From positions 32,001 to 96,000 of the IMG/VR virus record IMGVR_UViG_3300035698_026135: a stretch of DNA of 64,000 nt; one strand, given 5' to 3'. The notes below the pieces were generated by a model. The model was not told where the DNA came from, searched no databases, and was given only the letters and a program-made list of their open reading frames with translations. Made by a program: the position numbers and the translations under genes. Shown one piece after another: positions 1 to 64,000 of this stretch. Position 1 is the first letter of the stretch. Every line of letters begins with the position of its first letter. Source of the DNA: a virus.

Positions 1-2
1 TG

Positions 3-2033
3 TTGGACGAAAACTTCACGGCACACGCTAGAGATTTTGATTCTTTGGAAAATCCTGATTTTGCCGAATATCAAACAAAACTATCTTCGCATTATAAACT
101 CGCCGACTTTACGTCCTCGACCTCAGGCGGCGGACCAATTCACGATTATGCAAACGGAGAAGCCGGAGCCACATATGAGGGATTTTCGTCAAGCGCAGCT
201 TTTAATTTTCCCGGCCTCTACATTGATAAACTTGAGCCTTCATACTCTTATGATTTGGCAATCAATAACGACAAGATAAGAATAAGAGATAGAGACAATT
301 TCACAAAACAAGACATAATAAGAGATATACCGTATGTGTCCGTTGATATATCTCCTGTAGCATCCCTAAACAAAGAGATAATTAAATGGTTTGGAGATCT
401 AGAAAAGTTTAGCAATCTCATAGGCAAGCCGTATCTTCGCTATCGAGAGGAGGTTGATACCCTCAACAGCTTGAGATATTCCTTTTTTGAAAATAGACTA
501 AATTCAAAAATTGATTTTGAATCCTATTTCAATGTACTGAAGTGGTTTGATTCAAATTTCACCTACTTCCTGAAACAGCTTATACCTCTAGATTTGATTT
601 CAAGTCTTTCTAGTTTTGTTGTTGAGTCGCACCTTCTTGAATACAATCAGGTTCCTCGTATATTTCCGTTCAAGAGAAGGAATAACTCCTTTGATCTCAC
701 AGGCGCCATAAGCGCCCAACCACTGCTTGATATAGCGCTCACAGCCGACGACCTACCCTTTGCGGACCCAGGCCGCTACGGAGCTGCTGTGAGCGCCAGT
801 GGCGAGTTTGTGTCTGAGCTATTGTTTGATACAACTTCCTCTGTCTCGGGAGCCAGAGGAATATCGTTCAATAATCGTATGATAAGAAAGATTTGTACGG
901 ACATGATGCAAGCGGACTCTGCATCCTCTTCCCCTCCGGGTTATGGTAACGGATTTTATACTCTCACCATTACTGGGTCTGAATATGAAAAAAATACTTA
1001 TAGTGCGATAGAAAATTTTCACATTTCCGGGGTCAACCATGGCGGCGCAGTCGGCGCGCATCCGGAATACCTCCACATGATGACGGCACCTATTAATACC
1101 CACTATACCGGAGCGATCAATGGAGTATTCGATCAAGGTTGGCTATGGACAGAAGCTTTATATAGCGAATTCTCAGCCAGCAACGTTTACATCCGTCCGG
1201 CCTTGGAGAACAGGTATTTCTCAGGAGCAGGGTATCCCTTCGCCGCTCTCCCAAGGGGTATTAAATACGGCGGCGCCTGGGGTCAACTTTTCTCCTTTAG
1301 TCAAAAGGGAGCACACTCTGTTTTTACGACCTTTAGTGGCACAGAAGGCGGGTCATCCAGCCAAACTAAAAGTTTTACAAATGTAAATTTTGTATCAAAC
1401 GCCAAGAATCCCACTTCAACAATAAGGGTAAGAGAGTCGTCAGAAGATTATAAAGAATTTATTCTTTGGCCTAACGAAGAGACCCATGAGCCCATTCTCA
1501 TCAAAAAGGTCGGCGCACTACAAACCGGATCTATTTCAACGACCGACATAACGGGAAAGGAGGTTTTAAAAGAGGCGAGTTTCCTAGGGAGCACGATAGA
1601 AACGGAAGGATTTAGAGATTTCTCTCTAAGTATTCTTGGGAAAAATCTTTGGGCGGATGACAGTCAAAAGATAGTCTTCAAAGTTAAATACCAATTTTAC
1701 GACACCCTTGGCGGAATCAATCGCTTCGAGGCGATATCGTCAGGCTCCATTGTTGTTGCGACTGGAGACGAAGATGACATTCTTGCCAAAACGACTGAAA
1801 TCGAACACGAATATTCCCTGGCCTACAGTGGAGCTTTAGATAAACAAAATGAGTTTGTTTTGCAGACCAATAGAAATATACCTTCAACAAAATATATGAG
1901 AACATTTATTAGAGTCGAATATCCCGACAATGCAGCCACAGAGTGTGGATATAAGATTAAGATTGTCGGCCGCCTAAAAAAGAATTTAGATCCATCAAAC
2001 GATAAGGTTTTTACACTACTGGAAAATAAATAA
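3..2033 (+). CDS. C-terminal part of a large virion structural (baseplate wedge-like) protein; 5' end outside window
   Basis: Open from the window edge; S/G/T-rich; coupled (TAATG) to the downstream structural cluster. Confidence 0.5.
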   Translation: MDENFTAHARDFDSLENPDFAEYQTKLSSHYKLADFTSSTSGGGPIHDYANGEAGATYEGFSSSAAFNFPGLYIDKLEPSYSYDLAINNDKIRIRDRDNFTKQDIIRDIPYVSVDISPVASLNKEIIKWFGDLEKFSNLIGKPYLRYREEVDTLNSLRYSFFENRLNSKIDFESYFNVLKWFDSNFTYFLKQLIPLDLISSLSSFVVESHLLEYNQVPRIFPFKRRNNSFDLTGAISAQPLLDIALTADDLPFADPGRYGAAVSASGEFVSELLFDTTSSVSGARGISFNNRMIRKICTDMMQADSASSSPPGYGNGFYTLTITGSEYEKNTYSAIENFHISGVNHGGAVGAHPEYLHMMTAPINTHYTGAINGVFDQGWLWTEALYSEFSASNVYIRPALENRYFSGAGYPFAALPRGIKYGGAWGQLFSFSQKGAHSVFTTFSGTEGGSSSQTKSFTNVNFVSNAKNPTSTIRVRESSEDYKEFILWPNEETHEPILIKKVGALQTGSISTTDITGKEVLKEASFLGSTIETEGFRDFSLSILGKNLWADDSQKIVFKVKYQFYDTLGGINRFEAISSGSIVVATGDEDDILAKTTEIEHEYSLAYSGALDKQNEFVLQTNRNIPSTKYMRTFIRVEYPDNAATECGYKIKIVGRLKKNLDPSNDKVFTLLENK

Positions 2034-2272
2034 TGGCATTCCTGGACCCAAAAGAAGAACTATTAAAAATAATACTAACTGACTACGGAAGAAAAAAGCT
2101 TTCGATGGGCGGCCTGGATATTAAATACTATGCCTTTGCTGATGATGAGGTAGATTATACTAATCGCGACACACCTTTAGTCCCAGGCTCAATATTATAT
2201 GCCTCTCTCGCTAATGATGAGGGCGAAGTTTTGATGAATGATGAGGGAGAAATAATTTACGTTATTATTTAA
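2033..2272 (+). CDS. Small structural protein, paralog of the N-terminus of 8324..9040
   Basis: MAFLD..ILTDYGRKKL..YAFADDEVDY matches MAFID..VLTDAGREKL..YAFGDDEIDY. Confidence 0.65.
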   Translation: MAFLDPKEELLKIILTDYGRKKLSMGGLDIKYYAFADDEVDYTNRDTPLVPGSILYASLANDEGEVLMNDEGEIIYVII

Positions 2273-2277
2273 TATAA

Positions 2278-2916
2278 ATGGCAAACAATGAACTAACAGG
2301 CTCCGAAACTCATAGATTTTCAAGCATTCATCAAAATTGGCTTATTTTTGAGCCGATGTCTGCGCACGAAAATTCTTTAAATAGTCGTCTCTATACGGTT
2401 CCACTCGGACAAACCAAGAAGCCCGAGCTATACATCTCTACTGGCTCTGTCTCTAGTGTGTCGGGAACAATAACAATAGAGAAAGATATTCATATTTTTG
2501 ATGATGAAGGAGAGGCCGTTGAATTTTTGTCAGAATTAGGAGAGGATTCGATTGCGTCCTATAAGGAGACTAAGGTTTCCGACAAAATAAATGGAGACGT
2601 TGTGCTTTTTGAGATTCACGTTATAAATTATCCGGTAATCGAGTTTGATCTAAATTTTCGAGAGAGGGATGTAGAGAAAGGTTTTGTCGTCGAGCCTTTC
2701 AGAAGCGGAAGCATTTTTGATACAGGCGAAATTGTTAGTTTAGAGCCGGTAACCAGAGAGCTTAATTTTGACCAACAAGGCCGCCTAATTACAGATACAT
2801 ATTTGAGATTTTTTTCAATCACAACCGACGAAGATAACGAAGTGGAAAATACCACAAAGCCTACTGAAAATGTTGACGACGACGAACGAATATCTGATAC
2901 CGATGGGGCACTATAA
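2278..2916 (+). CDS. Structural protein, resembling the continuation of 8324..9040
   Basis: LIFEPMSAHENSLNSRLYTV vs PLFEANVNEKIALNYPLMII; motif TTATTTAA upstream. Confidence 0.5.
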   Translation: MANNELTGSETHRFSSIHQNWLIFEPMSAHENSLNSRLYTVPLGQTKKPELYISTGSVSSVSGTITIEKDIHIFDDEGEAVEFLSELGEDSIASYKETKVSDKINGDVVLFEIHVINYPVIEFDLNFRERDVEKGFVVEPFRSGSIFDTGEIVSLEPVTRELNFDQQGRLITDTYLRFFSITTDEDNEVENTTKPTENVDDDERISDTDGAL

Positions 2917-4448
2917 TGAGTATTTTTGATGTCGCTGGAGCACTGAGCAAAAAGAGGGAATCTAAGACCCCAAAAATTAATACCTTTTCTGTCCAAAGGA
3001 ACCTTACGTTCAGGGGATATAAATGCACTTTGAATTGGGAGTCTGACGACAGGAGAATTGTAGGATTTAGAGTTTATAGATCTCGCTCGCAAAAAGTGAT
3101 GCTCAACAGAAGTTATAAAATATCTCAGCTTGCACTAGAAAGGCTATCGACAGTCAAGGCATTTGCCTTGCCGAATTCGACTCTGTTTGACAAGCAGATA
3201 TTTAGCCAAAACTCAAAACTAAAGTTCGAAAACTCTAAATCTACACGATATACAAAGCCAGATGAAGATAATAATGCCAGAGCACACGAATATGAAGAAG
3301 TTGGATTCGTGAAGAGGTCTTCGGACGGAGTTTATACATTCGAAGACAAAAGAGTGAAGTTTGGAGAGACCTACTGCTATGTGATATCGGCCATCGGCCT
3401 ACAAGGCTTTGGTTCGGAGAAGTCTAGTCCAGTTACCGTGAGAATAGAAGATCTAGATTTCCCAGACGCCCCAGCAAACGTCGTATTGACAGAAGGAGCA
3501 GGGAGCATACAGATTGAAATCTGCTCAGAGACAACCGCAAAAGATGTTGAATATTTTGATATATATAAGAGAGACGCAACAGGAAAGGAAGACTTTAAAA
3601 GCATAGGGAAAGTTAAGCTTGGAGGCACTTCCGTCTCCCTGTTTATAGATTCCGAAATTCTCCCAGGCAAGAGATATGAATATAAAATTTATTCCGTTGA
3701 CCTCTTTGGCAACTTCTCTTTGACTGCCAAACAAAACAATGCAAGCTATTTGGGAAACCTAGAAAGAAGGTTGGATATTCCAAATCCGAAATATAAAATC
3801 AGCATTGACTCAATTGGAAATGTTATTTTTTCCGGAGAGAAAAATAGTGACAAAATTATCGGCTATAGAATAGAGAGAAAGGATGCCTGGAGATTTCAAC
3901 AACGTTTTGAATCTAAAACATTGCTCCAAAAGCCGTGGCCATCCGTTGTCAAATTTGACGAAAACGGAGAGATGGAATTTGTTGACAATCGAGCACAACA
4001 AGGCCGAGCCTATCAATATAGAATATCTTCAATAAAGAAAAACGGCCGCCCGGCAACATTCTCTATTACGCCACACATCAGAATAGAGGATGGATATCAA
4101 TTCCCTCCCAGCGGCAGCGCAGGAATCCAAGAGACCGGCGAAGTGGAATTTACAAGACTTAAGGCTAACGCTGTAGAGACCAAACAAAATCCAATATATA
4201 CAAAGCTGCAATGGGAAATAAAAGGAAGTTGGGAATATTTACTTCTAGAAATAAGAGATGCAAAATTGGATCCAGACCCAAATCCCAAAATTGTCAAGAT
4301 AGACAATATAACAGAGAGAAATTTTGTTTTTATCAACAGTCTCAATAGAGATAGGCAATATATCCTAACGGCTAAGATATATGATGTTTTTGATAATCTG
4401 GTTGGAGAATCAAGCTCTCCTATGAATAGAGTGAGGATATCAATATAA
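2916..4448 (+). CDS. Fibronectin type III-like repeat virion protein
   Basis: Repeated GFRVYRS / F.D..V..G..Y.Y.I patterns (three units). Confidence 0.65.
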   Translation: MSIFDVAGALSKKRESKTPKINTFSVQRNLTFRGYKCTLNWESDDRRIVGFRVYRSRSQKVMLNRSYKISQLALERLSTVKAFALPNSTLFDKQIFSQNSKLKFENSKSTRYTKPDEDNNARAHEYEEVGFVKRSSDGVYTFEDKRVKFGETYCYVISAIGLQGFGSEKSSPVTVRIEDLDFPDAPANVVLTEGAGSIQIEICSETTAKDVEYFDIYKRDATGKEDFKSIGKVKLGGTSVSLFIDSEILPGKRYEYKIYSVDLFGNFSLTAKQNNASYLGNLERRLDIPNPKYKISIDSIGNVIFSGEKNSDKIIGYRIERKDAWRFQQRFESKTLLQKPWPSVVKFDENGEMEFVDNRAQQGRAYQYRISSIKKNGRPATFSITPHIRIEDGYQFPPSGSAGIQETGEVEFTRLKANAVETKQNPIYTKLQWEIKGSWEYLLLEIRDAKLDPDPNPKIVKIDNITERNFVFINSLNRDRQYILTAKIYDVFDNLVGESSSPMNRVRISI

Positions 4449-5554
4449 TGGCCTATTTCCCCTTACGTTATGCCTCTCTATATTCTTCTACTCTATACAA
4501 AAAGGCGGCGACAGTAAACAACGTCACCGTGGCGCAAAAAGCCACTGTCTCAACGACCCTCGCTAAAGCTTTCCCGACCGTGTTATTAACACAGATGCTC
4601 AGTGCCGCACCTAGTCTCACTCCCGTTCTCTCGAAACCCGGTGGTACAACCGCAGCCATTACGTCTCCAACGACTGCAACTGCAATCTCTCCAGTTCGTT
4701 TTTTCAGCGGAATAAATGCCGCAGCGACCGCCACCGCACCACTCCAAAACATTCAAGCTGCAACCACAACCGCAACCGCAGCCATCAAGACTTCGACCGC
4801 TGCGAACATGATTCAAATGCCGTCCGCAGGCGTACTAGAGGCACACAACCAAAAGCTCGGAGCAAAAACAGGTGGTCATTCTCTACTTTTTACTTCAGGA
4901 AAGAAGAATGGCGGCATCCTCACCAAAGAAGAGACGGGGAGTCTTTTTGATTTTTCTAAAAAGAAGCCCTCAAACAAGATTCAGATTTCAACAGATGTAC
5001 TCCTTGACACTCGCGAAGCTAAATCTGTTGAAAGGGGAGCCCCGGAGATCCCCCCAGAAGAAAAGGAATTCCAAAGCGACCCTCCAGAGATGAAACTCGC
5101 CGAGAACGAAAAACCCAGAATTTTATCTATTATCGAAGAAAATTTCCGCGACAATGGAGTTCCAGAAAAGATTGTTTTGGTAGTTAAAAAACTCTTCGTT
5201 GGCAAAAAATGGATACCTAAAGGGTATAGGATATTGAAAAAATCTGTCTTCACAGATGAGGATTACACCGAAATCGCACGCCTTGAAGCTAGCCAACCAA
5301 TACCGCAAAGATACCGCAGAACAATTAAAGATGCCGGCCTCAGTATTGAGGACGTCTTCCTCTATGTGGACAACAATATCGAGTCAGGCCAGGTATATGC
5401 CTATAAAATAAGGGCAGAATACGAATCGGTAGCAGAATTAGTTACAGACTTTGTGGTTGCAAACATTACCGCCAATATTGGACTCAACACGTTCAATCTT
5501 CTTCAATTAACTCAGGCTCAACAGGCCGCAGAAAGCAAGAGAATACTTAGATAA
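4448..5554 (+). CDS. Ala/Thr-rich protein with a C-terminal FN3-like domain
   Basis: Low-complexity A/T N-terminus; GYRILK..YVDNNIESGQVYAYKIRA. Confidence 0.55.
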   Translation: MAYFPLRYASLYSSTLYKKAATVNNVTVAQKATVSTTLAKAFPTVLLTQMLSAAPSLTPVLSKPGGTTAAITSPTTATAISPVRFFSGINAAATATAPLQNIQAATTTATAAIKTSTAANMIQMPSAGVLEAHNQKLGAKTGGHSLLFTSGKKNGGILTKEETGSLFDFSKKKPSNKIQISTDVLLDTREAKSVERGAPEIPPEEKEFQSDPPEMKLAENEKPRILSIIEENFRDNGVPEKIVLVVKKLFVGKKWIPKGYRILKKSVFTDEDYTEIARLEASQPIPQRYRRTIKDAGLSIEDVFLYVDNNIESGQVYAYKIRAEYESVAELVTDFVVANITANIGLNTFNLLQLTQAQQAAESKRILR

Positions 5555-5555
5555 G

Positions 5556-8222
5556 ATGCCATCAATAAAAATACAAAATGTAGACAAGGCAGAGGTTCAA
5601 GTAAGAAATCTCTCCATTCCGCCGCCCGATTCAACTGCGGAGGTTGATCTTCGCCAATCTCTGTCCAACACACAAATACGTTCAGTTTTAGGCCCCGGCC
5701 AAGCTTTTTCGTTAACCAACAAGCTTAAAATAGAATTTATTCCCACAAAAAACACGGCCTCACCCGAGAAAGATAACGTATTTTGGGAAGATACCATACT
5801 CGAAGGAATAGGAGCATGGGATGCCGGCCTGTGGTTTAAAGACAAAAACGAAGTTGTCTCTTTCGATCGAGACTTGTACTCTATCGTCTTCCGTGGCCCC
5901 GTAAAAGTAACCCTGAACGGAACGGAGGCTGAACTTGAAATTTCCGACAATTTTAAAAATTATGTAAAAGATTATTTTAAGGGACGAGGAATCAATATTC
6001 CGACCGTAGGATTTCTGAGCCTAAAAATAGAGAGTCATCCTATCGATGTTAATGATGACCTTCAAGACAATCGAAGGGTTGACTACCTTCTGATAAAAAC
6101 CTCCTTTGATCCTCTTGTTATAGAGGGAGATATTGACGAAGCAAATCTCACAAAAGTTCCAGAAAGAGAGCAATGTGAGGTTCGCCCCGTAAAAATGCCC
6201 GATGGCTCCACCAGATATGTGAAAGTCAAACCCGCAAGAAAGAAGTCTGTCCCAGTAACTGCGGCCGAAAGATTCGCGGAGGCCCGCGAAAACGCCACTC
6301 TAGCATATTATGAAACAGAACCCTTTGCATATGAATCCTTGCAAGTTCCTTTGTTGTCCGGACATTTTGTTTATAATTTTTTTGAAGCCAGCGAAGAGTC
6401 CTCGGAGGTCGCCCGCCGTAGAAACTATAAACTAAAAAAAAAGAGAGATATACCCAAATATATACAGTTGAAATGGAGCCCATCTCCTGCCGTTTTGGTG
6501 GTTAAGCCCTCTCCTCCTCCATCAAAATCGCCTACCACCACCAATATTATAAAAACATTTTCACAACAAAAGATAGAACAACAGAAAAAGGGTGTACCTG
6601 TTGATCAATTAAAGAAGGATCCATCGAGATATAGCGAAATAGCTTCTATACCAGCAAAAGATACCTCCGGAATTCAGGCCGTCAACTCCCAAAACAATCA
6701 ATCATCGACTGGCAACTCCACATATTCCTCTCTTATTGGATATTACGGAGGAACAAAGACCAAAACAGAAACCGCAGCCTATACGGGAACTTCTTATTCT
6801 TTGAATGGTACCAATTTGGCCCTTGGCGGGTATAAAAACGAATCAGAGGCGATACTGTCATCAAACACGAGAACTGGAAACCTACTGAAGGCCCAAGTGG
6901 CAGAGAGAGCGTCAGCAGAAGCCATTAAAACCGCCACACTTGAGACCAACAAGACCACTGCGGGTTTCGTTGCCAACAAAGTCCAGACCCTCGCCCGCCC
7001 ACTCAGATCCGCAGGGCAAGAGATTGAATTTGTCGACACGAGCGCCCGCGAACTAGCCGGAGCTTTTGATACCGACTCTTCTCTGTTTGTTGATGGCGAT
7101 CAATTTCAGGGCGTTTCAGATAGAGAAAATCAAATTATCGACAACCTAGTAAAGCTTACAGACCAACCTGATGCCATCGCGGGACCAAACGAGTTCTCTA
7201 GGTATATAGGCTACATCCTTCTGAAAGAGGTATTCAACCCGGAGACAGATCAGTACGATGCCGTCGACCTTCTTGTGGCTCTCGATCGAAGAAAGAGCGA
7301 GATTGTCGATACCAAAGTCTCTTATGATAACACGTATCGATACAAGATTAGGTCTGTCTATAAATTTATCAATGTTGACGAACTTCCCCTTTTTCGGGAT
7401 AAGGATTCCGTGATCACTCGCGATGTCAAAACCGTCTATAACGATGGAGTAACTCTAAAACACGCATATTACTTCGATTCAAAATTTTCAAATTCTATAG
7501 AAGTAACATGCTTGGATGATCGACGACCTGATCCTCCCTATTCCATCAAGATTAATCCAAACTCCAAAAAGAATGAAATATTTATCTCTTGGTCTCAAAG
7601 ATTTCAGAGTAAAGATATCGTAGGATATCACATTTACAGAAGAGAGAACGTAAAAGGCTCTACATTTAAAAGGATTAACAGAAGTTTGATTCCTCCTAGA
7701 AACAACTTTTTTGTTGACAGCTTAATCAAAAGGGACGTTGAATATATTTATACTATAGAAACCTTGGATGTTCATGATAACGAATCCAAATTATCGATTC
7801 AGAATATTGCGTCTACTAGATCTCAAGATTTTTCCCTAGGAAGAGTAGAGAATCCAATAAAGGTTCATCTAAACCAAGAAATCGAGTTTGATGAGGTTGT
7901 CGCAATCAAAAAGAGTGATATAATAAAGCTGAAAACGAATATCAAGATTGCAATTAATCCAATTTTCTTAAATTTGGATCGAGAATCAAACTATTTACTC
8001 AACATTAAGTCTTTAGACACTTTTGATGAAAAGGAAATTAAGTTAAATTTTAAAACGAAAATAATTAATCATAGAAAGGTTTTAGCTAGTAGTGATGAGT
8101 TTGAACGACAAAAAGAGAAAATCTCCAAAAGCTTTGAAATCAACCAACAAGGCCGCTACGGGATCACCGAAGAAGAGGCTCAACGTTTAACTAACAGAAG
8201 AAAGGAAGAATTTGATGAGTAA
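5556..8222 (+). CDS. Large virion protein with FN3-like domains
   Basis: GYHIYRR..FVDSLIKRDVEYIYTI and VDTKVSYDNTYRYKIR units. Confidence 0.6.
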   Translation: MPSIKIQNVDKAEVQVRNLSIPPPDSTAEVDLRQSLSNTQIRSVLGPGQAFSLTNKLKIEFIPTKNTASPEKDNVFWEDTILEGIGAWDAGLWFKDKNEVVSFDRDLYSIVFRGPVKVTLNGTEAELEISDNFKNYVKDYFKGRGINIPTVGFLSLKIESHPIDVNDDLQDNRRVDYLLIKTSFDPLVIEGDIDEANLTKVPEREQCEVRPVKMPDGSTRYVKVKPARKKSVPVTAAERFAEARENATLAYYETEPFAYESLQVPLLSGHFVYNFFEASEESSEVARRRNYKLKKKRDIPKYIQLKWSPSPAVLVVKPSPPPSKSPTTTNIIKTFSQQKIEQQKKGVPVDQLKKDPSRYSEIASIPAKDTSGIQAVNSQNNQSSTGNSTYSSLIGYYGGTKTKTETAAYTGTSYSLNGTNLALGGYKNESEAILSSNTRTGNLLKAQVAERASAEAIKTATLETNKTTAGFVANKVQTLARPLRSAGQEIEFVDTSARELAGAFDTDSSLFVDGDQFQGVSDRENQIIDNLVKLTDQPDAIAGPNEFSRYIGYILLKEVFNPETDQYDAVDLLVALDRRKSEIVDTKVSYDNTYRYKIRSVYKFINVDELPLFRDKDSVITRDVKTVYNDGVTLKHAYYFDSKFSNSIEVTCLDDRRPDPPYSIKINPNSKKNEIFISWSQRFQSKDIVGYHIYRRENVKGSTFKRINRSLIPPRNNFFVDSLIKRDVEYIYTIETLDVHDNESKLSIQNIASTRSQDFSLGRVENPIKVHLNQEIEFDEVVAIKKSDIIKLKTNIKIAINPIFLNLDRESNYLLNIKSLDTFDEKEIKLNFKTKIINHRKVLASSDEFERQKEKISKSFEINQQGRYGITEEEAQRLTNRRKEEFDE

Positions 8223-8266
8223 GAATATATATAACAAGACAGAGAAAGTAAAGATCGTCAAACTTC

Positions 8267-8295
8267 TTGACGGACTTTTTGGAAAGTTTGATAAT
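8267..8295 (+). promoter_or_regulatory. Possible sigma70-type promoter TTGACG-N17-GATAAT overlapping the palindrome CGTCAA-N5-TTGACG
   Basis: Direct reading of intergenic 8223-8323. Confidence 0.35.
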
Positions 8296-8323
8296 AATAT
8301 CAAATATTTAGGAGAAAAATAAC

Positions 8324-9040
8324 TTGGCGTTTATAGATCGATCAGGCGACATAATAGTAGATGCGGTGCTCACCGACGCCGGAAGAGAGAAATTAGCACG
8401 TAATGACGGCTCTTTTAGAATCGTAGGATATGCATTTGGCGACGACGAAATAGATTATACCCTATTTAATCCCACGACAGGCTCGGCATTTCAGGATGAA
8501 GAAATTCTAGAAACACCCCTATTTGAGGCTAATGTTAATGAAAAGATTGCCTTAAATTACCCTTTAATGATTATTTCAAATCCTAATTTGAAATATCTTC
8601 CAACTTTATCTCCGGACAACAACCAAGTTAATGTAGGCGAAGAGAAAGGCCTCTCTTCAGGCGTTACTTTAAGGTTTTTTCAGAATACAAATCAGAATGC
8701 TCGCGTTGTTCCTGTAGAGATTCAAGATTCAGGATTTAGAATCGAGATGTCACACGAATTATTGCAGGTTGAAGACGATTCTCCCGTGGATATAACTCCA
8801 TATGGAACTTCCATATACATAAGACAGCGAGACCCGCAGCTAATCCAGGCTACACAGGGGTCTCAAATCACCCTGAAGATCCGCCCCCAGTCTCTAAGCA
8901 ATACGACCTGGGATACTTTTGGCGTGGTCGGGTCGGGCGGAACCAAAAGAGATATAACAACAAAAGTTAAGGCGACCGGACTAAACTCGGGTCTATCCGC
9001 AGAAGTCACTATTGTGATAAATGAAGAATTTAATAGATAA
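8324..9040 (+). CDS. Baseplate/tail-associated structural protein
   Basis: TTG start with AGGAG RBS; LTDAGREKL motif like the N-terminus of tail-collar fibre proteins. Confidence 0.55.
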   Translation: MAFIDRSGDIIVDAVLTDAGREKLARNDGSFRIVGYAFGDDEIDYTLFNPTTGSAFQDEEILETPLFEANVNEKIALNYPLMIISNPNLKYLPTLSPDNNQVNVGEEKGLSSGVTLRFFQNTNQNARVVPVEIQDSGFRIEMSHELLQVEDDSPVDITPYGTSIYIRQRDPQLIQATQGSQITLKIRPQSLSNTTWDTFGVVGSGGTKRDITTKVKATGLNSGLSAEVTIVINEEFNR

Positions 9041-9058
9041 GGGAGATTTATATAAGAA

Positions 9059-10144
9059 ATGTTTAAAAATCTAGATACAGCAAGAGATATCGTCAATCAA
9101 CTCGCAACAGTCAATGAGGTTGCGGTTTATGGTCCCGGAGTCTTTACGGGCTCCTCGGGAGCGAACGGCGAATATAACGTCAAGAAGTTCAATCATTGGA
9201 CCTCTGGCTCCACAACTCCCGAATCAGGTAGCTATTATCACGCTGTTTATTCTGACAATTATTCCGGCTCGTTTTCTGTCGAGTTGGCAAATATTTCTTT
9301 TGGATATTCTATTTCCTCCTCTTTCTATGTGAGTAGAAGTCTCGCCGGAGATTTTGTTCACGCTACCAACTTTCAAGAAAAGAACAGGATTTATAAACTT
9401 TATGCAAAACAGCTCCTCGGAGACGAAAAGTCTCTTTTCTCAATAGGTGGGTCTACGCGTAATGAACTTATCTTCCTGTCTCTTAGGCGAAGTCAATATA
9501 AAGACGAACTTAAAAAAGGTACCGTCGCGATACAAATGATGGCATCTGGAACAGCAAGACCAGCTGGAGGCGCAAACGAAGAAAGAAATAATCAAGTTTT
9601 TATCGACGAAGGAGCATCAACAGCATTTTCTCGCGGGAATCGTGGAGATTATGCATCTCTAACGTCAGGAAGTCTTACGGGCGGCCTCGTGTTTTATCAG
9701 GCTGGAATCGTAGCGCTTGTTCCAGAGATCATTAGTAATACTAGCTCGCTTGCCACGAATCCCGGAAACGAATGGTCCGGATCTAACGACTATCTGTCGA
9801 TGGTCGTGTCTGGTGGAGAGGGAAATTTTGACGATCTACTAAATGCGGTTCGATATAGACTTATAAATCTATCTGTCGTAAATCAGTCTAATCTACATTC
9901 CACTTTCTATTTCTGTCGCGCATTGAATGATGAGTTTAATTATTCTTCCAATCCAACCTTTATAGACTCAGCAGGAAGAATCCTTCCCACCTCTGGAAAC
10001 ACAGACCTCAATACAAGAACTTACATCACCAAAGTTGGCCTCATGGGCGAAAATAGCGAAATGCTCGCTATGGCATCTTTATCTAGACCCTTAAAGAAAA
10101 CTCCAGAATCCGAACTGGTAATAAAGGTAAGACTAGATTATTAG
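9059..10144 (+). CDS. Baseplate/tail structural protein, paralog family member 1
   Basis: C-terminal EFNYSSNPTF..YITKVGL..LSRPLKK..VRLDY shared with the next two genes. Confidence 0.6.
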   Translation: MFKNLDTARDIVNQLATVNEVAVYGPGVFTGSSGANGEYNVKKFNHWTSGSTTPESGSYYHAVYSDNYSGSFSVELANISFGYSISSSFYVSRSLAGDFVHATNFQEKNRIYKLYAKQLLGDEKSLFSIGGSTRNELIFLSLRRSQYKDELKKGTVAIQMMASGTARPAGGANEERNNQVFIDEGASTAFSRGNRGDYASLTSGSLTGGLVFYQAGIVALVPEIISNTSSLATNPGNEWSGSNDYLSMVVSGGEGNFDDLLNAVRYRLINLSVVNQSNLHSTFYFCRALNDEFNYSSNPTFIDSAGRILPTSGNTDLNTRTYITKVGLMGENSEMLAMASLSRPLKKTPESELVIKVRLDY

Positions 10145-10156
10145 AGATGTCTCAAA

Positions 10157-11287
10157 ATGAAAAAATTCGATCTAAACAAAGATGTAATCTATACCTTCGG
10201 AACGATAACAGCTAACGAAAGATTTGGCTTCGAAGGACAAGGAAATTTCTTCGAGGAAGAATTTAAATACCACCGCGAATACAACTCGTCAGGTTGGACT
10301 GTCGGAAATATCTCAGGAGCGTATTACGTTTCTTGTTTTGACACCTTTCGCTCTGGAACGCTCAATCCATCTCGCCAGGGAGATCTTTCGTTCGGCGTGA
10401 GCGTTTCGTCCTCCATTGCTAGTGCTGCTGGTCAAGAGGCGGGAACCGTAAATTATTTTCCTCAAAAATTAAAAAACTATAGGAGGCATTCACAACTTGT
10501 TTTGGGTGACCCTAATAAGATTTTTAGCTTCAACGGAATTCCAAAAAACGAATTAATTTTTATAAGTTTTCCCCGCTCAAGGGTCTGGGATGGAATAAAG
10601 CCAGGATCATTTGTTTTGCATGCTCGATACTCGGGATCATTTGGCGACGGAGCACGGAAGGCCGGCTTCAATCCCTTCGGGAGCGAAAGGCAGATGCGCG
10701 ATGTACCTTCCGAAGTCATCACTCGTCAAGGCCGCAAGGGAGACATCTACCTAAACACCGACGACGACGGGCAACCGCGAGACCCAGATTACGCAGCAGA
10801 CTCTTTGGAAATCGCCGCCCAAATATATTATGACATCGGCCTCTTGGTGGTTGATCCAACAAAGGTTGGGTTCTCCAGTTCTTTTAGTAAGGATGACTGG
10901 TATCAATCCGGGACAGTTTCGGCATCATATGGAGAACTCGTTTCGAACATTAGCTCTTCAAACACGGGTCTCGAAGAATTGTATACGGCGATGGCCGCAA
11001 GATTTGGATTATTTCAATACGAGAAACAGAGCAAGGTGGCCCAAACCTTCTATATTTGTAAGGCTGATCGCGGAGAATTTTGTTATTCGCCAAATCCCAG
11101 CTTTACCGCAGACGACGGAAGTATCATTACCGTCTCCGGCACACAAAATTTTTCTCCATCAGCCTATATCACTAGGATCGGCCTCTTAGGAGAAAACCAA
11201 GAGACTTTAGCTGTTGCAAATCTCAGTAAGCCGGTAGAAAAAACCTTCGACAACAACGTAGAGATACTTGTGAGGCTAGATTATTAA
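10157..11287 (+). CDS. Baseplate/tail structural protein, paralog family member 2
   Basis: EFCYSPNPSF..YITRIGL..LSKPVEK..VRLDY. Confidence 0.6.
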   Translation: MKKFDLNKDVIYTFGTITANERFGFEGQGNFFEEEFKYHREYNSSGWTVGNISGAYYVSCFDTFRSGTLNPSRQGDLSFGVSVSSSIASAAGQEAGTVNYFPQKLKNYRRHSQLVLGDPNKIFSFNGIPKNELIFISFPRSRVWDGIKPGSFVLHARYSGSFGDGARKAGFNPFGSERQMRDVPSEVITRQGRKGDIYLNTDDDGQPRDPDYAADSLEIAAQIYYDIGLLVVDPTKVGFSSSFSKDDWYQSGTVSASYGELVSNISSSNTGLEELYTAMAARFGLFQYEKQSKVAQTFYICKADRGEFCYSPNPSFTADDGSIITVSGTQNFSPSAYITRIGLLGENQETLAVANLSKPVEKTFDNNVEILVRLDY

Positions 11288-12138
11288 TGTCCTTCTTTAA
11301 ACTCAGAGATTGCGATGTTATATCAACATCGTATACCGCCCATCCTAATTATGACGTCAATATGTCGGGCGCAAATATTGTAACCGATATTTTTGGATCT
11401 GATCCTTACACCATCTTTAACTCCACGTCTGTTGGGCACCAGAGAACCTTTCAAGACCTTGAAGGAAACACTGTCACTGGATCTTACAACCTAACTGGGA
11501 ACGTCCTCTTTCTTTCTTCTGATATATTGAGCGGCTCCGAAAAACGATCTCTAAGTAGACTAAAGGACATATATGGATCGTCTTCCTTCGTTAAGACAGA
11601 AAATTATTTATCATCGGCGATCTTTAATCCTGCAACAGGAATAGAAGATGAAACGATTCATATCGTCAACATCCCGCAGGTTTTATATGGATCTCAACTT
11701 AAAGGCGGGAGTATAAACATCACAACAAACGGCGGTCAAAAATATCACGATGACTCCTATGGCGGCGTTTTTTCTGGCTCTCTACTTGTTGGTTCTGTTT
11801 TTTATCAACACGGAATCATCCTATTAGGGAGAAAATTTACAACAGGCGGCATTGTTGGTATTTCCGCTTCGTTCAGCGGAACCCACAAGATACCCCTAAA
11901 TCTATATCTCTGCCGTGCCGAAAAGGGCGAACTAAATTTTTCGCAAAACACCTCTTATGTTGAGTTGGTCACCGGATCGAATTATGAAGAGACTTCCACG
12001 ACCAGACCTAAGACGTTCATAACGGGCGTCGGACTTTACGATGAAGATTATAAACTCGTTGGCGTGGCCAAGGTGTCAACGCCCATCCTAAACGAAGAAG
12101 ATACAAATATACTTTTTAAATTAAAATTGGTATTTTAA
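11287..12138 (+). CDS. Baseplate/tail structural protein, paralog family member 3
   Basis: ELNFSQNTSY..FITGVGLY..VSTPILN..LKLVF. Confidence 0.6.
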   Translation: MSFFKLRDCDVISTSYTAHPNYDVNMSGANIVTDIFGSDPYTIFNSTSVGHQRTFQDLEGNTVTGSYNLTGNVLFLSSDILSGSEKRSLSRLKDIYGSSSFVKTENYLSSAIFNPATGIEDETIHIVNIPQVLYGSQLKGGSINITTNGGQKYHDDSYGGVFSGSLLVGSVFYQHGIILLGRKFTTGGIVGISASFSGTHKIPLNLYLCRAEKGELNFSQNTSYVELVTGSNYEETSTTRPKTFITGVGLYDEDYKLVGVAKVSTPILNEEDTNILFKLKLVF

Positions 12139-12671
12139 TGTTTTTGGGCCTGGATATAAGCACAACGACCGTAGGATGGTCTATCTTAGGAAAAGACGGA
12201 AGCCTCGTCGATTACGGACATATCACCTTTTCGAAAAAACTCGGCACGGACCTCCTCTTGAAGATGGACTACTTCTCTGAAGTGTTTTCGAAGATCCTAG
12301 ATCAATACTCCGACAAGATAGATCATTGGGCAGTAGAAGCAGCCGTCAAAAAATTCCAAGGCGGACTATCCACAGCAAACACCATCTATGTCTGTGCATC
12401 TTTCAATTTTGGCGTGACACACTACGTTTACAGCCGCCTGAGAAAGGCTCCCTTATATATTCCGGTATCCACCGCCAGGAAGACGGTTGGAGTCAAAGTT
12501 CCGAGAGGGCTTGACACTTACCATAAAAAAGCACATATTGTAGATTGGTGCATGGCCAAGTTTTCAAATTTCAGCGTCGAGTATACACGAACAGCCCGCT
12601 ACAAGCCCTACATGGGAGACATGGCTGATGCCATAGTCATAGCAGAATCGTCAAGGTTGATGAATGAGTGA
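12138..12671 (+). CDS. ruvC: RuvC-like Holliday junction resolvase
   Basis: LGLDISTTTVGW, AVE and DMADA acidic catalytic motifs; 177 aa. Confidence 0.8.
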   Translation: MFLGLDISTTTVGWSILGKDGSLVDYGHITFSKKLGTDLLLKMDYFSEVFSKILDQYSDKIDHWAVEAAVKKFQGGLSTANTIYVCASFNFGVTHYVYSRLRKAPLYIPVSTARKTVGVKVPRGLDTYHKKAHIVDWCMAKFSNFSVEYTRTARYKPYMGDMADAIVIAESSRLMNE

Positions 12672-13599
12672 TGTAGTTTTTGAGCAACGCGTTGAGATAA
12701 TAAAAGAGATTTTCGGAAGTTGTTACTACAACAGGAACAACAACGAAGCTGTGGTGTACTGCCCTGAGCATTCTCACCACAAAAGGAAGCTATCGATCAA
12801 CGTAGAGAAGAATTCTTATCGCTGTTGGGTGTGTGGCCTCGGAGGCTATAAGATATACGGACTTCTGTCTAAGTATGCTTCCTACGACCAAAAGAAGAGA
12901 TACCTAGAGACTCTCGGACAGAAGATAAGAACCTGGGACGAAGAGGAAGCGGTAGAGCTGAGGCTTCCAGATGACTATAAATTCGTTCTAAATCAAAGTA
13001 GTCCTACCGCCCTGGCGGCCCTATCGCTGCTGAGAAACGAGTTAAATCTCGACGACAATACAATCATACAAAACAAGATAGGGTTCTGCGAAGAGGGCAT
13101 GTATCAAGGAAGGGTTCTCTTCCCCTCATTTGACTCCGAAGGAAAACTGAACTACTTTATCACAAGGAAGGTGTTTTCCGACAGCGGAAAGAAATATCTC
13201 GATTGCGCCGCCGAAAAGAAGTCTGTAATATACAACGAGATATTCTTAGACTGGTCTAAGCCTATAATTTTAGTAGAGTCGACAAAGACATACCTGAGAC
13301 ACTTTATGGTACCAAACGTAATACCCCTAATGGGAACAAAGATAGACGAGAGAAATAGATCCTTCCAGGAGATCATTTTGAGAGATTGCCCAAAAGTCTA
13401 TATTGCGTTCGATGCAGACGCCAAACAACATTCTTTGAATTTGGTGAAAAAGTTTAAATCGTATGGAATCGAATGCAGACATGCAAGCCCAGAGGGCAGG
13501 TTGGACTCTATGCCTACAACATCCTTCTTGAGATGCCTCAAGGAATCTAAATCTTTTGATCTCGACGGTCTTTTATTAGAAAGAATGAGAGGAATATAG
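12664..13599 (+). CDS. DNA primase (Zn finger + TOPRIM)
   Basis: CPEH..CWVC zinc finger; RVLFP; ILVE and FDADA TOPRIM motifs. Confidence 0.8.
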   Translation: MSDVVFEQRVEIIKEIFGSCYYNRNNNEAVVYCPEHSHHKRKLSINVEKNSYRCWVCGLGGYKIYGLLSKYASYDQKKRYLETLGQKIRTWDEEEAVELRLPDDYKFVLNQSSPTALAALSLLRNELNLDDNTIIQNKIGFCEEGMYQGRVLFPSFDSEGKLNYFITRKVFSDSGKKYLDCAAEKKSVIYNEIFLDWSKPIILVESTKTYLRHFMVPNVIPLMGTKIDERNRSFQEIILRDCPKVYIAFDADAKQHSLNLVKKFKSYGIECRHASPEGRLDSMPTTSFLRCLKESKSFDLDGLLLERMRGI

Positions 13600-13600
13600 A

Positions 13601-16600
13601 ATGAAAATTGCCGCTATTGCTGATGTCCATATTCGCGCTCTCGAATATCTCGATGAGATGGAATATACTTTTGATCGCCTTTACGAATCTCTAGAGAGGG
13701 AATCCGTGGATCTTGTTGTCATCTGCGGTGACCTCTTCCATAACAAGCTTACTGCAACTCACGAATATTTTGATTGTGCCTTCCGATTTCTTAAGACTCT
13801 TAGTGACAAATATGAGACGGTTGTCATCCCTGGAAATCACGACCTAGCCCTTTCGAATAGAGATCGTCTCGACGCAATCACTCCGGTCGTCCAAGCTGTC
13901 AATAGCCCCAATCTTCACTATTTCCTTACGTCGAAGGAAACTTTCACAAAAGACTTTAATGGTCAACGCTTTGTGTTTCATCACTTTTCGATCATTGATA
14001 AAAAGTCTGACTGGCCTGACTATGAAAATATAATCAAACACAAGGAAGATAGCGTGCACATCGCCCTCTACCATGGAGATATTGATGGTGCGTGCTACGA
14101 CAACGGCTGGGTCAGTAGGGGAAACAAGGATGAAATAAAAATCTTTTCAGGATTTGACTTTGCTATGCTTGGAGACCTTCATAAATACCAGATGTTGACC
14201 GATCGCATTGGCTACCCTGGCTCCCTAAGACAGAATAACTTTGGAGAACTGGAACTCCGAAAGGGATATCTGCTGTGGGACATAGAATCTAAGGAGGAGT
14301 TTTCCGTCAAGAGATCCGTCCTCCCACAGAAGAGGCACTTCTATACCATAAACGTGGATCCCAAAGAGGGAATCCCTAAAGACCTCGACATCAAAAAGGA
14401 TAGTCGGATTAGAGTTGTTCTCACTGCTCGTGCCACCATCTCTGAAGACCTAAAGATTCGAGAGGAAGTAAAAAATAAATTTCTTCCCTCTGGAGAGATC
14501 TCTGTGATTCCTCCCAAGGATGTGGTTCCTCTCGGCGATATCGAGATAGGAGACGAACAGATACCCCAAGGAAATCTAAGGGATTCTTTGACCCAAAAGA
14601 AGCTCATTGAAGACTATTTTTCCGGCCAAGGATTCGACGAAAAGACCATCAAAGGAGTTTGTGACCTTGATCAATTATATAATGGAGAATTGAACTCTGA
14701 CATCCTTAGGGATGTTATTTGGAAGCCCAAGAAATTATCCTTCAATAACATGTTCTCCTACGGCAAGAGTAATTCGATTGATTTTTCGAAAATAAATGGC
14801 CTCGTTGGAATCCTGGGCAAGAACGCTACAGGAAAGTCTTCTGTGATTGAGTCTCTGTGCTACACGATATTCAACAAGATCAACAAAGAGGGCGCCAACA
14901 AGAATGCAGACTATATCAATTCGAAAAAGCGCAAGTGTTCCACGAAGCTAGAGGTTAACTTTGGTGGAGAGGATTACTTCATCGAGCGGTCAACTTCTAA
15001 ATCTAAGTCCTCAAAAACCCCGCCAGTGAATGAGGTTAACTTCTATAAAAAGAGCGAAGGGAAAACATTGTCCCTGAACGGGGAAGACAAGCCATCTACC
15101 AACGCCGCCATCAGATCCATCTTCGGGGACCTGGGAGACTTCGTAACGACCTCTCTGAGCCCACAGGAGGGCCTAATCGAGTTCCTCAAGACCAGAGGTA
15201 CGGACAAAAAGAAGATATTTGCCAAATTTTTAGATCTTGAGATATTTGAGAAGAAATGTAAGTTTGCGGAGTTGGACTACTCTGAACTCAAGTCTAAGGC
15301 AAAAGAATATTCGAACGTGGATTTCTTTCAGGAACTCATATCCCTCAGAGAAAGTAAGTTAGAGATCGATTTATCCACGAAGGAGTCGGTCAAACAAAGG
15401 GACGACCTAAGAAAGCGAGTTGAAAATACATCTTCCAGGATTATCGATAGATCAAGCCATATCAAAGATATTGATTTTGACGTTTCTGCTACTGAGGATT
15501 CCATAAATTCTCTCATCGAAAGAAATCAGAGCGACATCGAATCAACAAAGAGTAGGCTAAAAACATTGAGCGCTGCTACCGAAGGCTTCGAATCGCTCTT
15601 GGCAAACGTCGATAGCCACAATGCGAAAATCGAAGAGATAAACGAAAAACTAAACGGAATCTCTTTGGTTGAGTCAAAAATCAAAGAAAAGAAAAAGAAG
15701 CTCAAAACCCTCGATATTGTTCCTTGTGGAGATGAATATCCCTCCTGTCCTTTTATAATCGAATCCCACCAGGCGAAGGCGGATCTCCGCCAGTTTGATG
15801 AGTCTCGTTTGGATGTGAAGGGAGACCTCAGGATCGAACTGGAATCTTTCAAGGAGTTGGTTGCCGAAGCCAGAGGAAAAAAAGACCAAGCATCGGAGGT
15901 GCCCGTATTGAGCGTGAAGCTTGAGAATTTAAACCTCAAGAGAGATCAGCTCATATCTCAACTTAAATCTTTTCAGAAAAATAAAGATCTGATCATTGAG
16001 AACAAACACACCATTGACGATATTAATAATCTGAAAAAGGAAAAAGAAAAACTAAATCAGGAGCTATGGGCAACAGAAGAGAAAATACTCGACCTTGCTC
16101 GCCGCCAAGAAAACAAAAATAGAGACATACTAGACTGTGAGACAACACAGGAGAAGATTGAGAAGGTCAGAGTTTCCATAAAGAGTTACGAACTCTACCT
16201 CAAAGCAATGGGAAAGAATGGAATTTCTTATAGGATTATATCTCAGAGGCTCCCCGCAATCAATGAAGAGATCAATAGAATCCTGAGCAATGTCGCAACC
16301 TTTAGCATTCTTATTGACGATGATCAGAAGTCTAAGAGCATACAGATCTATCTATATGACGAAGAGAAGGGAAAGAGAACTATGGAGCTTGGGTCGGGTT
16401 TCGAGAAGACGATGGTCTCGCTGGCTATCAGAGCTGCCCTCTGGAACATCTCTTCTCTACCAAAGGCTCCGATACTGATTCTGGACGAGCCATTCGGGTT
16501 TATTGAAGAAGATAAAATTTCTGCTACAATAAGAATGCTGAAGTATTTAAAGAACTACTTTACTCATATCTTTATCATCAGTCATGATGTTAATATGAAA

Positions 16601-16669
16601 AACATCGTAGATTCTACGATCTATATCGAAAAAGGAGATGATGGCTTTGCTACTTGTAGGGTGTCATAA
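13601..16669 (+). CDS. SbcD/Mre11 nuclease fused to SbcC/Rad50 ATPase (gp47-gp46-like)
   Basis: DVH, GD, GNHD, GDLH phosphoesterase motifs; Walker A GKNATGKS; coiled coil; SGFEK signature; ILDE Walker B; ISH. Confidence 0.9.
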   Translation: MKIAAIADVHIRALEYLDEMEYTFDRLYESLERESVDLVVICGDLFHNKLTATHEYFDCAFRFLKTLSDKYETVVIPGNHDLALSNRDRLDAITPVVQAVNSPNLHYFLTSKETFTKDFNGQRFVFHHFSIIDKKSDWPDYENIIKHKEDSVHIALYHGDIDGACYDNGWVSRGNKDEIKIFSGFDFAMLGDLHKYQMLTDRIGYPGSLRQNNFGELELRKGYLLWDIESKEEFSVKRSVLPQKRHFYTINVDPKEGIPKDLDIKKDSRIRVVLTARATISEDLKIREEVKNKFLPSGEISVIPPKDVVPLGDIEIGDEQIPQGNLRDSLTQKKLIEDYFSGQGFDEKTIKGVCDLDQLYNGELNSDILRDVIWKPKKLSFNNMFSYGKSNSIDFSKINGLVGILGKNATGKSSVIESLCYTIFNKINKEGANKNADYINSKKRKCSTKLEVNFGGEDYFIERSTSKSKSSKTPPVNEVNFYKKSEGKTLSLNGEDKPSTNAAIRSIFGDLGDFVTTSLSPQEGLIEFLKTRGTDKKKIFAKFLDLEIFEKKCKFAELDYSELKSKAKEYSNVDFFQELISLRESKLEIDLSTKESVKQRDDLRKRVENTSSRIIDRSSHIKDIDFDVSATEDSINSLIERNQSDIESTKSRLKTLSAATEGFESLLANVDSHNAKIEEINEKLNGISLVESKIKEKKKKLKTLDIVPCGDEYPSCPFIIESHQAKADLRQFDESRLDVKGDLRIELESFKELVAEARGKKDQASEVPVLSVKLENLNLKRDQLISQLKSFQKNKDLIIENKHTIDDINNLKKEKEKLNQELWATEEKILDLARRQENKNRDILDCETTQEKIEKVRVSIKSYELYLKAMGKNGISYRIISQRLPAINEEINRILSNVATFSILIDDDQKSKSIQIYLYDEEKGKRTMELGSGFEKTMVSLAIRAALWNISSLPKAPILILDEPFGFIEEDKISATIRMLKYLKNYFTHIFIISHDVNMKNIVDSTIYIEKGDDGFATCRVS

Positions 16670-16674
16670 AAATT

Positions 16675-17466
16675 ATGTCTAAATTAAACATTGACTGGAA
16701 GAGTATTATTATAGCAATAGTGGTCGCCGCCCTTGGGGCCTTTGGCCTGAGTTCGTTTTTGCGAGCCAACAAAGAGGCCGAGAAGCGAGTTGAGGCTCAA
16801 AATAAGATTGCACAAATGAGTGAAATCTTTCAGGAGTCAGAAAACGTCTGGTCTCGTCTCGCACAACAAAGAAAAGATCTTTCCGACATTCTCCGCCTGG
16901 AAAACGAAGGACTCGCAGACAAAATCGAAGAACGCGATGAGCACATATCAAATCTAATGTTTGCCGTTGGCAAATTTAAATCGATTAAAGTCATAGTCAA
17001 GAGAGAAAATGTCGATCAAACCACAAAGGATGACAGGACCAGGGTAGATTTTGACGAGACGTGGAATGAGTTCATTAGAATCAGTGGCCACACCCTAACC
17101 GACCCCCCAGAAGCAGAGCTGAGCCTGGACTGGTTGCGCCCTGCAAACTTTAAGGTCGTGACAACGCAGCTTGACGATCTGAGCTGGAAGCATTATCTAG
17201 AGTCTGACATCCCCAATTTAGAAATTGGAGAAATTGATGGGTATGTAAACCCTAAAGTTCGAAATAATAAAAGCATACTTAACGGAGTAATCCTTGGAGG
17301 AGCCCTCCAAACATCCTCAGCCCTCGATTCACTCAACGCGAACATCTTTGGGCTATATGAATTTGGTGGAGAAATCGGTATCGGACCTGTTATCGGCGTC
17401 GCCACCATCGAAGATAAGTCCAGATTTAATTTTGGGCTACAATTTCAATGGAGGCCTTGGGACTGA
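16675..17466 (+). CDS. Membrane protein, spanin-like candidate
   Basis: N-terminal hydrophobic helix, coiled coil, C-terminal amphipathic beta-strands ending FGLQFQWRPWD. Confidence 0.45.
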   Translation: MSKLNIDWKSIIIAIVVAALGAFGLSSFLRANKEAEKRVEAQNKIAQMSEIFQESENVWSRLAQQRKDLSDILRLENEGLADKIEERDEHISNLMFAVGKFKSIKVIVKRENVDQTTKDDRTRVDFDETWNEFIRISGHTLTDPPEAELSLDWLRPANFKVVTTQLDDLSWKHYLESDIPNLEIGEIDGYVNPKVRNNKSILNGVILGGALQTSSALDSLNANIFGLYEFGGEIGIGPVIGVATIEDKSRFNFGLQFQWRPWD

Positions 17467-17729
17467 TGAAAAAAATAGAACTAGAAGAAAGAGAAGAGCG
17501 GGTCACGCAAGAGGATCGGGATGCATATAAAATTCCCTTTGCTTGCTATGGGTGCAATTCACTAATGTATAACTGGGACCGTAGATGGTTCTATAAACAT
17601 GGAGTATGCGCAGATTGCTCTATAGAATATATAGAGGATAGAGATTTGTCAGAAGATTTATTGAGAGATCGCCCTAAGTTATTGGCGTATGTCAAAGAAA
17701 AAATAACCGAAAGAAAGAAAAAAGAATAA
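17448..17729 (+). CDS. Small zinc-binding protein (start probably ATG 17466)
   Basis: CYGC...CADC; TGATG overlap with the upstream stop. Confidence 0.55.
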   Translation: MEALGLMKKIELEEREERVTQEDRDAYKIPFACYGCNSLMYNWDRRWFYKHGVCADCSIEYIEDRDLSEDLLRDRPKLLAYVKEKITERKKKE

Positions 17730-17754
17730 GTATAGGTATAAATGGAGATTTAAT

Positions 17755-18252
17755 ATGTCTAAACCCCACACAATCACAAAGTTTAAAGAGATGCCCAGAG
17801 AGTTTGTTTACGAACAGGGCAAGGATTTGTCGTCCGTTCTGCACAATATCGTAGTAGATATTCGAGAAGAGGCCGATCAAGCCATGGTCAATGATTGGAG
17901 TATTTCTCCAAGCCAATTAAAGGCCTGCCACGTAAAAGTTCATGGAACAGGAGATCTTCCGAAGGTTGAACTCAGAGTTTCCGAGATGCACGGTGGATAT
18001 TTGGGAGATTTAGCTAACCCCCAGGAGCTTTCCAGGCGCGGAACAGAGACTCTGAAATTGCTTGGTAAATTTGAAAAGGATCTCAAGAAGAAATTCAAAG
18101 AAAGATCCGGTAAGACTCTCTCCCTATCGAAAGGAAAACCCCATGTAGATTGGCAATTAGTCGCAGCAAACGGCCTTTATCAATTTATTGCAACGAAAGT
18201 TTGTGATGTAAAGACGGCGATGCCGGGCCACACATGGGACAAAGACGAGTAA
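17755..18252 (+). CDS. Hypothetical protein upstream of terminase
   Basis: GGAG RBS; fills the gap on the + strand. Confidence 0.6.
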   Translation: MSKPHTITKFKEMPREFVYEQGKDLSSVLHNIVVDIREEADQAMVNDWSISPSQLKACHVKVHGTGDLPKVELRVSEMHGGYLGDLANPQELSRRGTETLKLLGKFEKDLKKKFKERSGKTLSLSKGKPHVDWQLVAANGLYQFIATKVCDVKTAMPGHTWDKDE

Positions 18253-18267
18253 GAGGCTCTTCATCGT

Positions 18268-19917
18268 TTGTCGAAAGAAATACTAAAAAACGACGCCATC
18301 AAAGAAGTTCTTAGATGTTCCAGAGACCCAGTTTATTTCATAAACAATTATTGTAAAATCAAGCACCCCCATCGCGGCTTGGTCACCTTTAAACTCTACG
18401 AATATCAAGAAGAGGCAATCCATAACTTCTTGACTTATGACAAAAACATTGTCAATAAATCAAGGCAGTTGGGGTATTCTACATTGCTGGGCGCATTTAT
18501 CGCCTGGCTTATCTTATTTCATAAAGATAAAGAGGTTTTGGTCGTTGCGACAAAGAAGGACGTCTCAACAAATCTTCTGAAGAAGGTTAAATTGATCTTA
18601 AAACACCTTCCCGACTGGATGTATCTTGCTGATATTACGACCAATCAGGCTCATACCCTCGCTTTGAGCAACGGCTCGTCTATGAAGTCTATACCGCGCT
18701 CTGATGACGCCGGACGCTCTGAGTCACTGGCGCTGCTTGTGATCGACGAAGCGGCTCATATCCGTGATATGGACGAGTTATGGAAAGGTTTGGCCTCGAC
18801 AGTAGCAACAGGAGGTAAGGCAATTGCTCTTAGTACGCCCAAGGGCGTTGGTAATTGGTTCTATCACTATTGCAGAGGCGCAAAGTCAAAAGAATTAGCA
18901 TGGAATTATCAAGAAGTTCCGTGGTGGCATAACCCCGATTATGCCCTGGGTCTCGAAGATGATGCCAACGTGCCTGGAGGAAAGACTTCGCCATGGTTCA
19001 GGGAAATGACAGAGGGTTGGTCAAACCAGCAGATCGCTCAAGAGCTTCTGGTCAGCTTCACAGAAACCGGAGATACATATTTTGAGCCATCAACAATAGA
19101 ACAGTATGACAACGCTTCTATCGAACCAATAGAAAGAAAGGGTTTTGACAAAGGTCTTTGGATTTATAAACTCCCAGGGAAAGATGATAAATTTATTTTG
19201 TCAGCAGACGTTGCAAGCGGAACCGCAGAGGACAATAGTTCATTTGTCGTGATGGAAATTAAGGAAATGGAGATCTTTGCCGAATTCAAAGGAAAGATAT
19301 CCCCAGATGTTTTTGGCGAATATATTGTTAACGAAATTTGCCCGACCTATAATAGCCCTTTGGTTGTCGTAGAAAATAATAGTATTGGAATGGTAACTGC
19401 TTTTACTATGAGAAACTTAGATTATAAAAATTTGGCCTACATAGACGAAAAAAGTGGAAAACTTGTAGATAAGTGGTATGCTGAATATAACGACATTCAA
19501 CCTGGATGGCGAACAACTGCAAAAAATAGACCTATAATACTACAAAAATTAGAAGAGTTCCTAAGAAAAGGTCTCATTAAGTCTTATTCTAAGAGAATGG
19601 CTAGCGAGATGCTTTCTTTTGTCTGGAAAAGCGGAAAACCTCAAGCGAGAAAAGGAGAGAACGACGATTTAATTATGGCTTTAGCTATAGCTGTTTGGAT
19701 GCACGAATCCTATTTTGCCCATACCTCATCTGGAAGCGACGTTGCGTCTATGTACGATGCTGTAATAATAAACAGCAATTCGGCATCAGAGAGAATTCCA
19801 AATAGTGGAAATAGAGTAGAATTAGAAAAACAAAGAATTCGTAAGATTGTAGACAATCAATCTAACTTAAGAGTGGGCAACAGCATAATTAATCTAGATT
19901 GGATCTATAAACAATAA
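18268..19917 (+). CDS. terL: Terminase large subunit (T4 gp17-like)
   Basis: DPVYFINNY, KSRQLG, VIDEAAH, STPKG, ADVASG, VENN, DDLIMA motifs. Confidence 0.95.
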   Translation: MSKEILKNDAIKEVLRCSRDPVYFINNYCKIKHPHRGLVTFKLYEYQEEAIHNFLTYDKNIVNKSRQLGYSTLLGAFIAWLILFHKDKEVLVVATKKDVSTNLLKKVKLILKHLPDWMYLADITTNQAHTLALSNGSSMKSIPRSDDAGRSESLALLVIDEAAHIRDMDELWKGLASTVATGGKAIALSTPKGVGNWFYHYCRGAKSKELAWNYQEVPWWHNPDYALGLEDDANVPGGKTSPWFREMTEGWSNQQIAQELLVSFTETGDTYFEPSTIEQYDNASIEPIERKGFDKGLWIYKLPGKDDKFILSADVASGTAEDNSSFVVMEIKEMEIFAEFKGKISPDVFGEYIVNEICPTYNSPLVVVENNSIGMVTAFTMRNLDYKNLAYIDEKSGKLVDKWYAEYNDIQPGWRTTAKNRPIILQKLEEFLRKGLIKSYSKRMASEMLSFVWKSGKPQARKGENDDLIMALAIAVWMHESYFAHTSSGSDVASMYDAVIINSNSASERIPNSGNRVELEKQRIRKIVDNQSNLRVGNSIINLDWIYKQ

Positions 19918-19918
19918 T

Positions 19919-21940
19919 ATGCCTGAAAATACAAAATCTTTAACTCCTGGACCGAAAGGTCGCAATCCTGTAAAAATGATGCCGGACGGATCTGTCCTAA
20001 AGAAGCTGATAAGGCTCTTCAGAACAAATTCGGTGATGAAACACCACTTTCAGTCTGATGGATCAGCAAAACCCCAAGGAACCGCAAAGGCATTTTTCAA
20101 GAATGCCTACAGTTTCAACCAGAGCGTAATCCCCGGATACAGTGGATATGATAGATTTGCTCGCTATTCAGATTATGCAGAGATGGAATCTCATCCGATT
20201 CTCGCAAATGCCCTAAATATCGTCGCTGACGAGGTAACCCAGAAGAACGAAGACGGAAAAGTCATTCATCTGGTATCTGAGGACCAACAGATAGAGAAGC
20301 TCCTTCGCGAGCTGTTTAGCAACATTCTCAGACTCAACGGCAAACAGGGCTGGAAGCTTGTCCGCAACCTAATCAAATACGGCGATGCCGTCTATCTAAT
20401 TGATATTACTCCGGAAAATGGTGTTGTTGGACTTGTCCACATGCCAGCAAATGAAATCGAGAGAGAGGAGGGCTTCGATCGCGATGAACCTTCTGCTGTC
20501 AGATTCCGCTGGACAGCCAAGCAGAATATCGAAATTCCGAATGCCTACGTGGCACACTTTAGACTAGAAGGGAATGATATGTTTCATCCCTACGGACAGA
20601 GCGTCCTAGAGCCTGCTCGCCGCCCATGGAGGCAGATTGTTCTCCTTGAGGATGCGATGATGGTATATCGAATTACTCGCGCGCCAGAAAGAAGGATTTT
20701 TTATCTAGATGTCATGGGAGCACCACCCGAAGATGTTCCAAACATCATAAACAAGTTCAATGAAACGATTAAGAAAAGTGCCGTAATCGACAACCAAGGA
20801 AGAGTAGACCTTCGTTATGGTGGAACCTTGGCCATGGATGAAGATTATGTCATCCCGGTCAGAGGTGCAGATAGCAGCACGCGAATCGAAACGTTGCCTG
20901 GCGGACAAAACCTGGGAGATGTTGAGGATATTGAATTCATTCGAGCTAACCTATTTTCCGCTCTTGGTATCCCCAAAGCATTCTTGACTTTTGATCAAGA
21001 TATGAAATCAAAACAGGTATTGACACAAGAGGATATTCGCTTCGCTAGAACTGTAGCCAGAATTCAAGAGGTCGTCATTGACGAACTTATCAAAATTGGA
21101 ATGATTCACCTATATGTGAAGGGCCTACGAGGCGAACAGTTGATTAATTTCAAGATTAAAATGACGAATCCCTCGACCGTCGCCGAGCTTCAAAAGATGG
21201 AACTCCTTAGGGCGAGAATGGAACTTGTTATGAATGCCAAAGATGGCGTATTTGATACGACCTACATCTATAAAGAATTTTTAAATCTCTCCGATGATGC
21301 AATCGAGAAGATCAGAAAAGGACAGATTCAAGATAAGATGTTCCAGGCAAAACTTCTTCAGATAGAGAATGCCCAAGGCATGCAACAAGGCATGCCAGGA
21401 ATGGATCCAGGTATGGGCGGCGGAATGCCGATGCCAGGAATGGACCCAGGTATGGGCGGAGCACCACCTCCTATGGGCGGAGCGCCAGGAATGAACCCAG
21501 GAGCAGGAATGCCAGTTGAAGGACTTGAGATCGACGACGAGGCCGAGGAGCTTGACGAATATAAAGATCTGCACAGAGATTCCTCTGGGAATTTCAGAAC
21601 AAAGGCAAAACGAGGACTTGAGGGAACAGATCTCACAGGAGCAGGCGATCCAGACGATGATCCGTATGACATCGCAGGAATCAGAAGAACCTATGCCTCA
21701 CCAATGGGATCAAACGAATCGGTAGAACCGGCCCAGATGACGATGACCGAAGTCTTAAAATTGGTAAAAGAATTTTATAAAGATGAAGATGCGGAGAAGA
21801 AGAAAAATTCCAACGTATCTGAATACCCACTTGGAATGACGGAAGAGAAATTAAAAGAAATATTTGGCGACGATCAATCGGGCGCTCAGACGAAAGAAAT
21901 GCTCACAGAAGCCTACCATGAAAGCATCTGCCGGCTATAA
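19919..21940 (+). CDS. Portal protein (T4 gp20-like)
   Basis: LLEDAMMVYRITRAPERRIFY, EDYVIP, IETLPGGQNLG motifs. Confidence 0.95.
   Translation: MPENTKSLTPGPKGRNPVKMMPDGSVLKKLIRLFRTNSVMKHHFQSDGSAKPQGTAKAFFKNAYSFNQSVIPGYSGYDRFARYSDYAEMESHPILANALNIVADEVTQKNEDGKVIHLVSEDQQIEKLLRELFSNILRLNGKQGWKLVRNLIKYGDAVYLIDITPENGVVGLVHMPANEIEREEGFDRDEPSAVRFRWTAKQNIEIPNAYVAHFRLEGNDMFHPYGQSVLEPARRPWRQIVLLEDAMMVYRITRAPERRIFYLDVMGAPPEDVPNIINKFNETIKKSAVIDNQGRVDLRYGGTLAMDEDYVIPVRGADSSTRIETLPGGQNLGDVEDIEFIRANLFSALGIPKAFLTFDQDMKSKQVLTQEDIRFARTVARIQEVVIDELIKIGMIHLYVKGLRGEQLINFKIKMTNPSTVAELQKMELLRARMELVMNAKDGVFDTTYIYKEFLNLSDDAIEKIRKGQIQDKMFQAKLLQIENAQGMQQGMPGMDPGMGGGMPMPGMDPGMGGAPPPMGGAPGMNPGAGMPVEGLEIDDEAEELDEYKDLHRDSSGNFRTKAKRGLEGTDLTGAGDPDDDPYDIAGIRRTYASPMGSNESVEPAQMTMTEVLKLVKEFYKDEDAEKKKNSNVSEYPLGMTEEKLKEIFGDDQSGAQTKEMLTEAYHESICRL
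21392..21515 (+). repeat. Met/Gly/Pro coding repeat in the portal tail
   Basis: MPGMDPGMGG twice plus APGMNPGAG. Confidence 0.8.
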
Positions 21941-22052
21941 GAGCCGTTGGATTGGGAAGAAACTCTAGAAAGAAACGACGAAAAAGCAAATAAATTATTA
22001 GAAGAAGTCTATTTGCCAAATAAATAATAGTAGAAGCGAGAGAAAAAATAGA

Positions 22053-22286
22053 ATGACGCTTAATAATCCCATGAAAAATAAAATTACTGCTAAAAGGGTA
22101 GCTAGGGCAAAAAGAAGGCTGGTTAACCAATATTCTTTGGGTGGAGGTTTTATAAACTCCTACAATTCAGCCATTAATATTGAAGAAAGTCTTGGTTTTT
22201 TTAGGCAAAATATTTCGGCATGTTGTCGAGGAGAATCCAAAACATCTCATGGATATGTTTGGAGACATGAAAATGATACGACATAA
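22053..22286 (+). CDS. NUMOD1-only mini-protein, probable homing endonuclease remnant
   Basis: VNQYSLGGGFINSYNS..NISACCRG..KTSHGYVWR matches the NUMOD1 units in 53917..54807. Confidence 0.7.
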   Translation: MTLNNPMKNKITAKRVARAKRRLVNQYSLGGGFINSYNSAINIEESLGFFRQNISACCRGESKTSHGYVWRHENDTT

Positions 22287-23121
22287 CAAAAAAAGAAATA
22301 CATTTATAGTTTACGAACAATTAATTACACTAGTCACACAACTGGCTGCTGGCGGAAATAAAACCGAGGCAAATTTTGTTGTTGAAATCATTAAGGAATG
22401 TTTTCACCCAAAAACACATTTGGGCCGAGAATACAAATTAATGAAGTCCGTCTTCGAAACGAGGCTGGGCTCAAAAGAGGATGCTCAGGATTTACTCAAA
22501 GAGGTTCTTTCAGAATCTAAGATTATTTCCCAAGAAAAACTGGAATTTGAGAAGGGCCGGCTTATAAAAAATATAAATAAATCCTTTTCTAAAGATTTTT
22601 ATAAAATCCCCATTAAAGAATACAAGCAGGCCGCATCCCTGCAAATCTTGATGAACGAATCCAGAACCAAAGATGTTGATACAACTCCCTCAGAGAGAGT
22701 TCAAATCAAGAAGACTTTAATTGAGACCATCACCAGAGCGAAACCTGCTCCCGCCCAAGAGGTTGATAGCCTGACGCTATCTTTGATGATCAAAAAGTTT
22801 AATGGAAGATACGCAAAAATAATGAATGAGGACCAACGACACCTTTTGTCTGCTTGGACAAACTTCATTGTCAACAAGGACGAAACTCAAGCTAAAAAGG
22901 TCATCGAAGAGAAGGTCGATAAGTTGAAAATTTCACTCTCCTCTTTAATGCATTCAAAAAATCATAAAAACAGTGAACTACGAGGCAGTCTAAAAGAAGC
23001 CTACGGCAAACTTGTTGAATCTAAGTTTGAACTAGATGAAAAATCAATTTATGAAGTTATGAGGTATTTTGACCTTACCGAGGACCTTAAAAATTATGAC
23101 CAAGAAGAAAAAGAAGTTTGA
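22273..23121 (+). CDS. Head-module hypothetical protein
   Basis: GGAG at 22261 favours ATG 22273 (MIRHNKKRNT) over the ORF-track start at 22180. Confidence 0.65.
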   Translation: MIRHNKKRNTFIVYEQLITLVTQLAAGGNKTEANFVVEIIKECFHPKTHLGREYKLMKSVFETRLGSKEDAQDLLKEVLSESKIISQEKLEFEKGRLIKNINKSFSKDFYKIPIKEYKQAASLQILMNESRTKDVDTTPSERVQIKKTLIETITRAKPAPAQEVDSLTLSLMIKKFNGRYAKIMNEDQRHLLSAWTNFIVNKDETQAKKVIEEKVDKLKISLSSLMHSKNHKNSELRGSLKEAYGKLVESKFELDEKSIYEVMRYFDLTEDLKNYDQEEKEV

Positions 23122-25315
23122 TGAAGCATCGGTCACAGCCGATATAACAGGATACCTCGCTTCTCGAAAAGCTTTTGCTAACGGAGAGGTGTATAATAAA
23201 AATAAGAAGAATAAGAAACCGACTCCTTGGTACCTGAAAACGGTCAAGGAAGTCCGTGCTGGCGTTCGTAAAGCGCTCACCGAACACAGGCTCCTAAGCG
23301 AATCTGATTTGAATTCGTTTGATGATCACATTGAAGATCTAGAGAATCAACTCGCCGACGCCGAAGAGAGATATGCCGAAAAGCCAAAAGATGCCGCACG
23401 GCGATTCAAAGTCCGCGAACTAGGTAGTCAAGTTCAACGATCCCACAAAGCGAAAGAGCTTGGCGGAGACGATTGGAGAAGTTATCTCATTGACCCAGAA
23501 GGCCAAAAGAAGATTGACGATACCAAAAAAGAGAAATCTACACGAAACAAAAAACAATCAGTGGTGGACGATTTCGACAAAGATCCCGAAGTAGAAAACT
23601 TTGTCTCTGTTGTGACTCCGGGCATCACAAAGTGGGTAAAGGCCAACAAAAATAAAACTGGTGTTTGGCTTCTGAATAAGTTTCAAAAATATCTCAACCA
23701 GACTAATACGAACGCTAAAGAGCTTAAGGACATTGAGAGCCTCGTCAAAGATGTCCTGATTGGCAAATATGCCAATAGTCCGAACCTTACTTCTCCGCTT
23801 GGAAAACCTGCGGAGAGCGAAGAGGATAAAATTAAATATGGCACGCTCGCATTTCTAAAGGCAAAAGAAGGAGAGAAAACACCAGCGCAGCCAATGGATT
23901 CGCCAGAGATGAAAGTCAAAGGCTCAGGCAAACGCACCGCACCAGGCGCAGGAATGGTACAAAAGGGAAGCGATAGGTACCGCAAAAGAATCGCTAAAGA
24001 GCCAATGCCTGGAGCAATCGGAGACCTTCAAAAGCTTCACAAAAAGATAGACGTTGCACCAGAATTTAAAGGCAAGGCTGTTGTTCCACCCAAGAGCGGT
24101 CGGGGCGGAAGCTTTGATCCAGGAACAGCAGGAAAAGAACTTCAGCAATCTTATGTTAAGATTGTAGATGAGATTCTGTATGGAAAAAATGGCAAGTTTG
24201 ACGAACTCGTAAACATCATTGGCCGTCGCCATGGCATAAACGATATGCCAAAGGTTGTTGCGCACCTTGCAAGCTTCGAAAAAGAAGGCGTTGACATGAC
24301 AGAGAAGAATGTAGAAATGCAGTTTTCAGACAAGGAGATCGAGGCCCTTGGAGAATTGTCTGTCCTTTCCGATCCAACCGAAGTTGCAAAATTACAGAGT
24401 CAGGGATTTACTCAATTTGAGGACGCTCTAGGAAATTACCTAAGAGACCTCTTTGCCGATAGAGGATATGACATTAAAACGTCCGATGAAGACGATGACT
24501 TAGATTCAGATTCCGGCGCCGTGACAGATGGGATGAGAGCACTTCTTGCCATCGAATTGAAGGTTAAGAGAAACGAGGTGGACCAAGCCGCTTCCGAAAT
24601 GAGAAAATCGAATCCAGAAAAGTGGAACAAGGCTGAGACCGCCGCCCTGAGAAGGTTGAGAGATCTTTCTCCGAGCGATTTCACCAAAGAGATTCAGGGC
24701 CGAAAGGGCCGAACCGACGATGCAAAAGAGCTTGAAAAAAGAAAGGCTGCCCTCAAGCCATCAGTAGACAAAAGAAGAGAGGAAGACGAAGCAATAGTTG
24801 CCCCTATGGGAAAATCCGATTTCCAAAGAAGTCTGGATGCACGGGAATATCACCAAAATATGTCTGCAATGGACAGGGTTATTGCGAGGCAAGAGAAAGA
24901 GTCGGCCGAGAATGAAGATCAAGGCCTATTTAATCAGAGAGAAAACAAAATGAGTAAAAAAGAATCATACCAATTTAGCATCCTTGAGCTTTTCGAAGGC
25001 TTCGAGAATTCTTACGATATCGAGACCGACGAAAAAGAAGAAGAGTGGGAGAATGGAACCCTTGCGTCCAAGAAAGAATGGGTTAAAGACCTATCCCTAG
25101 AGTCCCTCATGAGGACTATTGTTGAATCCGAGAAGGATAGACACACCAGAACGCGAAGCCCAGAGCCCGCCGATTGGCTTGAAGGAGATGCAGAAGTAGA
25201 AGAGGAACTAAAAAACGTCAATGTTCCTGATGGTTGGAATAAAGGAAACACTCCAGATTCATGGCTCGCCGTTGGCAAGCATGCCGGAAAGCTTCCTGAC
25301 AACGAAAGGAAATAA
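23096..25315 (+). CDS. Large charged protein, putative internal head protein; possible second in-frame start at 24950
   Basis: Lies between portal and protease; FDE, LTE, LSE, LFE, IVE sites; ATG 23096 overlaps the upstream gene end. Confidence 0.55.
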   Translation: MTKKKKKFDEASVTADITGYLASRKAFANGEVYNKNKKNKKPTPWYLKTVKEVRAGVRKALTEHRLLSESDLNSFDDHIEDLENQLADAEERYAEKPKDAARRFKVRELGSQVQRSHKAKELGGDDWRSYLIDPEGQKKIDDTKKEKSTRNKKQSVVDDFDKDPEVENFVSVVTPGITKWVKANKNKTGVWLLNKFQKYLNQTNTNAKELKDIESLVKDVLIGKYANSPNLTSPLGKPAESEEDKIKYGTLAFLKAKEGEKTPAQPMDSPEMKVKGSGKRTAPGAGMVQKGSDRYRKRIAKEPMPGAIGDLQKLHKKIDVAPEFKGKAVVPPKSGRGGSFDPGTAGKELQQSYVKIVDEILYGKNGKFDELVNIIGRRHGINDMPKVVAHLASFEKEGVDMTEKNVEMQFSDKEIEALGELSVLSDPTEVAKLQSQGFTQFEDALGNYLRDLFADRGYDIKTSDEDDDLDSDSGAVTDGMRALLAIELKVKRNEVDQAASEMRKSNPEKWNKAETAALRRLRDLSPSDFTKEIQGRKGRTDDAKELEKRKAALKPSVDKRREEDEAIVAPMGKSDFQRSLDAREYHQNMSAMDRVIARQEKESAENEDQGLFNQRENKMSKKESYQFSILELFEGFENSYDIETDEKEEEWENGTLASKKEWVKDLSLESLMRTIVESEKDRHTRTRSPEPADWLEGDAEVEEELKNVNVPDGWNKGNTPDSWLAVGKHAGKLPDNERK

Positions 25316-25317
25316 AA

Positions 25318-27030
25318 ATGCCAGTCATCCTCAAAGAGTATTATCAGCTCTCCCCAAATAAAGAGACCCTAACAGAAATGAGACAGTCTCTAAGCGAGGG
25401 CAAACCCTTCATCGTAAAGGGTCTCATTCAACGCGCCGATGCACAGAATCAAAATGGAAGAATTTATCCATTCGAAATTCTCAAAAAGGTCTTGGATGGC
25501 TACGACAAAGATTATGTATCGAAAGGTATTGCATTGGGTGAACTCGACCATTGTCTAGCTGGAGATACGGAAGTGTTGACGGAAGATGGCTGGAAAATGC
25601 TTCCAGATGTAGAGGTCGGAGAGAATGTATATTCCTACAAAGAGGGAGAAATCAAACTTGTGCCGGTAACGAAGACTCACAAATTTGCCTATAATGGAAA
25701 AATGATTCGCCTAACCAACGGAAAAAAGATGGATCTACTAATGACCCCTAATCACAGAATGATTTTGTGGGATAGAGATAATAAAGATTACTATATGACA
25801 GCCGAAGATGCAAGAAAGTCATGGAAGACAAAAAGCCCTTCCCTCTCTCATTCTAGCATTAAGTCGTCCGGCGAGTGGAATGACGGAAATAGCGAATCAT
25901 ATTTTGAGATTCCCGATACGGATTATAGAGTTTCGATGAAGGCGTGGGCCGGTTTGATGGGCATATTTTTATCAGATGGACACGTAGAGGGAAGTCGTTC
26001 GGGAAACGTTAGAAACAATAGGGTTACTATTCACCAGAAAAAGGCCGAAAATATATCAAAAATAGAAGAATTGTTGTCGTCGACCGAACTTCCCTGGACT
26101 AAGTTTATTCACGAAAACGGAAAGCATGAGTGGAGCCTTCACAACAAAGGGGTTCATGCTTACTTTTCTCAGTTTGGCAATTCGGAAACCAAGTTTATTC
26201 CAAGGGATCTACTCTTACAAAATAAAGATGTTTTGTCGACCTTGTCAGAATGGCTCCTTGTTGGCGATGGACGAAACAGAATTTCAAAAACCTCGAACTC
26301 CACAAGAGCTATTAAAGAGTATTCGACTGTGTCAACAAGATTGGCTGACGATGTTAGCGAATTGTTTTTCAAATTGGGATATAGGCCCTTCATCAAGACG
26401 GAGATAGCCAAAGAAGATTTGTTGATTGAAGGGAGGGTTGTCAAAAAAGAAAATTGCAAACCTCTCTATACTGTTGCTGGCAACACGACTAGCACATCGC
26501 TGGATGCTCGATTTATAAACTTCGAAGAAATAGAATATGATGATTATGTTTATTGTATTTCGGATGAAAATAAGAACTTTTTAACACGTAGTCCCAATGG
26601 ATATGTTTGCTGGACAGGCAATACCGAAGAGCCCGTTATAGCACTAAAGAATGTCTCCCATAGAATCCTTGAGGTTTGGTGGGAAGGTAAAGATGTGCAT
26701 GGAAAGGTTCAAATTCTGAACACCCCAGCAGGAAAGATCGCCCAAGAGATGACACTAGCAGGAATACCTCTCGGTATTTCATCGAGAGCCGTTGGATCCG
26801 TATCCAAAAACGAGTCTTCTGGTGCCGATATTGTAGAGGATGACCTTCAAATGATTTGTTTCGATCTTGTCGGCACACCATCTACCCACGGCGCCTTCCT
26901 TCACGAGAATCAAAAAGTGCTTAATTCAAAAGCAAAAGAGATTACGGATTTTGATCCAACAAAAGTTTTGCCCGCCAGCGTAAGAGTAAAGCAAACTCTC
27001 GAAGACATCCTGGGCAAAGAAGTAAAATAA
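25318..27030 (+). CDS. Prohead core protease (T4 gp21-like) with intein
   Basis: NQNGRIYP, GELDH, NVSH, LNTPAG, GISSRAVGS, DLVGTPS. Confidence 0.93.
   Translation: MPVILKEYYQLSPNKETLTEMRQSLSEGKPFIVKGLIQRADAQNQNGRIYPFEILKKVLDGYDKDYVSKGIALGELDHCLAGDTEVLTEDGWKMLPDVEVGENVYSYKEGEIKLVPVTKTHKFAYNGKMIRLTNGKKMDLLMTPNHRMILWDRDNKDYYMTAEDARKSWKTKSPSLSHSSIKSSGEWNDGNSESYFEIPDTDYRVSMKAWAGLMGIFLSDGHVEGSRSGNVRNNRVTIHQKKAENISKIEELLSSTELPWTKFIHENGKHEWSLHNKGVHAYFSQFGNSETKFIPRDLLLQNKDVLSTLSEWLLVGDGRNRISKTSNSTRAIKEYSTVSTRLADDVSELFFKLGYRPFIKTEIAKEDLLIEGRVVKKENCKPLYTVAGNTTSTSLDARFINFEEIEYDDYVYCISDENKNFLTRSPNGYVCWTGNTEEPVIALKNVSHRILEVWWEGKDVHGKVQILNTPAGKIAQEMTLAGIPLGISSRAVGSVSKNESSGADIVEDDLQMICFDLVGTPSTHGAFLHENQKVLNSKAKEITDFDPTKVLPASVRVKQTLEDILGKEVK
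25552..26622 (+). mobile_element. Intein (357 aa) with LAGLIDADG endonuclease in the prohead protease
   Basis: GELDH|CLAGDTEVLTEDGW ... TPNH ... GIFLSDGH ... LLVGDG ... VYC ... WTGN|T. Confidence 0.9.
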
Positions 27031-27062
27031 ATTTTAACAACTAACCCAAAAAGGAAGTATAA

Positions 27063-27413
27063 ATGAATATAAAGAAACTATCTTTGTTAATTGAGCGTAT
27101 GGTAGCGAAGCAACTCCAGAAACACCTTAAGCCCATGATCAACGAGGTTCTTGCAGAAAAATACCTCTCTGTGCTTACAGAGCAGAAGGCTCCCGGCCTA
27201 CAGGATTCTTTTCCAGCATACACACAAGAAACCAGGCCCACAACCGCACCTCCCGTAGAAGACGGCAGAAAACAACTACAGGAAAGAAGGGAAGCTTTGA
27301 TAGCGAAGCTTACCGATGGAGACCCAGGAATGGCTATGCTTTATGAGGGTACAAGCGCACTCGACGAAGTTGTCGATGATGATGGCGTTGATATCTCTCG
27401 GTTTGGATTTTAA
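27063..27413 (+). CDS. Hypothetical head-module protein
   Basis: AAGGAAG RBS; INE, LTE, LYE sites. Confidence 0.6.
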   Translation: MNIKKLSLLIERMVAKQLQKHLKPMINEVLAEKYLSVLTEQKAPGLQDSFPAYTQETRPTTAPPVEDGRKQLQERREALIAKLTDGDPGMAMLYEGTSALDEVVDDDGVDISRFGF

Positions 27414-27415
27414 TT

Positions 27416-27748
27416 ATGGATAAATTTAATATATTTGGATTTCTTTTTGAGGGTGGAATGTTGAGCGAAGAGGGAGAAGAGGAAGAGCAACCCGAAGCTG
27501 AACCCGAAGCTCCACAACAGCAACAGCAAGCTGAGCCGACACCAGAGAAAAATGCTGAAGTCGTTAGTCCCACGACAAGTCCTTTCGATCAATTTACTGG
27601 AGAAACAATTCAGAATATTGAATTTCAACCACATGAAAATGGTGGAAGTTTTACAATTAAAGTCGCCAACTCGAATTTGCCAATCATTATTAGTTGGGCT
27701 GGCGATCGAGTCACCATGAAGCACAAGGATATTGTCTCACTAACGTAG
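27416..27748 (+). CDS. Hypothetical acidic head-module protein
   Basis: LFE/LSE N-terminus, E/Q/P-rich linker, small C-terminal domain. Confidence 0.6.
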   Translation: MDKFNIFGFLFEGGMLSEEGEEEEQPEAEPEAPQQQQQAEPTPEKNAEVVSPTTSPFDQFTGETIQNIEFQPHENGGSFTIKVANSNLPIIISWAGDRVTMKHKDIVSLT

Positions 27749-27767
27749 TCAATATATTTTTGTTTTA

Positions 27768-27775
27768 CTATTTAA
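27768..27775 (+). promoter_or_regulatory. Putative late promoter CTATTTAA
   Basis: Recurrent motif; begins 12 nt before GTG 27780. Confidence 0.6.
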
Positions 27776-27779
27776 ACAT

Positions 27780-28865
27780 GTGAAACTGAAGCTTACAGAC
27801 ATTCTGAAGGAATTGGTTGGAGGTCCCAGCCTTCGTCCTCAAGGCCCTTCAGGCGCAAACCAACATCTATTCCCACACCATGGCCTATACGGCAAATTGG
27901 GCGGAGGGAAGCCTAAAGCTTCCAATAAAGCCCCATATAACGATAAGGATTCAGATTTAGAGAACGGCGATAAAATGGCCGACGAAGCACAACCAAAAAT
28001 AGAAGAGCTTCCTTTGGAGAATCTATTTAAATTTACCACATCGGCCAACGATAATACATCGTTTCCTCGTCCTCCAACTATGGGAGCGGGATCAATGGCC
28101 GCATATGGAAAAGACACTAATGCGATCGACTCCTTCGATACGAGCGATGAAGGAAATGAGGAGCGATTCAAGACACTTAAGGGCCGCGAAGACCAAAGAG
28201 CTAAGATTACAGAGCTTGCAGGGGGGAGAGAGAGACACCCTCGCGATGACAATGATTACTCCACCAAGCAAGGCTGGGCCAACGGAATTCCTGGCCGAGA
28301 CAAAAAAGACATCGAAGCTGGTGATTTAAAAGTAGATGAAATGATGAAAGATAGAGCACCCGATGCTGACGCTGGAAAGATCTATAAAAGGATTGTAGGA
28401 GAATCTCATGCTGGCCCACTCAAGGAAGGGGGCGCCGATTCGTCCTTTTCGAGAATGAATTTACAAAAAACGATGAAATCGCCCCAAAGTGATTTAAATT
28501 TTTGGAATATTATTGATAGAGAAAATATATATCTATTAACGAACCCTAACAAAAAGGAAAAGAATGACAAAAGGAAAAGAAGAAAAGTACAGATTGATAA
28601 GAGATTCCACAAAGCGGCTGAGCTAACTCACGTCCCCGTTGTGGCTAAGCACCTAGAAGTGAAAGCAGAAGAGGTGAATGGAGACATTAGAAAACTAATA
28701 AAGAAATTTTGCAAAAAAGTGAGAAGAGAAGAAGTTCTTAAACCATTTTATGGAAAATTGATGCACTATACTCCAAAGTCTGAAATCAAAAGACAGAAAA
28801 AACTGTCTGCGATATATTCTCAGAAAAAGAAGGAAGAAAAAGAAGAAAAGGAAGAAATTTTATAA
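27780..28865 (+). CDS. rpsU: Putative head-cargo protein with a C-terminal ribosomal protein bS21-like domain (about 28641-28830)
   Basis: LEVKAEEVNGDIRKLIKKFCKKVRREEVL...HYTPKSEIKRQKK fits the bS21 pattern; position between protease and scaffold/capsid. Confidence 0.7.
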   Translation: MKLKLTDILKELVGGPSLRPQGPSGANQHLFPHHGLYGKLGGGKPKASNKAPYNDKDSDLENGDKMADEAQPKIEELPLENLFKFTTSANDNTSFPRPPTMGAGSMAAYGKDTNAIDSFDTSDEGNEERFKTLKGREDQRAKITELAGGRERHPRDDNDYSTKQGWANGIPGRDKKDIEAGDLKVDEMMKDRAPDADAGKIYKRIVGESHAGPLKEGGADSSFSRMNLQKTMKSPQSDLNFWNIIDRENIYLLTNPNKKEKNDKRKRRKVQIDKRFHKAAELTHVPVVAKHLEVKAEEVNGDIRKLIKKFCKKVRREEVLKPFYGKLMHYTPKSEIKRQKKLSAIYSQKKKEEKEEKEEIL

Positions 28866-28928
28866 TTTCTCTGCCTTTTAGGAAATTATTGCATAATTAA
28901 ATGTAAATCTAAAGGAGTTAAATAAACA

Positions 28929-29888
28929 ATGGCAAAACGCAATATTCTTCAAGAATCGATTGTTGAAGCAAAACAACTAAAAGAGGCTGCTTACGAAAAT
29001 GCCCAGAGTGTGCTCATGGAGCACTTGAAGGATAATGTAAAGCAGTTTGTTGACGACCAGATTAATGAGTCTCTTCTTACTGAAGCTGACGAGGTTTCCG
29101 ACGCAGATTCATGCGGTGACGATGAAGAAGTACAAGAAGAAGGTTACAACATGGAAGGAGAAGAGGACATGACAGACGATGAACTAGACCTAGAGGAAGT
29201 TCCCGAAGAAGAGGAAGAAGACGAAGAAGAAGAGTGTGGAGAAGACGAGGACGTGTCCGAAGGCTTCAGCGAAGAGGATCTAGAAGAAGCGATTAATGCT
29301 GCTTTGTCAGAAGTAACCCACGGCGGACTCGGAGACATGGATTGGATTGAGAACGATGGCGAGAAACACGGCACCGGGATCGAAGATTTTGATTCGAAAG
29401 AAGACGGATGGGAAAAGAAACGCGCTCCCAAAGCAACCGATGCTAAACTGTACGGTGGCGAGCAATACCACGAGAGTCTCAAAGCGAAGATTGCATCTCT
29501 TGTAAAAGAGAATGTTACGCTTAAAAAGGCTCACAAGAAACTCTCAGAGGCTCTTAGTGAAACAAATCTTTTTAACGCAAAATTGTATTACGCTACACAG
29601 CTAATGCAGAATGAGTCGCTTAACTCAGATATCAAGACCAAGATAATTAAAAAAATGGACAAGGCCACGACTCGAAACGAGGCGAAAGGCATTTATGAGT
29701 CCGTAGAATTTGCTATTGGATTAATGGGTGAATCAAAGAAGACTTCCAAGAAGTCAAAACGTTCACTTTCCGAAGCTTATGGTTCTGAAGGCAAGTCAGC
29801 TGGCACAGGTGCCGGCGTAACAAATACAGCTCTTACTGAGTCGTATATACGTCGCAGCCAAATCCTCGCTGGTATTGTCAAAGAATAA
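28929..29888 (+). CDS. Prohead scaffold (core) protein
   Basis: Acidic, coiled coil, many xxE sites, LSETNLFNAKLYY, LAGI C-terminus; directly before capsid. Confidence 0.8.
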   Translation: MAKRNILQESIVEAKQLKEAAYENAQSVLMEHLKDNVKQFVDDQINESLLTEADEVSDADSCGDDEEVQEEGYNMEGEEDMTDDELDLEEVPEEEEEDEEEECGEDEDVSEGFSEEDLEEAINAALSEVTHGGLGDMDWIENDGEKHGTGIEDFDSKEDGWEKKRAPKATDAKLYGGEQYHESLKAKIASLVKENVTLKKAHKKLSEALSETNLFNAKLYYATQLMQNESLNSDIKTKIIKKMDKATTRNEAKGIYESVEFAIGLMGESKKTSKKSKRSLSEAYGSEGKSAGTGAGVTNTALTESYIRRSQILAGIVKE

Positions 29889-29909
29889 TAGGAGGCACAA
29901 GGAAAGAAA

Positions 29910-31538
29910 ATGAATTTTAAAGAATTAACACAAGATACTCGTAACGAGCGAACTTCACAGTCCGCTATCTCACGAAAGAAAGTTGCCAAATGGCAAAAGA
30001 CAGGTCTTCTCGAAGGCTTAAAGGATGCCCGCACGAAAGCCAATATGGCTCGACTGCTTGAGAATCAGGCGGCATCGATGCTTAATGAGGCATCAGACAC
30101 ATCCGACGTAAAGGGATTTCAGGCTATTGCCTTCCCTATGGTACGTCGTGTTTTCGGCAACCTTTTGGTTGGCGAAATTGCATCGGTTCAGCCGATGGCA
30201 CTTCCATCTGGTCTAGTCTTTTGGCTCGACTTTACACATGGTAGTACCGGAAAGGCTGGTACTGGCCGAGACGACTGGTCATCCGGTGGCTCGGTATTTG
30301 GAGATCCCGTTGGACCTCTTACCGGTGGTGCTGATGGAACTGGAGGTCACTACAACCTTCATAATAGTTATACTCAATTCGAAGCTTCGGCTGCGGTTGG
30401 TCTAGCTTCGTCAGGTTCGGCAACTTGGCTTGAGGTCGAATATGATCTTGAGCTTTCGTCCGCTGTAGCTGGCGACACTCTTTGGAAGGTCACTGTTGAC
30501 CTCGACGAGAATGCTGCAATCACAAATGTGGATCAATCAAACTATAAGAGTTTTGCCATCTCGGGAGCAGTGAACGCAGGTGTCACTCGCTACTACAGAC
30601 GTCACAATTTGTTTGATACTGCCACCAATATCCTAACTGTCTTTTACACTGGTGCCGCTGCGCTCGATTCGGGCTCGGCTGTTCAAGTTGCTTATGTCAA
30701 GAAGGATGTTCTTGGAGCAGATACGAATGGTACAACCTTGAGCCCCGCGTTCGAGTATGCATTTGATAGTGCAGATGACATTCCAGAGATTGATATCAAA
30801 ATTACATCTCATCCGGTCACAGCTAACAGTCGTAAGTTGAAAGTCAAGTGGACTCCAGAAGTCGCGCAGGATCTTAACGCTTATCACACTGTTGACGCTG
30901 AAGCTGAGCTTACTCAGGTGATGGCCGATCAGGTGGCACTCGATATTGATTCCGAGGTACTTCAAGATATGGTCAACAATGCGAAAGCAGCGAAATACTA
31001 CTGGGACCGTCGTCCTGGAACGTATGTCGATAAGGCAACAGGCGTGGAGATCACTGGACCTTCCTTCACGGGTAATGTTCAGGAGTGGTATCTTACTCTC
31101 ATGGAAACAGTCCTTGACGTAAGTAACACGATCCACCGCAAGAACTTGCGCTCAGGAGCTAACTTCATGGTGACATCACCTGACGTAGCAACAATCCTTG
31201 AGTCAATGGTTCAATGGCGTCCTTCGATTGATGTTGGCGATCCAAAGCAAACTAAATACTCGATGGGTATTGAGAAAATTGGTACACTTGCAAACCGTTT
31301 CACGGTCTACAAAGCTCCTTTCTTCTTCCGTAATATGATCCTAGTTGGATTTAAGGGAGACGAGTGGCTTGAGACTGGATACGTCTATGCTCCGTACGTT
31401 CCGATGATCGTTACACCAACGATCTACGAGCCCGATAACTTCACTCCACGCAAGGCGGTCATGACCCGTTATGCGAAACAGATCATCCGTGGTGATTATT
31501 ACGGTCTCGTGGTCGTGAAAGGAATGAATATTTTCTAA
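29910..31538 (+). CDS. Major capsid protein (T4 gp23-like)
   Basis: LLENQ, PMVRRVF, VQPMALPSGLVF, RKLKVKWTPEVAQDLNAYH, YAPYVP, TRYA. Confidence 0.97.
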   Translation: MNFKELTQDTRNERTSQSAISRKKVAKWQKTGLLEGLKDARTKANMARLLENQAASMLNEASDTSDVKGFQAIAFPMVRRVFGNLLVGEIASVQPMALPSGLVFWLDFTHGSTGKAGTGRDDWSSGGSVFGDPVGPLTGGADGTGGHYNLHNSYTQFEASAAVGLASSGSATWLEVEYDLELSSAVAGDTLWKVTVDLDENAAITNVDQSNYKSFAISGAVNAGVTRYYRRHNLFDTATNILTVFYTGAAALDSGSAVQVAYVKKDVLGADTNGTTLSPAFEYAFDSADDIPEIDIKITSHPVTANSRKLKVKWTPEVAQDLNAYHTVDAEAELTQVMADQVALDIDSEVLQDMVNNAKAAKYYWDRRPGTYVDKATGVEITGPSFTGNVQEWYLTLMETVLDVSNTIHRKNLRSGANFMVTSPDVATILESMVQWRPSIDVGDPKQTKYSMGIEKIGTLANRFTVYKAPFFFRNMILVGFKGDEWLETGYVYAPYVPMIVTPTIYEPDNFTPRKAVMTRYAKQIIRGDYYGLVVVKGMNIF

Positions 31539-31569
31539 GCAATATCAAGTACTTAGAGAGATCTTAGAT

Positions 31570-31593
31570 AGGCCGCCTTCGGGCGGCTTTTCT
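31570..31593 (+). terminator. Intrinsic terminator after capsid gene
   Basis: AGGCCGCC-TTCG-GGCGGCTT then TTCT. Confidence 0.85.
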
Positions 31594-31630
31594 AATTGTA
31601 TATTATAAAACCTTTGTTGTAGTTACTAGT

Positions 31631-31793
31631 ATGCACAAAGAAGAACTTGAGAGACTATATAACCACAACCACACAAGCTATGGAATGCAAAGAACTATGG
31701 AATACAGATAATGGAACCACTCTATGCATACCCTGTCACAGAAAGACTCCCACTTGGGGATACGGCTCAGTAAAAATATCGAAAAATATATAA
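31631..31793 (+). pseudogene. Internally deleted HTH-HNH homing endonuclease remnant
   Basis: MHKEELERLY start joined out of frame to QAMECKELWNTDNGTTLCIPCHRKTPTWG. Confidence 0.7.
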
Positions 31794-31811
31794 AATTATC
31801 TATTTAAAGGA

Positions 31812-31912
31812 GGTAAGACCTAGTAGAGATTGTATTCGAGCAGGTATTTGGGTCCAGGTGGAAATAGAAGCCACGATAGCAGCAATTCTATTGTTGTTTT
31901 ATTTTTCTTTTT
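31812..31912 (+). ncRNA. Candidate small structured RNA or attenuator
   Basis: CTATTTAA at 31800; stems GACCTAG/TTGGGTC and GTGG/CCAC; terminator AGCAGCAAT/ATTGTTGTT plus T tract. Confidence 0.45.
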
Positions 31913-31916
31913 AGCT

Positions 31917-31924
31917 CTATTTAA
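31917..31924 (+). promoter_or_regulatory. Putative late promoter CTATTTAA
   Basis: Begins 13 nt before ATG 31930; no RBS. Confidence 0.6.
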
Positions 31925-31929
31925 ATACG

Positions 31930-33090
31930 ATGTCAGAACTATCCTTCGTCTCCTTTAGTGGAAGCACCCGCCCAACAGCCTTCGGAACCTACGACCTAGA
32001 CGCGACCTTCCAAGCAGATGCGGATAAGGTCGTATATTACGTTCAAAGAGAGCTTGGCTCTCCCGTTCTTGATTCTGAGCTTGATCTAAGGTCTATTTGG
32101 ACCTCGTTCGAACAAGCAACGATCGAATATAGCCAAACAATCAATGCGGCCCATGCTCGAAATATCCTCCTTGATATGCTGGGCCAGGGAACAGGATCTC
32201 TCTCTGGGTCTGAGCAAGCTTTCCCGGTAAATAACTCAACCCAGTTTGCACGACGCCAGACGGTTCAATACTCGCACGAGTTTGGCTCAGGAGGCCCCTA
32301 CAAGTGGTTTACTGGGTCCGTGACCCTCGTACCAGGCCAACAGCATTACGACCTCCAGGCGTCCATCTCAGCGTCTCTAGTGGGCACGCCGGACGATGGT
32401 AAGGGTATCACAATCAGAAAGGTCCATCATTATGAACCAACCGCAGCATTTAGATTCTTTGACACGACCAGCGTCATGAATTTCATGGGTAACTCCCTGG
32501 GCTTTGAATCATATTCCCCAGAGACGATTTTCTATCTGTTGCCAATTTGGGAAGATGTTCTCAGAGGTATACAACTTGAATTAAATCAACGAGTTAGAAG
32601 GTCTAATTATTCTTTTGACCTCAAAGGAGGCCAGATAACTCTATACCCTGTTCCAAATTACCCCACGCCTCTATTTTATGAATTTAGCTTGGACCAAGAC
32701 CCAACAGACGAATCACAACTCCAAGGGCTTAAAACTAAAGGTGTTACGTCAAACATTTCAAACATCGCCTTCGGGCATTTGGGATATGATGATATAAATT
32801 CCATAGGCAAAACCTGGATTTGGAGAATGACTCTAGCTATGTGTAAAGAGATCTTGGGCCATATTTACAGCAAATATCAAAATATTCCTATCCCAGGACA
32901 GCAGATCACCCTCAATGGTGCTGATCTAATTGCGCGAGGAAGAGAAGATCAAGCAAACTTGAGACTTGAACTCAAGGAACTCTTGGAGCAAATGAGTTAT
33001 AAAAACCTCATCGCAGACAGGCAAGAGCTTGAAGATAACGTACAAAGGGAGTGGTTAAGGGTACCACTTTTAATTTATTTGAGCAAGTGA
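31930..33090 (+). CDS. Neck / head-tail adaptor (T4 gp13-like)
   Basis: RELGSPVLDSELD; WIWRMTLAMCKEILG..KY..IPIPG..TLNG. Confidence 0.8.
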   Translation: MSELSFVSFSGSTRPTAFGTYDLDATFQADADKVVYYVQRELGSPVLDSELDLRSIWTSFEQATIEYSQTINAAHARNILLDMLGQGTGSLSGSEQAFPVNNSTQFARRQTVQYSHEFGSGGPYKWFTGSVTLVPGQQHYDLQASISASLVGTPDDGKGITIRKVHHYEPTAAFRFFDTTSVMNFMGNSLGFESYSPETIFYLLPIWEDVLRGIQLELNQRVRRSNYSFDLKGGQITLYPVPNYPTPLFYEFSLDQDPTDESQLQGLKTKGVTSNISNIAFGHLGYDDINSIGKTWIWRMTLAMCKEILGHIYSKYQNIPIPGQQITLNGADLIARGREDQANLRLELKELLEQMSYKNLIADRQELEDNVQREWLRVPLLIYLSK

Positions 33091-33118
33091 GCCTTGTATA
33101 GTAGGCTATTATTACAAA

Positions 33119-33388
33119 ATGATAAATATCGATACAGAAAAACTTGTTGAAAAACACAGCCAAAAAGACCTGACCCTCAAGGAGTTAGCCAACTTTTTTG
33201 AGTTCCTGAAGAAGAAGGGAATAGAGATCGACAACGGAAGTTTTGAATTTTCTCCCCATATAACAATAAAACATTGCGACAATGAGCCGAACGTCGAAGT
33301 GCTAAATTTAAATCTTGATTTTGAAATAGACAACATCTCCTTTGCGTCCCATGGAGACAAACAGATTGTGAGGCTCGGAAATGACTAA
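33119..33388 (+). CDS. Hypothetical protein
   Basis: Fills the gap; overlaps the next start. Confidence 0.55.
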   Translation: MINIDTEKLVEKHSQKDLTLKELANFFEFLKKKGIEIDNGSFEFSPHITIKHCDNEPNVEVLNLNLDFEIDNISFASHGDKQIVRLGND

Positions 33389-34202
33389 TACATATGACGG
33401 AGAAAGACTTACTAGAAACTATGGCCTCGTGGATGTCGATAGAGCGTTTCGCGATTGGTGGACGGACAAACTTTCTCTCAATATAAAAGACCAAGACGGC
33501 CACAGTAAAGAGATCCCGATCTTCTTCTTCTCATCAGAGCGATGGAGCAAAGCTAGAGAAGATGCCAACACGGAAAAATCTCTTTCTGGTGTGAGAGACG
33601 AGAACGGAACACTCGTCCTACCATTGATTGCCATTATTAGAAACCCTCCGAGTTCAGGAAACGATGGGCCATACGGAAGAACATTTGCCGAAACAAAAGG
33701 AGAGGTGACGTACTCCAGAAGAATTCATCCAAAATCTTCAAAGATTAAAAACCTGCTCGAAGCAAGACCAAGCAGTATTGATCCCAACCTTCCTATCTAT
33801 GAGGTTTTCACAGCGCCAGTTCCAGATCACTATCAACTAACCTATGAAGTAAAGATCTGGACCCAGTACGTTGAGCAGATGAATGAGATAATAGAAAAGC
33901 TGGGCCAGGAACTAGATTTCAAATCAGAGCGATCTTTTCAATTTAGTACCAAGGATAAATATTATTTTATCGCATTTCAAGATGATGACTTTCAAGATGA
34001 GAGCAACCTGAATGAATATTCCAGCGAAGAGAGAATTGTTAGAATGACGACAAAGTTTTCTGTTGCTGCTCATATCCTGCCTCAATCTGACCAGAGAGAG
34101 AATACCCTTAAAAGATATTGGTCTCAGACTAAGCTGGTAATCAAACAGGAGACTGCATTGACCAACGAAGAGTTTGACAGGCTCACAGGGAAATATGAGT
34201 AG
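33381..34202 (+). CDS. Tail completion/terminator protein (T4 gp15-like)
   Basis: LPLIAI, PVPDHYQLTYEVKIWTQYVEQMNEIIE; position in the neck module. Confidence 0.7.
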   Translation: MTNTYDGERLTRNYGLVDVDRAFRDWWTDKLSLNIKDQDGHSKEIPIFFFSSERWSKAREDANTEKSLSGVRDENGTLVLPLIAIIRNPPSSGNDGPYGRTFAETKGEVTYSRRIHPKSSKIKNLLEARPSSIDPNLPIYEVFTAPVPDHYQLTYEVKIWTQYVEQMNEIIEKLGQELDFKSERSFQFSTKDKYYFIAFQDDDFQDESNLNEYSSEERIVRMTTKFSVAAHILPQSDQRENTLKRYWSQTKLVIKQETALTNEEFDRLTGKYE

Positions 34203-36104
34203 GTGAAGTTTGATTTATCTAAAATATTTAGAAAGCTCATTACAGAAGATGCTGAATCGAAAGAATACCTGAAGGGACTCAACGCAAAACAGCTTCAAAA
34301 GGGCGCTCGACCTCCAGAGGGAGTAGACCCAAAAGAGTTCTATAATAACCTCCAACAACAAATCTCCCAAGAGGCTGAGGACGGCCCTATCTTCAACGGT
34401 AGTATACTGGGGTTTGTAGAGTCGATTCCATACCAGATGGACAAGAGACAAACTCAGTGGGTTGGAAATTTAAAAAAGCAAGGCGCTGCCCTGGACCCTG
34501 GACCGCTGGGCCAGGTCATTTCTTATACGAGAGCTAACGATATTGACATCTCTCAATTTCCCGATCTCGAAACAGCTAAACAGAGCTTTGACGATTGGGT
34601 AGCGGGGTCCGACGAAGAAGATGACGGTGACCTTGGTGGGTATGCAACAAACCATGTCGCCATGGACTTTCCTGACGGATACAAAATTGTAAATATGACA
34701 TCAGAAGATCTTGAGACCGAAGGCGAAAAGATGGGACATTGCGTCGGTGGGGAAGATTATTGCGAAGCTGTGGACACAGAGCAGTCCGAAATATACTCAC
34801 TAAGAGACAAGCAGAACCAACCGCACGTAACCCTAGAATATGATTTAAACGAAGAGCAGGTCGTTCAGATATACGGGAAGCAGGACGAAGATCCGATTCC
34901 GAAATACCATCCTTATATCTTTCAGTTTTTGATGAAGATGAACGACCCGGAGCAAGCTGCCGATTGGGCCGATGATAATTCTTTGAAAGGTCTCGTTCAA
35001 CACGAAGATCACTCTGTCCGCGCATCCATTGCCGGAAACAAAAAGATGACTCCAGAACTTCTTGATATTTTGGCCAACGACGAAAGCCATATAGTTCGAG
35101 AGATGACAGCAGAGAATAAAAACATCTCTCCTGAAGCTTTAGATAAAATACTCGACCACGAAGATGTCACCAGCATGACAAGAAAGAACGCAGCAGAGAA
35201 CCCCAGAGCCAACGCCGCCACGCTAGAAAAGTTATATAAATTAGAGGACGAAGAAATCAATTGGAGGATTGTATCAAACCCCAATGCAGATAAAGATATC
35301 GTCTTAAAGATTTATAAAGATGTTTTAGGGAGTTCGAAGTGGGATTTCAGATACGAAGAGAAGTTCGCAGAAAATGAAAATACTCCCTCTGATATCTTGA
35401 ATGATATTTCCCTGAAAACCAAAAGGCATCGAACCACCGAGAAGCTTGCTAAAAATCCAAACTCTCCACCCGAAGTGTTGGATAGGATAATGGATAAATA
35501 CCTTGCCAACGATCCAATCATCGATAGCGTTATTGTTCAGTATGTTGCATACAATAAGAACACCTCCGAAAAAACTCGCCACAAACTGATAGATACTGGA
35601 TCTTTTCTTCGTCATCTTGCGATAGTCAGAAACTTGAGTGTTGATACGATCAAAAAATTGATTGACGCCTCCCTCTCAAAACAATCTCCTCGCGACCAAA
35701 CCAAGACGTTTTGGGAAATTGCCTCAAATGAAAATGTGCCCAAAGAGTATCAACGGAAAATGGAAGATAGCGGAGAAATCAGTGTTGCAAATAAGCTTGC
35801 ACAAAATAGAAATTTAGATCCAGATCTAGCTAGAACACTTGATAAACGTTACGGAAGCGAAGCGCAGCAAATACTGGCGGCAAATCCTGCGATTCCTGAC
35901 GACTTGATCATAAAATATATTAGCCACAAAAATCCGTATGTTAGGGTTGCGGTTCTCACCCAGAGTTCAGAAAGGCTCGGCCGAGAAGCTCTTGAAAAAC
36001 TAAGTAAAGACGATTCTGGACCAGTTGCAGATAATGCCAGAATAAAGATTCAAGAACTTAGCGAATCATTTAATCCGCCTCTTCTGGGATTTTTCAATAT
36101 TTAA
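34203..36104 (+). CDS. PcfJ-like domain protein with LRV/HEAT-like repeats
   Basis: EGEKMGHCVGG..IYSLRD..PHVTLE..QIYGKQ; repeated A.NPN/NENTP helical units. Confidence 0.7.
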   Translation: MKFDLSKIFRKLITEDAESKEYLKGLNAKQLQKGARPPEGVDPKEFYNNLQQQISQEAEDGPIFNGSILGFVESIPYQMDKRQTQWVGNLKKQGAALDPGPLGQVISYTRANDIDISQFPDLETAKQSFDDWVAGSDEEDDGDLGGYATNHVAMDFPDGYKIVNMTSEDLETEGEKMGHCVGGEDYCEAVDTEQSEIYSLRDKQNQPHVTLEYDLNEEQVVQIYGKQDEDPIPKYHPYIFQFLMKMNDPEQAADWADDNSLKGLVQHEDHSVRASIAGNKKMTPELLDILANDESHIVREMTAENKNISPEALDKILDHEDVTSMTRKNAAENPRANAATLEKLYKLEDEEINWRIVSNPNADKDIVLKIYKDVLGSSKWDFRYEEKFAENENTPSDILNDISLKTKRHRTTEKLAKNPNSPPEVLDRIMDKYLANDPIIDSVIVQYVAYNKNTSEKTRHKLIDTGSFLRHLAIVRNLSVDTIKKLIDASLSKQSPRDQTKTFWEIASNENVPKEYQRKMEDSGEISVANKLAQNRNLDPDLARTLDKRYGSEAQQILAANPAIPDDLIIKYISHKNPYVRVAVLTQSSERLGREALEKLSKDDSGPVADNARIKIQELSESFNPPLLGFFNI

Positions 36105-36109
36105 AACAA

Positions 36110-36658
36110 ATGTCATTATTTAGATCCAAGAAAGATATCGCTTTTATCAAACGCATCAACCGCGAATTGATCGAGAGAGTTATTGGCGAAAAGATAACAT
36201 ACTATCCCATCTCAAAGCGCCTCTCAGAAGAAAACATATATGGAGAAGCGGTCTCGAAAGTTGTTGACGCACCAGTTGAAATATATGCTCTCGTCGAATG
36301 GCTTCCTCAAGAAGTAAGCACAACGACCTTTGGTCAAGATAAAATCTACAACCTAAATGTCTTCATTCATGACGAACACCTAGAACAAATAGAGCTGAAG
36401 CCCACAGAAGGCGATGTTATTGATTATGATGACAAGAAGTTTGAAATCACACAAATACAGACTCCAACTCAAATATTCGGCAAAGCGGGCCAAGAAATAG
36501 GAATTCAGTTGGTATGCACCACTATCCGTGAGAGTCAATTTAAAATCTCTGTCTCTGGAACAGTCGAAGATCCTGCGAGAACTCGACCTGATGATGATGC
36601 CAAAATCGATACCCTATATGGAAATAGAACCTTTCCTCATTCTGGAAGTAACGGATAA
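36110..36658 (+). CDS. Head closure / neck protein (T4 gp14-like)
   Basis: ENIYGEA, PTEGDVI..KFEI; position. Confidence 0.7.
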   Translation: MSLFRSKKDIAFIKRINRELIERVIGEKITYYPISKRLSEENIYGEAVSKVVDAPVEIYALVEWLPQEVSTTTFGQDKIYNLNVFIHDEHLEQIELKPTEGDVIDYDDKKFEITQIQTPTQIFGKAGQEIGIQLVCTTIRESQFKISVSGTVEDPARTRPDDDAKIDTLYGNRTFPHSGSNG

Positions 36659-36712
36659 CTATTGATTTTGTATTTCTAGTACAATATCTGAAAAGATATT
36701 AAAAAACTTTAG

Positions 36713-36740
36713 AAAAAACTGCTTTTGGGTGGTTTTTTTT
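36713..36740 (+). terminator. Probable intrinsic terminator
   Basis: AAAAAACTGC-TTTTGG-GTGGTTTTTTTT. Confidence 0.5.
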
Positions 36741-36753
36741 CTATTTATAGTCA

Positions 36754-37131
36754 ATGCAAGAGATCAGCGAGAATTGGCTAAGAGGGAAGTATGTTGATGA
36801 TGGGATGTCTGCTCGTGAAATATCGGAGCTTACAGATAGATCTGAGCAAACAATCTGTAGGAGATTGTGCTCTTTTGGAATTCCGACAAGGAGCCCCTCG
36901 GAAAGATATGCGATCATGATGAAGAAGAGAGTCTTTAAGACTATAGATCTCGATGCTGACCATATCAAACCATTTATAAAGATTTTAGAGGACAGTAAGG
37001 CAACCTCTTTAAAAGAAGCCTATAATCATAAGAAATTTTGGGACCTAGAAAATGGTCGCACCCTATTTAAATGTCATAAGAAAACAGATACATGGGGACA
37101 TAAAATTCACAGTTACAAAGGAGAAAAATAA
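36754..37131 (+). pseudogene. HTH plus degenerate HNH endonuclease (open frame, nuclease motif damaged)
   Basis: MSAREISE..SEQTICRRL HTH; DADHIKPF..FWDLENGRTLFKCHKKTDTWG lacks the first Cys of CxxCH. Confidence 0.6.
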
Positions 37132-37133
37132 TT

Positions 37134-39584
37134 ATGTCCGAGAAAATCCTCGTCAGCGCTGGCGTTTTTTCGCGAGAGATTGATGGTACAATCCGCCCCG
37201 CAGATCCACAGGGAATTGGTCCCGCATTTATTGCATCACGAGCAAAGGGGCCCGCGATGGTTCCGATCCGAACAAAGGATCTAGATACAGATCAACTATA
37301 TTTTGGCGCACCAGACGCCTCAGGCAAAGATTTTGGAGCCTATATGAACAGGCTCTATCTGGCACAAGATGCCACGCCCAGTACGTTCATTCGCGTCCTC
37401 CCCGTTGAGGGCACCGGAATCACTCCAGGGTTTACGGTAAACAATGTTGTAGCAATTGGATCTTCGGGCTCGACCGAAGGAAACATTCTTGCTTTGATTC
37501 ATTCATCGGGAAGTGTAACCCTCACGGATCTATCCTCCTCGATAGACGAACTCGGCCTCGTGATCGCTGGTGGCGACGGAAGCGGCGGCGTTCTTTCGGT
37601 TACCATGTCCTTGAATAGAAATTCAGACAAATACATAAAGAAGGTCTTGAATACAGATCCTACTCAGTATGGTACAAAAAATTATTATGTTTATTCCGTG
37701 TATGATTATGCGGACAAGGTTCCTGAGTCGGGAGTTGATGCGTTCTTCGCAGCCACTCTTCCAACAGGAGAGGCCGGAACTTACACCGATGGTTTCATTA
37801 CGGGCGCAACGACGAACGTGATTTCTCAACCATTCGATGCAACCGAATATGATCTATTTGGCGTCGGCTCAAGATTCGCAGGCGATAGCGCAAATACAGA
37901 AATTAAAGTTTCTGTTGTGAATATCAAGAAGTCTCCGAATCCAGATCAGAATGAGTTTGGGTCTTTCGGACTAATTGTTCGCCAGTACGCAGACAACGAT
38001 CGTCAGCCAGTTGTTCTTGAGTCCTTCTCTAATCTATCTCTCAATCCAAGCGACAGAAACTATATCTGCCGAAGAATTGGTGATCGATACAAGGTCTGGA
38101 ATTCAGCAACGGACAAGTTTGATGCATACGGCGAGTTTGAAAACAAATCAAAATACGTCTATGTCAATCCAACTACAGATCTCAAAAACGGAAACGTTCC
38201 AGACGCCGCACTACCATGGGGTTTTAATGGATATAGGAATCTGACCTCTGGTGCCGTTGGCAACAAGGCTCCCTTTCCCCCTCTTCCGTATGTTCAGGAC
38301 CTTGTTTACAAGAGCAACTTTACAACGAAGGTTTATTGGGGCGTTGAGATTATCAACAACGCTTCAGGCGCCATCAACCACGGCGTAGCAGATCGAGTTA
38401 AACATCTTAGTAAAACTCTTCTTGCTGCATCTGGAACTGTTGACGCGGACTTCTCGCTTAAGTTTGTCTCAGGAGCCACCGCCAACGTCGCAGGCTATAG
38501 TGCCACCGGTCGTTTGACTGCACCTGATTTGTCGACCCTGAGTACGTCAATTCAGTATAGTGCATCAACCGTTATGCCCACAGCGGGCTCAGGCGGATTC
38601 CTTTCGGTGGACAACATTGAAAACACGGTCGTTGCCAAGTTCACATTCCCTATCGCTGATGGATTTGATGGACTCAACATTCACCTAAAGGACCCATTGT
38701 CCTCAGAACAGATGTTGACAGACCAAGACTATCAGACGCACGCGTTCAAAACGGCGATAGACATGCTCTCCAATGCTGATGATATCAACATTAACGAGTT
38801 ATCCATTCCTGGAATTTACGCCAACAAGATCAGAGATAAGGCCGTTGAAGTCGTAGAGGATCGCGGAGACGCATTTTATATGATGGATATCTCAGGTGCC
38901 ACGGTCGATGATGCCGTGGACAGTGTTGTAGTCAATCAGCTCGACAGCAACTATGCCGGAGTGTGGTATCCCTACCTTCGACTCAACGACTCCTTGAATA
39001 ACAAGATTGTGGAAGTTCCACCAACCGTTGTCATGCCAGCAGTTCTTGCCTTCAATGACAAGACCGCATTCCCTTGGTTTGCTCCTGCCGGATTCAATCG
39101 AGGCGGACTGGCGCAATATGGAGTAGTTGAGGCAAAAGACAAACTCAACAAGGCAGATAGAGATAAACTTTATGAGAATAGAGTCAATCCTATCGCGACC
39201 TTCCCCAACCAGGGAACCGTCGTCTGGGGTCAGAAGACACTGCAAATTGCACCTTCTGCCCTTGATCGAATTAACGTTCGTCGAATGCTGCTTAGAGTCA
39301 GAAAGACAATCGCTCAAGAGGCACGAAATATCGTCTTCGAGCCGAATGTCCCTGCTACGTGGGAAAGATTTAAGAATCGCGTCGAGCCTTTCTTGAACCG
39401 CGTCAGAGAAAATGCCGGAATTGAAGATTTCAAGTTGATTCTCGACGAAAGCACGACCACCGAGGATTTGATCGAGCGAAACATCATGTATGGTAAAATC
39501 GCAGTCAAACCCACCAGAGCGGCAGAATATGTCTTGCTGGACTTCTTTGTGACAAACAACGTTGCCGGCTTCCAAGATAGTTAA
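37134..39584 (+). CDS. Contractile tail sheath protein (gp18-like)
   Basis: SAGVFSREID, PWFAPAGFNRG, RVNPIATFP, WGQKTLQ, RINVRR, FEPN. Confidence 0.95.
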   Translation: MSEKILVSAGVFSREIDGTIRPADPQGIGPAFIASRAKGPAMVPIRTKDLDTDQLYFGAPDASGKDFGAYMNRLYLAQDATPSTFIRVLPVEGTGITPGFTVNNVVAIGSSGSTEGNILALIHSSGSVTLTDLSSSIDELGLVIAGGDGSGGVLSVTMSLNRNSDKYIKKVLNTDPTQYGTKNYYVYSVYDYADKVPESGVDAFFAATLPTGEAGTYTDGFITGATTNVISQPFDATEYDLFGVGSRFAGDSANTEIKVSVVNIKKSPNPDQNEFGSFGLIVRQYADNDRQPVVLESFSNLSLNPSDRNYICRRIGDRYKVWNSATDKFDAYGEFENKSKYVYVNPTTDLKNGNVPDAALPWGFNGYRNLTSGAVGNKAPFPPLPYVQDLVYKSNFTTKVYWGVEIINNASGAINHGVADRVKHLSKTLLAASGTVDADFSLKFVSGATANVAGYSATGRLTAPDLSTLSTSIQYSASTVMPTAGSGGFLSVDNIENTVVAKFTFPIADGFDGLNIHLKDPLSSEQMLTDQDYQTHAFKTAIDMLSNADDININELSIPGIYANKIRDKAVEVVEDRGDAFYMMDISGATVDDAVDSVVVNQLDSNYAGVWYPYLRLNDSLNNKIVEVPPTVVMPAVLAFNDKTAFPWFAPAGFNRGGLAQYGVVEAKDKLNKADRDKLYENRVNPIATFPNQGTVVWGQKTLQIAPSALDRINVRRMLLRVRKTIAQEARNIVFEPNVPATWERFKNRVEPFLNRVRENAGIEDFKLILDESTTTEDLIERNIMYGKIAVKPTRAAEYVLLDFFVTNNVAGFQDS

Positions 39585-39607
39585 AAAATAAAACAAGACC
39601 TGTATAG

Positions 39608-39638
39608 AAAGCCCCTGAATTCCAGGGGTTTTTTATTT
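39608..39638 (+). terminator. Intrinsic terminator after sheath gene
   Basis: AAAGCCCCTG-AATTC-CAGGGGTTTT-TTATTT. Confidence 0.85.
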
Positions 39639-39781
39639 GTGGTGTACGCTTTTATCAAAATATCGGCCTTTTATCGGCCAGGGAACCAAAGACTCGCTTT
39701 ATGTCGAATAAATAGATATTTAAATTATTTTACTTTTGTTTGTCTCATTACTAATTAAAAACAACTAGGAGATAAACTTGA

Positions 39782-40270
39782 ATGGCTGAAACATTAGAAG
39801 TAACACAGATGCTCGCAAATCAATACGAGCCCAAAAGAAAGTTCCGTTGGTTGCTAGAAATTGATGGAATTGACGCCTTTACTTGCAAAACGACCCAAAG
39901 ACCCAAAAAGAAATTTGAACCCAAGACGATTGATTATATTAATCAGAAAAGGTATGTCGCAGGGAAAGGGGAATGGCAAGAGGTTCAGTTTGTTCTGTAT
40001 GACCCCATTGCTCCATCGGCAGCACAAAAGGTAACATCCTGGCTCCGATTGGTCCACGACGATCCTACTGGACGTATGGGCTATGCTGAAATGTATAAGA
40101 AAAACTTCGCACTCAAACTCCTTGATGGAATTGGGAATGTTGTTGAAAAGTGGAACATCATAGGCGCTTGGCCCATGGATGTTGATTTTGGAGAACTGGA
40201 CTACGAGTCCAGCGACCTTACCGAAATTACGGTAATGATTCGTTACGACGAAGCGAGAATGGAATTTTAA
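39782..40270 (+). CDS. Tail tube protein (gp19-like)
   Basis: YEPKRKFRW, YKKNFALKLLD..VEKW..GAWP..FGELDY; CTAATTAA at 39751 and AGGAG RBS. Confidence 0.9.
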   Translation: MAETLEVTQMLANQYEPKRKFRWLLEIDGIDAFTCKTTQRPKKKFEPKTIDYINQKRYVAGKGEWQEVQFVLYDPIAPSAAQKVTSWLRLVHDDPTGRMGYAEMYKKNFALKLLDGIGNVVEKWNIIGAWPMDVDFGELDYESSDLTEITVMIRYDEARMEF

Positions 40271-40307
40271 TCACACACATTAGGAGACAATAAGGAATTA
40301 TTTTACA

Positions 40308-42059
40308 ATGAAGAAGAAAAAGATGAAATTGAGTGAATTCGCACCTCTAGCTGCTGTTGGGGGTGCTCTTGCATCCGCAGCCACAGACAAGGTTGTCGAT
40401 GCCCTAACTGATGCAAAAGAAGAGGGAGAGATCTCCGAACAGTCCGCATTTCAAGAAATGTTTGAAGCCGGAATGAAAAACGAAGATTATCCGGCACGAA
40501 ATCAATATCCTGGCGGACAAGAGTTTCCAAAATATAAGAAGCCCGAAAACACCGGAAGTGAAGAGTTAGACGAAGACGGATATCCCCATTCGATTCAATA
40601 TCCCGGAAAGAAACCCGCATGGCCAAGAGTTAAAGAGTCAGTAGCGCAAGATTTAGATCCAGGATTTAAAGATTGGGTAGAAGAGAGATATGGCATGGAC
40701 CCAGCGCAGCTTGAGAACGATCAGCAAAACAAGTTGGCCACCGAATATAGAAATAAGACAGGGCTTAAGAATAGGCCTAAAATCGGTGAGGCACGAAAGT
40801 CCCAAAAGTCCCTTAAAGAATTTGGGGCCGCTCAAGGACAATCCGATCCAAAGGCCGCCTTACCAGAGCTGATGAGGCTTTTGATGGCCCTACCTCAGCA
40901 AGAGCTTATAAAGATTGGTAGCATGATTCCCAAGTTGGCTTCAATGAAGCAAAATCAGAGAGAGTCTAAAGACCTTAAGGAACGTTTCCCTGGAGAACAA
41001 GGACGCGACCTATCCCAAGAGTACAGGGCAGACCAAGTGAGCCAAGCAACAAGCCGAATGCCTCAAGGCGCGGAAGCAAATCCCGATGATGTATTTGCAG
41101 ATTTTGAAAACAATCAAATGAATCGTCAAATGTCTGGAATGTCTAGAAGCAATCTTCCATCGATGAACAATTCACCACAAAATCCGTTCTCTGGAGAACG
41201 ATCCAAGCCTGGTCTTGGAGTAATAAATAAAAACTTAAATCGGTTTTCGAGAGAGGATCTTCCCACAATGCACGGAGAAAATAAAAAGATTTCAATGACA
41301 AAAGGTCGATTAAGAGATATAATCAAAGAGAGTTTGGTTTTACAGAAAAAGAAAGAGTGTGTTAATCGCATTGTTAAACAACAGATCACAGAGCAGGTTA
41401 GAGTTCATCATTTGGCAAATCATTACCTCACAGAGGGTCCTCTTTCCAATATGTGGCAAGGTGCAAAAACAGCTGGAGCTGGAGTTGCCGGAGCCGCAAA
41501 GGGTCTCGTTCAAGGCGCTCAGGGCGCAATGGGCCAAGCTGCTGCTGGTATGGAACAGGGTCGCGCCGCACAGCAGGCACAGAATCAAGTCCAACAGGCA
41601 GAAAAACAACTCATGAAACTTGTCGGCACAGCAAGCAAGGCGAAAGATCGTTTTACTCAAGAGACCCTAAAGAGTTCTCAGCTTTTAAATAATTATCATG
41701 AGGCTATCACTCAACTCACCGCAGCCCACAAGCAGCTATCTCCTCAGCTTGGATCAGAAGGAGAGCGACTAAAAGGTGAGGTCGATCGCATGGTAGGACA
41801 GCTATATTATGACCTCAAGTCAGAAAAAGAGGGAGTAGAGACCTTCCTAAAGAGTCTTCGCTCAGATGGCTCAATGGTACAAGGCCAAGCTCAATATCAG
41901 GGATCTCAAGCTAGAAAGGGTGCGGACACCGAGCGACAGGCTCAACATGGCGGCAAAACTTCAGCCAGAAGTCGCGCATCTAGAGATTCAGGCCCAGGCA
42001 AAAAACCTTACAAAGTTCCTAGTCCCGACGATATGGGATTCGGCAAAAAAAAGAAATAA
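40308..42059 (+). CDS. Low-complexity putative internal head/ejection protein
   Basis: Many [LIV]xE sites; Q/G/A-rich; shares modules with the next gene. Confidence 0.5.
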   Translation: MKKKKMKLSEFAPLAAVGGALASAATDKVVDALTDAKEEGEISEQSAFQEMFEAGMKNEDYPARNQYPGGQEFPKYKKPENTGSEELDEDGYPHSIQYPGKKPAWPRVKESVAQDLDPGFKDWVEERYGMDPAQLENDQQNKLATEYRNKTGLKNRPKIGEARKSQKSLKEFGAAQGQSDPKAALPELMRLLMALPQQELIKIGSMIPKLASMKQNQRESKDLKERFPGEQGRDLSQEYRADQVSQATSRMPQGAEANPDDVFADFENNQMNRQMSGMSRSNLPSMNNSPQNPFSGERSKPGLGVINKNLNRFSREDLPTMHGENKKISMTKGRLRDIIKESLVLQKKKECVNRIVKQQITEQVRVHHLANHYLTEGPLSNMWQGAKTAGAGVAGAAKGLVQGAQGAMGQAAAGMEQGRAAQQAQNQVQQAEKQLMKLVGTASKAKDRFTQETLKSSQLLNNYHEAITQLTAAHKQLSPQLGSEGERLKGEVDRMVGQLYYDLKSEKEGVETFLKSLRSDGSMVQGQAQYQGSQARKGADTERQAQHGGKTSARSRASRDSGPGKKPYKVPSPDDMGFGKKKK

Positions 42060-42062
42060 GTT

Positions 42063-43523
42063 ATGAAGAAAAAACCTTCTGAAAAAATCATTAACGAAGC
42101 AATCCAGGCCGCGATCAATGGGAGAATCCTGCACGAGGGTCCTATTAATTTCGTAAAATCTGTTGGCGCTGGAATAAAAGGCGCCGGCCAAGGCGCTCTT
42201 GGAAACTATAATGCCAATAAGGCCAAGTCTTATATGGACCAGTTTGCCAAGAAGACAGAGAAGGGTTTTCAGAAATTTTCCACAAAGACAAAGAATGTCG
42301 CCGGAAAGATGAAGAACTCGTCCAATCCTGCCGTTAGCAAGACTGGACAAGAGATAGACTCAGAAGTCGAAGATGCAAGGAATAAGCTAGGTCGTGTTAT
42401 AAAAGATATGCAGCAAAACCTGCCTTCAGCCGTTGGCGGAAGTAAAAACAAAGGCGCCTTCGCTGGATCTGAAGCAGGACAAGAAAAAGGATCTCCAGAA
42501 TCAGAAAAAGAAGATTTATTCTCCCCCGAAATGAAACAGTGGTTTGATGAAAAACATGGACATACCGGACTTAGCTTGGATAAATTATCTAAGTCATCCA
42601 GGGAAAAGGTTCAGTTTCAGTACAGTAGAGAGAAAGAAAAAAAAGAAGATGACGCCCTAAACCCCAAAGAAGAACCTAAAGCCGAAGAGCCAAAAGAAAA
42701 AAAAGAACCCGAAGCAAAAGGTGAGCCCGAAGCAAAAGGTGAGCCCGAACAACCGGAACCCGAAGTTCCTAAATCAGGATTTGAAAGATGGGTTGAAAAA
42801 GAATACGATTCGCCATTTGAGCAAGTTGCGCAAGGCAACGCAGCGAAGGCTCGTTTGTTCAAGGACTACCAAGAGCACGTCAGACAACAGAAGGTTATCA
42901 AAAAGGCCCAAGCGGCCCAAGCTAATGCGGCCACCGCAGAGCCAGCCCCCGCTGTTGACGAGCCCGTCACAACTCCTCCTCCAGGCTCCACGGGAACCGG
43001 AGCAAACGCCCCCAAGGTAAGCCAGGCTCAACCAAGCCAGAAAAAGAAAGCAAGCGGATACAAACCGCCCACGCCAGAACAAATGAGGAAGAAGATGGAC
43101 AGAGACGAACACCAAAGAAGATCTGCTGCGAAACAGGCCGGCCAACAACAGGCTCGGCCACAAGAGGCCAACTCTCCAATGCTTCCTCCTCCATCAGCCG
43201 CAAGCCATCAGGCCGGCCGCACCAAAATTCCGACATCACAAACGCCAATTCGGGTCGCTCAGCCTGATGAAGAGCACATGAAAGCCAATTTTGGATCACG
43301 GACAGCAAATCAAACCGTCAAAAACCAGAAAATTAGAGACACATCAACCTGGAGGCCTCCAAGTAAAAAGGAGGGCCAACAAGAAGAGGGATTTGATGGT
43401 AGCAAAACAATGTCGGACTACATGTCGCATTATGACGACAATCCAGACGAAGAGGCAGCAGCCCTTGAACAATATAAATTAGATTCTTTTTTCCCATACA
43501 CACAGAAGAAGAAGCGTAAATAA
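42063..43523 (+). CDS. Low-complexity putative internal head/ejection protein
   Basis: IINE, LHE|GP amphipathic segment; P/Q/E-rich tail. Confidence 0.5.
   Translation: MKKKPSEKIINEAIQAAINGRILHEGPINFVKSVGAGIKGAGQGALGNYNANKAKSYMDQFAKKTEKGFQKFSTKTKNVAGKMKNSSNPAVSKTGQEIDSEVEDARNKLGRVIKDMQQNLPSAVGGSKNKGAFAGSEAGQEKGSPESEKEDLFSPEMKQWFDEKHGHTGLSLDKLSKSSREKVQFQYSREKEKKEDDALNPKEEPKAEEPKEKKEPEAKGEPEAKGEPEQPEPEVPKSGFERWVEKEYDSPFEQVAQGNAAKARLFKDYQEHVRQQKVIKKAQAAQANAATAEPAPAVDEPVTTPPPGSTGTGANAPKVSQAQPSQKKKASGYKPPTPEQMRKKMDRDEHQRRSAAKQAGQQQARPQEANSPMLPPPSAASHQAGRTKIPTSQTPIRVAQPDEEHMKANFGSRTANQTVKNQKIRDTSTWRPPSKKEGQQEEGFDGSKTMSDYMSHYDDNPDEEAAALEQYKLDSFFPYTQKKKRK
42708..42749 (+). repeat. 18-bp coding tandem repeat
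   Basis: CCCGAAGCAAAAGGTGAG twice plus CCCGAA (PEAKGE). Confidence 0.85.
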
Positions 43524-43595
43524 ACATACGCACCCAAAAATTCGAACTTAGACTAGCTTAGATTATCTTAGCTTTCATAATATTAAGGAGATAGC

Positions 43596-44417
43596 ATGAC
43601 ACAAAAAAATATAGATGTGCTGGAAGGCACAAAGAAAAATGACGAGGGGGTACCATTTGAATCGGTACCCTTGCCGTCCCAAGGCGCAATTTACGCAGAG
43701 GAACACCCGCTCTATCAAGAGACTTCTGTTGAAATTAAGGCCATGACAGCAGTTGAGGAAGATATCCTTACATCAAGAGCCTTGATTAAAAAGGGTACCG
43801 TAATAGATGAACTTTTGAAATCTTGTCTCTTGAATAAATCGATTAATCCCGCCAAGCTTTTGGCTGGCGACAAATCCGCAATTCTTTTAGCTATTAGAAT
43901 TTCTGGTTTCGGAGCAGACTATACCGTCGAGACGGCTTGTCCAGACTGTAGTAAAAAGTTTGACTATACCTTTGATCTCTCTAAGTGTTCTATTAAAAAC
44001 CTGGCCGAAGAGCCACAGTCCCCAGGAGAGAACCTTTTCCTGATGACACTTCCCATGTCAAAAAAGGAGGTGAAATTTAGACTGCTAACAGCAGAAGACG
44101 AAGAAGATATTACAAAAACTCAAGAAGCTCGAAAGAGAGCTGTCATGAAGCAGACGAAAGGACGCGCACCAGATCTAGAAACGAACGTTACAGATCGATT
44201 GACTTTCGCTGTTGTCTCTTTGGGAGGCGAACAAGATAAATCCAAAATTGCTAAAATGGTCAGACAACTACGCGCAGGAGATTCTAAAGCTCTCCGTCGT
44301 AGGATGAACGAGATCGAACCAGACGTAAGGATGGAAGAGGAGGTAAACTGCCCTCATTGTGGAGCCGTGGAATCACACGACATCCCGATGGGGGTAGAAT
44401 TTCTTTGGCCGCAATAG
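43596..44417 (+). CDS. Tail/baseplate assembly chaperone
   Basis: LPSQG, MTAVEEDILTS, DKSAILLAIRISGFG, CPDC, CPHC, FLWP end; precedes tape measure. Confidence 0.8.
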   Translation: MTQKNIDVLEGTKKNDEGVPFESVPLPSQGAIYAEEHPLYQETSVEIKAMTAVEEDILTSRALIKKGTVIDELLKSCLLNKSINPAKLLAGDKSAILLAIRISGFGADYTVETACPDCSKKFDYTFDLSKCSIKNLAEEPQSPGENLFLMTLPMSKKEVKFRLLTAEDEEDITKTQEARKRAVMKQTKGRAPDLETNVTDRLTFAVVSLGGEQDKSKIAKMVRQLRAGDSKALRRRMNEIEPDVRMEEEVNCPHCGAVESHDIPMGVEFLWPQ

Positions 44418-44610
44418 TGAATACTTATTCGGTATAGATAACAACTATATAACAAAAGTCTCTTTGAAGGAAACTTATTACTTGGTTGGCTACGGATTTT
44501 CCCATGAATCGCTTAGGAAAATGCCTATAGCCCTAAGAAGATATTATTTTTCTGAATTTGTTAAACAGAAAGAAGATGAGAGAGGAGAAAATCCCACTCC
44601 ACAAAGATAG
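44398..44610 (+). CDS. Start-less ORF, probable frameshift extension of the chaperone (gpGT-like)
   Basis: 70 codons NFFGRNSEYLFG..GFSHESLRKMPIALRRYYF; frame opens right after TAG 44395-44397 and overlaps the chaperone end. Confidence 0.6.
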   Translation, partial: NFFGRNSEYLFGIDNNYITKVSLKETYYLVGYGFSHESLRKMPIALRRYYFSEFVKQKEDERGENPTPQR

Positions 44611-44637
44611 ATGCGCTTCTATTTAATCTAGAATTCG

Positions 44638-46926
44638 ATGAATAAAAACGACATGAAAGACATCAGTGCCGGCATGGGCGGACTGACGCAAGCGATTGAT
44701 AGACTAGAGGCTCGCCTTTCTGGTGCGGGAGAGAACTTTAAAAAATTCGGAGCCTCTGCTGCTGACTCTACAAAGAAAACAGCCAGAGCCAAAAAGGGTA
44801 CGTCCGACCTTTCTTCTAGTATGTCCAAGCAGGCCACCATTATGAGTACGGTCACCGACAAAATAAAGAGACACACCAGCGCTCTAGGTCTGCTTACAGC
44901 CGCCATTAGCCTAGTTAAGACCGCCTGGAAGTCCTGGATGGCTGTCGGCACAGCTTCAAAGAAGGCATTTGCCGATATGTCTGGACAACTAGGTTTATCC
45001 ACAGCCCAGATGGGTAAGATGAAGAAGGCCTCCAGAGAACTTCAGGGGACATATAACGGCCTTGTCGGAACCATCGGCGAAGTCAATATTACACTTTCAG
45101 CAAAAGACACAGCAGAATTAGCTAAATCTTGGAGAAATGTCAATGAAGCAGCAGGCCCAGGATTCGGGAATGCCATGCTCACCTTCTCTAGAGGTATGGG
45201 CCTTGGAATGGAGGGCGCTACTACATTAAGGCGCTCGCTCGAAAGCATGGGTGTAACAGAAACAAGTGCAGAGTTTCAGGCTTGGGGCGGTGAAATGATC
45301 GGCTTCGCGGATAGTATTGGTGCAAGCGCTGGCCAATTGATGGGAGATTTCAACGAGTCCAAGGATGTGTTGGCAAGATTTGGCAAACAAGGCATGTCAA
45401 CATTTAAAGATGCTTCCCTGATGGCAACAAAATTTGGTCTGTCCACAAAGAAACTTTTGGAAGGAATGACAGGGTTTGATAAATTTGGAGACTCAGCAAG
45501 CAAGGTGAATGAATTGAATGCAGTTCTTGGCACAACGGTATCTGCATATAAGTTAACGATGGAAACAAGTCCAGCAAAGAGGTTGGAGATGGTTCGACAA
45601 GAAGTCATGGAGTCAGGCAAAGAGTGGGAACACATGAGCCACATTCAGAGAAAGACTTTAGCTCAGACTGTCGGACTAAGCGAAGAAGAAGCAGCTCGCG
45701 TATTTAAAAATAAAATGTCTCTTAGCGAGCTTCGCGGAGAGCAAGAGAAGGCAGCAAAAAAGAAAGGCCTTGAAGCGCTATCGGAAAAAGAGAATCAGAA
45801 AAAGATGCAAGACGCTCTTATTCGAACTGGTGAAGTGTTTGATAAAATAAGCCAGGCTATGGATGGATTCTTTAAGTCGATAGGAAATCTTCTAGCTCCC
45901 ATCTTCGGAGATGTTAACGATGGCCTATCGGGCATGATCAACAAGGCGACTGTATTTATCAACAAGATAGCGAAGGACAAAAAAGTCCAAGCGTTCATGG
46001 TCAGACTGAAAGAAAAAATAGACCAAATCGGTAAAGAGGCACTTCCCTGGATCACCGACACAGCTTGGCCATTGGTAGAAAAGGCTTTTATGTTCATAGA
46101 CAAACACGCCATTCCTGCTTTTGATTTATTTCTAGATACCGTTAATATGGTTGCCGAATCATTTGAGTGGTGGGCAACAGCGTTCAATAAATATGTTGCT
46201 GCGCCTTTCAAGTTCTTCTTTGGGGATGTCGATTTTCTAACAAGGTTTAAAGATTCAATGCATATCATAATGCTCGACATTGGACAAGATATCTATAGTT
46301 CAATAGCAACACCGTTTCAGAAAATCTCTCAATTGATATTGACGCTCGCCGGGAAAGTTCCCGCCCTCGGCAAAATGATCAATAAGGCCGGCCTGGGCGA
46401 AGGCCTTAAACATATGGCTGCTGGCGGGAACCCCTTTTCTAAGGCTATTGTAGAAAAACAAAAAGACATGACAAAAGATGAAGGTGCGTACAAGATCGCT
46501 GAAGTGATGAAAGGTCGCGGCGTAGGCGCAACCGAACTCGCTAAGCTACCAGAGCACAAAAATGCACTAGAGAATCTTATGAGGATGGCACCAGAGGGAA
46601 CGAAAGATAAGGCCGCTTATGTACAAAGCCTGTATGACCGAATCGGTAAAGGCAACGGCGCCACTGACAACGAAAGAGGTAACGGCCAACTTGGCGGAAT
46701 AAGAGCGCCAGCAGCCACCGCAGCCACCGCAGGCTATACCGAAACCCTTCTTCCAGAAGAGGCGGCTGGAGGCTCTTCAAATAAGAATGCAACAAAAAAG
46801 ACAAGAAGTGCTTCACCAAGCAGTCTAAGCCCTGGATCCAAAGATATTACAATAGAAGCAGCAGATGTTGTTATGGACGGAAAGAAGGTTGGAAGCGTTT
46901 TGTTTCAAGCCTCCGTAAGAGATTAA
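44638..46926 (+). CDS. Tape measure protein
   Basis: 762 aa, helical A/G/K/M-rich, after chaperone; DGKKVG C-terminus. Confidence 0.8.
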   Translation: MNKNDMKDISAGMGGLTQAIDRLEARLSGAGENFKKFGASAADSTKKTARAKKGTSDLSSSMSKQATIMSTVTDKIKRHTSALGLLTAAISLVKTAWKSWMAVGTASKKAFADMSGQLGLSTAQMGKMKKASRELQGTYNGLVGTIGEVNITLSAKDTAELAKSWRNVNEAAGPGFGNAMLTFSRGMGLGMEGATTLRRSLESMGVTETSAEFQAWGGEMIGFADSIGASAGQLMGDFNESKDVLARFGKQGMSTFKDASLMATKFGLSTKKLLEGMTGFDKFGDSASKVNELNAVLGTTVSAYKLTMETSPAKRLEMVRQEVMESGKEWEHMSHIQRKTLAQTVGLSEEEAARVFKNKMSLSELRGEQEKAAKKKGLEALSEKENQKKMQDALIRTGEVFDKISQAMDGFFKSIGNLLAPIFGDVNDGLSGMINKATVFINKIAKDKKVQAFMVRLKEKIDQIGKEALPWITDTAWPLVEKAFMFIDKHAIPAFDLFLDTVNMVAESFEWWATAFNKYVAAPFKFFFGDVDFLTRFKDSMHIIMLDIGQDIYSSIATPFQKISQLILTLAGKVPALGKMINKAGLGEGLKHMAAGGNPFSKAIVEKQKDMTKDEGAYKIAEVMKGRGVGATELAKLPEHKNALENLMRMAPEGTKDKAAYVQSLYDRIGKGNGATDNERGNGQLGGIRAPAATAATAGYTETLLPEEAAGGSSNKNATKKTRSASPSSLSPGSKDITIEAADVVMDGKKVGSVLFQASVRD

Positions 46927-46929
46927 AAA

Positions 46930-48585
46930 ATGGACGGTCCAAATAAAGCCGCAAGCGAGAGGGTCTATAAAGAGGGACTCAAAAAAAATGACTCGATTGA
47001 TATTTCTGGTTTATCAAACCCGAGAAACTTCAAAGAAGCAGAGAATTTTCTAAATAGAATTTTTACCCTCAACCAATTCGATAGAACCATTGGTGCTAAC
47101 GACAATAATAAAGGTAGGCCATCTCTGTCTTTGCGCTCTTATATCAACCAAGCGAAGAATGTAATCTCTGCGTTGGAAGCAAAGGGTGGTGTTGAGAATT
47201 TTATTCTATCAAATGCTGCTTTACATATCCTGAATCCAAATATAGGTCAGGGTCGAATCGTCAATCCTGTAACGACAATCATTGGCCCTCCGCCATTCTT
47301 TGGAGGATACACGACGGACACGCTAGATGTTCCGACCTCTCATATGAATCCTGTTACGAGGAATCCTGGCGATCGACTCTTAGATCAATACAATGGAGAA
47401 GATGTCCGCATAAAAGTTGAAGCTACGATTCCTCCGATTACCTATGAGAAAAAACTTACGTTCCCAGATGACGGCGGCAGCCCACTTGGCGGAGTTGATC
47501 AGGCCCTTGGAGCCGCAGGTCTCGGAGCAATTTCTGATACGGCGAGCGCCATTGCAGGAGGAAAGACGCTAAGGGATAAATATAAAGAATACAACATGCA
47601 GGATGACCCTCAAGCTCAAGGGGGAAATGTTGACGGAATGTTAAATAAGGTCGTATTTGATCCTTACACTCCGGACATGAATTCTAGGTCGGAGAACATC
47701 GACGGCGTTGATATCATAAAACCTGACTACACAAAGATATTCAACAAGCGAATCGGCGCCAGCGCTGGGAAGATGCCAGGCTGGTCAGCCGGCGGTCGAG
47801 GCTACCTCTACTATCACCCCGAACCTGATGCGCTATTTACCCCCAAAGACTATCCATCGAAGGTAAACCTTCAAAGAAACTTGGACTCCTATTTCAACGC
47901 CTTGGATGTAGAAAACGGCTACGTCGAAGAGAAGATTCAAGACGGACAGATCGTTGTACCCTTTTGTCTGAACGACCTCAGAAAGCCAGATAGATTCCTA
48001 TACTTTCGAGCTTTCCTTACAGAGTTTAGCGAAACTATCGCGGCCACTTGGACAAAGGAAGATTTCTACGGTCGTATTGATCCTGTCGGCACATATATGA
48101 ATACAGCAAGAACTTTCTCTGTGGGATTCACGGTTGTCGCAATGTCTTTGCCGGGCCTTACCACAATGTGGAAAAAGATAAATAACTTTTGTAAAATGCT
48201 CTATCCAACATACACCAACGGCATATTGTCAGCAGCGCCCGTTATTCGATTGAAGGTTGGAGATGTGTGTTCGGACGGAGACGGAAACGGATTGCCAGGA
48301 TGGATTGAGAACCTTTCCATAAATTATAGCGCAGCCACCTGGGAAATCGAAGCACACAAGGCTCCAATGTCAGCAGAGATATCTTTTATGTTTCAGGTTA
48401 TCCACGAAAAGAATCCGTCAGTTGATTCTGGATACAACTTCAATGTTGGTACGTTTAGAAAGATAGGTACAACCGGCGATCAAATGATTAGCGAAGACCA
48501 AAAACAAAACGAAGAGAAGGACGACAACTCAAAGGGAACCACCAATACGGAAAATCCCGATAAAGCAAATAGGGAGCCAGTTTAA
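46930..48585 (+). CDS. Baseplate tube-initiator-like protein
   Basis: FRAFLTEFSE..W....YGRIDP..Y..T.R.FSVGF tube-fold motif. Confidence 0.65.
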   Translation: MDGPNKAASERVYKEGLKKNDSIDISGLSNPRNFKEAENFLNRIFTLNQFDRTIGANDNNKGRPSLSLRSYINQAKNVISALEAKGGVENFILSNAALHILNPNIGQGRIVNPVTTIIGPPPFFGGYTTDTLDVPTSHMNPVTRNPGDRLLDQYNGEDVRIKVEATIPPITYEKKLTFPDDGGSPLGGVDQALGAAGLGAISDTASAIAGGKTLRDKYKEYNMQDDPQAQGGNVDGMLNKVVFDPYTPDMNSRSENIDGVDIIKPDYTKIFNKRIGASAGKMPGWSAGGRGYLYYHPEPDALFTPKDYPSKVNLQRNLDSYFNALDVENGYVEEKIQDGQIVVPFCLNDLRKPDRFLYFRAFLTEFSETIAATWTKEDFYGRIDPVGTYMNTARTFSVGFTVVAMSLPGLTTMWKKINNFCKMLYPTYTNGILSAAPVIRLKVGDVCSDGDGNGLPGWIENLSINYSAATWEIEAHKAPMSAEISFMFQVIHEKNPSVDSGYNFNVGTFRKIGTTGDQMISEDQKQNEEKDDNSKGTTNTENPDKANREPV

Positions 48586-48854
48586 TGAGTAGATATTATA
48601 GATCAGCCGGTAAGGCGGAAGGTGGATATAAAATTCCAAGATTTGTTTATGTTGATTTTTCTGACATTCCAGGAAAAGAATTCATGATTCAAGAAGGAGA
48701 TCGATTGGACGTAGTTGCTCAACAGGTGTATGGCGATCCCAACCTGTGGAAGGCAATACTTTTATACAACAATCTAGGATATATGTTCGAACTGAACCCT
48801 GGAGACATAATAAAATTACCTATTGACATTGAGTTAGTCCTCGAAAGAATTTAA
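48585..48854 (+). CDS. LysM-like baseplate protein
   Basis: EGDRLDVVAQQVYGDPNLWKAI..N..PGDIIKLP. Confidence 0.8.
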   Translation: MSRYYRSAGKAEGGYKIPRFVYVDFSDIPGKEFMIQEGDRLDVVAQQVYGDPNLWKAILLYNNLGYMFELNPGDIIKLPIDIELVLERI

Positions 48855-51659
48855 ATGGGAATAGTTATAGAAGGAAAAAGGTTTGAAGTCAGCGGACTTA
48901 GGACAAAAGACTTTGAAGAAACCGGATTAGACTTTGATCCGATCAAGTTTCCAAGGGCAAATAAGTCCCGAAAGAACGTGAAGGTAGAACTGATTGTTCT
49001 GCATTGGACGGGCGGAGAGGGAAGTTCTGCCGAACGCGTTAGAAACACTCTTCAAAGACGGTCTGCTGGTGCCCACTTTTTTGTGGATATCGATGGCACG
49101 GTATATCAATATGTAGATACCGCTCGCGCATCGGACCATGCGATGTATTCCAAGAACAGTATAGGAATAGAGATTCAAAACCCTGGTGTAGTCGGTGGTC
49201 TCGTAAAGGGAGACAAGAGAAGGAATGCATATAAAACAACGCTGCTCGGTGCGAAAAGAACTTTTTATACTTTCACTCCCGAACAAGAGGAAGCAACAAA
49301 GAAATTATCAAGCTTCCTGTGTCACAAATATAATATACCGTACACGGTTCCAAAGAATGAAGACGGATCCCTTTATACGGAAGTTTTAGACAAAACATAC
49401 GTGAGGGGATATAGCGGAATTTGCGGTCACTATCATATAAGTAAAAAGGGAAAGTTAGACCCAGGAACAGATCTCCTGAATGCCATCTTGAAAAACCCTC
49501 CTCCTGGAGTTGAAGCAAATCAAGTCGCGTATTCAGCAGCAGCAGCTGAAGAAAACAACAACAGCCGTGCAGAAGAAAGAAAGAAGGCGAAAGCCGCGAA
49601 AAAATTAAGAGAAAGATATGCGGCCATGACCAATAACCGCACGGCTCCGCCAGCCGAAGACGGTCAAAAATTTAAATATCTCGTCCTTGCCGGAGCTGCT
49701 GAGTTCGACCCAAATACAGAAGTGGAGGTAAGCGCAAGCCAAAAGTTGGTAGCTGGACCCCAAGACCGTTTTATCTCACAGCTTGAGGCCCTACGCACCG
49801 TGTCGAACGTAGAGCTTGCTGAGGCGGTTCCTGTATTGCAAGTTATGGCATACGATGAATCCGGAGAGTTTGTGAATTTAAACAAATTGATTTTCTCTAA
49901 GCCAACGTTTCACAACATCTTTGAGTCTCAAGATATTGTCCCAGGAATCAATCCAGAAAGACCCCTGGCTTCTATTGTATCTTTCGAGGAGACTATAGAT
50001 GAACCCGCCGCTGGTGGTGCATACGGAATATCAAAAGCCAAGCTTATGATAAAGATTCACAATCCCTCTCTTGTTCATGTCGATCATCCAACAGGAAAGT
50101 ACCTCTCCTACATGTTGGATGTCGGCCTACCGCTAAGAATAAGGTTTGGCACCACGCATCCCAATCTAACCGACAAAAGATTGAAAGAAGCCTTCAGTTG
50201 GGTTGAGAAAGATTTTATAATTTCTCACCATAACGCCACCGTCAATAATGATCTTACCGTGGACGCGACATTTAATATGACTATTGCCACACAAAAATTA
50301 ATGCAGACATTCTATGTAGGACAATATATACCGCTGGACTCTATTTCTTCTGACGACATTGACGCAAGCTCTAAAGGAAACGAGGAGACGGCCTCCGACG
50401 TTAAAAATACTTTCAAGCTGGCAAACAGTAGAGATGAAGGCGTGGGCGTAGGATATAATAAATCTGCCGAAACTGGAACAATATATTCCACACTCCAGGG
50501 CGCTGTCTCCAATCTTCCCAAGATTATAATCAGCGACAAAATGCAGCCAAAAAGAATACAGAACTCAATAAATGCCCTTCAGACCCTTCAGGCAAAACTT
50601 CTAACAAAGACGTTTGATATAATGCTCAAAGAGTGGTCATATAAATTTGAGATGCTCAAGGTAAAATATCCGGCGATCAACTTAGGGCCACTCTTGGAAA
50701 AAATGTTAAAGAAGGATCTGGGAAGGGTCCTACAAGAGATCACAACAAAAAAGATAAACATAGGCGACCGATACTCTACGGATGGCGCCCAAACAGCATC
50801 CGCCAAAGTTGAGTTTGTTTTTGGAAACTTTAACCAAAATGCAGGAGGATTCTGGGCGGGGAAACCGATAAGTTCTTTCCCCATTAATGTCGAAGCACTA
50901 TTGTCTTACATTCGAACAAACCGCGACGTTGGAAAATTCAACGGAAATATAAATGCATTCATGCAGAAGTTGGCATACATCATTGGAGATGAAGCCAACT
51001 TTACCGCAAAGCCGGTAAGCGAAATGACCTTCTTTGAAAGGTTGGCCGAAGAAGAAGGAATAAAGCCCGTAATTAGCACTCCGTCGATAAAATATTCTTT
51101 ATACAAAAGTTCGGATGCGAGCTTCCCGAAGTGGATATTTTATATTTTTGATGCCAAGCAAAGGGTTATAGAATCCGATGCTGCTGTTGACGGAGTAAGT
51201 CAACTCAACAAGGGCAAGGTTAGGTCGGTACTTCTTGAGAGATCTATTCCCTTTGTTGAGCCAGGATCAGAAAGAACTTTGATAAAATCAATGTCCGCGA
51301 CGACTATCGACGGCGACAACATCGGAACTCAAGCATTAATTAAAGCGAACGTAGCCAATCTCAGTGCTCGCCAAATAGACGACGCCTCTTTGAAGGCGTT
51401 GTCAACCGGAATTTCATCGGAGTTTATTCACGGCAATGCGCACAACACCAGCCAAATTATTAGACACGACCCGCTCATTCTTCCTTTACAAATGACGATG
51501 GAACATTATAATATGGTAACCACAGAGATGTTTAGTCCAATGTATGTATTTTTCCCACTTGCTCGTTATTCTAGAATCTATAGGATAATGCAAGTCGTTC
51601 ACAAGATCGAGAACGGAACCGCCTCCACCAGTATGTCACTTATCGTTCAAGACACGTAG
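48855..51659 (+). CDS. N-acetylmuramoyl-L-alanine amidase fused to a probable baseplate hub domain
   Basis: IVLHWT, AHFFVD.DG, SIGIEI, GHYHI..K.DPG; C-terminal YRIMQVVHKI..T.M.L. Confidence 0.75.
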   Translation: MGIVIEGKRFEVSGLRTKDFEETGLDFDPIKFPRANKSRKNVKVELIVLHWTGGEGSSAERVRNTLQRRSAGAHFFVDIDGTVYQYVDTARASDHAMYSKNSIGIEIQNPGVVGGLVKGDKRRNAYKTTLLGAKRTFYTFTPEQEEATKKLSSFLCHKYNIPYTVPKNEDGSLYTEVLDKTYVRGYSGICGHYHISKKGKLDPGTDLLNAILKNPPPGVEANQVAYSAAAAEENNNSRAEERKKAKAAKKLRERYAAMTNNRTAPPAEDGQKFKYLVLAGAAEFDPNTEVEVSASQKLVAGPQDRFISQLEALRTVSNVELAEAVPVLQVMAYDESGEFVNLNKLIFSKPTFHNIFESQDIVPGINPERPLASIVSFEETIDEPAAGGAYGISKAKLMIKIHNPSLVHVDHPTGKYLSYMLDVGLPLRIRFGTTHPNLTDKRLKEAFSWVEKDFIISHHNATVNNDLTVDATFNMTIATQKLMQTFYVGQYIPLDSISSDDIDASSKGNEETASDVKNTFKLANSRDEGVGVGYNKSAETGTIYSTLQGAVSNLPKIIISDKMQPKRIQNSINALQTLQAKLLTKTFDIMLKEWSYKFEMLKVKYPAINLGPLLEKMLKKDLGRVLQEITTKKINIGDRYSTDGAQTASAKVEFVFGNFNQNAGGFWAGKPISSFPINVEALLSYIRTNRDVGKFNGNINAFMQKLAYIIGDEANFTAKPVSEMTFFERLAEEEGIKPVISTPSIKYSLYKSSDASFPKWIFYIFDAKQRVIESDAAVDGVSQLNKGKVRSVLLERSIPFVEPGSERTLIKSMSATTIDGDNIGTQALIKANVANLSARQIDDASLKALSTGISSEFIHGNAHNTSQIIRHDPLILPLQMTMEHYNMVTTEMFSPMYVFFPLARYSRIYRIMQVVHKIENGTASTSMSLIVQDT

Positions 51660-52817
51660 ATGCACTTCTATAAGACTCTATCCAACAACAACGAGGATAG
51701 TTATGCCCTAGATGGGAAGTTCTATAGTTCAAGCGCGCCCTCGATTGAGAGCCTTGGCCTAGAGCATAGTTGCATGTGGAACAAGAAGAATAACAAAGCG
51801 ATAGAGAAGTCTGTTGACTTGATGGACATTTTTAACTTCTATAAGATATCTGAGCTGTCTGAGCTTGCCTCCCTGTTTTCGTGTGAGGACTTCGCTCCGT
51901 ACAACGAATCAAAGAGTAGAATAAAATCCATCGCAGGTTCCTATAGGTGTCCCGGCCTCAACATGAAAGGTTATGGGGTTGATCAAATCATTCCTCCTAG
52001 ATTTCTTAGGACCTTCGCCGAAAGAGAGACGGAAGTTCTGGCCTGTGCATACAGCTTCTTGAGAACTAAACACTGGTTCGAGAAAGTATTTTCTTTCTTT
52101 TCTGGTTTCGACTCCATGAATGTGTTGAAGGATTTGAAATATTCTATAGACACAAAGATGGGCCAACAGAATATAGACATAGCCTGGCAAGCAAACTTCA
52201 GATTAAAATCCTCTCCTGGATACTTCAATCTTTTCAACATGAGAAAACAGGACAGACATATCATCGTACCTCAAGACGATGAAAGCTTTTTGTTCTATGC
52301 AGACTTTCGACAGTTTGAAATGAGAACATTCTTCATGCTCCATCCTGAAATCAATATGGATTTTTCAAATTTGGAAATCTATACAGAGATGGCTAAGAAA
52401 CTTGGGCTCTCCAGAGACGAAGCCAAGCTTCAAATGATAGCTTATAGCTACGGACAGAAGAATGAACGCCTAGACAAAGCATTCAAGAGGAATGTATTGC
52501 TTGACGGCATTCACGATGAGCTTTATATTTGGGAGAGATATCCTGTTGTGGTCAGAGAGAACGATGCAGCAAAGGTTCACACCATAGTCCAGACCATATC
52601 TCAATACTTTTATATCGAAAAGCTTCACAAATTGTTTAAACTGCTAGAAAACAAAGAATCTAAATTCTTGTACCCTCATCACGATAGTGTTATTATATCA
52701 ATGAAGAAGAGCGAAGTTGATCTGATACCACAAATAAAAGCCATACTTGAGGATGATGTATATAAAGTTCAAATGGCTGTTGGCAAAGACCTATCAAACC
52801 TAAAGGACATAGAATGA
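51660..52817 (+). CDS. Minimal family A DNA polymerase-like protein
   Basis: Motif A ADFRQFEMR, motif B RDEAK..YG, motif C HHDS; only 385 aa. Confidence 0.7.
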   Translation: MHFYKTLSNNNEDSYALDGKFYSSSAPSIESLGLEHSCMWNKKNNKAIEKSVDLMDIFNFYKISELSELASLFSCEDFAPYNESKSRIKSIAGSYRCPGLNMKGYGVDQIIPPRFLRTFAERETEVLACAYSFLRTKHWFEKVFSFFSGFDSMNVLKDLKYSIDTKMGQQNIDIAWQANFRLKSSPGYFNLFNMRKQDRHIIVPQDDESFLFYADFRQFEMRTFFMLHPEINMDFSNLEIYTEMAKKLGLSRDEAKLQMIAYSYGQKNERLDKAFKRNVLLDGIHDELYIWERYPVVVRENDAAKVHTIVQTISQYFYIEKLHKLFKLLENKESKFLYPHHDSVIISMKKSEVDLIPQIKAILEDDVYKVQMAVGKDLSNLKDIE

Positions 52818-53065
52818 ACAAAGAGAAAGATGATCTTATTAAATTTGTAGTCTGGCGCTACGGCAACCCCGACTGGCCGCAGATTATGTGTGCTTCTACC
52901 CACCAAGAGGCCGCGAGACTCTACGCAAGATCGCAGACACAGAACGACAAATCTCCACACTCTCTGACCAAGGTCGCCGTGGCACACTGCAAAGGTGGCA
53001 CTGTTCTTGTTTTCAATGTACAGATTGATATCATCTTCGCAAAGAACGAAGAGGGAATAGAATGA
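52814..53065 (+). CDS. Hypothetical protein
   Basis: AAGGA RBS; ATGA overlap. Confidence 0.55.
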   Translation: MNKEKDDLIKFVVWRYGNPDWPQIMCASTHQEAARLYARSQTQNDKSPHSLTKVAVAHCKGGTVLVFNVQIDIIFAKNEEGIE

Positions 53066-53280
53066 CCGAAGAGAAAGATGACCTCGATAAACATATCGAG
53101 GAAATAGAAAAGAAACATCCGGGCTTTGTTGCCAGGGTTGATGATAACGCGAAAAATAAAATCAACCTCGCCGAGATCGAAGAGATAATTGTGCAATGTC
53201 AAGAGGATGTTGATAATGGCTCTCTCGACATCAACGAGAGGTTTTACGCCTGGATGGCGGAAGAAGAATTAGATGAATAA
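53062..53280 (+). CDS. Hypothetical acidic protein
   Basis: GAGGG RBS; ATGA overlap. Confidence 0.55.
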   Translation: MTEEKDDLDKHIEEIEKKHPGFVARVDDNAKNKINLAEIEEIIVQCQEDVDNGSLDINERFYAWMAEEELDE

Positions 53281-53292
53281 AAAGGAAACAAA

Positions 53293-53907
53293 ATGAAAAA
53301 AGAGCACTTAAAAGAGATTGAGAAAAATAGAATTGTCGTATCGAAACTGATTGACAAAGTTGTTACATCAGATCGAAAAGAAAAGATTGTTGCCATGCTG
53401 GAGGACGATGACTTCGGAGCCCTCCTCTTTACGGCGCCTGCTTCATCCAAAAAGGAATATCATTACGCGTGGCCAGGAGGATTGGTCAGCCATAGCCTAA
53501 ATGTTTATAAAAACCTCAGAAAATTAAACACGGCATTCGAATGTGGATTCACGGAAGAAGAAATGTTTATTGGAGGATTCTTTCACGACCTCGGCAAAGC
53601 CTGCGATTCTACGCTGAAAAATCCTCAATATGTTCCTACCACCGAGGACTGGAAGCTAAGGAAGGGTTGGTTTTATGAATATTCTAAAGAGGGAGTATAT
53701 TTGACAAATCATCTAAGGAGCCTGTATGTTTTTCAACACTTTGGAATTAGGTTAACCGCAGAGGAATATCAAGCAGTTTTTTTAAATGATATGCATTATT
53801 TGCAATCAAATTCCGACTTCAAGCTGAAAGAATGTAGTTTGGCGTTAATGGTGCACACGGCTGATCGCTGGGCACTTTCTATGGAAGTAGCCGAAAAACA
53901 ACTATAA
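53293..53907 (+). CDS. HD-domain phosphohydrolase (YhaM-like HD)
   Basis: HYAWPGGLVSHSL, FHDLGK, HTAD. Confidence 0.85.
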   Translation: MKKEHLKEIEKNRIVVSKLIDKVVTSDRKEKIVAMLEDDDFGALLFTAPASSKKEYHYAWPGGLVSHSLNVYKNLRKLNTAFECGFTEEEMFIGGFFHDLGKACDSTLKNPQYVPTTEDWKLRKGWFYEYSKEGVYLTNHLRSLYVFQHFGIRLTAEEYQAVFLNDMHYLQSNSDFKLKECSLALMVHTADRWALSMEVAEKQL

Positions 53908-53916
53908 GTATTATGG

Positions 53917-54807
53917 ATGAAAAAAATCTATAAGACATATTCGCTCTCTTGTAATAATGAGGTATTCTATATAGGAAGAACGGAACAGTTGTTAAAAAAC
54001 AGATTAAAAAGACATGTCGTAGACGCCTTTCTTAAAATTGATGATAAATGGAAATATACTTATCGCAATGCAAATAAGGTAAGAAAACTAACAAACAATA
54101 ATATAGGAATAAAAATTTCTCTTTTAAAAGAATATCCCTCATTAAACGAAGCGTTAGAAGGAGAAAAAGAACTCATCTCCTCTTATATAGAAAAAGGAGT
54201 CCGGCTTACAAACCACACTGCCGGAGGAGATGGCTCTTTAGGGTTAAAGCATAGTGAAGAAACGAAGAAAAAGATTAGCAAAAATTCTTTAAATTGGTGG
54301 AAAAATAATCCTGAAGCAAGAAAGTTTTCCAAAGAGCACAAAGACAATCTATCAAAAGCCGGAAAAGGAAGAATTTTCTCCAAGGAACATATAGAAAATA
54401 TGAAAAATGCAAAACATCTTTCGGGAAAAGATAATCCCAAATCTAAAAAAGTGGTACAATATTCTCTGGCGGGCAAGAAGCTGACCACATTTGATTCAAT
54501 AGGCGAAGCTGCTCGGATCGCGGGACTCGCAGCTCCCAATATTATCGAAGCCTCCAGAAACAAAAGAAGGACTGCCGGTGGTTTTGTGTGGCGACTTGTT
54601 GGAGAGTCATTTGATTATATTCCTTACAAGAGGCCAACCAAGGCAGTACATCAGTTTGATCTGGATGGAAATCTTATAAAAGAATATACCTCAATAAAAA
54701 AGGCCGGCGAACAAAATGGAGTATTTGGAACTACTATCTCCCTAGTCTGCAAAGGTAAACAGAAAACGGCCGGAGGTTTTATGTGGAAATACGCTTCCGA
54801 AGACTAA
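53917..54807 (+). mobile_element. Free-standing GIY-YIG homing endonuclease with NUMOD3 and NUMOD1 modules
   Basis: KTY..YIGRT..R.KRH..E..N..GG; HSEETKKKIS-type repeats; two VxQ(Y/F)xL.G..TAGGF.W units. Confidence 0.85.
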
Positions 54808-54829
54808 TTAAAGTAGAGGAAATTGCCAG

Positions 54830-55762
54830 ATGTCAGAAGTAAAGACCTATGCGGACAGCGAAGTTGAATTGGATTATCACCCCGACGAAGGAGTGATTTA
54901 TGTCAAAAGCAAAAAAGGCAAAGATTTAGGCCAGCTAAAGAAGATTTCGGACAAAATAAAGAATGTCTTGAGCGTTAATTCCGTTGCTGTAGAGGGAGAC
55001 AATGCGATGAGTCTAAAGCTCGATCCAAAGTCTTCCCCAGATATGACCCACGAATTCCTTCAGACGATGCTTGGTGGAGGCTTCGAACAAAAAGACGCCC
55101 AAGAGATAGGCCAGTCCGCCGCTCGGGACGATGCGGAAGCTGTTCCGCCACCTCCGCCCGCTGGAGATCCAAACGCACCACAGCCCCCGCCAGAGGGCGA
55201 GGAAGAGCCGCAAGAGGAACTCCCTCAAGAATCTCTGGTGCTCGATGCCTTCAATACACTATATGAAAGCTATATGCTAAAAGAGTCAACGTACAGAACC
55301 GGAAAGTATTGGGACTCGTTGGCCGCTGGGATTGGTAAAGGAAAACAGCACATCACCTATTTTGATGTCCTCTCTTCTCGCAAGCTTTTTACACAAAAGA
55401 AAAAAAGCTCAAACAGAAATGAAACCCTGCGGTCTCAAGATAGAGCGGCAAAATATTTCTATAGAGTCCTCCGTCGAGAGCAAGGCGAAGAAATTGCTAA
55501 AAACTTCATGAGGCAGTATAGAGACATAGGCTCTCTAACTCCTTCGGATTACCGCGCCCCAGCCGATGATGAGGGAAGCGAATCAAGCCTCTCTCCTCAA
55601 GATGCTCCAGGATTAGATCTGAAATCTATTGACTTCTCCGAGTTCTTCCCTAAAGATAAGAAGGGTAAGAAATCCAAAGATGACGATGATGATGACGGAG
55701 ATGACATAGAGGATGACTTGGAAAAACTCACTGAGCCGGACGAAGAAGAATATCCAGAATAA
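54830..55762 (+). CDS. Acidic/Pro-rich hypothetical protein, probably late-expressed
   Basis: CTAATTAA at 54804, GAGGA RBS; LYES and LKES sites. Confidence 0.55.
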   Translation: MSEVKTYADSEVELDYHPDEGVIYVKSKKGKDLGQLKKISDKIKNVLSVNSVAVEGDNAMSLKLDPKSSPDMTHEFLQTMLGGGFEQKDAQEIGQSAARDDAEAVPPPPPAGDPNAPQPPPEGEEEPQEELPQESLVLDAFNTLYESYMLKESTYRTGKYWDSLAAGIGKGKQHITYFDVLSSRKLFTQKKKSSNRNETLRSQDRAAKYFYRVLRREQGEEIAKNFMRQYRDIGSLTPSDYRAPADDEGSESSLSPQDAPGLDLKSIDFSEFFPKDKKGKKSKDDDDDDGDDIEDDLEKLTEPDEEEYPE

Positions 55763-55766
55763 AAGT

Positions 55767-55794
55767 TTGACTTTTATAATTTTAACATTAGAAT
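55767..55794 (+). promoter_or_regulatory. Sigma70-type promoter TTGACT-N16-TAGAAT
   Basis: Intergenic, ahead of the SSB/RecA block. Confidence 0.6.
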
Positions 55795-55803
55795 AGATAG
55801 ATA

Positions 55804-56220
55804 ATGAAGTTCAGAGAACAGATTTTATTAGGCACGTTTTTGGAATCTATGGAAGTTGACACTCCGGTGTTGCGCGACATAGTAGAGAACTTTAGCGTCA
55901 GCACAGTCTTTGTGTTTGACACAACGGAGGACGCTGGCTGTCTGATCACTTTCAATATTCCCAAGGATGAGAACGACCACAGAGTAAAGGGATTCAAAGA
56001 GAAGTATAAAAATACCGTAATGCTTCACAGAAACAAAGAGACCAATACCCTATTCACAATCAACAGCTTAAACAAAATCATCTTCAACCAATGCGGTTCT
56101 AGGAATCCCTCACACAAAGTAGATTGGAGCGACTATAAAAGCTCTGTCGTGCTTCTGGGTGGAGACAAACAAGCAAAACAAATAAAGATAGACCTTAGAG
56201 AAATAATAGACTTAATGTAA
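55804..56220 (+). CDS. Hypothetical protein preceding SSB
   Basis: LHRNKETNTLFTINSLN motif; follows a sigma70-type promoter. Confidence 0.6.
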   Translation: MKFREQILLGTFLESMEVDTPVLRDIVENFSVSTVFVFDTTEDAGCLITFNIPKDENDHRVKGFKEKYKNTVMLHRNKETNTLFTINSLNKIIFNQCGSRNPSHKVDWSDYKSSVVLLGGDKQAKQIKIDLREIIDLM

Positions 56221-56257
56221 AATAAAAAATGCAAACAAAACAAAGGAGAAAATAAAA

Positions 56258-57121
56258 ATGGTACTAAAAATCAATATTGAAAAAATGAAAGAGAAGATGG
56301 CGGGATATGATAATCCTAAAGACTATAACAACCAACAGAGTAAAATCGTTAAATTCACGGAGGTCGGAGAATATCTCGTCCGACCCGTCATGTATCCGCA
56401 TAGCGCGGACCCAGAGGACGATCCATTCAAGGAGGTCGATGTCCATTGGATAGATGGAGTGGGAAGCTTCTATTGCCCACAAGACAATCGAGCAGAGAAG
56501 TGTCACATTTGTGATTTCGCATGGGCTCAAGCCAAAGCGCTTGACGACAAAGAGGCACGAAAGAAGTGGTACAAGCTTCTGCCTACTCGCCACATTTTGA
56601 TTCCGGTCCTCGTTCGAGGCCAAGAAGAAGAGGGCGTAAAGTTTTTGCGCCTGTATACCTCGAAGACGAAAGCGTCTGCGAAACATATTCAGCTCATGAA
56701 GTGGGCAATGGATCCTGAGACCAATAATTTCATGGACCCAGATTCAGGATATGATATCAAACTAACCTATGAAGAGGTTGAGCCCGCCATGCGCAAACAA
56801 CTCAATGGAGCAAAGATTAAATTTGGAGGAATGGAGCTTGCTCGAAAAACTTCTAAGTTCGGCAAGAAGGGAGAGTACGAAGCATTTGTGAAAGCAATCC
56901 CCAAGGTTGAGGAAGAGATTTTTCCACAAACGTCCACGGACGATTCAAAAGTTGCACTGGAGAAGTTGGCCACGCGCCTCGGAAACCTGCAACCGAAACC
57001 CACCACTGCCGAGATGAACGCGTCCGATGGAACGGGAGTCTCTGTTCCAACGCCAACAGACAGCGATGCCTCTGTTGATGAAGATGACATCATGTCCACC
57101 CTTAGCGACCTAGGACTTTAG
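56258..57121 (+). CDS. Single-stranded DNA-binding protein (gp32-like)
   Basis: H..CP..CHIC zinc site, PVLVRGQEEEGVK, DPDSGYDI, acidic tail. Confidence 0.8.
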   Translation: MVLKINIEKMKEKMAGYDNPKDYNNQQSKIVKFTEVGEYLVRPVMYPHSADPEDDPFKEVDVHWIDGVGSFYCPQDNRAEKCHICDFAWAQAKALDDKEARKKWYKLLPTRHILIPVLVRGQEEEGVKFLRLYTSKTKASAKHIQLMKWAMDPETNNFMDPDSGYDIKLTYEEVEPAMRKQLNGAKIKFGGMELARKTSKFGKKGEYEAFVKAIPKVEEEIFPQTSTDDSKVALEKLATRLGNLQPKPTTAEMNASDGTGVSVPTPTDSDASVDEDDIMSTLSDLGL

Positions 57122-57585
57122 TGAGCGGCCCCAAAAACTTTGTCATCAAAGATACAGACTCATCTCTTGATGGCACGGTGGTTATCTGCGGCGAGGCACA
57201 TGATGTATTAGTTCCTCGCCCTGGGGGCTTTTCGAGGAAGGTTGTAATGCGACCAGTGGAAAGCTTTTTTGTAAACGACCACGACCACGACAGCGAAGTG
57301 ACGGGTCTGTGGGTGGAAGATATCAACGTAGGAACCGCAGAAGAAATTTTTGAAACCACGACACCAGGCATTCATATCAAAACGATAACAGTAGATTTGG
57401 AAACGACACAAGTCACGGTTGTTGAGTATGATGATCGCCTACAGGTTGCGGCACTGATGTCCGGCGATGTAGCTTATACGTCATATAAAGAACTCAAACA
57501 TCTTGGTTCGATTAAGACCGCCCTCGATGATTGTTATGCCCCAGAAGATGTTATTCATTTTATTGATATAGTGAGGGAACTATGA
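57121..57585 (+). CDS. Hypothetical protein
   Basis: GTG overlapping the SSB stop; ATGA overlap with recA. Confidence 0.55.
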   Translation: MSGPKNFVIKDTDSSLDGTVVICGEAHDVLVPRPGGFSRKVVMRPVESFFVNDHDHDSEVTGLWVEDINVGTAEEIFETTTPGIHIKTITVDLETTQVTVVEYDDRLQVAALMSGDVAYTSYKELKHLGSIKTALDDCYAPEDVIHFIDIVREL

Positions 57586-58682
57586 GCGATTTTGCAAAAG
57601 AGTTAATGGCCGATGTAAATAAAACGTTTGGATACGAGATATCTTCTCGCATGGAAGACGGTTCACCATCGGACGTAGAGACTTTCATCTCAACGGGATC
57701 CACCCTATTGGACTATATTGTCTCGAATCAAAGAGGCGGAGGCATCCCTGTAGGAAAAGTTACAGAAATCTCTGGGCTTGAAGGAACAGGAAAGACTCTT
57801 TTAGCGATGCAGATCTGTGCAAACACACAAAAGATGGGAGGCCTTCCTATTTTTATTGATACCGAGAATGCCTTTCAGACAGATTTTGCTAAACGTGTTG
57901 GACTTGATCCCACAAAGAACTTTCTATACGCCGCGCCTGTGACTGTGGAAGATGTTTTCAAATATATCTTTGCAGTCCTCAAGAAGCTGGACGACAAAAA
58001 ATCCTCAACAGATTATAAATTTGTAACCGTCGTATGGGATTCGGTAGCGGCAACGCCGCCTGCAATCGATATCTCGGAAGAAAATCCAGACCCAACATCG
58101 AGCATGGCCCTGAAGCCAAGGATTCTCTCTAAGAATATCTCTACGTTGCTTCGTTCGACCGGACGAGCAAAGGTAGCACTCCTCTTCCTAAATCAGCTTA
58201 GGACCAACCTGAAGGCAACTCCATGGATGGATCAATACGTGACCCCCGGAGGTAAGGCTATTCCGTTTGCTTCCTCCGTAAGAGTGAGACTTTTAAGTAA
58301 AGGAAAAGTCAAAGCAGGCGATCAGGTTGTTGGAATAAACACCAGAGCGAAATGTGTAAAGACTCGCTTCGGACCCCCTCATCGCGAATGCATTTTTCCC
58401 ATCTACTTCACTCACGGAGTTGACGATACAGAAAGCATTCTAACCCTTCTCGTGGACAATAAAACAATTACAAAGAGGGCCGGAGGATCTGCGGGTAACA
58501 AATACGCATTCAAAGACGAACCTAAAGAAGCCGGCCTGAACAGAGTTGAATTCAAAAAGAGAATCAAAAACGACAAAGCCGCAGTCGAAAAGGTCGCAGA
58601 CCTAGTGGAGGAAGCCATGAAGACATCTATGATCAACCCAGAGGAGATCTCGATAGAGATAGTGGAAGATTCTGAGGTCTAA
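57582..58682 (+). CDS. recA: RecA/UvsX recombinase
   Basis: STGSTLLD, GLEGTGKT, IDTE, WDSVAA, NQLR, TPGGKAIPF. Confidence 0.93.
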   Translation: MSDFAKELMADVNKTFGYEISSRMEDGSPSDVETFISTGSTLLDYIVSNQRGGGIPVGKVTEISGLEGTGKTLLAMQICANTQKMGGLPIFIDTENAFQTDFAKRVGLDPTKNFLYAAPVTVEDVFKYIFAVLKKLDDKKSSTDYKFVTVVWDSVAATPPAIDISEENPDPTSSMALKPRILSKNISTLLRSTGRAKVALLFLNQLRTNLKATPWMDQYVTPGGKAIPFASSVRVRLLSKGKVKAGDQVVGINTRAKCVKTRFGPPHRECIFPIYFTHGVDDTESILTLLVDNKTITKRAGGSAGNKYAFKDEPKEAGLNRVEFKKRIKNDKAAVEKVADLVEEAMKTSMINPEEISIEIVEDSEV

Positions 58683-59410
58683 TGGTTCTACCAGCACAGT
58701 ATGGCCTTGGGACTGTCATAACCTTTAGTTATATGTCGCCAACAGCGAATGATCGTATGCCTATGATTATGGTTCTCGCCGATCTTCATCGAGACGGACA
58801 CATGCACGGGCTGAATTTGAGATACATGTCTCCTCTTCAGCAGCGTCAAATACAGTTCTATTTTCAAACCGAGGAGCAAAGACAGTCTTCCGTAAACCCA
58901 TTTCAACAACAGAGGGTTGAGGACTATCAGAAAAAGCTCCAGCAGGAAAAGATACGCCAACAAAAGCTCGCCCAACAGCAATCTCAACAAGAGGCTCAGC
59001 GAGAAAAAAATGCGAGATACAAAATTCCCACACCTGGAGAGTTGGATAAAAAAATAGAAGACCAAAAGAAGCAAGGGCAACAAGGATATATTGTCCGTCC
59101 CGATCCTCAAAATAAAACCTTCGGTGTCTCGACCTTTACTAAAACGAACTCAGCACAGGTCCAGGCGGTCGGTAACGCCATGGGCCAACTACAGCAGTAC
59201 ACGCCTTATGGGGGCGACGAAGAGACTCAGGAAGAGCCATCACCGTTCGCAAACATAAGTCGTAGCAACACGCCACGCATCAACAATCCATATGCGTTTT
59301 ATTATCAACACGTAAAGCCGATGCTCGGACAGTATACCTCGAAGGTCTACAGAAAATACAAGCACCAGCACGTCTTGAATATGCAAATTTTAAAAGGGGT
59401 AGCAAGATAA
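58682..59410 (+). CDS. DNA end protector-like protein (T4 gp2-like) with Gln-rich insertion
   Basis: FSY..DRMPMIMVL..GLNLRYM.P and C-terminal KP..YRKY..HV recall gp2 motifs. Confidence 0.5.
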   Translation: MVLPAQYGLGTVITFSYMSPTANDRMPMIMVLADLHRDGHMHGLNLRYMSPLQQRQIQFYFQTEEQRQSSVNPFQQQRVEDYQKKLQQEKIRQQKLAQQQSQQEAQREKNARYKIPTPGELDKKIEDQKKQGQQGYIVRPDPQNKTFGVSTFTKTNSAQVQAVGNAMGQLQQYTPYGGDEETQEEPSPFANISRSNTPRINNPYAFYYQHVKPMLGQYTSKVYRKYKHQHVLNMQILKGVAR

Positions 59411-59533
59411 AACACGGACCTTCGACTCTAAGCCTTGCCATTCACATCAAAGGGTGCTAAAAATATATGATATTAAGAAGGTTTAGCACGCAGCGATAGT
59501 GATACCTAACCCCCGAAAGTGTAACGATTTAAA

Positions 59534-59914
59534 ATGGGCAAGACAGAGTTTATACAAGATCAAGCTGTGATTAGATTCATCAACCTGATAAAAGATGATA
59601 CGAAAGAATTTGACTTTGTAGACATCATGCTCTTTCTTCCAGATGCCCTACGTCACTTCATGCACTTTTACTCTCAGACAATCAAGGGCAATGGTCGCTT
59701 TATTGGTTGCAACTTCTTTTATTGCGGAGACACCTTGCGCTACAGGATCGAACTGATCTTCACCAACTCTACTGTGGAAGTAAGACCAATGTGGGTCCAG
59801 CGATTAGGTGCAGCCGTTTCCCTACACTATGATTTCATTAGGCCGATTCATATCAGCGCAGATCTATTTGGCGTCCAGCCCAAATTCGAAAACTTAACAA
59901 AGGAAATAAAATGA
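59534..59914 (+). CDS. Hypothetical protein
   Basis: ORF coupled (ATGA) to hldD. Confidence 0.55.
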   Translation: MGKTEFIQDQAVIRFINLIKDDTKEFDFVDIMLFLPDALRHFMHFYSQTIKGNGRFIGCNFFYCGDTLRYRIELIFTNSTVEVRPMWVQRLGAAVSLHYDFIRPIHISADLFGVQPKFENLTKEIK

Positions 59915-60882
59915 TAATAGTTACAGGCGGCGCAGGTATGATTGGTAGCAATATAGCCAAGGTTCTTTGCGATAAAGGAGAGCACGTCGTAATAGTAGAC
60001 GACTTTTCTAGCAATCCAGACAAATTTAAGAATCTTCTAAGTTTTGATTTCATGGAGTATATCGATAAGAAAGATTTTCTAAATGTCCTCATTGAACACG
60101 GCGCCACCAAATTTCATCCGGAACTAACGGCAGTGATTCATAATGGTGCGATATCATCGACGACTGCTGACGATGGCGCTGCGGTGATGAAAAATAATTA
60201 CGAATATTCGAAAACGCTAGCCGCCTATTGCTCTATGCACGACGTTCAGTTTGTTTATGCTTCGAGCGCATCCGTATATGGAAACAATACAAACACACAA
60301 GAGAAAAGAGAGAATGAACACCCGCTCAATCTCTATGCTTTTTCTAAAGCTTTATTTGATCGTCACCACCCAGGATTTGGTTTTAAAAATCAGGTTGTTG
60401 GACTTAGATACTTCAATGTCTATGGGCCTAACGAGTTTCACAAAAAGGGCCAGTCGAGTCCTGTCCTTCGATATTATGACGAAGTTAAGTCTGGAGTTTC
60501 CCCACGGGTTTATTCTGGCGATGACGGACAAGGCAATGACGCAATTGATTATAGTCGAGACTTCGTTCACGTCGAGGATGTCGTTAAAGTAGTTTTTTGG
60601 TTTCTTGATAACCCCTCAATCTCCGGAATATACAATGTCGGAACTGGAAATAGTTCAAAGTTTGAATATATCGCGAGCCTTGTTACGAAGTGGTTTTGCG
60701 AAAAGGATCCTGATCATGACCCAAGAATAAAGAAGGTTCCAATGCCAGAGAATGTAAAGGGCGGCTCTCAACCCTTTACTCGCGCCAACATATCCAAACT
60801 AAGAAACGCAGGCTATAAAGATAAATTTTTGTCGATCGAAGAAGGAGTAGAGAAATATCTCGATTGGCTAAACGCCCAATGA
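59911..60882 (+). CDS. hldD: ADP-L-glycero-D-manno-heptose 6-epimerase
   Basis: MIIVTGGAGMIGSNI, HNGAISSTT, NNYEYSK, YASSASVYG, PLNLYAFSK, RYFNVYGP, SRDFVHV. Confidence 0.9.
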   Translation: MIIVTGGAGMIGSNIAKVLCDKGEHVVIVDDFSSNPDKFKNLLSFDFMEYIDKKDFLNVLIEHGATKFHPELTAVIHNGAISSTTADDGAAVMKNNYEYSKTLAAYCSMHDVQFVYASSASVYGNNTNTQEKRENEHPLNLYAFSKALFDRHHPGFGFKNQVVGLRYFNVYGPNEFHKKGQSSPVLRYYDEVKSGVSPRVYSGDDGQGNDAIDYSRDFVHVEDVVKVVFWFLDNPSISGIYNVGTGNSSKFEYIASLVTKWFCEKDPDHDPRIKKVPMPENVKGGSQPFTRANISKLRNAGYKDKFLSIEEGVEKYLDWLNAQ

Positions 60883-61847
60883 GAACTCTGCTTCTGGATG
60901 GCACAAATATCTTCATCCAACACTATGCTGCGAACCCAACCACAGACATAAACGGAACACCCGCTGGCGGCGTCGTAGGATCCCTCAATGCCATCAGGGC
61001 AATCATGAAGAAGGTTCGACCCAACAAGGTCATCTTTGTTTGGGATGGCCCTAATGGTTCAATTCAGAAACGCAGACTCTTCAGCGAATATAAAGAGGGC
61101 CGACGAAACAGAACCATTGTGGGTCGCCACTACCAATTCAAAGACGTCAATGCAGCAATGGAAAATAAAAAATGGCAAACCCTACAGCTCAGGAATTTGA
61201 TTGACGCCCTTCCGGTATGTCAGATCATCACCGATTCCATCGAAGCAGACGATGCAATAGCGTATATTGTAAACCAGGCTGAAAGCTTCGGTCACACATC
61301 AAATATTATTGCAACATGCGACAAAGACTTCTATCAACTGATCGGAGATAAGACTGTCGTCTATAACCCTTCGACAAAAAATCTAATCACCGAAAACTCC
61401 CTAGTAGAAAAGACTGGCTACCACCCAAACAACTGGCTCTTCTTTAAGTCTATCAATGGAGACAGGTCTGATAATGTTGGTGGAGTGAAGGGCGTCGGAC
61501 CAAAAACAATCGCAAAACTTTTTGACGTTTCGGATGGCGGTGCTAGACTGACACCAGAAACTATCCGAGAAGTATATACAAATTGTACAGACGATAAGCT
61601 TAAGAAAAAGTACAAAAAACTTTTCGATAACATCGATCTAATAGAGAGAAACTGGAAACTTATGTCATTAGAAGAGGTTATGATTGATCTAGGTTCTAGA
61701 CAAAAAATCTTTTCAATTATAGAAAATTTTATTCCGGTAATGAACAAAACCCAGTTCTATGTAGAGTTAGTGAAATTAGGCGGGCTCGGCATACCATCGT
61801 ATTTCTTTGATGAATTTCATATCTTAAAAAACAAAAACCACCACTAG
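60879..61847 (+). CDS. rnh: RNase H / 5'-3' exonuclease (T4 rnh-like)
   Basis: LLDGTN, VWDG, EYKEGR, EADDAIA, DKDFYQL, GDRSDNVGGVKGVGPKT. Confidence 0.9.
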   Translation: MRTLLLDGTNIFIQHYAANPTTDINGTPAGGVVGSLNAIRAIMKKVRPNKVIFVWDGPNGSIQKRRLFSEYKEGRRNRTIVGRHYQFKDVNAAMENKKWQTLQLRNLIDALPVCQIITDSIEADDAIAYIVNQAESFGHTSNIIATCDKDFYQLIGDKTVVYNPSTKNLITENSLVEKTGYHPNNWLFFKSINGDRSDNVGGVKGVGPKTIAKLFDVSDGGARLTPETIREVYTNCTDDKLKKKYKKLFDNIDLIERNWKLMSLEEVMIDLGSRQKIFSIIENFIPVMNKTQFYVELVKLGGLGIPSYFFDEFHILKNKNHH

Positions 61848-61858
61848 AGGAGAACATT

Positions 61859-64000
61859 GTGACCGCAACCATAGCCATGCAAAAACCATCATCCATTTCT
61901 AGTTCTACTCCAAAAGAGAACGGCTTTACGCCAAACTTCGAAGAGAGAATTGTCCAAGCTATCTTGAGCGACCCACAGTTCGGAGAACAGATGATTGAGG
62001 TCCTTGACCCCAAACATTTTGACATGCAATACACCAGCAAGATTGCTGAAATTATTCTGGACTATTTCAAAAAATATGAATGTATTCCATCCCTATCTTT
62101 ACTCTCCTCTATTTGTATTCAGAGTATTACGGTTCCGATACTCAAAAAAGAGTGTGCTTCATTCTTGGATAGGATCCAAACCAAACCCCTAAACGGAGAT
62201 TTGGAATACGTTAAAGAAGAGTCTCTATCATTCTTTCGAACCCAGGCCGTGAAGTGGACGCTGGTAGAAGATGTCATTCCAAAGCTGCGGAATAAAAACT
62301 TAGATGAAATTCTTCCCGTACTAACGGAAGCAATCAATAGAGGAACAAACCGCGACGTTGGATACAATTACAACAAAGATCAGGAGTTGCGCTTTGTGGA
62401 TAATCAGCTCGCCAAAGTCCCATCGCCATGGCCATGCTTCAATAAAGTGCTCGGTGGTGGTTGGGAAGGTGGACGGCTTGCTACAATTATTGGTGCATCG
62501 GGGTGTCATAGAAAAGGTACAAAAATTCTTAATTATGCCGGAGATTTCATAGACGTAGAGGATATTAAAGTTGGAGACTTTCTTATGGGGCCAGACTCGA
62601 AACCAAGAAGGGTCTGCGATCTCCATCGAGGAAAGCAACAAATGGTAGAAATTAATCCTAAAAGGGGAGATTCTTTTGTTGTAAATCTAGATCATATCCT
62701 GAGTTTGCGCAGGTTAAGTAGGACAAAAAAACAATCGCACTTGAATATTTCGGTAAGAGACTTTTTGACAAAGACCGATTATTTTAAGACTCATTGTAAA
62801 CTTTATCGCCCAGAGGGTATCGAATTTAAAAAAGAGATAACGGAATTTAAAATAACTCCCTACATGCTTGGAGTGATGCTTGGAGATGGATGCCTAACGA
62901 ACCACAGAGTTGAAATAACCAGCGAATCAGAAGAGGTTGTAAACGAAGTATATAAAGAGGCTGATAGATTTAATATAGGCGTTAGTATTCACGAAAAGGA
63001 AGATAGTGCCGCTAGCGGATATTATTTTACAAGCAATCGAAAGCATAATAATCCAATAGTTTTAGAGTTGTCGAAATTGGGATTGATCGGAAAAAAATCT
63101 GGGGACAAATTTATCCCCAAAGATTATAAACTATCCTCCAGGGAAAATAGGTTAGACCTCCTTGCCGGACTTTTGGATACCGATGGAAGCCTCGATAAAT
63201 CCGGGTATGAAATCACAAGCAAGTCTTTGCTATTAGCCAAGGATATAAAGTTTTTAGCCCAAAGTCTAGGATTTTCTGCAACACTGAATAATAAGTGGGT
63301 CAATGAAGATATTTATTATAGAGTTCATATTAATGGTTTTTGCGAAACTGTTCCCGTAAAAATAAAGTATAAAAAATCACCAGGCAGAAAGCAGATTAAA
63401 AATCATTTGATTACTGGATTTGAAACTAAGTTGTTGGACGAAGATTTTTATTACGGGATTGAGGTCGATGAAGACAGCCTATATGTAATGGAAGATTTTT
63501 TTGTCTGCCACAATTCCGGGAAAAGTCACAGCCTAGTCAACATAGGCGCAGCTGCCTTGTTGTCTAAGGGCGAAGGAGGAGCAGGTAGGACAGTAGTGCA
63601 TTATACTCTTGAGCTTAGCGAAATCGACGTGGCCCGAAGGTATGACGCCTGTATTACTGGGGTGGAAATTAACCACATCCCGCAAAATAGAGAGCTTGTC
63701 TTGGCATCCCTCAAAAAGAAGCTTCCCGAAGGATGTAAGTTGCGGATCAAGGGCTACCCTATGAACAGCGCTTCCGTCCAAACAATCAAGGCACACCTCT
63801 CCCGCCTTCGCCTTAACGATGTTGTCCCCGACATTATCATCATTGATTACGGCGACCTTCTGGCGTCTGGAGAAAAAGAAGAGCGTCATCGCTGCGCGCA
63901 AAACTGGACGAGTATGAAATCCATGGCCCAAGAATTAGAGATCCCTGTCATCACAGCGACACAAACAAACAGGTCTGGATATGAATCGGAAGTCATTACC
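61859..64000 (+). CDS. dnaB: DnaB-like replicative helicase with intein; 3' end outside window; absent from the ORF track
   Basis: GAGGAG RBS plus GTG; spliced Walker A GASG|SGKS; HYTLELS, IIDYGDLL, TATQTNR. Confidence 0.9.
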   Translation, partial: MTATIAMQKPSSISSSTPKENGFTPNFEERIVQAILSDPQFGEQMIEVLDPKHFDMQYTSKIAEIILDYFKKYECIPSLSLLSSICIQSITVPILKKECASFLDRIQTKPLNGDLEYVKEESLSFFRTQAVKWTLVEDVIPKLRNKNLDEILPVLTEAINRGTNRDVGYNYNKDQELRFVDNQLAKVPSPWPCFNKVLGGGWEGGRLATIIGASGCHRKGTKILNYAGDFIDVEDIKVGDFLMGPDSKPRRVCDLHRGKQQMVEINPKRGDSFVVNLDHILSLRRLSRTKKQSHLNISVRDFLTKTDYFKTHCKLYRPEGIEFKKEITEFKITPYMLGVMLGDGCLTNHRVEITSESEEVVNEVYKEADRFNIGVSIHEKEDSAASGYYFTSNRKHNNPIVLELSKLGLIGKKSGDKFIPKDYKLSSRENRLDLLAGLLDTDGSLDKSGYEITSKSLLLAKDIKFLAQSLGFSATLNNKWVNEDIYYRVHINGFCETVPVKIKYKKSPGRKQIKNHLITGFETKLLDEDFYYGIEVDEDSLYVMEDFFVCHNSGKSHSLVNIGAAALLSKGEGGAGRTVVHYTLELSEIDVARRYDACITGVEINHIPQNRELVLASLKKKLPEGCKLRIKGYPMNSASVQTIKAHLSRLRLNDVVPDIIIIDYGDLLASGEKEERHRCAQNWTSMKSMAQELEIPVITATQTNRSGYESEVIT
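62504..63514 (+). mobile_element. Intein (337 aa) with LAGLIDADG endonuclease in the helicase P-loop
   Basis: G|CHRKGT..VEDIKVGD.LMGPDS..DHIL..LGVMLGDG..LAGLLDTDG..YYGIEVD..VCHN|SGKS. Confidence 0.93.

Follow-up and report, generated by a model that had tools for sequence, protein, structure and literature searches.

A divergent bS21-like domain in frame with a head-module protein in a T4-type phage contig, and its separate, overlapping counterparts in relatives

The DNA analysed here, a stretch of 64,000 nucleotides referred to below as the window, comprises bases 32,001–96,000 of a 113-kb IMG/VR virus record, the completeness of which was put at 52% by CheckV. Pfam and PHROG searches of the window revealed a T4-type head module around an open reading frame (ORF) of 361 codons, with sheath and tube genes further downstream in the head/tail region (Table 1). 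The genes for TerL, portal, major capsid protein, sheath and tube were all intact in the contig, and + strand ORFs of at least 150 aa cover 87% of it, with no indication of poor assembly or of indel-prone sequencing. CGG was the rarest arginine codon in the long + strand ORFs (40 of 1,525 arginine codons), where it occurs in frame. The genes are unbroken and none seems to require a shift at CGG, so that a genome-wide shift at this codon was rejected.

The prohead protease gene of this module is split by an intein with a LAGLIDADG domain, its Pfam matches being Peptidase_S77 in two stretches, Intein_splicing, LAGLIDADG_3 and Hint; splicing would be required for all head maturation. The N-terminal segment of the capsid protein (window 29910–30090) carries LLE, LLE and LNE sites, the LNE standing directly before ASDTSD and 16 residues ahead of a conserved MVRRV motif, which fits a T4-like delta-domain that would be cleaved off by the protease.

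Table 1. Features of the head module and of the fused ORF, in window coordinates.
Feature	Position	Strand	Remarks
TerL	18268		Pfam/PHROG
Portal	19919		Pfam/PHROG; followed by two ORFs without known function
Prohead protease, gp21-type (Peptidase_S77)	25318..27030	+	PF03420, E 6.5e-17; phrog_207, E 1e-36
ORFs of 116 aa and 110 aa	between protease and 361-aa ORF		
TATTTAAA motif	27769..27776	+	3 nt 5' of GTG 27780; candidate for a late promoter or an AU-rich element in initiation
Fused ORF, GTG start	27780..28865	+	361 codons plus stop
Leader of 11 residues ending LKE, T4-CTS-like	27780..27812	+	[LI]xE kept in 6/7 homologues
N-terminal part, residues 1 to ~262	27780..28565	+	Family of 263–308-aa proteins; putative prohead core/internal protein
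AAGGAA, Shine-Dalgarno-like sequence of the ancestral S21 start	28554..28559	+	Duplex energy with the anti-Shine-Dalgarno, -5.6 kcal/mol
Remnant of the ancestral S21 start	28564..28626	+	ATG 28564 to TAA 28624–28626; 20 codons, +1 frame
One-base difference	28567..28568	+	ATGAC in the window, ATGAAC in contig L001; merges two frames
Basic extension starting KRKRR, now a linker	28575..28640	+	pI 10.7; homologous to the N-terminal extension of P0007
bS21-like core, residues 288–361	28641..28862	+	Pfam match at residues 300–347 (nt 28677–28820)
Acidic scaffold-like protein, 319 aa	28929..29888	+	[LIV]xE, 19 found, 9 expected
Major capsid protein, gp23-type	29910..31538	+	PF07068, E 1.2e-63

The 361-aa ORF announced by the first-pass annotation of this DNA is present as described, and the C-terminal sequence quoted there lies in frame with it. 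Its GTG start lacks a Shine-Dalgarno sequence (duplex energy +1.5 kcal/mol) and follows a copy of TATTTAAA, a motif found 14 times where 4.5 copies were expected (sites 27769, 31918 and 36098 on the + strand and 11 others), a count reached in none of 100 shuffles. The other two + strand copies named end 4 nt before the starts at 31930 and 36110, and like GTG 27780 both of these starts are devoid of a Shine-Dalgarno sequence. This arrangement suggests that TATTTAAA serves either as an AU-rich signal for initiation or as a late promoter of mRNAs with little or no leader.

A search of a 5.8-billion-protein collection with the ORF yielded six homologues of its N-terminal part, 263–306 aa long, the nearest of which (P0001) is 65% identical, and a further homologue of 308 aa was found on the metagenome contig L001; identities ranged from 35 to 65%, and every one of these proteins stops at about query residue 270. 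No family in Pfam, PHROG or NCBIfam was matched by this part, nor was there an Atlas hit. Its description as disordered-looking fits the AlphaFold model, which consists there mostly of low-confidence isolated helices, with pLDDT values below 70 for most of residues 1–250 and of at least 90 in the S21 part.

Its first residues form a leader resembling the T4 capsid-targeting sequence (CTS), a loose motif that also occurs in about one-fifth of the ORFs of the contig. Such leaders are present in all four consecutive head-module ORFs of 116, 110, 361 and 319 aa (window 27063–29888). Leaders of 9–15 residues ending [LI]xE were seen in these four ORFs and also in a 633-aa ORF at 34203 (34203–36104). 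The protease sites proposed earlier are all there, namely LKE at residues 9–11, ITE at 143–145, VDE at 185–187, VGE at 206–208 and LKE at 214–216, although they differ in conservation: the site at 143–145 was retained in 7/7 homologues and that at 185–187 in 5/7, whereas that at 214–216 is not conserved. The N-terminal part holds six [LIV]xE sites against 2.6 expected (P=0.03), and the enrichment is stronger in the 116-aa ORF (7 against 2.2) and in the 319-aa scaffold-like ORF (Table 1). The S21 part is basic and contains none, against 2.4 expected. As had been calculated, a cut behind E216 (nt 28428) would yield a C-terminal piece of 145 aa. No [LIV]xE was found between residue 216 and the S21 core, so that the smallest predicted product is this 145-aa fragment, with no clean release of free S21. 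Judged by these features, the N-terminal part has the appearance of a protein cut by a T4-type prohead protease, and by analogy the pattern of leader and sites is that of the T4 prohead-core and internal proteins processed by gp21.

The C-terminal domain had been read as S21-like, and this reading was borne out by profile and structural comparisons, even though the score of the single sequence falls below the curated threshold. PF01165 (Ribosomal_S21) was the sole Pfam match in the 361-aa ORF and covered profile positions 6–53 of 55, scoring 17.1 bits with the whole ORF and 21.0 bits (E 2.7e-4) with the 74-aa piece against a curated cut-off of 27 bits; TIGR00030 likewise remained below its cut-off (12.6 against 28.95 bits). 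A profile built from the window domain and its two nearest relatives was searched against 1.84 billion representative proteins and retrieved 44 proteins, which together with the window domain, P0008 (encoded on an 85-kb Logan contig) and an ORF of contig L003 make up a family of 47 members, termed A3. PF01165 was matched by 37 of the 47 at E <= 0.01, with a best E of 8.8e-16. The A3 profile matched 28 distinct sequences in the PDB, all of them bS21 (best E 4.4e-11), and aligned with Acinetobacter bS21 (6v39_u) over residues 3–64. The 16 closest sequences alone, a tight clade, gave a weak S21 match in the PDB (E 0.067), and the S21 assignment therefore depends on the intermediate sequences and on the fold; the three-sequence profile A2 gave a chance-level match only in the PDB, to a mitochondrial RNA polymerase.

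The fold was assessed with an AlphaFold model of the 74-aa piece (pLDDT 89.9), which displays the short N-terminal segment and two long helices of bS21. A wide VIA-align comparison with 48,161 chains returned only two matches of Z >= 5, both of them bS21, from Borrelia (8fmw_U, Z 6.0) and E. coli (11bq_U, Z 5.1), at modest Z and high rmsd. The bS21 of F. johnsoniae (7jil_z, Z 4.0) was tied at Z ~4 with unrelated coiled coils, and several small-subunit chains of mitoribosomes, which we take to be bS21m, were among the lower rows (Z ~4). A Foldseek search of the PDB with the same model gave no match. These sequence and model comparisons support the view that the C-terminal domain is a divergent bS21 homologue.

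The proposal that the fusion is an evolved arrangement was not supported by comparison with relatives. All 44 relatives of the S21 part among the 1.84 billion representatives are 64–110 aa long, and no fused form was found when the S21 part was sought in proteins of 198–632 aa. A stand-alone bS21 is about 55–110 aa long and has its own start; here the domain forms the end of an ORF of 361 aa. Profile searches for relatives yielded nothing in viral contigs (A1, A2, A4) or in genome contigs (A1, A2), and tblastn against 50,697 phage records found none with either the whole ORF or the S21 part. On this sequence evidence, the fusion is a singleton, conserved in no relative, and not a conserved design.

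Part of what the first-pass annotation had named as refuting evidence was seen: relatives have a separate small gene that begins at the equivalent of ATG 28564, in another frame. The nearest relative of the S21 part, P0007 (96 aa, 80% identical), comes from an ENA contig of 2,146 bp, equal in size to that of P0001, and back-translation indicated that a single DNA can encode both the end of P0001 with its stop and the beginning of P0007 only where the two coding regions share 44 nt, the S21 frame being +1. On L001 the 308-aa homologue ends at 2123, and an S21-like frame opens in the +1 frame at ATG 2080, 2101 or 2110, before the contig comes to an end. In these two closest relatives the S21 gene thus begins, again in the +1 frame, with an ATG that lies 14–44 nt from the end of the gene ahead of it. 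Programmed frameshifting in the relatives was considered and rejected, as S21 is in the +1 frame and the overlap holds no slippery site for such a shift.

A similar coupling was seen at a greater distance. Contig L003, the major capsid protein of which is 45% identical to that of the window, carries a shortened S21-like ORF of 59 aa (region 3333–3832) that overlaps the stop of a 107-aa ORF by ATGA; it stands alone, downstream of the protease gene and immediately ahead of the scaffold and capsid genes. At the level of sequence, the coupling of S21 to an upstream head-module gene is therefore recurrent. Between the N-terminal family and a 173-aa ORF of L003, hhalign gave no significant match (probability 2.7%). 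A stand-alone RpsU of 75 aa is annotated between the protease and capsid genes of an isolate, Microcystis phage Mel-JY01 (PP395634.1), and the 388-aa neighbour of this RpsU showed no relation to the N-terminal part.

Comparison with L001 locates the difference, the sequence being ATGAACAAAA in L001 and ATGACAAAA at the same place in the window. The orthologues of ATG 28564 are the P0007 start codon and, on L001, ATG 2080. The first-pass annotation had named ATG 28564 as a possible start of a separate gene in a corrected frame; it lies in the +1 frame and, as written, opens just 20 codons. When one unknown base was added after ATGA, an ORF of 100 aa from ATG 28564 was obtained that is colinear with P0007, the basic extension included. 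One missing base is thus sufficient for the loss of both the S21 gene's own start and the stop of the upstream gene. The AAGGAA sequence ahead of this ATG has the same duplex energy as that of the protease gene and is near that of the 116-aa gene (-6.3 kcal/mol).

The basic extension, which AlphaFold2 models as part of a helix over residues 256–282, resembles that of P0007 at ~10 of 23 positions (counted by eye). In most stand-alone A3 relatives (P0007–P0051) a Lys/Arg-rich N-terminal extension of 10–35 residues is followed by a semi-conserved E-P/A-V-x-A motif directly before the S21 core; cellular bS21 is not known to carry such an extension. GTG 28641 is in frame, as had been noted, and with no in-frame ATG, GTG or TTG between 28473 and this codon it is the only in-frame start ahead of the S21 core, and one that would drop the extension shared with P0007.

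These observations are best accounted for, in our view, by two late genes, usually separate, that were merged by a single-base frameshift in this lineage, an explanation to which we give about an even chance. Gene 1 would encode a largely disordered head-module protein, probably a protease substrate, and gene 2 a divergent phage bS21, the two being normally separate, translationally coupled and expressed late. In the relatives, the S21 ATG in the last 14–44 nt of gene 1, in the +1 frame, would allow both proteins to be made together late, while here a base missing just after this ATG would have abolished the S21 start and the stop of gene 1 together, leaving a 361-aa fusion that would be recent and lineage-specific. 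From what is known of bS21 in the literature, the S21 module would be expected to bind the 30S platform beside the anti-Shine-Dalgarno and to replace the host bS21; if the leader works like a T4 CTS, carriage of S21 into proheads would probably be a by-product. Since the frameshift is seen in a sole contig, it may be an assembly error or a defective allele. An indel introduced by assembly or sequencing, or a defective allele of minor frequency, is possible, though we hold it to be on the unlikely side; the real phage would then have two overlapping genes and a bS21 of ~100 aa from ATG 28564. One missing base accounts for everything, the ancestral ATG and Shine-Dalgarno sequence are untouched, and the genes are separate in every relative and fused in none; yet the site (GAAC against GAC) is no long homopolymer, the other large genes are intact and long ORFs are dense across the contig. 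The window proteins, controls included, had no exact match in a 15-billion-protein collection, and hence there is no second assembly to compare.

If the DNA is correct, the fusion could also be adaptive, as the first-pass annotation had proposed: the leader would direct the protein to the prohead core, the protease would free an S21 fragment (for example after LKE216), and this would be injected and target host ribosomes as infection begins. We consider this unlikely. The LKE leader at residues 9–11 is conserved in homologues and common to the neighbouring head-module ORFs, a Peptidase_S77 protease is encoded 750 nt upstream, the S21 part is basic and free of [LIV]xE, and in T4 proteins placed C-terminal to IPIII, or to its CTS of 10 residues, are taken into the head and delivered to the host (PMC9026906). 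Nevertheless, as a sole case that a single base separates from the two-gene arrangement, the fusion offers no evidence of selection for it; moreover, the last candidate site, itself not conserved, would leave the 145-aa fragment and not a free bS21, and no known internal protein is homologous to the N-terminal part. The capsid-cargo reading thus stands in so far as the N-terminal part resembles a protease substrate, with its place in the head module, its LKE leader and its conserved sites, but not as regards the fusion as an evolved arrangement. Quite improbable, in our estimate by analogy with T4, is the complete scheme in which the fusion is real and functional, with S21 loaded via the CTS-like leader, surviving cleavage as a basic C-terminal fragment, and being injected so as to alter the host 30S before phage expression. 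A correct sequence might instead yield a separate 74-aa S21 from GTG 28641, for instance by re-initiation after the 20-codon remnant ORF, the ATG of which keeps its Shine-Dalgarno sequence and which ends (TAA 28626) 14 nt before the GTG. The product would presumably be of roughly canonical bS21 length, its start fitting approximately the canonical N-terminus, but GTG 28641 lacks a Shine-Dalgarno sequence (-1.9 kcal/mol, background level) and such a start omits the basic extension common to P0007, which makes this the most doubtful of the explanations considered.

The main result is accordingly not the fusion but the arrangement from which it differs by one base: in this lineage the S21 gene appears to overlap, and to be translationally coupled to, a conserved head-module gene, and a single base decides between one protein and two. 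This calls for caution against taking single-contig fusions as designs. Phages commonly carry bS21 next to capsid genes, which is currently explained by a boost of late translation. If bS21 is indeed naturally fused to a head protein processed by the protease, a second route would be suggested, in which the virion delivers a ribosomal protein. This would be the first such case for a ribosomal protein, and it would hint at joint action of the coupled stand-alone bS21 of related phages and the product of the head-module gene ahead of it. Should the fusion be real and its N-terminal part be targeted to the prohead, carriage of S21 into the prohead would be a reasonable expectation. Delivery with the virion is mechanistically plausible by the T4 precedent, though unsupported by conservation.

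Compared with cellular bS21 (rpsU; PF01165, TIGR00030), the window domain is of equal length and shows an equal helix pattern, but its inter-helix loop is divergent (KPFYGKLMHY against EVRRREFYEKP in 6v39_u). The T4 internal proteins IPI–III and Alt offer a second comparison. Packaging in T4 requires no more of IPIII than its first 10 residues, and passengers fused to the whole protein or to the CTS are incorporated into the head and delivered to the host (PMC9026906). The window ORF shares with this system a leader of ~10 residues ending [LI]xE in a phage with a gp21-type protease (PF03420, here split by an intein), but its N-terminal part is without sequence homology to these proteins (Pfam, PHROG, NCBIfam, tblastn and Atlas), and its several internal conserved [LIV]xE sites and low-confidence model bring it closer to a degraded core or scaffold protein.

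The nearest parallel is the bS21 of phage head modules. Phage bS21 genes adjoin prohead protease, capsid and portal genes. Chen et al. (2022; PMC9723584) found late expression and, among 900 phage genomes that encode bS21, the prohead protease as the most frequent neighbour (310 genomes). The bS21 of pelagiphage HTVC008M enters E. coli ribosomes (Mizuno et al., 2019; PMC6375957), although it is a different protein and less divergent than the window domain. Fused bS21 is unmentioned by Chen et al. (2022), and Mizuno et al. (2019) mention fusions of other proteins only. The presence of bS21 genes in the head modules of phages was thus already known, while the overlap and coupling of S21 with a conserved head-module gene, and the in-frame fusion in a single contig, are new here. 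Like these phage proteins, the window domain is a small basic homologue encoded beside protease, scaffold and capsid genes of large myoviruses. The protease and capsid genes of Mel-JY01 are on the same strand as its RpsU gene, whereas in the clades of Chen et al. (2022) the bS21 gene is on the opposite strand. The window domain differs from phage bS21 in belonging to a more divergent clade, below the Pfam cut-off, with a basic N-terminal extension, and in lying, without a start of its own, in frame with an upstream head-module protein of 285 residues.
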